Positions 1 to 32,000 of a DNA stretch of 32,000 nt are shown here, piece after piece. Position 1 is the stretch's first letter. Every line of letters starts with the position of its first letter. Source of the stretch: Propionibacterium freudenreichii subsp. freudenreichii (GTDB lineage Bacteria; Actinomycetota; Actinomycetes; Propionibacteriales; Propionibacteriaceae); NCBI RefSeq assembly GCF_000940845.1, contig NZ_CP010341.1:1440001-1472000 (forward strand). The letters are read 5' to 3'. Position numbers and translations under genes: made by a program. The notes beneath the pieces are model-generated. The model worked only from the letters and a program-made list of their open reading frames with translations. It searched no databases and was not told the origin of the DNA.

Positions 1-77
1 TCGTTGACGACGTAGTTTTCGAACTCACCCTTGGCGCGAGGACCTGCCTGGCGCCAGATATCCAATGTGACCTTCAT
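1..77 (-). CDS. sdhB: Succinate dehydrogenase/fumarate reductase iron-sulfur subunit; only the first 25 codons, gene continues past the window start
   Basis: Minus-strand ATG at 75-77 reads MKVTLDIWRQAGPRAKGEFENYVND. It overlaps the sdhA stop (74-76) as ATGA. Its position after the flavoprotein gene fits sdhCAB order. Too short to identify from sequence alone. Confidence 0.6.
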   Translation of the reverse strand, partial: MKVTLDIWRQAGPRAKGEFENYVVN

Positions 78-2158
78 CGGTAATCCCTCACCTGCAGATC
101 GATCAGCGAGAATTCCAGGGGCTCGCTGTGACGGACATGAACCCCATCGGGGCGGGTCTCCCAGGCCGAGACGGCGCACCAATCGGCGTCGTTGCGCTTG
201 GCCTCTCCCTCGGGAGTGGCGTACTCGGTACGGAAGTGGGCACCGGCCGACTCGCGGCGGTCCAGGGCGTCGAGGATCATGACCTCGGCGAGCTCGATGA
301 AGTCGGCCACGCGGCCGGCCTTCTCGAGTTCCTGGTTGAGCCGGTGGTCGTCGCCGACGACCTTGACGTCGTTCCAGTACTCCTTGCGCAGTGCCCGCAC
401 CTCGGCGAGGCCCTTGGTCAGGCCCGCCTCGTCACGGCTCACGCCACAGTAGGCGTAGAGGATGTCGCCAAGCTTGCGATGGAACCACTCGGGACGATGC
501 GTGCCCTTGCTGGTGAGGAAGGCATTGATGCGATCCTGCACCCGGCCCAGGGCATCCTTGACGGCCGGATCCTGCACGGCCAGCGGCGGCTTGCCGACAT
601 AGTCGGCGAGGTAGTTCGGCACCGACAGCGGCAGGGTGAACCAGCCATCCACGGAGGCGGACAACAGGGAGTTGGCACCCAGGCGGTTCGCACCGTGGTA
701 GTTGTTCGATGCCTCTCCGCCGACGAACAGACCGGGCAGGTTGCTCATCTGGTCGTAGTCGACCCACAGGCCACCCATCGAGAAGTGGGCACCCGGTGCG
801 ATGCGCATGGGCACCTCATAGGGGTTCTCACCGGTGGCGTCGAGGTACATGTCGAACAGGTTGCCGTAGCGCTCGGCGATGGTCTCCTTGCCGAGACGCT
901 TGATGGCGTCGCGGAAGTCGAGGTACACCGAGTTGTGCAGCGGCCCCACGCCGTGCCCGCTGTCAATCTGCGTGCGGGCGTTGCGGCTGGCGACGTCACG
1001 GGGCGTCAGGTTGCCGAATGCCGGGTACTTGCGCTCCAGGTAGTAGTCGCGCTCGTTCTCGGGGATGTCATTGGCCGGGCGATCGTCGCCGGCCTTCTTC
1101 GGCACCCAGATGCGTCCGTCATTGCGCAGGGACTCACTCATCAGCGTGGTCTTCGACTGCCAGTGTGAACTGACCGGAAGCGCCGTGGGGTGGAACTGCA
1201 GGAAGCACGGGCTCGCGAAGTACGCGCCCTGCTTGTGCGCACGCCAGGTGGCGGTTGCATTCGAGTTCTTGGCCAGCGTGGACCAGTGGTAGACCGAGCC
1301 GTAGCCGCCGGTGCACAGCACCACGACATGGGCCGTCCAGGCCTTGATCTCGCCGGTCAGCAGATCGCGGGTGACGATGCCCTGGGCACGGCCGTCCTTG
1401 ACGATCAGGTCAAGCATCTCGGTGCGGTTGTGCATCTTCACGGTGCCGGCGTCGATCTGCTCCTGGAGCGCCTGGGAACAGGCGATCTCCATCTGCTGGC
1501 CGGTCTCGCCGCGCGTGTAATAGGTACGCGAGACCTGCACGCCACCGAAGGAACGGGTGGCGAGCTGACCGCCGTATTCACGGGCGAAGGGGGCACCGAT
1601 CGCGTACATGTGGTCGATGACACGCACCGACTCCGTACCAAGGCGCACCACGTCGGCCTCACGGCCCCGGTAGTCGCCGCCCTTAACGGTGTCCTTGACG
1701 AAGCGCTTCAGCGTGTCACCGTCGACCTTGCGGGCACGAGCGGCGTTGATGCCGCCCTGCGCCGCCACGGAGTGGGCGCGACGCGGCGAATCATGGAAAC
1801 AGAAGCAGTCGACGTCATAGCCGAGCTGGCCGAAGCTGGCCGCGAAGCCCGCACCGGACAGGCCGGAGCCCACGACGATGACCTTCATCTTGCGACGGTT
1901 GGCCGGGTTGACCAGTCGGTAGTCGTCCTGACGGTGCTCCCAGGTGTGGAGCACATCGCCGGCGGGGACGTGCCCGTCGATCTCGGCACCGACCTCATAG
2001 CCGGCGGCCTTCTGGGCCGGGCCCAGGTGGTCGCGGGCGGCCTCACCGGTCAGGTGCGAGGCCGGACGGTGCGCACTGGCACGGGCAGGCTTCGGGGCTG
2101 ACGGGATCGATGCAGCCTTGCCGGCCGCACCGGAGAAGAGATTCTTGATGATATTCAC
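74..2158 (-). CDS. sdhA: Succinate dehydrogenase/fumarate reductase flavoprotein subunit (long actinobacterial form, 694 aa)
   Basis: 694-aa ORF. FAD dinucleotide-binding motif VIVVGSGLSGAG, flavoprotein motifs (HPTAL, SMGGLWVD, GEASNNYHGANRLGANSLL). GTG start overlaps the sdhC stop as GTGA. Confidence 0.93.
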   Translation of the reverse strand: MNIIKNLFSGAAGKAASIPSAPKPARASAHRPASHLTGEAARDHLGPAQKAAGYEVGAEIDGHVPAGDVLHTWEHRQDDYRLVNPANRRKMKVIVVGSGLSGAGFAASFGQLGYDVDCFCFHDSPRRAHSVAAQGGINAARARKVDGDTLKRFVKDTVKGGDYRGREADVVRLGTESVRVIDHMYAIGAPFAREYGGQLATRSFGGVQVSRTYYTRGETGQQMEIACSQALQEQIDAGTVKMHNRTEMLDLIVKDGRAQGIVTRDLLTGEIKAWTAHVVVLCTGGYGSVYHWSTLAKNSNATATWRAHKQGAYFASPCFLQFHPTALPVSSHWQSKTTLMSESLRNDGRIWVPKKAGDDRPANDIPENERDYYLERKYPAFGNLTPRDVASRNARTQIDSGHGVGPLHNSVYLDFRDAIKRLGKETIAERYGNLFDMYLDATGENPYEVPMRIAPGAHFSMGGLWVDYDQMSNLPGLFVGGEASNNYHGANRLGANSLLSASVDGWFTLPLSVPNYLADYVGKPPLAVQDPAVKDALGRVQDRINAFLTSKGTHRPEWFHRKLGDILYAYCGVSRDEAGLTKGLAEVRALRKEYWNDVKVVGDDHRLNQELEKAGRVADFIELAEVMILDALDRRESAGAHFRTEYATPEGEAKRNDADWCAVSAWETRPDGVHVRHSEPLEFSLIDLQVRDYR

Positions 2159-2910
2159 GAGATCACTCCAGCGAGGATGAGCATGGGGAGTGCACCGTTG
2201 GCCACGACGATGGCCAGCGCAATGAGGAGCCCGATGAGGAACCAGACCTTGCGAAGACGGGGGCCGGTGCCACCGAAGTCATTGATCGTGTTCCAGGCAC
2301 CCTGGCCGATATGGCATCCGATGATCACCATGATCACGGAGTAGAAGATCGCCATCCAGGGACGGGACAGGCTGGCCACGAGGTTCTCGTAGGCATGGAT
2401 CTGGACCTGGTCGCCACCGAGGTGGACGGCAGGCTGGTAGTACTGCGAGGACAGTCCGGCGCCGATCGTGAGATCGAGCAGGTGGACCACCACGAAGACC
2501 AGGATCAGCAGGCCCGACAGGATCATCGTGCGAGCGAAGAAGGACTTGGGCTTGGCGCCGTAACGACCGAACTTGCCACGAGCCTTACGGCCACGCAGCC
2601 AGACGGTAATGCCGGCCCAGACGTGCAGCACCAGGCAGGCTGACAGCACCAGGCGGAAGATCCACAGACCACCCTCATAGGGCAGCAGCGGATACAGCAG
2701 GGTGCGCAGGAAGCGGGCGTAGGCGTCGTAATCTTCAGGGCCCATAAAAGCCTTGAGATTTCCGACCATGTGCACAAAGACGAACAGGGCGAAGATCGTT
2801 CCAGTCACCGCCATGGTGACCTTCAGAGTCACATTGGACGGACGTTGCTTCAGCTTGTGACGCGTTACAACGTCCCCTTGCCCTCCTGATGTCGTCAGAC
2901 CGACACTCAT
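2155..2910 (-). CDS. sdhC: Succinate dehydrogenase/fumarate reductase cytochrome b membrane anchor
   Basis: Hydrophobic multi-helix protein with conserved His residues directly upstream of sdhA. The ORF track starts at a TTG at 2922; I prefer ATG at 2908-2910 (MSVGLTT), preceded by GGAG with 6-nt spacing. Confidence 0.8.
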   Translation of the reverse strand: MSVGLTTSGGQGDVVTRHKLKQRPSNVTLKVTMAVTGTIFALFVFVHMVGNLKAFMGPEDYDAYARFLRTLLYPLLPYEGGLWIFRLVLSACLVLHVWAGITVWLRGRKARGKFGRYGAKPKSFFARTMILSGLLILVFVVVHLLDLTIGAGLSSQYYQPAVHLGGDQVQIHAYENLVASLSRPWMAIFYSVIMVIIGCHIGQGAWNTINDFGGTGPRLRKVWFLIGLLIALAIVVANGALPMLILAGVIS

Positions 2911-3157
2911 GAGGAACTCCAATCCGAGGGTTAATTGGTCCTACCATATGCCCCATGGCGCTCCGGGGCCCACTTGGGTGGGGGGTTCGGACCGGTTTGC
3001 CTCATACCTGGGGCCCTTGTTCGTCACCCCACGGTGCGCAATGGAGCAGCTGTGGGCCGAACCCGGGCAGTGGCCCGCGGGATATGGACGGGCGTCCACC
3101 GCACGCCCGGGGGCAAAGGCGTTTTCCCAGAACCCGCCCGGCGCGGGATTCGTGGCG

Positions 3158-3910
3158 CTATCGGGTCGCTTTCCCCTCGCCCGCCGCTTGCCCCGGTAAT
3201 GGTGTTTCCGCGGGCCGCAGGGTGGCAAAGGGATCGGTGACTTCGTAGGCGGCTTCGACGAACCGATAGGTGCGGGCAGGGCGTCCCCCACCCGACCCAG
3301 AGCGGCGACGGCGTCCGGTGGGCGCGATCTGGCCGCGACGCGTCAGCACCCGTCCCAGATTGGTGACGTCGACGTCGTGGCCCAGCACCCCCACATAGAC
3401 ATCGCGCAGCTCCTTGAGGGTGAACTCATCGGGCGCCAGGGCAAAGGCGATGTTGGTGTAGGACATCTTGCTGCGCAGCCTCCTGATGCCGGCCTGCACC
3501 ACTGCGGCATGGTCGAAGGCCATCGGCGGGAGCGCACGCGTGTCGAGCCATTCGGCCGCACCCCCCGGCACCGGTCCGCTCTGCCCCAACAACACCAGGT
3601 AGGCGCTCGCGATCGTGCGCTCAAAGGGATCGCGCCCCGGATCGGAGAAGGTCGCCAGCTGTTCGGAATAGCGGATGCTCGTGAGGTCGAGGCGCGCCGC
3701 AAGATGGCGCTGCACGGCCTGATCCATGGTCTCCCCCGCGTTCACGGGGCCGCTCGGCAGCGCCCAGTCGTCCTTGAAGGGGGCCCGGTGGCGTCGCCAC
3801 GCCATCACCTCGAGGCGGGCGCCCGGCTGCGCAAGCGCGCGGAAGACGACGGCCAGCACCTCGTGGCGGAACCTGGCGACCGGCGGCTGATCCGGCGCTT
3901 GTGTCGTCAT
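3158..3910 (-). CDS. nrtR: NrtR-type Nudix-related transcriptional regulator of NAD metabolism
   Basis: 250 aa. N-terminal Nudix fold with a degenerate Nudix box ([23 protein letters not shown]; catalytic Glu positions replaced). C-terminal winged-helix-like part ([27 protein letters not shown]). Divergent from nadABC, the classic NrtR context. Confidence 0.8.
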
Positions 3911-3920
3911 GGGGCCATGC

Positions 3921-3955
3921 TAACGTTCGGTTCAGTTTTCGACTCTCGAACGATA
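3921..3955. promoter_or_regulatory. Candidate NrtR operator: nested inverted repeats in the nrtR-nadA divergent intergenic region
   Basis: TTCGA-CTC-TCGAA perfect palindrome at 3938-3950. It is nested in TAACGTTCG (3921-3929) / CGAACGATA (3947-3955), 8 of 9 complementary. Lies 22 nt upstream of the nadA start, within a 66-bp intergenic region. Confidence 0.4.
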
Positions 3956-3976
3956 ACCAAGTTGAGGAAGTCTCCC

Positions 3977-4957
3977 ATGACCGACACCGCCATCAGCCAG
4001 GACCTGTGGGCCGACGAGATCCATGACCTCGCGCGCAGCCGGGACGCCGTGATCCTGGCCCACAACTACCAATCACCGCAGATCCAGGACGTGGCCGACC
4101 ACGTGGGTGATTCGCTCGCCCTGTCCCGCATCGCCGCCGAGGCAACCGCTTCGACCATCGTCTTCGCCGGGGTCCACTTCATGGCCGAGACGGCCAAGCT
4201 GCTCTCCCCCGACAAGACCGTGCTGATCCCCGACGCCAACGCCGGCTGCTCGCTGGCCGATTCCATCACCGCCGAACAGCTGCGGGCCTGGAAGGCGGAG
4301 CATCCCGGTGCCGTGGTGGTCAGCTATGTCAACACGACCGCCGAGGTCAAGGCGGAGACCGACATCTGTTGCACCTCGTCCAATGCGGTCGAGGTCGTGG
4401 CGTCGATCCCCGAGGACCGCGAGATCCTGTTTTGCCCCGACCAGTTCCTGGGCGCGCACGTGCGACGCCAAACGGGCCGCGAGAACATCCACGTCTGGCT
4501 TGGCGAATGCCATGTGCATGCCGGCATCTCCCCCGATGAGCTCATCGCCAGGGTGCACGACCACGCCGACGCCGAACTGTTCGTGCATCCCGAGTGCGGC
4601 TGCACCACCACGGCGCTGTGGTTGGCCGGCCGCGGTGACCTGCCCGCCGGGCGGACCAAGGTGCTGTCCACCGGCGGAATGCTCGATGCCGCACGCACCA
4701 CCCAGGCCCCCGAGGTGCTGGTCGCCACCGAGGTGCACATGCTGCACCAACTGCGCCAGGCCAACCCGCAGGCGACCTTCACGCCGGTGAACCCCCGCGC
4801 AACATGCCCCTATATGGACATGATCACCCCCCAGAAGCTGCTCGACTGCCTGCGCGGGGGCCACGACGAAGTGACGATTGACCCGGCGATCGCCGAGCGG
4901 GCCCGGGCCAGCGTCGAGCGAATGATCTCCATCGGGAACGCGGGACGGGGCGAATGA
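3977..4957 (+). CDS. nadA: Quinolinate synthase
   Basis: The ORF-track frame starts at 3377, but the homologous part begins at ATG 3977 ([11 protein letters not shown]...AVILAHNYQ), preceded by GAGGAAG. Motifs [24 protein letters not shown] are typical of NadA. 326 aa. Confidence 0.92.
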
Positions 4958-6636
4958 CGATGGGCACGTCCACACAGGGCGCCGAATTGGCGCACGGCAC
5001 ACCGGCCTGGCATGACGACGCCACAGTGGTCGTCGTCGGGTCCGGAGCGGCGGGCCTGATGGCAGCGGTCGAGCTGGCCGGCGCCGGCGTCGACACGATG
5101 GTGCTGTCCCGCGGCCGGGTCACCGACTCCAGCACCGATTGGGCACAGGGCGGGTTGGCGGCCGTGTGGTCCGACCAGGACTCCCCCGATCTGCACGTGA
5201 GTGACACCCTGACCGCCGGGGCGGGCCTGTGCGCCGAGGATTCGGTGCGCATCCTGGTCAACGAGGCGCCCGCGGCGCTGCGTCGCCTGATCGAGCTGGG
5301 TGCCGTCTTCGACAAGGACCGGACCGGGGGCATTGACCTGCACCTCGAGGGGGGACACCATGCCCGCCGGATCCTGCATGCGGGCGGGGACCAGTCGGGC
5401 CACGAGGTGGAGCGCACGCTCGTGCAGTGCGTGGCCGATGCCGTGGACGGCCCGCTGTCGGTGCGCGAAGGCGTGCGCGCCGTCGACCTCCTGGTGGACG
5501 CGCAGGGCCGCTGCAACGGCGTCCGTGCGCTCGACGCACAGGGCAGGCTCGGGGAGGTGCGGGCCGCCTCGGTGATCCTGGCGACCGGCGGGATCGGCCA
5601 GCTGTGGACCACCTCGACCAATCCACCGGTTGCCACCGGGGACGGGCTCGCCATGGCATGGCGTGCCGGTGCAGTGCTCAGCGACCTGGAATTCATGCAA
5701 TTCCATCCCACGATCCTCGTGGTGCCGGCCGATCACCGCATTCCCGGCGATCGCGGCGTGCTCATCTCGGAGGCCGTGCGTGGGGAGGGGGCATTCCTGA
5801 TCGACCACCGGGGCACGCGGGTGATGGCGGGGCTGCATCCACTGGCCGACCTCGCCCCGCGCGACGTCGTCTCGGCAGCCGAACATGCGCACATGGCACG
5901 CACCGGCGAGCGGAACCTCTTCCTCGATGCCACCGCCTTCGGCGCGCAGGCCTGGGAGCACAAGTTCCCCTCCATCCTGGCGATGTGTCGCGAGCGCGGG
6001 GTCGATCCGGTCACCGAGCCCATCCCGGTGCGACCGGGCGCGCACTACCACTGTGGTGGGGTGCGTGCCGACATGGACGGTCGCACCAGCATCGAGGGGC
6101 TGTTCGCCATCGGGGAGGTCGCCTGCACGGGCGTGCAGGGAGCCAACCGCCTGGCCTCCAACTCGCTCACCGAGGGGCTGACCATGGGACGTCGGGTCGC
6201 CCGGCTGATCGCCACCGGTAAGGGCGTTCCCACCGGGCCCGCATCGGGGGGTGACGCCGCGCGCCGGCAACTTCCCCCACAGGATCCGGCGCTGTTCGAC
6301 GCGGTGCGACGCACGATGACTGCCGCGGGCAGCGTATTGCGCGACGCCCGAGGCCTTGACAATGCGCGCCGGGCCCTTGCCGACCGCGCCACACCGGCCG
6401 GGACCCTCACCAACGCCACGCTCGACGCGACAAACGCCGCCCAGGTGGCCGAACTGCTGCTGGCGGCCGCGGCACTGCGTCGCGAATCACGCGGCAGTCA
6501 TCGCCGCTCCGACTTCACCGAACGCTCCGCACAATGGCAGTGCCACCAGGACTGGAGCCTCGACGCACACGGACTACCCGAGATGACCATCCGGACGATC
6601 GGCCACGAACAGGCCCCTGAAAGGAGTGCAGCATGA
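4954..6636 (+). CDS. nadB: L-aspartate oxidase
   Basis: 560 aa. FAD motif [11 protein letters not shown], flavoprotein motifs ([24 protein letters not shown]). ATGA overlap with the nadA stop. Confidence 0.92.
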
Positions 6637-7553
6637 GTCCCGATGTGGCCGTTGGCCAACAAAGGATCGACCCGGGGGATGTCCCCGGGGCGCTACGCGA
6701 TGCCGGCCTGGAGCCCGAGGATGTGGGAGCCACGATCGACCGCGCGCTGGACGAGGACCTGGCCTATGGCCCCGATGTGACCACCGAGGCGATCTTCGAT
6801 CCCGCAGACCGAGCCACCGCCTGGGTGGCGAGCCGTCAGGATGGTTGCCTGGCCGGGTTGCCGGTGGCCGCCGCGGCAATCCATCGCCTGGCCGCCCGGC
6901 AGGGCACCACCGCCCGGGTGACCCTGTTGGCCCACGATGGCCAGCGGGTGCATCCCGGCGATCGGGTGTTGCTGATCGAGGCGTCCCTGCGCTGCCTGCT
7001 GACCAGCGAACGCACGATGCTGAACCTCCTGGGGCAACTCTCGGGCGTCGCAACCCAGACTGCCCGCTGGGCCGACGCGCTGGCGGGGAGCCGGGCCGTG
7101 ATCCGTGACACGCGGAAGACCGTGCCGGGACTGCGCACGCTGCAGAAGTACGCAGTGCGCTGCGGCGGCGGGCAGAACCACCGGATGGGACTGGGCGATG
7201 CCGCACTGATCAAGGACAACCACGTGGCCGCGGCGGGCCGGATCGCGCAGGCGATCCGGGCCGTGCAGTCGCATGCGCCACAGGTGGCCTGTGAAGTGGA
7301 GTGCGACACGCTCGACCAGGTGCGTGAGGCTGTCGGGGCCGGTGCCCACCTGGTGCTGCTGGACAATATGGCCCCCGACGTGATGCGCCGTGCCGTCGCG
7401 ATCTGCCGGCCGGCCGGTGTCAGGACCGAGGCCAGCGGCGGGCTCCTCCTGGCCGACGCGCCGGCCGTGGCGCCCACCGGCGTCGACTATGTGTCCGTGG
7501 GAGCGCTCACCCACTCCAGCCCCGTGCTGGACCTCGGCCTGGACATGGACTGA
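6633..7553 (+). CDS. nadC: Nicotinate-nucleotide pyrophosphorylase (quinolinate phosphoribosyltransferase)
   Basis: 306 aa. RKTVPGLRTLQKYAVRCGGGQNHRMGLGDAALIKDNH is the conserved QPRTase core. ATGA overlap with the nadB stop. Confidence 0.92.
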   Translation: MSPDVAVGQQRIDPGDVPGALRDAGLEPEDVGATIDRALDEDLAYGPDVTTEAIFDPADRATAWVASRQDGCLAGLPVAAAAIHRLAARQGTTARVTLLAHDGQRVHPGDRVLLIEASLRCLLTSERTMLNLLGQLSGVATQTARWADALAGSRAVIRDTRKTVPGLRTLQKYAVRCGGGQNHRMGLGDAALIKDNHVAAAGRIAQAIRAVQSHAPQVACEVECDTLDQVREAVGAGAHLVLLDNMAPDVMRRAVAICRPAGVRTEASGGLLLADAPAVAPTGVDYVSVGALTHSSPVLDLGLDMD

Positions 7554-7604
7554 CACGCCCGGACGTCATCGGAGGCGCGCCGTCAGAGATACACGCGTCA
7601 AGAG

Positions 7605-7652
7605 ATATGGGGAGGGCCCGTCACAGTTGCCTGTGACGGGCCCTCCCCATAT
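7605..7652. terminator. Bidirectional intrinsic-terminator-like hairpin between convergent nadC and glyQS
   Basis: Perfect 22-bp stem ATATGGGGAGGGCCCGTCACAG / CTGTGACGGGCCCTCCCCATAT with a 4-nt loop TTGC. Confidence 0.75.
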
Positions 7653-7677
7653 TGGTCAATCGTGCGTAGTGCGTCGA

Positions 7678-9066
<1,389 letters not shown>

Positions 9067-9251
9067 TGTTGCTCCTCTGGTTGCCCGGGGCGGGCCCCGG
9101 TCACGTCCCGATACCTGGCTGGCATCGGATGGACGGCCGCCGGGATTCCGCGGCCGCTTCCCCAATCATGCCCGAGTGCGCCATAATCGGCTCCCGCTCT
9201 CAGGGGCGCGGACGGGCCATCGTCCGGCCCCCGCCGGACCGGACTCCTAGT

Positions 9252-9299
9252 TGAGAACGATTTGCACATGGGAACGACTCTTATCTAGAATCATTCTCA
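9252..9299 (+). promoter_or_regulatory. Candidate Zur-repressed promoter: two Zur-box-like palindromes over -35/-10, apparently leaderless
   Basis: TGAGAACGATTTGCA (9252-9266) and CTAGAATCATTCTCA (9285-9299) match the actinobacterial Zur consensus TGAAAATCATTTTCA at 12/15 and 11/15. TTGCAC (9262-9267) and TAGAAT (9286-9291) sit 18 nt apart. TAGAAT ends 7 nt before the znuA ATG (9299). Confidence 0.55.
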
Positions 9300-10246
9300 T
9301 GAACTTCACGCCGCGTACACGGCTCTCGAGATGGGCCGTCGGGCTTGTTCTCGGAGCACTCATCGTCCCACTTGCCGCCTGTTCAACGCCTTCGTCATCC
9401 AGTAGCGCGTCGGCCGGCAAGCTCAATGTCGTCACTGCCTTCTATCCCTTCGAATTCGTCAGCCAGCGGGTTGCCGGGGACCATGCCAATGTCAGCTCGC
9501 TGACGGCCCCGGGCGCCGAGCCCCATGACCTGGAGCTCACCCCGAAGCAGACCGCGTCCATCGGGGCGGCCGACCTGGTGGTCTACCAGACGGGATTCCA
9601 GTCGGCAGTTGACCAGGCGATCAAGCAGAGCACGCCGAAGCATGCCGTGGACGTGGCCAGCATCGTGAGCCTGCAGGCGCCCCAGGGCACCGTCGACCTC
9701 GGCGATGGCGACGATGACCAGTACACCAAGGATCCGCACGAATGGCTCGACCCCACCAACGTCGAGACCATCACCAACGCGGTGCGTGACCAGCTCAGCA
9801 CCATTGACCCGTCCCACAAAGGCGATTACGAGGCGAACGCCGCCAAGCTGGTGGCCGACCTCCAGGGCGTGGACAACAGCTACAAGACCTCGTTGAGCAC
9901 CTGCACCCAGAAGACCTTCATCACCACCCATGCCGCCTTCGGCTACATGGCGCGACGCTACGGCCTCAACCAGATCGGTATCTCCGGGCTCTCGCCCGAC
10001 GAGGAGCCCTCGCCGACCCGCATCGCCAAGGTGCAGGACCTGGCCAAGCAGAACAATGTGACCACGATCTTCTACGAGACGCTGATCTCACCGAAGGTGG
10101 CCGAGTCGATTGCCGGTGACCTGCACCTGAAGACCGATGTGCTCGATCCGCTGGAGGGCATCACCGACAAGTCCCGTGGCAGCGATTACCTGCAGGTGAT
10201 GGACTCGAACCTGACGGCCCTGAAGACCGCCAACGGCTGTTCGTGA
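9299..10246 (+). CDS. znuA: Metal (probably zinc) ABC transporter substrate-binding lipoprotein, ZnuA/TroA family
   Basis: The ORF track starts at TTG 9251. I prefer ATG 9299 (MNFTPRTRLSRWAVGLVLGALIVPLAACS), which gives a lipoprotein signal peptide with lipobox LAAC. Cluster A-I SBP motifs (EPHDLELTP, DPHEWLDP, HAAFGYMARRYGL). Confidence 0.85.
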   Translation: MNFTPRTRLSRWAVGLVLGALIVPLAACSTPSSSSSASAGKLNVVTAFYPFEFVSQRVAGDHANVSSLTAPGAEPHDLELTPKQTASIGAADLVVYQTGFQSAVDQAIKQSTPKHAVDVASIVSLQAPQGTVDLGDGDDDQYTKDPHEWLDPTNVETITNAVRDQLSTIDPSHKGDYEANAAKLVADLQGVDNSYKTSLSTCTQKTFITTHAAFGYMARRYGLNQIGISGLSPDEEPSPTRIAKVQDLAKQNNVTTIFYETLISPKVAESIAGDLHLKTDVLDPLEGITDKSRGSDYLQVMDSNLTALKTANGCS

Positions 10247-10267
10247 CCCCATCATCCCCATGAGCTG

Positions 10268-10304
10268 GTGAGCTCGCCTGCACTCCTCCCGCAGGCGGGC
10301 TCAC
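10268..10304 (+). other. Intercistronic RNA hairpin between znuA and znuC
   Basis: GTGAGCTCGCCTGC (10268-10281) pairs with GCAGGCGGGCTCAC (10291-10304). 14 bp including one G-U pair, 9-nt loop, no U tract. Confidence 0.4.
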
Positions 10305-10340
10305 TGCGCTGTCCACTACCCGAATCGAGAACGCACACAT

Positions 10341-11129
10341 ATGCCCGACAACCAACCCGTGATCTCGTGTGAGGACCTGTCGGTGACCCTCGAGGGCCAC
10401 CAGATCCTCTTCGATATCGACGCCGAAGTTCATCGCAACGAAACCGTCGCCCTGCTCGGGGCCAACGGCTCCGGCAAGACCACCCTGGTACGCGCCCTGC
10501 TGGGGCTCATTCCCATTTCCGGGGGCACCGCCGAACTGTTCGGCACTCCCCTGTCGCAATTCAAGGACTGGAACCGACTTGGCTATGTGCCCCAGCGGGG
10601 GCATTCCCAGGTGGCCAATGCCACGGTGCGCGAGGTGGTCGCCACCGGGCGGCTGGCCAATCGCCACTTCTTCTCGCGCATGCACAAGCAGGACCGCGAT
10701 GCGGTCGACACGGCCCTGCGACGCGTCGAGTTGAGCCATCGTGCCGGTGATCCCCTGTCGGTGCTGTCCGGCGGACAACAGCAGCGCGCACTCATCGCCC
10801 GGGCGCTGGCCAGCGAGGCCGAGCTGCTCATCCTGGACGAGCCGCTGGCCGCGCTCGACATCCCCACCCAGGAATCCCTGGCCCGGCTGTTCGAACGCCT
10901 GAAGTCTGACGGACTGTCGATGTTGGTGATCCTCCATGAGCTGGGCCCGATGGAGCGGCTCATCGATCGCAGCATCATGATCCAACTGGGCCACAAGATC
11001 TACGACGGGCCGCTGATGGCGGGTCCCGCCATTGATTCGGGCCACCACCATCCCGCGCCGATCGGCGCCGACCAGGCCGTCATCAGCGGCCCCGAGATGC
11101 GTCGTCCGCACCTGACCAAGGAGGCCTGA
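10341..11129 (+). CDS. znuC: Metal ABC transporter ATP-binding protein
   Basis: 262 aa. Walker A GANGSGKTT, signature LSGGQQQR, Walker B LLILDEP. Confidence 0.9.
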   Translation: MPDNQPVISCEDLSVTLEGHQILFDIDAEVHRNETVALLGANGSGKTTLVRALLGLIPISGGTAELFGTPLSQFKDWNRLGYVPQRGHSQVANATVREVVATGRLANRHFFSRMHKQDRDAVDTALRRVELSHRAGDPLSVLSGGQQQRALIARALASEAELLILDEPLAALDIPTQESLARLFERLKSDGLSMLVILHELGPMERLIDRSIMIQLGHKIYDGPLMAGPAIDSGHHHPAPIGADQAVISGPEMRRPHLTKEA

Positions 11130-11130
11130 G

Positions 11131-12138
11131 GTGAGCGTCTTCGCACTTGCCTTCATGCAGCGGGCGTTGATCGCCGCGTTGCTGTCCGGATTCATGTCGC
11201 CCGCAGTGGGCACCTACATCGTGCAGCGCAAGTTGAGCCTGCTGGGCGACGGGCTGGGTCACGTGGCCATCGCCGGCGTCGGCCTGGCGCTGTTGACCGG
11301 CTGGGCACCGACACCGGTGGCCATCGTGATCTGCGTGGTGGGCGCGGTGTCCATCGAGTTGCTGCGCCAGAGCGGACGGGCCCCCGCGGATGTGGGGCTG
11401 GCCATCCTGTTCTATGGCGGACTGGCCACCGGCGTCCTGCTTGCGGGAATCTCCGGTCAGGGCACCGGGGTGTTGTCGCAGTACCTGTTCGGGTCGCTGA
11501 CCACGGTGAGCATGTCCGATGTGGCGCTGGTGGCCGTGATGGCCGCCATCGTGATCATCCTCTCGTTGGGGCTGTCACCGCAGCTGTTCGCGGTGTGCGC
11601 CGACGAGGAGTTCGCACGCAGCCAGGGCCTGCCGGTTCGGGCCCTGGAGATCTGCATCGTGGTGATGGCCTCGGTGACGGTGGCCGTGTCGATGCGCACC
11701 GTGGGCCTGCTGCTCGTCAGCGCGCTGATGGTCGTACCGGTGGCCGCCGCCAACAACCTGGTGACCGGCTTCTACCGCTCGATGTTCACCGCGATCGGCA
11801 TCGGTGTGGTGGTGAGCTTCATCGGCGTCACCGGCTCCTACTACTGGAACACCGCCTCGGGCGCCACCATCGTGGTCAGTGCCATCGCGGTCTTCGCCCT
11901 GAGCTGGCCGGTGGGATCGCTGCTGAACAGGCGCCGCCTGGCCCGTTCCCAGCGCATCCCCGATCCCGAGACGGCCCGCGACAACGCCGCCGAAGTCGCC
12001 GCACACCGTCCGGTCGACCCGTCCGAACTGGTGGGCGAGGACGGCAACCACCCCCGAATCCAGCATGGCGACCATGTGGACTATCTGCACGGGAACCATC
12101 GCCATGCCCCACATGGAGATCATTTCGATGAACACTGA
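11131..12138 (+). CDS. znuB: Metal ABC transporter permease with a His-rich C-terminal tail
   Basis: 335 aa, multi-TM ABC-3 family permease. GTG start 1 nt after the znuC stop. Nine His in the last 30 residues. Confidence 0.85.
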   Translation: MSVFALAFMQRALIAALLSGFMSPAVGTYIVQRKLSLLGDGLGHVAIAGVGLALLTGWAPTPVAIVICVVGAVSIELLRQSGRAPADVGLAILFYGGLATGVLLAGISGQGTGVLSQYLFGSLTTVSMSDVALVAVMAAIVIILSLGLSPQLFAVCADEEFARSQGLPVRALEICIVVMASVTVAVSMRTVGLLLVSALMVVPVAAANNLVTGFYRSMFTAIGIGVVVSFIGVTGSYYWNTASGATIVVSAIAVFALSWPVGSLLNRRRLARSQRIPDPETARDNAAEVAAHRPVDPSELVGEDGNHPRIQHGDHVDYLHGNHRHAPHGDHFDEH

Positions 12139-12616
12139 ACGGGACCCGGGTCCCGAGCAGGAAACCACCCCCGCCGCCCCACGTTCCACCATGGGACGCG
12201 AGGAGGCCCCCCGCCCCCGACCCCGCCAGACCAAGCAGCGTCAGCTGATCAGCCGGATGCTGGAGAACCAATCCCGCTTCCGCACCGCGCAACAGCTCCA
12301 TGCCGATCTGCGCGCCGCTGGAGACAGCGCCAGCCTGGCCACGGTCTATCGGGTGCTCCAATCGTTGGCGGAGCACGGCGAGGTCGACACCTGGCGCACT
12401 CCCGGCGGCGAGCTGGCCTTCCGGCACTGCTCGCCGACCCACCACCACCACCTCATCTGCTACCGCTGTGGGCGCACCGTCGAGATCGACGCCGGACCCG
12501 CGGAGCAGTGGGCGTCCCGGGTTGCCGCCGAGAACGGCTTCATCCACGCCGAGCACCAGGTGGAGGTCTACGGGCTGTGCCCCCAGTGCGCCGCCGAGAT
12601 CGGCGAGGGCCACTGA
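12128..12616 (+). CDS. zur: Fur-family metalloregulator, probably Zur
   Basis: Winged-helix region (RFRTAQQLHADL...SLATVYRVLQSL). Metal-site motifs HHHHLICYRCGRTVEI and CPQC. Start uncertain: ATG 12128 overlaps the znuB end by 11 nt; ATG 12191 (MGREE) gives 141 aa; the ORF track starts at 12065. Confidence 0.8.
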   Translation: MNTERDPGPEQETTPAAPRSTMGREEAPRPRPRQTKQRQLISRMLENQSRFRTAQQLHADLRAAGDSASLATVYRVLQSLAEHGEVDTWRTPGGELAFRHCSPTHHHHLICYRCGRTVEIDAGPAEQWASRVAAENGFIHAEHQVEVYGLCPQCAAEIGEGH

Positions 12617-12625
12617 TCTCTGCCC

Positions 12626-12665
12626 CCGCGCCTTCGCGGTACCCGGGTGCCCCATGGCCCGGGTA
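12626..12665 (+). terminator. Tandem GC hairpins after zur (possible operon terminator)
   Basis: CCGCG-CCTT-CGCGG (12626-12639) followed by TACCCGGG-N10-CCCGGGTA (12640-12665). No clear U tract. Confidence 0.3.
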
Positions 12666-12675
12666 TCCCGGTAGT

Positions 12676-12868
12676 GTTGGGGGCACAAACTTCCATCGCC
12701 GAAGGGAAGCCGGTGAGATGCCGGCGCTGACGCGCAACCGTGAGCCGGGCCATCTGGCCTGATGAGCCGGGATACTTCGCGAGATGGTCTGGCCACAACC
12801 CGCTGCCGCGGTCGCAGTGGAGGCGGACATCCGTCGTCCCTGCTCGCAGCGAGAGAGGACGACGTGCC
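12676..12868 (+). promoter_or_regulatory. Cobalamin (B12) riboswitch with RBS-sequestering expression platform
   Basis: The core GAAGGGAAGCCGGTGAGATGCCGGCGCTGACGCGCAACCGTGAG (12701-12744) parallels the conserved E. coli btuB leader core (AGGGAATCCAGTGCGAATCTGGAGCTGACGCGCAGCGGTAAG, from memory). B12-box-like GAGCCGGGATACTTCGC at 12764-12780. Hairpin CGTCGTCC (12832-12839) / GGACGACG (12857-12864) covers the GAGAGAGGA Shine-Dalgarno just before ATG 12869. Possible -10 TAGTGT at 12672-12677. Confidence 0.85.
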
Positions 12869-13543
12869 ATGTCCACGTCACACGGAGCATCCCCGGGATC
12901 GCTCATCCCCCTGGCGCCCGGCCCATCGGTGCCGCGCACCTTTGCACCCGCCCCGCGGCTCCTGCCGCGCTCCGTGCGGGTGGCGGGGTCCCCTGTCACC
13001 ATCCTGACCGACCGGGCCGGCACACCGACCCCGCTGGAACGCACCCCACGGCCCTTCACCCGGGCAGAACTCGAGGTCGCCTGGGTGCAGTGGTCCGCGC
13101 TGGATCCACGACTCGCCGACACGGTGTTGGTGCTGGCACACACCGCACTGAGGTGGGACGAGGCCCGGGCACTGACCGTTGACGACCTGGTGCCCCATGC
13201 CCATCAGATCATCGTGCGCGCGCACTGCCCGGGCCGGGTCCGACGCCCGCTGGCACCGGCCCTGCACCGGCGGGTGCCGGTGTCGTTGCGCATCCGCCAG
13301 GCGTTGCGCAGGCTCGCTTCCACGCCGGGACCCCGGGGACTGGTGTTCACCGACCCGGACGGTGCCCCACTGCGTCGCGCCACGGTGCGGCGGGTCCTCG
13401 ACTGGTACCACACCGCCCCCGGCCATGGCCTGGCCGATCTTCCGGCCACTGCGGCCCAGTTGTGGGCCGACGACGGCACGCCCCGCGCGGTCGTGGCCGA
13501 GTGGAGCGGGCGTCCGGCCTGGTCGTCGCGACCACGGGGCTGA
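12869..13543 (+). CDS. Tyrosine recombinase (phage integrase) catalytic-domain-like protein, catalytic residues degenerate; possibly a relic
   Basis: LVLAHTALRWDEARALTVDDL resembles box I with its Arg. RRVPVSLRIRQALRRL and LVFTDPDGAPLRRATV follow the integrase pattern. The HxLRH box reads ADLPATAAQ, GH reads GR, and the frame ends before any catalytic Tyr. No N-terminal core-binding domain. I counted about 84% G/C at third codon positions, like genuine genes here. Confidence 0.45.
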   Translation: MSTSHGASPGSLIPLAPGPSVPRTFAPAPRLLPRSVRVAGSPVTILTDRAGTPTPLERTPRPFTRAELEVAWVQWSALDPRLADTVLVLAHTALRWDEARALTVDDLVPHAHQIIVRAHCPGRVRRPLAPALHRRVPVSLRIRQALRRLASTPGPRGLVFTDPDGAPLRRATVRRVLDWYHTAPGHGLADLPATAAQLWADDGTPRAVVAEWSGRPAWSSRPRG

Positions 13544-13683
13544 GCCCCCGGACTCCTCCACTGCTGGGACCCGTCGCCCGGCCTCCCCGGCGCCGGATTC
13601 CCTTGCAGCGGACCTTTGCAGCCGGGCCCCTGTCCCGCTGGGCCAGCACCACCGTGCGGCGCCTTCGACGTGCACACGCCAGC

Positions 13684-13714
13684 GAGCCCCGGCGGGTGGG
13701 ACCGGCCGGGGCTC
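13684..13714. terminator. Hairpin between convergent recombinase-like ORF and pduP
   Basis: GAGCCCCGGC (13684-13693) / GCCGGGGCTC (13705-13714), 10-bp stem, 11-nt loop, no U tract on either strand. Confidence 0.2.
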
Positions 13715-13756
13715 ACGTCCATCCCGACGAGGCACGGGACGGCTGGTGGGGCGTGA

Positions 13757-15166
13757 TCAGCGAATGTTGAGACCGCTCTTCAACACGCAACGACGCTTGC
13801 GGGCGAAGCAGCGGGCCGAGGTCAGGCCCTCACCGGTCGGGCCGGCGATGGTGAAGGTGGGAAAGCCCTCACCGTCGATGCCGATGCCGTTGTACGAGGG
13901 ACCGTTCTTCACGAAGATCGTGGTCTGGATGAGCTTGCCCATCTTGGTCAGCGCGTTGACATTCGACGAGTGCATCACGGCCGTGTGACGGTTGCCGTGC
14001 TCCACCTCCACCGCCTTGTCGATGGCGGTGTCGACATCGGGCATCCGCACGATCGGCAGGATCGGCATCATCAGCTCCACCTGCACGAACGGATGGTCGA
14101 AGGGCACCTCGCAGATCAGCAGGCGCGTGTCCTTGGGTGCGCTCAGGCCCACCTCGGAGGCGAGCTGGGCGGCCGGCTTGCCCACATAGGCGGCGTTGGC
14201 ATGCTGGCCCTTGGTCACCAGGGCGGCCAGCTTGTCCATCACGGCGCGATCCTTCAACTCGAAGCAGCCGTGCTTGAGCATCTCGAACTTGAGCAGGTCG
14301 GCAATGGAATCAACCGCCAGCACCTCCTTCTCGGCGGTGCACGGGAGGTTGTTGTCGAAGCTGGCCCCGTCCACGATGTCCCGGGCCGCCTTGGCGATGT
14401 CGGCGGTGTCATCCACCACGGCCGGCGGGTTGCCGGCACCGGCACCGATGGCCTTCTTGCCGCTGGACAGCACGGCCTTGACGATGCCCGGGCCGCCGGT
14501 TGCCACGAGCATGCGCACCTTCTCGTGCGACATCATGGCGTTGGTGTTGTCGATGGAGGGCTCCTCGACCGTCACCACCAGGTTGGCGGGCGCACCCGCA
14601 GCGGCGAGCGCGCGGTTGATCTTGCGCACCAGCCACAGGGTGATCTTCTTGGCACGCGGATGGGGGCTGAAGACCACCGCGTTGCCGGCCGCGAGCATGC
14701 CGATCGTGTTGTTGATCACCGTCTCGGTGGGATTCGTCGTGGGGGTGATCGCCCCGATCACGCCGAAGGGCGAGAACTCGACGGTGGTCAGGCCGTCGTC
14801 ACCCGACCAGGCCTCGGTGATGATGTCCTCGGTGCCCGGTGTGTACAGGGCGGCGTAGCGATTCTTGAGGATCTTGTGGGGCACATTGCCCATCCCCGTC
14901 TCCTCGACGGTGGCGGTGGCCATGTACTCCAGGTTGTCGGGCTCGCTGGCCACGTCGCGGATCGCCTGGATGAACCGGTTGCGGTCGCGCAACGAGCAGT
15001 CCATGTACTGGCGCCACGCCACATCGGCGGCGTCCACCGCACTGTTCATGTCGGTGAAGATGCCGTCGGTGCCGCTGGGGGCATCGGTGCCGGAATCCTG
15101 GCGTGAGATGACCTCACGCACCGTTTCACGAACGACCTGCTGGATTAGTTCTGGGCTGATGGTCAT
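13757..15166 (-). CDS. pduP: CoA-acylating propionaldehyde dehydrogenase
   Basis: The ORF track extends to 15259. ATG at 15164-15166 overlaps the pduO stop as ATGA and gives MTISPELIQQVVRETVREVI, an encapsulation-peptide-like helix. EutE/PduP catalytic motif NNLPCTAEKE. 469 aa. Confidence 0.9.
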   Translation of the reverse strand: MTISPELIQQVVRETVREVISRQDSGTDAPSGTDGIFTDMNSAVDAADVAWRQYMDCSLRDRNRFIQAIRDVASEPDNLEYMATATVEETGMGNVPHKILKNRYAALYTPGTEDIITEAWSGDDGLTTVEFSPFGVIGAITPTTNPTETVINNTIGMLAAGNAVVFSPHPRAKKITLWLVRKINRALAAAGAPANLVVTVEEPSIDNTNAMMSHEKVRMLVATGGPGIVKAVLSSGKKAIGAGAGNPPAVVDDTADIAKAARDIVDGASFDNNLPCTAEKEVLAVDSIADLLKFEMLKHGCFELKDRAVMDKLAALVTKGQHANAAYVGKPAAQLASEVGLSAPKDTRLLICEVPFDHPFVQVELMMPILPIVRMPDVDTAIDKAVEVEHGNRHTAVMHSSNVNALTKMGKLIQTTIFVKNGPSYNGIGIDGEGFPTFTIAGPTGEGLTSARCFARKRRCVLKSGLNIR

Positions 15167-16254
15167 GACCGACTCGCTTCCTTGGCTCGCGACATAGCAA
15201 AACTGGCAATGGTGACGTCCTGGTCGACCGTGCCGCCGGAGACACCAATGCCCCCGCACAGCACGCCGTCGACAAAGACCGGCAGGCCTCCCCCGAAGAC
15301 GACCACGCGTCCGTCGTTGGAGTTCTGGATTCCGTGGAGCTCCGCACCCGGCAGGGACGCTTCGCTGAGATCGGCGGTCGGCTGTTTGAAGGCCGCTGCC
15401 GTGAATGCCTTGTTCGACGCCAGGTCAAGGCTGCCGAGCAGGGAATCCTCCATCCGGTGCAGGAGCATCAGATGGCCGCCGGCATCGACACCGGCAAAAA
15501 CAATGGGTACGCCCAGCTCGGCACCCCGGGACTGGGCTGCCGCCGCCATCGCCTGGAGCACGTCCAGGTCGTAGCGGGCGAGCCCGAACCGGGTGGCGGG
15601 GTCGGCCGTGGTCGAGACATCGGCCGGCACGAAGCCGCTGGCGGGGCTCCACGCGACACGGGGCTGGGGCGACTGCGCCGCCAGGTGCTTCTCGACGACG
15701 GACCTCACCAGGCCCTCGAGCCGTGCCACGTCGAAGCGGTGCTCGGCCACGCGTGCCAACGAGTACAGGGCATCCGACAGCCGATTCACATAGCGGATCA
15801 GCTCGGGGCGCACCGGACGCGACTCGGCGGCGGTCAACATGCGTCGCTCGGCACGTCGGGTGACGGTGCGCGCGCGGTGGAGCGCTGCGGAGACCAGGTC
15901 GCGACCGGGAACCACGAAGTTGCGCTGTGGTCCGGTCTCGGCCATCGAATCATCGATGAGTCGTTCCAGGTCTGCGACGTCGTCGGGGCTGATCGTATTG
16001 GCGATCACGGCGCGCCCGGCCTCGTCGCTGGCCAACTCGGCGGCGGCGACGAACAGGCGCTGTTGGATGTGCTGGAGGGCGGCGCGCATGTCGGGGTCCT
16101 CGACGCGCGCCTTCGCCTCGCCGATGGTGGCGTTGGCCTCGTCCAGGGTTCCGTAGGCCTCAACGGTCGGGTCCTGCTTGGGCACCCTGGTGCCGCCGAA
16201 CAAGCCGGTGGTTCCCTTGTCCCCGGTGCGGGTATAGATCGCTGCCATCGTCAC
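15163..16254 (-). CDS. pduO: PduO-type ATP:cob(I)alamin adenosyltransferase fused to a DUF336/GlcG-like domain
   Basis: AAIYTRTGDKGTTGLFGG...EAYGTLDEANA is the PduO-type ATR N-terminus. The C-terminal half (GVPIVFAGVDAGGHLM...GGLPVFVDGVLCGGIGVSGG) is DUF336-like. Start is GTG 16254 (GTGA overlap with pduN) or ATG 16248. Confidence 0.9.
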   Translation of the reverse strand: MTMAAIYTRTGDKGTTGLFGGTRVPKQDPTVEAYGTLDEANATIGEAKARVEDPDMRAALQHIQQRLFVAAAELASDEAGRAVIANTISPDDVADLERLIDDSMAETGPQRNFVVPGRDLVSAALHRARTVTRRAERRMLTAAESRPVRPELIRYVNRLSDALYSLARVAEHRFDVARLEGLVRSVVEKHLAAQSPQPRVAWSPASGFVPADVSTTADPATRFGLARYDLDVLQAMAAAAQSRGAELGVPIVFAGVDAGGHLMLLHRMEDSLLGSLDLASNKAFTAAAFKQPTADLSEASLPGAELHGIQNSNDGRVVVFGGGLPVFVDGVLCGGIGVSGGTVDQDVTIASFAMSRAKEASRS

Positions 16255-16523
16255 GCCGGTCCGATCTCGACGGTGTCGACGATTCCGACGATGGTCGAAT
16301 CGATCGGTGCGTCCTTGCGATCGGCGGCGAATCGCGCCGAGCTGCCCTTCGTGACGATCACGATCGAGCCCGTGCCAGCTCCCACGGTGTCCACCGCGAT
16401 CTCCGGACGTCCGACCGGCTCCTGCTGGAGCCCGATCTGCTCGATGAGCATCAGCTTGAAGCCGACCAGCCGTTCGTCCTTGCTGGTGGAGACCACCGTG
16501 CCGCGTACCTTTGCCAAGAACAT
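16251..16523 (-). CDS. pduN: BMC vertex pentamer protein (EutN/CcmL family)
   Basis: 90 aa. MFLAKVRGTVVSTSKDERLVGFKLMLI...GIVD is typical of BMC-P. Starts 1 nt after the upstream stop. Confidence 0.9.
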   Translation of the reverse strand: MFLAKVRGTVVSTSKDERLVGFKLMLIEQIGLQQEPVGRPEIAVDTVGAGTGSIVIVTKGSSARFAADRKDAPIDSTIVGIVDTVEIGPA

Positions 16524-16524
16524 G

Positions 16525-17409
16525 TCACACCACCACCGTGATCTGGATATTTCGGGAGGCCGCCATGTCCCGGGCGGCGGCCGTCACCTTCGTGTCGGGC
16601 CGGATGGCCAGGCATGAACCCGGGTCCAACTTCTGCACCACGCCCTGGCTGATCAGCTTCAGGGTGCTGGGCGCGCCCGTGACCGGTCCGCGCGGCGCCG
16701 GCTCACGCCGGGTATCGGTCACGCGCGTCCCCCGGTGGGAGACGCCGCCACCGTGCGGCCGGGGAGCCGGTGCCGGGATCGCGGGGGCGGCGCATGCGGC
16801 AAGGGCCTGTGCCGGGATTCCCTGGGCGATCAGCGCGTCCTTGTGTGCCGCGTCGCGACGGTCGAAGGCCGCCAGCGCCGTGCGTGCGAGCGCCTGGCTT
16901 CGGGCCAGCCTCACCCCGAAGGAGGTCAGGGCGGTCAGGTTGGCGCGCAACAGCTCCGCGTAACCGGAGGGCATCTCGGGATAGATCGAACGCTTGGGCG
17001 CCTCGTCGGGGCTGACCGCGGTGCTTGAGGCGACGACCAGGCGGTTGCTCATGATGAACTCACTGAACAGGTTGCTGGCCAGGCAGTCCGCGATCCCGTG
17101 GGACACCTTGGCGGCGACGTTGGCCGTCAGGGTCGGCGCGATGAGCATCTGGTGGTTGGCCACCAGGTGGTCGTCGACCTGTGGGAGGCCCAGGGCCCCG
17201 ATCTTGTGCTGGTCGAGGATCCGGCGGGCGCTGGGGGTTTGCACCACGTCGAGGGCGACGCCCTCATCGGCCAGTGCGCGCAGGCCCCCGAGGCATTCGT
17301 CAAAGCCGAGCAGGCCGCCGGTGAAGACCACCAGCGCGCGACGGGGGGCGGGGGCGAGCAGTTCCACGAGCGTCTGCCGGATGATCGCCCTGAGTTGATC
17401 CGGATTCAT
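16525..17409 (-). CDS. PduM-position BMC-associated protein: N-terminal amphipathic helix, flavoprotein-like domain, Pro/Ala/Arg linker, small C-terminal domain
   Basis: 294 aa between eutJ and pduN, the pduM slot in Lactobacillus/Listeria-type pdu operons. N-terminus MNPDQLRAIIRQTLVELL. MLIAPTLTANVAAKVSHGIADCLASNLF resembles the CoaC/Dfp-type flavoprotein motif (IAPATAN..AK.A.G.AD.L). ATGA overlap with eutJ. Confidence 0.5.
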   Translation of the reverse strand: MNPDQLRAIIRQTLVELLAPAPRRALVVFTGGLLGFDECLGGLRALADEGVALDVVQTPSARRILDQHKIGALGLPQVDDHLVANHQMLIAPTLTANVAAKVSHGIADCLASNLFSEFIMSNRLVVASSTAVSPDEAPKRSIYPEMPSGYAELLRANLTALTSFGVRLARSQALARTALAAFDRRDAAHKDALIAQGIPAQALAACAAPAIPAPAPRPHGGGVSHRGTRVTDTRREPAPRGPVTGAPSTLKLISQGVVQKLDPGSCLAIRPDTKVTAAARDMAASRNIQITVVV

Positions 17410-18263
17410 CGGGATTCCTCCTGGGCGGGCATCGGGATGCCGAGCGGGGTGATGAACAGGGGTTGGGCCGGACGCACCACGGGTCGGTGCAGCCTGGCCT
17501 CGAAGATGGCCGGTGCGCTCTCGAACGAACTCGAGCCACCCACCAGGTAGACGGCCGGCACGTCCCGCGAGCCGAGGGCCTGCGCGGCGATGGTCGCCAT
17601 CTTGTCGAGGGTGGGGCGGATGGTTCCCAGCACCTGTTCGCGGTACTGCGGATCCTTCTTCATGGCCTCGGCCTGGTCGTAGTCGATGTTGTTCGAACCG
17701 GCCAGCACCAGGGTCATGTGATGGCCACCGGTGGCCTCGTCAACCGACAACACCACCTTGCCGTCCTCCAGGATCGACACCCCGGTGGTGCCGGCACCGA
17801 CGTCGATGACCGCGCCGTCGGTGATGCCCATGGCGCGTGCGGCAGCCACCGGCTCGTCGACCACCTCATCAAGGTCGAGGCCGGCCGCGCCGATGACATT
17901 GGCGAACACCTGGATGTCACCGTCGCTGATGCCGGGGGGAATCGAGATCGAGGCCTTGGTGAACTCGTGGCCCAGGCGTTGCTCGACGTCGGCGCGCAGC
18001 GCGCGCACGGCGCTGGTCGCGCCTGCCCAATCGACCACCACCCCGTCGCGCACGACGGTGGAGTGCACCCAGCCCCCCGCAATCGGGTGGTTGGCCGCGT
18101 CGACCACTGCCACGACGATGTTCGCCGTGCCGAGATCGAATCCCAACCGCATCTGGCCGGTCGGTTCGTCGATCGCGCCGGTGCGGACCTGCTCAGCGAA
18201 ACGCATGATCGCCTGCTCGGGGAGCTCCACGTGCGTCGTCACCACCATTCCAGTCATCGCCAT
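17406..18263 (-). CDS. eutJ: EutJ-like actin/Hsp70-fold ATPase (putative chaperone)
   Basis: LGFDLGTANIVVAVVD, VIDVGAGTTGVSIL and AVYLVGGSS are ASKHA phosphate/adenosine motifs as in EutJ. Start uncertain: ATG 18263 (GAGGA upstream, 285 aa) or ATG 18413 (ATGA overlap with the pduJ stop, 335 aa with a low-complexity N-terminus). Confidence 0.8.
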   Translation of the reverse strand: MAMTGMVVTTHVELPEQAIMRFAEQVRTGAIDEPTGQMRLGFDLGTANIVVAVVDAANHPIAGGWVHSTVVRDGVVVDWAGATSAVRALRADVEQRLGHEFTKASISIPPGISDGDIQVFANVIGAAGLDLDEVVDEPVAAARAMGITDGAVIDVGAGTTGVSILEDGKVVLSVDEATGGHHMTLVLAGSNNIDYDQAEAMKKDPQYREQVLGTIRPTLDKMATIAAQALGSRDVPAVYLVGGSSSFESAPAIFEARLHRPVVRPAQPLFITPLGIPMPAQEESR

Positions 18264-18409
18264 TCGCCTGTCCTCGCGTTGCCCATCGTCGTGCCGTTGG
18301 CCATCGTGGTGCAGGGTCCGTGGGCTTCCGGCCCCCACACGGCGGGCAGCCCGAAGGCGACCCGGCAGCTGGGCGTCGGCCGGAAGCCACGTGGACCCTG
18401 CACTCATCG

Positions 18410-18688
18410 TCATGCCTGCTTGGGCAGGAGCTTCTCGACGTCGGCCGCGGGACGCGGGATGACGTGGCGGCTGAGCACCTCTTCGCCGACTGCCGCGGCG
18501 GCGGCAGCTCCGGCATCGACGGCGGCCTTGACCGCGCCCACGTCGCCGCGAACCATCACGGTGACCAGGCCGGCGCCGACCTTCTGGTAGCCGACGACCA
18601 CCACATTCGCGGCCTTGACCATCGCATCGGCCGCCTCGACGGACCCGACGTATCCCTTGGTCTCAATCAGACCCAGTGCTTCCCTCAT
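18410..18688 (-). CDS. pduJ: BMC-H shell hexamer protein
   Basis: [29 protein letters not shown]...VHVIPRP-type BMC domain. I prefer ATG 18688 (GGAAGGA upstream, 92 aa). The ORF track starts at 18736. Confidence 0.85.
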
Positions 18689-18732
18689 GGTGTTTCCTTC
18701 CCTTGCCATTTCGCTTGCCTGCGTATCGGACA

Positions 18733-19350
18733 TCACTTCTTGCCGGCTTCACGTCCGGCTTGCGGTGCCTTCCTGCGGTTGCGGGACGGTCCCGCTGTGC
18801 CCTTGTCAGGACGCTCCTGCGAGGGCGAGATCTTGGGCTGCGACGGCACGGCCGGTGCCGTGGCGGCCGGGTCATCGGCCACAGGCCCCGCTGGTGCCGG
18901 ATCGGGGGCCGGTGCCGGATCAGTGGTCGGTGCCGCGGGCTCTGCGTCGCGCGGCGGGTCCGCCGGATCCAGGGCCCGCTCGGCGGCCGCCATCTGCTCG
19001 GGGGTCGCGGCCTCCGGCGAGGTGCCCCCACCGGGCCGGGCAGCCGGTGAGGCGCCCAGGCCGACCGTCACCGGGGTGAGCACCACCGGATCGATCTGGT
19101 CATTGGGTCGCGGGATCACCGACTCGGCGAACACGGAGGTGATCTGGCTCGCAGCCGCCCTGGCGGCCGCGATGGCCGACTGCACGGCCGAGACCTGGCC
19201 GGTGATCTTCACCGTCACCATGCCCATGCCGTCGGTCGTCTCGTAGCCGACCAGGCGCACATCGGCCGCCTTGCAGGCGACGTCCGCCGCGGTGATCGCG
19301 GCAGGCAGTCCCAGCACCTCAATGGTGCCCAGAGCTTGGGTGAGCTGCAT
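18733..19350 (-). CDS. pduK: BMC-H shell protein with a long disordered C-terminal extension (PduK-like)
   Basis: N-terminal ~90 aa BMC domain ([32 protein letters not shown]...VIPRP), then ~115 aa Pro/Ala/Asp-rich sequence ending in [25 protein letters not shown] upstream. Confidence 0.85.
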
Positions 19351-19366
19351 CTCGTCTCCTCGTGTC

Positions 19367-19711
19367 CTAGTTCATCGGTAGTAGCGGTATGCGCTTGACC
19401 AGTCGGGCCGCGTTGGCTCCGATGGCCCGGTTGCGCGCGGCGTCCCGGCTCAGGTTGACGGCGATGTAGGGACGCTCGGCGGGCAGCTTCTCCGTGGTGA
19501 TCACGGCATAGCTGAGGGCGACCCCGATGCCCACGCCGAGACGGGATTCCACGCTCGCCTCGTGCGCCAGCTCAAGGGGATTGATGCTTGCCTGCCAGGT
19601 GACAGTGCTCGGCACCCCCTCCTCCTCCATGCCGAAGCAGATATCGGCGATCTGATCAGCCGTGATCTGATCGCTGACGCGCATGTTGATCGTCGGCTTG
19701 TCGGTGTTCAT
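19367..19711 (-). CDS. pduH: Diol dehydratase reactivase small subunit
   Basis: 114 aa. Position and size match PduH/DdrB. ATGA overlap with pduG. Confidence 0.8.
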   Translation of the reverse strand: MNTDKPTINMRVSDQITADQIADICFGMEEEGVPSTVTWQASINPLELAHEASVESRLGVGIGVALSYAVITTEKLPAERPYIAVNLSRDAARNRAIGANAARLVKRIPLLPMN

Positions 19712-21522
19712 CGGCCTGCCTCCCAGACGAGCACGAGTCCGGTGGCCACCGCATTGCGCGGCCCCTCGGTGCCCCGGGTGTTGGCGCGCCCGGCGACCAC
19801 GCGGAACTCAGCCAACGCATGGGTCACGAATTGTGGGATCTCGAAATCGAGCGCCGAGCCACCCACGAGCACGACATGGGCGATGTCGCGGACATTGTTG
19901 GTGGGGCTCACCGCGGCGAGGGCCCGCATGGCATTGGTCACGAAGACCCGCTGCTTGGCGTGGATACGCACCTGGCGGATCACCTCGAGGGGATGGCGCA
20001 GGGGCAGGGGGATCATCCCGTCGGGATGGAGCACCACGGTGCGCGCGAACAGCTCGGGGGCCAGCGGCTCGTCGAAGAACTGCACGGTGCCGTCCTCGTG
20101 GCGGATGCTGAACAGCGTCTCGACGCGGGCGAGCGGATAGCGCTTGATGTTCTCCGCGTCCTCCTCGCTGTCGAGTCCCAGCTCCATCTTGATGAGCAGC
20201 GTGACCATGTTCCCGGCCCCGGCCAGGTGCACTGACCTGGCCGGCTGGCCCTCGCGCAGGACGGAGGCGTCGGTTGATCCGGCGCCCATGTCGAGGATGG
20301 CGATCGGCACGGAGGTGCCCGGTGTGGTGAGTGCCCCACGGATGGCCATGTCGGCCTCCACGCCGCCGACCTCCACCCGTACGGCGAATTGTTCGGTCAT
20401 CTCCTCGGCGATGCGCTGCATCTGGAGGCGGTCTGCCTTGACCATCACGGCGATGCCGACGGCTGCCTCCAGCGAGAACTCACCGGCCACCCCGCCGGTG
20501 ACCTTCTGGGGGACGTTGGTATCCACGGCCAACAGGTCGGTGACCTCGATGCCGGCCGGGTCGCGGTCGGTGAGCCGGCCCATGGTGACCCGCACCTTCT
20601 CCATCATCCCGCCGATGTTGGTGCCGGGCTCGCCCTTGATGTCGCGGATGGTGCCCACGGACTCGGCCGCGTGCATGATCTCCTGCGCCCCGCGATCGAC
20701 GTCCACCTCGGCGGTGCGATCGCCCAGGAAGCGCAGGCTGCCGGCAGGAATGTGGCGTTCGGTGACATCTCCGGCGGGGGTCTTGATCACGACGGCGGAG
20801 CGGTTGCCCACCAATGACCTGGCCATGGGGACGACGCTGGCCGTCTCGTCGGGGCTCAGGCCGAACATGGTGGCGATGCCGTAGGGATTGGAGAGCGTCT
20901 CGACGATCCGGCCGACTTCGGCCACCTCGATCGCCGCCGGCATGCCGATCGGTACCTTGTCGATCAGTTTGACCTCATCGACGATCGGGATCTTGGCGGT
21001 CAGCCGGTTGTCGACCAGCACGCCGTCGTCCAATTGCAGGATGGCACCGGTGATGTTCACCCGGGCGGCCGCCTCATTGATCCGGGCGGCCACGTCGAGG
21101 AAGCCATGGGTGTGGTCGGCCACGACGATGTAGGGCTCACCGGCGCTGGCCTGCCCGAGGTCGTCGAGACGGATGGTCGTGCCGACCCCGACGCCCAGTC
21201 CCCCGGGGGTCGAGGGGTTGTGGCCGATCATGGTCGACTCAGTGATGATCGTCTCGGAGATGGTCTCCATGGCCACATCGCCGATCACCGGCGCCGCCTC
21301 GTTGATCCGGATGAGGTCGAGTTGCTCCAGTTCACGGCCGGCGGTCTGGAGTGCCTGGGTGATCGCCTGGAACACCCCCTGGGTGTTCTGTTGGGTGCCC
21401 TTGATGCCGGTGGTCGACACGATGGCCGACGCAAGGAACCGCGGCGGGGCACCCGCGGCGACGTCCGCGAGTGCCACCTCCGTGGTCGCATTGCCGATAT
21501 CGACACCGGCGATGAGCGTCAT
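19708..21522 (-). CDS. pduG: Diol dehydratase reactivase large subunit
   Basis: 604 aa. MTLIAGVDIGNATTEVALA N-terminus and overall length are typical of PduG/DdrA. Confidence 0.9.
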   Translation of the reverse strand: MTLIAGVDIGNATTEVALADVAAGAPPRFLASAIVSTTGIKGTQQNTQGVFQAITQALQTAGRELEQLDLIRINEAAPVIGDVAMETISETIITESTMIGHNPSTPGGLGVGVGTTIRLDDLGQASAGEPYIVVADHTHGFLDVAARINEAAARVNITGAILQLDDGVLVDNRLTAKIPIVDEVKLIDKVPIGMPAAIEVAEVGRIVETLSNPYGIATMFGLSPDETASVVPMARSLVGNRSAVVIKTPAGDVTERHIPAGSLRFLGDRTAEVDVDRGAQEIMHAAESVGTIRDIKGEPGTNIGGMMEKVRVTMGRLTDRDPAGIEVTDLLAVDTNVPQKVTGGVAGEFSLEAAVGIAVMVKADRLQMQRIAEEMTEQFAVRVEVGGVEADMAIRGALTTPGTSVPIAILDMGAGSTDASVLREGQPARSVHLAGAGNMVTLLIKMELGLDSEEDAENIKRYPLARVETLFSIRHEDGTVQFFDEPLAPELFARTVVLHPDGMIPLPLRHPLEVIRQVRIHAKQRVFVTNAMRALAAVSPTNNVRDIAHVVLVGGSALDFEIPQFVTHALAEFRVVAGRANTRGTEGPRNAVATGLVLVWEAGR

Positions 21523-21557
21523 GTTTACCCAGACCTCCAGATTTCCGACGTCAGTGC

Positions 21558-22091
21558 CTACGCGTCCGCCTTGAGGCGGCCCCGCTTCTCGTAGACATCG
21601 GCAGCCTCACGAATGAAGGCGGCATTGATGGTGCAGCCGTACTTCGTCTCGAGGCCGTCGGCGATCGCATACAGCTCGGCCTTCGTCGAACGGTAGGGGC
21701 GCAGGGCGTTGTAGACGTCCAGCACCTCCTCGTCGGGCACCTGGATGAGCTCTGCGGCGCGACGCAGGTTGCGGGCCAGCGCGTCACGGTCGGCCGATTC
21801 GGCCACCTGTGCCTGCATCTCAAGGGTCTCCGGGGCAATCCGGAAGTCCTTGGCGGTCAACTCGCCGCTCTTCACCTTGTCGAAGGTGAAGTCAGACAGG
21901 GCCCGACCCGATGCCGACTTGATCTGCTCGGGAACCTTCTCGCCCAGCGGATACGAGGACTTGTCCACCCGATGTGCGGCACCAGTGGTGCTGGGGGCAG
22001 CAGCGGGCAACTTGTCGAATGCGACATTGTCCTGGTTGAGGTTTGCCATGACCTCGCCCATGATCTGACGAATCAGTTCTTCGGAATCCAT
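21558..22091 (-). CDS. pduE: B12-dependent diol dehydratase small subunit
   Basis: The ORF track extends to 22148. ATG 22091 is preceded by GGAGAGG and follows the pduD stop. 177 aa starting MDSEELIRQIMGEVMANL. Confidence 0.88.
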   Translation of the reverse strand: MDSEELIRQIMGEVMANLNQDNVAFDKLPAAAPSTTGAAHRVDKSSYPLGEKVPEQIKSASGRALSDFTFDKVKSGELTAKDFRIAPETLEMQAQVAESADRDALARNLRRAAELIQVPDEEVLDVYNALRPYRSTKAELYAIADGLETKYGCTINAAFIREAADVYEKRGRLKADA

Positions 22092-22099
22092 TGCCTCTC

Positions 22100-22783
22100 C
22101 TACCGGTACTCGACCCGAAGTGCCTGGGTCTTCTTGTTCAGATCGCACATCTGGGTTTCCTTGATGTGCAACAGGGCGGCGATTGCCTGGTACTTCGGAC
22201 GTGCCATCTGGTCATTGACCACCGGCACGGGGTCGGGCGACTCACCCTTCGCGTAGCGGGCGGCATTCTTGCCGATCGCCCGGAAGGTGGCCAGATCGAT
22301 CAACGGGGACTGGCTGAACAGCTCCAGGTTCGACAGCGGCGGCAGGTCCTTCTGGTGGATCACCGTGGTGCCGCGCGACTGGATGCCGATGCCCACGCCC
22401 GAGCCCGACAGCACCGCGGCGTCGTGGGCGATGAAGCCCACATCGGCGGTACGGAACACCCGGATGAACCGGTAGGTCAGGCCCTCCTCCTCGATGCCGG
22501 CGCAGATTTCGCGCAGCACCTCGGCGTGCGGGATACCGATGATCGTCTTGGTGATGCGTCCGCCGAAGGCCGGGGCCAGGGCGATCACCACCTCCCGGGG
22601 ATTGGTACCCCGCGGGGCGGGGCCCTCCTCGGTGATCTCGAGCTGGTCACCGGATGCCTCGGTCAGCGACGGCGCGGTGGCCATCGCGGTGGCGCTTCCC
22701 GCACCGGTGCCCTGTGCGTCTCCGGCGGCGGCGAATTCCTTGACCACTTCTTCAATGATGGTGCGCAGTGTCTTCTCGTCCAT
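22100..22783 (-). CDS. pduD: B12-dependent diol dehydratase medium subunit
   Basis: 227 aa from ATG 22783 (GAGG 8 nt upstream). The N-terminal [17 protein letters not shown] resembles the PduD encapsulation peptide. The ORF track begins at GTG 22792. Confidence 0.9.
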
Positions 22784-22793
22784 CGTCATCACC

Positions 22794-24455
22794 TCAGATG
22801 CTCTCGGGACTGATCGCCTGGCGAATGGTCTTCAACTTGTCCCATCGCTCATCAGTCATCTGGTAGCCGGTGCCGGGCCCGCGGTAATCGTTCGGGTAGT
22901 TCACCGCGCTGATCACTTGGAAGTCCTCGTTGAGGATTGCCGAGGTGTGCAGGTAGTCGCCGGCAACGCGCTGCTTGAGCATGTTGTAGACGGAATTAGC
23001 GACATCCTCGAACCCGGCGCGATCCAGGGCGAGGACGATGTCCACACCGGTGATCCCGCGCTTCATGAGGTCCTCGGCGGCCTTCAGGTCCTCGACCACA
23101 TTGCGTGCCGGCATGTCCTTGGAACCGCGCGCATAGGTGGCGGCCTCCACCTCTTCATCGGTCACCTCAGTGAGTCCGAGTTCGCGGAAGATGGCCTGGA
23201 TCACCCGGGCCGCCTTGTTGCGCACCCGCACCACGTCCTCCTCGACCACGGGCTGGAGCCCGCCGTCGATCTTGAGGTCGCGCTGGATGATCAGCCAGTC
23301 GTCGTAGTCGTCGGCGTCCCAGTTCGATCCGGCGAACATGTTGTCGTAGTTCGGGGTGGCCGAGTAGCCCGAGCAGATGAAGTCGGTGCCGGGCACGAAC
23401 TGCATCAGCGAGCGCGCAACGCGGCGCAGATCGGAGTGGGTGAACGTCTGGTCGTTCGACGAGGCGCATTCCAGGTCGAGGCTCATGGCAATGAGGTTCT
23501 CGGCCAGCACCGCGCGGATGCCGCTGGGCACTGCGGCCGGAACGCCGATGCACGACACCGAACCATTCTGGATGCCCTGCGAGCCGGCGCCCTTGGTGAT
23601 GTAGAGGCAGCGGGCCTCCAGGTAGAGCATCGACTTGCCCTCGGCTGCGCCCATCTGCACCTCGGAGCCGGTGCCCGAGGTGAAGCGCATCTTCAGGCCG
23701 CGCGACGCGTAGCAGGAGGCCAGGAAGGACTTGGACCACGGCGTGTCGTCGCCGTCCATGAACACCTGCTCGGTGCCGTAGACCGAGACGGTCTCGGCAT
23801 AGGCGGTGAAGCCGCGCATGCCCAGGGCCAGCTCGGTGGCCTCCTCCACCGAACACTGGGTGAGGATGCCGGGACGACCCACCTGCGAGCCCACCATGTT
23901 GGCGATGGCATTGAAGGGTGCATAGCGCACGATACCGACGGTGGTCTCCTCCTCGGCGAAGCCGCGCAGGGCGCCCTCGGCCGCGTCGGCGGCGATCTGG
24001 ACCGGGTTGTCCTTCAGGTTGGTGACGTGCGCCTGATTGGCCGGGAACAGCCGGGCACGCATCTTGGTGACGGCCATCATCATCTCCAGCACCGACATGG
24101 TGCCGACCACCTCGGTGATCTTGGCCGGAGTCATGGCCGTGGTGAGCTGCACCACTTCCGCACGCGGAACGTGGAAGTCCATCATCTGCCGGGCCAGCTC
24201 ACGCGAGTCGGTCTTGCAGACCTCCTCGGCCTTGTCGAGCCGGATTCCGTAGTCGGCGATGAAGGTGTCGATCATGTCGAAGTCGGCGCGCTGCTTGCCG
24301 TCGAGCTCGACGACCACCCCGTCCTCGATCCGGATCGAGGGGGTCGGGTCGTTGGGCCCGTTCATGGCGATCAGGCCCACCTCGGGCCATTCCGTGACGT
24401 AGCCGTCCTGGTTGACAGGGCGGGCGTCCAGTGCCTCGAAACGCTTGCTTTTCAC
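22794..24455 (-). CDS. pduC: B12-dependent diol (propanediol/glycerol) dehydratase large subunit
   Basis: 553 aa. (M)[18 protein letters not shown]-terminus and length are typical of PduC/DhaB. GTG start with GAGG upstream. Confidence 0.95.
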
Positions 24456-24469
24456 GAAGCTGCCTCGTC

Positions 24470-25279
24470 TCAGATGTAGGGCGTGGTGGTTGACGTGGGA
24501 ACGTCGCCCATGGCGCCGAGGAGTTCCAGGCCGGTCGCGCGAGCGGCGATGATGGCCTGGCGGACTGCTCCGGAGTCACCGGTGAAACACGAGATGACCT
24601 CATTGGAGTAGCTGGTGCCGTGGGCGGGGCTGGAGTAGCCGATCACGTCGATGGTCGATGCCTTGACGGCCGTGTCAGCCAGGACCACGCCAATGGCGGC
24701 GGGTGCACCGACGGTGATTCCGAAGGCCTTGCCGACGGGTGCGCCGAAGGCCTTGTTGAGTGCATGGCTGGCGCGCGCGGTGTACTGGAACTCCAGGTGA
24801 CCGGCATCGTTGCCGTAGACGTCACCGAAGGTGCGGTCCAGCTCACCGAGGGTGACCTCGACGGCGCGACGCGCGTCCGAGACGTCCTCGGCACCCAGGA
24901 TGATGAGGGAGCCGTGGCCGGCCCCTCCCTTGGTGTCGCGGGCCAGCTCGATGGACACGACCTCGGTATTGGTGGCCTTCACGCCCTCGTCGGCCGCGAA
25001 GATGTGCGGGCCGGCGCCGGTGCGGTCACCGATGATGCCGATCGAGCGGTACTTGGGATCGATCTTCATCAGGGCGTGGATCTGCGGATCCACGTTCGGG
25101 ATGACCAGGCCGATGGTATCGCCGAGCGCCGAGGTACCGACGAACTCCGTGGCCTCGGGGCGTCCGATGGATGCCGGCACGCTCGGGGCGGCTGCACGCG
25201 GTGCGGCAGAGGCGGGCTCATTGCCGATCTTCGCCATCACGGCCGACATGATCTGGTCGACCAGTTGCTCATTCGCCAT
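24470..25279 (-). CDS. pduB: Tandem-domain BMC-T shell protein
   Basis: 269 aa. N-terminal MANEQLVDQIMSAVMAKI helix, then two BMC-like repeats (TEFVGT...IGLVIPNVD; GITVGAPAAIGVVLADTAVKAS). Confidence 0.9.
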   Translation of the reverse strand: MANEQLVDQIMSAVMAKIGNEPASAAPRAAAPSVPASIGRPEATEFVGTSALGDTIGLVIPNVDPQIHALMKIDPKYRSIGIIGDRTGAGPHIFAADEGVKATNTEVVSIELARDTKGGAGHGSLIILGAEDVSDARRAVEVTLGELDRTFGDVYGNDAGHLEFQYTARASHALNKAFGAPVGKAFGITVGAPAAIGVVLADTAVKASTIDVIGYSSPAHGTSYSNEVISCFTGDSGAVRQAIIAARATGLELLGAMGDVPTSTTTPYI

Positions 25280-25293
25280 GGTTGATCACAACC

Positions 25294-25578
25294 TCACTTC
25301 TGGTCCGCGAACGACGGGAGGATCTTCTCCACGTCGGCGTGCGGGCGCGGGATCACGTGGACGGACACGAGTTCGCCAACGTTCTGGGCGGCCACGGCAC
25401 CGGCATCGGTGGCGGCCTTGACCGCGCCGACGTCACCGCGCACCAGCACGGTCACCAGGCCGGAACCCACGCGCTGGCTTCCGATAAGCGTCACATTGGC
25501 CGACTTGACCATTGCATCAGCAGCTTCGACGGCCGGGACAAAACCCTTTGTCTCCACCATCCCCAGGGCATCTTGCAT
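25294..25578 (-). CDS. pduA: BMC-H shell hexamer protein, first gene of the operon
   Basis: [29 protein letters not shown]...VHVIPRP. ATG 25578 is preceded by AAGGAG with 6-nt spacing. The ORF track starts at 25614. Confidence 0.9.
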
Positions 25579-25728
25579 TCCGAACTCCTTCATTGGATTT
25601 GGTCGGATCGCCATTCACAGGTCCGGCGACCCTGCCGGGCAATACCCCGAGACTAGATGCGTGGATAGGGTGAAAATCGCACATCGACTGTCCAATTTCC
25701 GCGCACCTGCGCGAGCCTCCGACAACAC

Positions 25729-25757
25729 GAAAGTGCAAGTCCCGACAAGAAAGTGCA
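25729..25757. promoter_or_regulatory. Direct repeat GAAAGTGCA x2 (20-bp periodicity) in the pduA / pduU-fragment divergent control region
   Basis: GAAAGTGCA at 25729-25737 and 25749-25757. The nearby palindrome GCGCAccTGCGC lies at 25701-12. Candidate regulator-binding sites; no cognate regulator gene is in the window. Confidence 0.3.
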
Positions 25758-25904
25758 CCTGTGGCGATGGCAGGGAGCTTTTCCGTGCCGATGGCGGCCC
25801 GCGACGCCTCCGGGCACCGATCAGGCACGAGAATGGCCCTTAGACCTGGTGGCTGCGTCGCCGGGCACCCGGCCCTCAGGTCATGCACCCAGGAAGGTCA
25901 TTGA

Positions 25905-25997
25905 ATGTCGGACAAGCAACGCATCATCCAGGAGTTCGTCCCGGGCAAGCAGGTGACCCTGGCCCACGTGGTCGCCAATCCGGGTCTTCTCAGATGA
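25905..25997 (+). pseudogene. pduU: 5' fragment of a pduU/eutS-type (permuted BMC) shell gene, truncated by IS insertion
   Basis: AGGAAGG RBS, then [27 protein letters not shown], matching the conserved PduU/EutS N-terminus ([20 protein letters not shown]). From about 25983 the frame runs into the IS inverted repeat and stops at 25995-25997. Confidence 0.75.
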
Positions 25998-27421
25998 GGG
26001 TGTAGGTCGGCCGGGCGCGTCGGTCCGCAGATAGACGTCGAGGTCTCCCGACGATGGAGGTTCCTACGCCATCCATCCGAAAGACCTCGACGTGTCCGAC
26101 GCTACCCCGCCGGCCGGCTTCGGCCGCCCTGACCTGACCGCCTTCGCTCGACTCGACGGCCTCGGTCTGAGCGTGACCGGACAACGACTTGAACCGGATC
26201 GTGCGGTCCTCGCGTGCCGCGTGGTGGAACCAGATCAGTGGTGCCGACGGTGCGGCAGCGAAGGCGCTGCTCGTGACACCGTGATCCGGCGGTTGGCCCA
26301 CGAGCCGCTGGGCTGGCGACCGACCGTGCTGGAAGTTGTAGTGCGCCGCTACCGCTGTGCCGACTGCGGACACGTGTGGCGCCAAGACACCAGCGCCGCG
26401 GCGGAGCCACGCGCGAAGCTCTCGCGCACCGGGCTGCGGTGGGCGCTGGAAGGGATCGTGGTCGCACACCTCACCGTCGCCCGTGTCGCCGAGGGACTCG
26501 GGGTCGCGTGGGACACCGCCAACAACGCGGTCCTGGCTGAAGGCAAGCGGCTGCTGATCAACGACCCCACGCGGTTTGAGGGCGTGAAGGTCATTGGCGT
26601 CGATGAGCACGTCTGGCGCCACACCAGGCGTGGCGACAAGTACGTCACCGTGATCATCGACCTCACCCCGGTCCGCGATGGCGCCGGCCCAGCAAGGCTG
26701 CTGGACATGGTCGAGGGCCGGTCGAAGGCGGCGTTCAAGACCTGGCTCGCCGACCGCGACGACGCCTTCCGTGACGCGGTCGAGGTGGTCGCGATGGACG
26801 GCTTCACCGGGTTCAAGACCGCCGCTGCAGAGGAGATCCCGGACGCGGTCACGGTGATGGATCCCTTCCACGTCGTGCGCCTGGCCGGTGACGCCCTCGA
26901 CAGGTGCCGGCGCCGGGTCCAACTCGCGATCCACGGGCACCGTGGGTTCAGGGACGACCCGCTCTACAAGTCGCGGCGCACGCTGCACACCGGCGCGGAC
27001 CTGCTCACCGACAAGCAGAGCGACAGGCTACGCGCGCTGTTCGTTGATGACGCTCACGTCGAGGTCGAGGCGACCTGGGGTGTCTACCAGCGCATGATCG
27101 CCGCCTATCGCCACGAGGACCGGCAACGTGGCCGCGAGCTCATGGAGAAGCTGATCACCGACCTCAGCGCCGGCGTCCCCAAGGTGCTCACCGAGCTCAC
27201 CACCCTGGGCCGGACCCTGAAGAAGCGAGCCGCTGACGTGCTCGCCTACTTCGAACGACCCGGCACCAGCAACGGGCCGACCGAGGCGCTCAACGGACGG
27301 CTCGAACACCTGCGCGGCTCCGCACTCGGGTTCCGCAACCTGACCAACTACATCGCCCGAAGCCTGCTCGAGACCGGCGGCTTCAGACCCCAACTCCTAC
27401 ACCCCCGATTGGGATGAGCCC
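25982..27421 (+). mobile_element. ISL3-family insertion sequence (~1.44 kb); end coordinates within a few nt
   Basis: Imperfect terminal inverted repeats: GGGTCTTCTCAGATGAGGGTGTAGG (25982-26006) versus the reverse complement of CCTACACCCCCGATTGGGATGAGCCC (27396-27421). They share GGGTGTAGG and a GG(G)(C)TC terminus reminiscent of the ISL3 GGCTCTT ends. One transposase gene. No target-site duplication found. Confidence 0.75.
26092..27417 (+). CDS. ISL3-family transposase
   Basis: 441 aa. N-terminal zinc-finger pattern (CRRCG...CADCGH). DDE region with VIGVDEH, VIIDL, AMDGFTGFK, DPFHVV. C-terminal NGPTEALNGRLEHLRGSALGFRNLTNY is typical of ISL3. The stop lies inside the right IR. Confidence 0.9.
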   Translation: MSDATPPAGFGRPDLTAFARLDGLGLSVTGQRLEPDRAVLACRVVEPDQWCRRCGSEGAARDTVIRRLAHEPLGWRPTVLEVVVRRYRCADCGHVWRQDTSAAAEPRAKLSRTGLRWALEGIVVAHLTVARVAEGLGVAWDTANNAVLAEGKRLLINDPTRFEGVKVIGVDEHVWRHTRRGDKYVTVIIDLTPVRDGAGPARLLDMVEGRSKAAFKTWLADRDDAFRDAVEVVAMDGFTGFKTAAAEEIPDAVTVMDPFHVVRLAGDALDRCRRRVQLAIHGHRGFRDDPLYKSRRTLHTGADLLTDKQSDRLRALFVDDAHVEVEATWGVYQRMIAAYRHEDRQRGRELMEKLITDLSAGVPKVLTELTTLGRTLKKRAADVLAYFERPGTSNGPTEALNGRLEHLRGSALGFRNLTNYIARSLLETGGFRPQLLHPRLG

Positions 27422-27980
27422 CATTGCCCTGGCAGCTGTGATGATGTCGTCGATGGTGGCCTGTAGTGGCCCCTCGGCCTCGGAGAAGGCCTCCGCCTCG
27501 TTCCACAACTCGGTGAGTGCCGCACGGGACGCCCTGTTCGAGGAGGCCAAGGCCACGACAGAGGGATTCTTCGACCTTGACGAATCTCTGGGTCTTCAAG
27601 GCGGGGCCGAAGAATTGCCCGCCGAAATGGACCAGTACGTGATGGGCAACGCTCGCGGTTACGTCGAGAGACTGACTCAGGCAATCCACCGTGACGGCGA
27701 ACGAACGGCGCCCAACACCAAGGCCATCCTGATCGGCCCCAAAGTCTATGACGGGCCTGCCGTATCCACTCTGACCGAGGCCCACAGCCGCGCCGAAATC
27801 GTCACTGAACAGTGCATTGATGCCCGGACGAGCCCCCGATTGGATGCGCAAGGAAATCCGATCGAAGACAGCAACAACATCGTGCATGAGATCTTCTTCC
27901 TTGATCACGACAAGGACGGGAAACTGAAGATCTTCGAAACCGCTTCGGGAAGGGTCGAGTCATGTCCGCTGGCCGCATGA
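27414..27980 (+). CDS. Hypothetical lipoprotein; 5' end probably truncated or replaced by the IS
   Basis: MSPIALAAVMMSSMVACSG has a lipobox (MVAC) but no positively charged n-region. Its ATG lies inside the IS right inverted repeat. No recognisable family. Confidence 0.55.
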   Translation: MSPIALAAVMMSSMVACSGPSASEKASASFHNSVSAARDALFEEAKATTEGFFDLDESLGLQGGAEELPAEMDQYVMGNARGYVERLTQAIHRDGERTAPNTKAILIGPKVYDGPAVSTLTEAHSRAEIVTEQCIDARTSPRLDAQGNPIEDSNNIVHEIFFLDHDKDGKLKIFETASGRVESCPLAA

Positions 27981-28822
27981 AGTTCCTCACACGCGTCGCT
28001 CTGCTTGTCGCGGCATGCTGCCTGATGCCAATGACGGCCACAGCCGATTCCCTGACTCCCGGGCGCGTCAGTCGCGACAAGCAAGAAGTGGGCCTTTCCA
28101 CCTCTGATGGTGTGGTGACTGTTGAGGCGTGGGCTGGTGGCACCACCGGAACCACCAACACCGCAGGCACCACCGCAACAGAATTCGACTCCACCGCATG
28201 GACCCGCTGGGCCCTGTCCCCCTGCAGCACCATCATGAAACCCGCCGCCAACACCGGAGCCCTGTTCACCCCCGAAACCAAAAAACAAGCCGCCACCCGC
28301 CAAGGCATCGACTGCACCACACCCAACACCACCACGATCGCCACCACCGCACACCACGCGATCGCCACCATGACCCTGCCCCACACCACCATCAAACTCG
28401 ACCCCGACCCCACCACCAACCAATGGCACGCCGCCGCGGTGGGACAACAACTGTGGTTCACCCTCGACAACCCCGGCCCCCAACACACCACCACCACCAA
28501 CACAGACATCACCATCACCCTGACCGCAACCCCCGGCGCCGTCACCATCAACCCGGGCACCATCAACCCCGGCGGCCACACCACCCCCATCCGCTGCACC
28601 ACCGGACGCCCACGACCCACCACCACCAACGGCAACCAACCCTCACCAGTCTGCGGCACCAGCTACCAACACCCCGGCCACTACACCATCACCGCCACCC
28701 GCACCTGGACCATCACCTGGACCGCCCAAGGACACACCGGCACCGAAACCATCACCCGCCCCGCCACCGCACCCACCCTCGACGTCATCGAACTCCACTC
28801 CCTCCTCGTCCCCAACAGCTAA
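27977..28822 (+). CDS. Thr-rich secreted hypothetical protein
   Basis: MKFLTRVALLVAACCLMPMTATA signal peptide. ATGA overlap with the upstream stop. Mature part is very rich in Thr (ACC codons) with four Cys. The C-terminus has beta-strand-like alternation (HYTITATRTWTITWTAQGHTGTETITRP). The ORF track starts at 27962. Confidence 0.6.
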   Translation: MKFLTRVALLVAACCLMPMTATADSLTPGRVSRDKQEVGLSTSDGVVTVEAWAGGTTGTTNTAGTTATEFDSTAWTRWALSPCSTIMKPAANTGALFTPETKKQAATRQGIDCTTPNTTTIATTAHHAIATMTLPHTTIKLDPDPTTNQWHAAAVGQQLWFTLDNPGPQHTTTTNTDITITLTATPGAVTINPGTINPGGHTTPIRCTTGRPRPTTTNGNQPSPVCGTSYQHPGHYTITATRTWTITWTAQGHTGTETITRPATAPTLDVIELHSLLVPNS

Positions 28823-28919
28823 CCCACACCCCCACCGCGCACCACCGGGACCACCCGGGACGAGAACCCCACACCAGCGTTCGGGAAATCCCCCCACAAC
28901 CCCCACCCGAACCCACAAC

Positions 28920-28966
28920 GAAGGCCGGGGACCGACCCCGCAAAGCGGAACCGGCCCCCGGCCTTC
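28920..28966. terminator. Bidirectional terminator hairpin between the Thr-rich gene and ilvC
   Basis: GAAGGCCGGGG (28920-28930) / CCCCGGCCTTC (28956-28966), with further internal pairing (CCGC-AAA-GCGG apex). Lies 14 nt from the ilvC stop. Confidence 0.65.
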
Positions 28967-28980
28967 GTCCAATCAATCAC

Positions 28981-30580
<1,600 letters not shown>

Positions 30581-30584
<4 letters not shown>

Positions 30585-32000
30585 AGCTCCTCCTCGTCCC
30601 ATTCGGGAGCCATGTCCCGGGCAATCTTGATCTCGTCGTTGCTGACGCCGGCGGCGACCATCGGCCACACCATCGCGTCCTTCTCACACACGAACTCCAT
30701 CACCACCGGGCGATCGTTGACCTCGGAGGCCTTCTTGAGCACCTCGGTGACCTCGTCGGGTGTCGTGGCACGCAGGCCCACGGCGCCCATGGCCTCGGCC
30801 AGCATGGGGAAGTTCGGCAATTGATCGGAGTGGAGGTCGGTATTCGAGTAGCGGTGCTCGTAGAACAAGGACTGCCACTGGCGCACCATGCCAAGGGTGT
30901 TGTTGTTGATGATTGCGATCTTGATCGGGATGTGGTTCACCGCACAAGTGGTGAGCTCCTGGTTGGTCATCTGGAAGCTCCCATCGCCGTCGATACCGAC
31001 CACGACCTTGTCGGGACGACCGACCTTGGCCCCCATGGCTGCGGGAACGCAGTAACCCATCGTCCCGGCGCCTCCGGAGGAGAGCCACTTGCCGGGCTTC
31101 TCGAACGGCAGGAAATGTGCCGCCCACATCTGGTGTTGGCCAACGCCGGTCACGAAGATGGTGTCATCCCCGAAGTGCTCGCCGATCCGCTTGATCACGT
31201 GCTGGGGACTGAGCTTGCCCGTGGTCGGCTCCTCCCACCCCACCGGGTAGCGGTGTTCCAGCCCGGTCACATAGTCGGTCCAGGTTGAGCGATCGACCTG
31301 CTTGGTCTCCTTCAGGTGCGAGGTGAGCTCCGCGAGCACCTTGCGTGCGTCACCCACGATCGGCACGGCCGCCGGAACGTTCTTCCCGATCTCCGCCGGA
31401 TCGATGTCGGCATGGATCACGGTGGCATGGGGCGCGAAGCTCGAGACCAGGCCGGTGACCCGATCATCGAACCGCGTACCGATCGCGATGAGCACATCGG
31501 CACGTTGGATGGCTCCCACGGCGGCGACTGTGCCATGCATGCCGGGCATGCCCAGGTTGAGGTCGCTCTCCTCCGGGAAGACCCCCCGCGCCGGAAGGGT
31601 TGTGGTCACCGGGATCCCCGTGACCTTCACGAACTCGGCCAACTCGTGGGCGGCCCGGGCGCGCACCACCCCACCGCCGACCAACAACAGGGGGCGTTCG
31701 GCCTTCGCGATCACCTTGGCGGCCTGGGCCAGCTGGCGGGCATGGGGGTTGGTCGTGGGCTTGTATCCGGGCAGCACAATCTTGTCGGGCCACACGAACT
31801 TCGCCAATGCCGTCATGGCGTCCTTCGAGACGTCCACCAGGACCGGACCCGGCCGTCCGGTGGACGCGATGTGGAAGGCGGTCTTGATCGCCGCGGGAAT
31901 GTCGGCCGCCTTGGTGATGAGGAAGTTGTGCTTGGTGATCGGCGTCGTGATGCCGCGGATGTCAGCTTCCTGGAAGGCATCAGTGCCGATGAAGGCAGAA
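30581..32000 (-). CDS. ilvB: Acetolactate synthase large subunit, C-terminal ~470 codons (gene continues past the window end)
   Basis: TPP-enzyme motifs (GGAGTMGYCVPAAMGAK, GDGSFQMTNQEL). The frame stays open upstream of the track start (AFHIASTGRPGPVLVDVSKD read from 31838 onward). Confidence 0.92.

Follow-up and report, generated by a model that had tools for sequence, protein, structure and literature searches.

The window, a stretch of 32,000 nucleotides from Propionibacterium freudenreichii DSM 20271, holds at the 3' end of pdu locus 2 an open reading frame, RM25_1258, that carries the database annotation "Phage integrase". The features around it, with positions in the window and strand, are as follows.

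12065 to 12616, plus strand: zur, a Fur-family regulator, the last gene of znuACB-zur
12640 to 12666, plus strand: GC-rich hairpin 3' of the zur stop codon (12616), with an 8-bp stem (UACCCGGG/CCCGGGUA) found by folding; probably the zur terminator
12672 to 12677, plus strand: candidate -10 hexamer TAGTGT, of the actinobacterial TANNNT type and conserved in all 12 leaders
12688 to 12792, plus strand: cobalamin riboswitch aptamer core, from Rfam RF00174, our covariance model R1 and covariation in P2, P3 and P6
12869 to 13543, plus strand: ORF RM25_1258 (RM25_RS06210, AJQ90972.1), 224 aa, a derivative of a tyrosine-recombinase catalytic domain
13684 to 13714, no strand assigned: GC-rich hairpin GAGCCCCGGC...GCCGGGGCUC, found by folding between the convergent ORF and pduP; candidate bidirectional terminator
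13757 to 15166, minus strand: pduP (propionaldehyde dehydrogenase), the last gene of the convergent pdu operon (locus 2)

The pduP start is that of the published annotation; the longest ORF reaches 15259. A consensus terminator scan found no T-tract terminator in the window. At the site of the hairpin between the convergent genes, relatives hold longer perfect palindromes, with very strong hairpins in lineages L010, L102 and L099.

The original prediction, made by eye, had placed a cobalamin riboswitch at 12676-12871, and the Rfam scan that it proposed bore this out. When the whole window was searched with cmscan, RF00174 (Cobalamin) matched 12651-12798 on the plus strand with 35.9 bits, above the gathering threshold (GA) of 31.5 (E = 9.4e-6, or E = 4.7e-7 when the range was 12400-14000), and it was the sole match above gathering. 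The core motifs that had been quoted, namely GGGAA, the P4 hairpin, the L5 stretch and a B12-box-like element, were all located at 12704-12779, within a core made up of the following elements.

12693-12697/12783-12787, plus strand: P2, aptamer core helix
12701-12704/12775-12778, plus strand: P3, aptamer core helix
12704-12708, plus strand: GGGAA, aptamer core motif
12709-12725, plus strand: P4 hairpin GCCGG-UGAGAUG-CCGGC, strands 12709-12713/12721-12725
12727-12744, plus strand: L5 region CUGACGCGCAACCGUGAG, invariant
12744-12763, plus strand: short P6 hairpin of the core
12764-12779, plus strand: B12-box-like segment GAGCCGGGAUACUUCG of the core

The core elements at 12704-12779 are nearly invariant among 10-15 leaders, and the B12 box is a variant that matches the consensus from PMC5644110 at about 12 of 18 positions. 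The riboswitch is more than a chance resemblance. R1, a covariance model of the aptamer core, scores 87.8 bits at 12689-12792 in the window and 81-112 bits directly upstream of the ORF homolog in 14 other lineages. Of the cells in the R1 alignment 97% are paired, and compensatory changes occur at 13 of the 25 pairs; the shuffle control gave a mean of 6.5 such pairs, with none of 500 shuffles reaching the observed number, and in slid controls the pairing collapsed to 27-48%. P2, P3 and P6 covary in this alignment and also in a MAFFT alignment, while P4 and the helix 12727-12731/12766-12770 never vary and so carry no covariation information. These results needed 10-15 sequences, as RNAalifold with the first six leaders gave a poor structure. 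Against RF00174 the relatives score 39.2, 32.9 and 31.5 bits, with others just under threshold (29.7 against a GA of 31.5); in four relatives the best family is RF01482 (AdoCbl), at 49.2, 44.6, 38.6 and 33.8 bits against a GA of 50. The large peripheral extension of P6 is absent: L5 and the B12 box are separated by no more than a hairpin of about 20 nt, and the architecture is class-II-like rather than that of a classical AdoCbl class I aptamer.

Given the conserved -10 box at 12672-12677, the RNA most likely begins near 12685. A single TANNNT occurs in the 75 nt upstream in each of 12 leaders, and in all 12 it lies 27-37 nt before the GGAAGCC anchor. The segment that Rfam aligns as P1, 12651-12670, probably lies upstream of the transcription start and would not be transcribed; we rejected it as part of the RNA because its pairs are full of non-canonicals and it is upstream of the conserved -10 box. 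The hairpin 12640-12666 overlaps the 5' end of the Rfam alignment and also lies upstream of that box.

Downstream of the aptamer core lies an expression platform with two competing sets of pairings.

12800 to 12826, plus strand: P13-like hairpin W:X, with W = CCGCU (12800-12804) and X = GGCGG (12822-12826), from alignments and folds
12801 to 12851, plus strand: alternative 'ON' fold, with CGCUGC (12801-12806) pairing GCAGCG (12846-12851) at its base and X:Y at its top
12831 to 12864, plus strand: 'OFF' hairpin that sequesters the Shine-Dalgarno (SD), in which CCGUCGUCC (12831-12839) pairs GGACGACG (12857-12864)
12851-12859, plus strand: Shine-Dalgarno GAGAGAGGA, within the OFF hairpin and upstream of ATG 12869-12871

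It had also been proposed that a hairpin buries the Shine-Dalgarno before ATG 12869 and that the switch is wired to this ORF. The comparison between lineages agrees: the SD-sequestering hairpin is kept in 12 of 12 leaders, at -12 to -24 kcal/mol, and shows compensatory changes, for example GUGAUGUCA/UGACAUCAU in L001. Since the sequestor is conserved with such changes, the switch is wired to the ORF at ATG 12869. We rejected a merely constitutive hairpin, given that a competing fold is conserved in 12 of 12 leaders. In this 'ON' fold X (12822-12826) pairs with Y (CCGUC, 12831-12835), leaving the SD and AUG single-stranded. Its architecture is common to all 12 leaders once the stretch from SD to AUG is forced to be unpaired in folding, its basal strands CGCUGC and GCAGCG are invariant, and its X:Y hairpin is found in 12 of 12 with covarying sequences. 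The loop of the P13-like hairpin is near-invariant (CUGYCGCGnnnGCA). The CGCG in L5 (within 12731-12737) and the CGCG at 12807-12810 are candidate kissing partners; both are invariant, so that covariation cannot test an L5-L13 contact.

Based on these folds, we propose that the element acts as a cobalamin OFF-riboswitch with its own promoter and a compact aptamer, controlling translation. Without B12, the nascent leader would form a long hairpin with GCUG:CAGC at its base and X:Y, which includes the anti-SD strand, on top. The SD and AUG 12869 would then be free and the protein would be made. With B12, the aptamer would lock the P13-like hairpin W:X, probably through the contact between L5 and its loop, and Y would be freed to pair with the SD strand Z, so that translation would be blocked. 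The ligand-dependent kissing and the OFF logic in vivo are what we infer from this arrangement. Weak, indirect support comes from an RNA-seq study, which reports that RM25_RS06210 is up in aerobic growth, where cobamides are undetectable, alongside the riboswitch-controlled cbiMN and among 518 genes that are up (PMC11494915).

The leader shares with the cobalamin riboswitches of Rfam clan CL00101 (RF00174, RF01482) the GGGAA motif, P4, L5, a B12-box-like segment and a four-way junction, as well as apparent translational control through an SD-sequestering helix downstream of the aptamer. However, its scores are modest, and in place of a single P13 that carries the ribosome-binding site it would use a relay from P13-like hairpin to anti-sequestor to sequestor. 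Its target also differs, being an integrase derivative and not cob/cbi, btu, cobalt-transport, metE, nrd, mutA or a regulatory RNA. Known cobalamin riboswitch regulons comprise B12 synthesis, transport, B12-independent isozymes and a few regulatory RNAs, and the published lists of P. freudenreichii riboswitches contain cbiL, cobD/cbiB, mutA and cbiM only. In a full-text literature search, no paper connected a cobalamin riboswitch with an integrase or recombinase, in keeping with the earlier view that a recombinase-like target falls outside the known ones.

Against Pfam Phage_integrase (PF00589) the protein itself scores 17.1 bits (E = 0.0047), below the GA of 27.1, and the NCBIfam search gave no meaningful match. 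Most of the 281-299 aa relatives have a precomputed PF00589 match (P0012 has none), and the family profile matches PDB structures of Tn1549 integrase, XerC-like, XerD and XerA. In the AF2 model pLDDT is 85-97 across most of residues 62-215 and 52-76 around 101-140, and pTM is 0.64; residues 1-47 of the 224-aa protein are predicted to be disordered. With this model Foldseek returned XerA (5hxy, E = 4.8e-5) and Tn1549 integrase (6emy), and also MrpR (8a0a, E = 0.04, TM 0.46) and SroF (9rgl, E = 0.008). The product is thus predicted to keep the recombinase catalytic-domain fold.

Every riboswitch-linked ORF stops 0-14 residues past the W-x-G motif, before the catalytic Tyr; Tyr-bearing relatives continue past W-x-G with GHESIATTNRYLH. 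A frameshifted or split integrase whose Tyr exon lies at another place, through an SSV-like split or an island inserted in int, was excluded by tblastn with the Tyr-containing C-termini of P0016 and P0019, which readily recovers full-length relatives and found no displaced Tyr-coding segment in the window (best E = 0.07) or at any Tyr-less locus. In the window protein Arg-I is kept (R95), HxxR has become ADLP and the GH position is GR. Across the family Arg-I is invariant, Arg-II is retained in every lineage but P. freudenreichii, the beta-hairpin Lys is Arg or absent in all relatives, and His-II varies between H, V, N, Q and T. The core-binding (SAM-like) domain, present in the 281-299 aa relatives, is absent from the 193-200 aa forms and from the 224-aa window protein, in which a vestige of it remains (SVPRTFAPAPRLLPRSVR aligned to SVRRYRASLSSFFGWLR). 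The P. freudenreichii version is the most eroded, being without the core-binding domain, Arg-II and the neighbouring His and falling below the Pfam GA, and this erosion makes its DNA-binding capacity uncertain. Judged from its residues, the protein is a tyrosine-less recombinase derivative and not an active recombinase. The description of the target as recombinase-like is refined by this: the catalytic Tyr is missing throughout, and here the core-binding domain and Arg-II as well.

The closest sequence relatives are the 360-aa integrases P0016-P0019 (PF26003 + PF00589, pSAM2-like), at about 45-47% identity. Such integrases of actinomycete elements share the order of core-binding and catalytic domains with the 281-299 aa forms, but they differ in carrying the beta-hairpin Lys, HxxR, GH and the Tyr (GHESIATTNRYLH) as well as an arm-binding domain at the N-terminus. 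The integrase of L084, the sole Tyr-bearing neighbourhood read, lies in an integrative element that carries FtsK, RepSA, Xis and Int genes, and xis, rep and tra genes adjoin it. No R1 riboswitch was found at the Tyr-bearing 360-aa relatives among those examined. MrpR (YopR) of phage SPbeta and SroF of phi3T are DNA-binding repressors with a recombinase fold and no catalytic competence (PMC10516654); the fold and the lack of catalytic competence are shared by the ORF protein. However, the structural match is weak (E = 0.008-0.04, TM 0.43-0.46, 11-13% identity), MrpR keeps the core-binding and catalytic domains and the Tyr needed for DNA binding whereas the ORF family is without that C-terminal segment, and both are phage lysogeny repressors whereas here a chromosomal gene stands under a metabolite riboswitch. 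We rejected common descent with MrpR and SroF, as the nearest sequence relatives are actinobacterial element integrases; with no close sequence relationship detectable, this would be an independent domestication.

The pairing of riboswitch and ORF is a family-wide unit and not an oddity of one strain. The same compact riboswitch precedes an ORF homolog in 15 of 15 Propionibacteriaceae lineages examined, the window included, and lies directly upstream of it in L001, L005, L008, L009, L010, L081-L083, L085, L099, L104 and L121-L123. The unit crosses genera, down to 42-46% amino acid identity, without a frameshift. Relatives hold no canonical B12 gene in this position but the same recombinase-like gene behind the same riboswitch, and we therefore reject the idea that a canonical B12 gene was deleted in this strain; the expectation of a non-canonical target was right. 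A homology search with a single sequence recovered nothing beyond the cluster of the species itself, owing to word-index sensitivity, and tblastn on related loci and a profile search were used instead. The family is a small one, comprising about four clusters at 50% identity. In the P. freudenreichii cluster the full-length members listed are uninterrupted at 224 aa (204 aa with the alternative start); these two forms cover more than 250 contigs, and shorter entries are partial or MAG calls.

Purifying selection acts on the ORF, whose dN/dS is 0.21 between L010 and L008, 0.25 between L001 and L005 and 0.24 between P. freudenreichii strains, where 18 synonymous changes stand against 11 non-synonymous ones. 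For comparison pduP has 0.055 and pduO 0.13, so that selection on the ORF is weaker than on both. Only close pairs were used; values of 0.4-0.8 between distant lineages were set aside as unreliable because synonymous sites are saturated.

In the Propionibacteriaceae the unit accompanies B12-dependent microcompartment operons, those for pdu and in one case eut, as a conserved appendage. Its 3' neighbour is a convergent pduP in ten lineages, pdu by way of an ABC transporter in two and eut in one, so that pduP or eut adjoins it in 13 of the 14 lineages with enough flanking DNA; one further contig was too short. In many lineages the gap from the ORF to the convergent pduP stop codon is only about 25-130 nt, and in L001, L005 and L089 the unit and pduP are separated by a 4-kb ABC transporter. 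The association is not absolute: L082 has the unit without a microcompartment operon within 10 kb, and at least 11 Propionibacteriaceae pdu loci are without the unit within 6 kb of pduP. The genes upstream of the unit vary between lineages, with zur the upstream neighbour in the whole genus Propionibacterium and a tRNA gene immediately upstream in L083. Downstream of it Propionibacterium has pdu, the ABC transporter and pdu, MFS and eut, or recO directly. Within the pdu promoter, at 25725-25757, the direct repeat ACAMGAAAGTGCA occurs twice and nowhere else; no operator motif common to the unit and the pdu promoter was found. A position at the 3' end of an operon is unusual for a regulator gene. 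Dank et al. report that no regulator is annotated near pdu locus 2 (PMC8149966).

On balance, we lean towards a B12 OFF-switch gating a protein with a recombinase fold that has been domesticated and is no longer catalytic; this protein is probably a regulator that binds DNA and is tied to pdu/eut. Both the DNA binding and the target genes are proposals. Acting as a repressor, for instance, such a regulator would place pdu/eut expression under a B12 gate. The pair beside microcompartment operons thus suggests a previously undescribed B12-gated regulator. We put forward more tentatively, and with less than even confidence, the fuller version in which an AdoCbl-type riboswitch and a Tyr-less integrase that binds DNA constitute a third, protein-based B12 gate on pdu/eut, shutting down or tuning the operons when B12 is lacking.

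Alternatively, the protein may be functional and B12-gated but serve as an accessory or decoy of a true recombinase (in island excision, inversion or stability), or act with some other partner, rather than regulate pdu/eut. Its descent from integrases of integrative elements would fit this, as would the variable DNA downstream of the unit in Propionibacterium, which resembles an insertion hot spot, the tRNA gene in L083 and the retention of Arg-I everywhere and of Arg-II outside P. freudenreichii. Yet no partner recombinase gene is conserved nearby, att-like repeats were not identified, some forms are short and have no core-binding domain, and a role in recombination leaves both the B12 sensor and the linkage to B12-dependent operons unexplained; we regard it as rather unlikely. 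It is more doubtful still that the output is the RNA, with translation protecting an antisense transcript that reads into pdu and interferes with it, as with AspocR of Listeria, and with the amino acids incidental. In Firmicutes the known B12 gating of pdu/eut works by means of riboswitch-controlled RNAs, and the convergent orientation, the short distance to the pduP stop and the lack of a T-tract terminator in the window would all permit it. However, the platform acts on SD/AUG and not on a terminator, the 4-kb transporter intervenes in L001, L005 and L089, L082 is without a microcompartment operon, and the recombinase fold is retained. Given the palindromic hairpins between the convergent genes (L010, L102, L099, and the GC-rich hairpin 13684-13714 in the window) and selection at the amino acid level (dN/dS 0.21-0.25), antisense read-through into pdu is disfavoured.

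That the locus is a relic, an integrase fragment behind an orphaned riboswitch with neither now useful, might be argued from the erosion of the P. freudenreichii protein (which scores below the Pfam GA, has lost catalytic residues and has a disordered N-terminus), the small size of the family and the tendency of long ORFs to stay open by chance in high-GC genomes. Given that the unit is found across genera at 42-46% identity with no frameshift, that three independent comparisons of close pairs give a dN/dS well below 1, that compensatory changes and conserved alternative folds centre on the SD/AUG of the ORF, that the promoter is conserved and that the ORF is uninterrupted in all listed full-length members of the P. 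freudenreichii cluster, we consider this quite improbable. Hardly credible, finally, is that the true target is the downstream FtsX/MacB-type ABC transporter, with the ORF a passenger first cistron and the transporter lost from P. freudenreichii. An ABC ATPase and an 855-aa permease do follow the ORF on the same strand in L001, L005, L089 and L091, and PMC9600381 reports ABC transport as one of the functions found near cobalamin riboswitches. But the transporter is confined to one Propionibacterium sub-clade, whereas in ten other lineages, outgroup genera included, the ORF is followed directly by pduP, and a gap of about 290 nt, estimated from ORF translations, separates the ORF from the ATPase gene. 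From its domain family we take the transporter not to be of the BtuCDF or ECF-CbrT type.

A regulator gated by B12 would have functional parallels in Firmicutes. AspocR, at the Listeria pdu locus, is a riboswitch-controlled antisense RNA to pocR, and EutX/Rli55, at the eut loci of Enterococcus and Listeria, is a riboswitch-controlled RNA sponge for the EutV antiterminator. The unit resembles these in placing a small B12 riboswitch at a pdu or eut locus, and presumably in the logic of running a B12-dependent pathway only with the cofactor available. In contrast, their output is a non-coding RNA, whereas here it is the SD/AUG of a protein gene under purifying selection that is controlled; strong hairpins insulate the unit from the convergent operon, and the candidate effect on pdu/eut is one that we infer.

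A conserved riboswitch-controlled pseudo-recombinase would add a target class to the cobalamin riboswitches and would be a clear case of a mobile-element integrase domesticated under metabolite control. If our interpretation is true, a new riboswitch target class and a new family of recombinase-derived transcription factors would meet in one circuit. With a leader of about 190 nt, the unit is compact, natural and translational and could be used in high-GC hosts as a part that senses B12. P. freudenreichii is an industrial producer of B12 and propionate and a probiotic, and the ORF product is a candidate for the missing regulator of its pdu locus 2 (PMC8149966). More broadly, the unit suggests that Actinobacteria and Firmicutes may avoid B12-less microcompartments by means of unrelated effectors placed on similar small riboswitches.

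The ORF at 12869-13543 is identical to an NCBI protein named 'site-specific integrase [P. freudenreichii]', and its coordinates are those of RM25_1258 (AJQ90972.1, 'Phage integrase', CP010341 1452869-1453543), which puts the first base of the window at ~1,440,001 in strain DSM 20271. The features around it are as follows.

Minus strand: glyS, preceding the znu-zur genes
Plus strand: znuA, znuC, znuB and zur (zur 12065-12616)
Plus strand, after zur: riboswitch and 224-aa ORF
12640-12666: hairpin directly after the zur stop codon, overlapping the Rfam 'P1' part (12651-12670)
12672-12677, plus strand: candidate -10 hexamer TAGTGT at the conserved TANNNT position
12693-12697/12783-12787: P2, covarying; shifted in the window by one position relative to the columns of the other leaders
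12701-12704/12775-12778: P3, covarying
12744-12763: short P6 hairpin, covarying
12800-12804: segment W, CCGCU
12822-12826: segment X, GGCGG
12831-12839: segment Y, CCGUCGUCC
12851-12859: Shine-Dalgarno (SD), GAGAGAGGA, followed by AUG at 12869
12857-12864: segment Z, GGACGACG, overlapping the SD
13684-13714: GC-rich hairpin between the ORF and pduP
13757-15166, minus strand: pduP, the gene of the convergent pdu operon nearest to the ORF
Minus strand, same operon: pduO-GlcG, pduN, pduM, eutJ-like gene, shell proteins, pduGH, pduCDE and pduB
25294-25614, minus strand: pduA, far end of the operon
26092-27417: ISL3 transposase (PF01610), directly upstream of the pdu promoter; ilv genes also lie beyond pdu

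An integrase derivative therefore borders the pdu locus at one end and an IS element at the other, the latter beside a perfect 12-nt inverted repeat (26035-26046/26082-26093). The direct repeats ACACGAAAGTGCA and ACAAGAAAGTGCA, 20 nt apart, precede pduA by ~110-140 nt within the pdu promoter region (25725-25757; 2 matches in the window against 0.64 expected, none elsewhere in it) and form a candidate operator to which PocR or some other regulator might bind. At the other end, ZnuB (11131-12138) has a long His-rich C-terminal tail (...HPRIQHGDHVDYLHGNHRHAPHGDHFDEH), and the longest zur ORF overlaps the 3' end of znuB.

A cobalamin riboswitch is present, as the original prediction had proposed: RF00174 at 12651-12798 on the plus strand was the sole match above gathering in a cmscan of the whole window (35.9 bits against a gathering score of 31.5; E = 4.7e-7 when scanned locally), and every motif quoted in that prediction was found in its place. 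Across 10-15 aligned leaders the core GGGAAGCCGGUGAGAnnCCGGCRCUGACGCGCAACCGUGAG is near-invariant. In the model-fitted alignment, which is biased towards the model structure, 97.1% of cells were paired (27-48% in slid controls) and 13/25 pairs had changed on both sides, against 6.5 ± 1.5 in shuffles (0/500 shuffles); a MAFFT alignment agrees, with 92.6% paired and 14 double-change pairs against 7.6 in shuffles. P6 carries no peripheral extension, and in four relatives the best Rfam family is the small 'AdoCbl' RF01482 (49.2, 44.6, 38.6 and 33.8 bits, all below its gathering score of 50). Over the 75 nt preceding the core, each of 12/12 leaders has a single TANNNT hexamer, 27-37 nt before the GGAAGCC anchor, and because this position is conserved the RNA probably starts near 12685. 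The unit appears to have its own promoter, and the Rfam 'P1' segment (12651-12670) probably lies outside the riboswitch RNA.

Downstream of the aptamer, four interacting segments (W, X, Y and Z) recur in 12/12 leaders. W can pair with X in a P13-like hairpin whose loop, CUGYCGCGnnnGCA, is near-invariant; X can pair with Y in an anti-sequestor hairpin (-6 to -15 kcal/mol, an equilibrium estimate, as are all folding energies here), the two covarying across lineages; and Y can pair with Z in an SD sequestor (-12 to -24 kcal/mol), where changes on one strand are compensated on the other, the L001 group having GUGAUGUCA/UGACAUCAU, for example. With the stretch from SD to AUG constrained to be unpaired, every leader adopts a common long hairpin with X:Y on top and, at its base, invariant (C)GCUG(Y) (12801-12806) paired with invariant GCAGC(G) (12846-12851), at a cost of 0.6-14 kcal/mol relative to the MFE. 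Because this hairpin is finished before Z is transcribed, it is plausibly a kinetic 'ON' state. L5-L13 contact is an established mechanism in cobalamin riboswitches, and the proposed OFF path follows it: ligand-dependent docking of the P13-like loop (CGCG 12807-12810) onto L5 (CGCG within 12731-12737) would stabilise W:X, setting Y free to pair with Z. Both partners of this putative contact are invariant. That the switch is wired to the ORF at ATG 12869, as originally proposed, is borne out by the compensatory changes in the SD sequestor and by the competing folds conserved in 12 leaders; the platform acts on translation, its target being the 224-aa ORF's start codon and ribosome-binding site.

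A single-sequence word search with the ORF recovered only P. freudenreichii's own cluster. When related loci were fetched with PduP as anchor and then searched by tblastn, homologs of 42-46% identity were found at loci L010, L008, L009 (Micropruina), L001 and L005 (P. acidifaciens), each lying downstream of pduP, on the strand opposite to it, with no break in the reading frame. P. australiense, P. ruminifibrarum and several metagenomic lineages came from a profile search, and L099, L104 and L121-L123 from a metagenome scan with further context look-ups. The long form (281-299 aa) has a SAM-like core-binding domain and a catalytic domain, and the short form (193-224 aa), which includes the window protein, has the catalytic domain alone, although a vestige of the last core-binding helix remains in the window protein. 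All forms stop 0-14 residues past the W-x-G motif, just short of the catalytic tyrosine (the ends seen before the stop being WLG, WMGHSLITG, WMGPTRLAA and WSGRPAWSSRPRG), and a Tyr-coding remnant was found at none of the Tyr-less loci, the window included. The target, originally described as tyrosine-recombinase-like, is a recombinase derivative whose riboswitch-linked forms all lack the catalytic tyrosine.

Within the Tyr-less family Arg-I is invariant, Arg-II is retained in all but P. freudenreichii (ADLPAT, against xDLRHT in the others) and the beta-hairpin Lys is lost. Erosion is most advanced in P. freudenreichii, so compared with the 281-299 aa forms its protein may be less active or act differently. 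The nearest Tyr-bearing relatives (P0016-P0019, 360 aa, ~45-47% identity) have an arm-binding domain, a TK..KGR hairpin, HDLRH and GHESIATTNRYLH, and one of these proteins is encoded in an integrative element whose genes include FtsK/TraB-like, WhiB, RepSA, Xis and Int. Among 1.84 billion representatives, an exhaustive HMM search returned about four 50%-identity clusters (442, 379, 244 and 224 bits), below which scores fall to ordinary 360-380 aa integrases; judged by these sequences, the Tyr-less family is small. At four metagenomic loci (L097 1473-2245, L098 4284-5056, L100 7001-7773, L101 75-847) a full-length Tyr-bearing relative is matched by tblastn in two overlapping pieces in different reading frames, which could be a frameshift, a pseudogene or a sequencing artefact common to related contigs. 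A low-coverage metagenome contig (L092 607-1161) joins the C-terminal 156 residues of a P. acidifaciens-type gene to an unrelated N-terminus, with no riboswitch; the alternatives are a rearrangement and a chimeric assembly.

The riboswitch lies directly upstream of the Tyr-less gene in 15/15 lineages with upstream DNA (window, L001, L005, L008, L009, L010, L081, L082, L083, L085, L099, L104, L121, L122, L123), which are phylogenetically non-independent, many of the comparison loci being MAG or metagenome contigs. R1, a covariance model of the aptamer core whose E-values are rough, had no match at the loci of Tyr-bearing relatives (L084, L094-L098, L100, L101), at more distant integrase loci (L106-L120) or at eleven Propionibacteriaceae pdu loci without the Tyr-less gene. 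Downstream, convergent pduP-pduO-pduN-pduM follows directly in ten lineages with gaps of ~25-490 nt (window, L010/L008 group, L009, L083, L085, L099, L104, L121, L122 and the contig of the homolog P0012), and in the L001 and L005/L089 lineages an FtsX-type ABC transporter intervenes before pduP. In P. australiense an MFS gene is followed by a convergent, complete eut operon (L081 10977-20900: eutA, eutB, eutC, shell genes, aldehyde dehydrogenase, eutQ, eutH), and its pdu operon elsewhere (L003) has no riboswitch match within 6 kb. One Propionibacterium sp. has recO downstream and no microcompartment operon within 10 kb, and the L123 contig is too short to show this neighbour. The upstream neighbour is zur throughout Propionibacterium, while other lineages have a PemK-like gene, a tRNA, or a DUF4440 or NPCBM gene; since these vary, the constant partners are the riboswitch and a B12-dependent operon.

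Several of these neighbourhoods have features of their own. The eut operon and MFS transporter of P. australiense occupy the position of pdu in P. freudenreichii. In one Propionibacterium sub-clade (L001 7542-11100, L005 7522-10098, L089 and L091 9621-12198) genes for an ABC ATPase and for an FtsX/MacB-type permease of 855 aa separate the integrase-like gene from pduP; they have the orientation of the riboswitch and might be co-transcribed with the integrase-like gene. In L083 a tRNA gene (4566-4638) of the same orientation precedes the riboswitch by ~130 nt, which recalls the tRNA-linked integration sites of integrase-bearing elements. Between two P. freudenreichii strains (window 8869-17409 against L087) there are 0-1 differences over glyS-znuACB-zur, riboswitch and platform, then a divergent block from the first few codons of the ORF through pduO (ORF 4.3%, intergenic ~5-6% with a 16-nt indel at 13590, pduP 1.4%, pduO 2.4%), with pduN and pduM near-identical again; this pattern suggests a recombination tract that was imported, with the riboswitch/ORF junction as one of its borders.

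What the switch controls could be a decaying gene, transcription into pdu or a functional protein. The 224-aa ORF is not a decaying pseudogene, its protein sequence being under selection: Nei-Gojobori dN/dS is 0.24 between the two P. freudenreichii strains (18 synonymous and 11 non-synonymous changes, the latter against ~43 estimated at the synonymous rate; pduP 0.055, pduO 0.13), 0.21 for L010 against L008 and 0.25 for L001 against L005. All full-length members among the P. freudenreichii cluster matches listed retain the 224-codon frame, a 204-aa variant being an alternative annotated start and three shorter entries partial or MAG calls, and GC by codon position (0.76/0.63/0.83) is typical of coding sequence in that frame. 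In the AlphaFold2 prediction (pTM 0.64), residues 1-47 are disordered and a domain folds over residues 62-215 (pLDDT 85-97 except a weaker stretch at ~101-140). With this model Foldseek matched XerA, Tn1549 integrase, XerH, P2 and lambda integrases and Cre and, lower in the list, MrpR (8a0a) and SroF (9rgl), which have the recombinase fold in common with it; MrpR is a DNA-binding repressor that has this fold and lacks recombinase function (PMC10516654).

The GC-rich hairpin at 13684-13714 in the window, and very large perfect palindromes with ~27-bp stems that fill the short gap to pduP in L010 (7399-7472), L102 (7607-7683) and L099 (934-1059), speak against a main output by antisense transcription running on into pdu. 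Very long perfect palindromes also occupy this gap in L008 (7399-7601) and L085 (3644-3938). In all five loci they are formed from a recurring GGAACCGUCCCC / GGGGACGGUUCC motif, of which L008 and L085 have several copies, and they may represent bidirectional terminators or a family of REP-like elements.

Dank et al. placed RM25_1258 at the boundary of pdu locus 2 and emphasised that no regulator is annotated nearby, pocR lying in the distant locus 1 (PMC8149966). The same gene, as RM25_RS06210, was up under aerobic growth at sampling point III in RNA-seq, where cobamides were below detection and the riboswitch-controlled cbiM/cbiN were up too (PMC11494915); this fits an OFF-switch, if weakly, since 518 genes were up in that comparison. 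Published riboswitch lists for P. freudenreichii hold only cbiL, cobD/cbiB, mutA and cbiM, and full-text literature searches found no paper linking a cobalamin riboswitch with an integrase or recombinase. The riboswitch class and the precedent for recombinase-fold repressors are already known; their conserved combination as riboswitch and Tyr-less gene, attached to microcompartment operons, appears to be undescribed. Because translation is gated, the protein is selected, antisense output is disfavoured, and given the expression and locus literature, we favour the view that the unit encodes a B12-gated regulator of recombinase fold, presumed to bind DNA and probably connected with pdu/eut.
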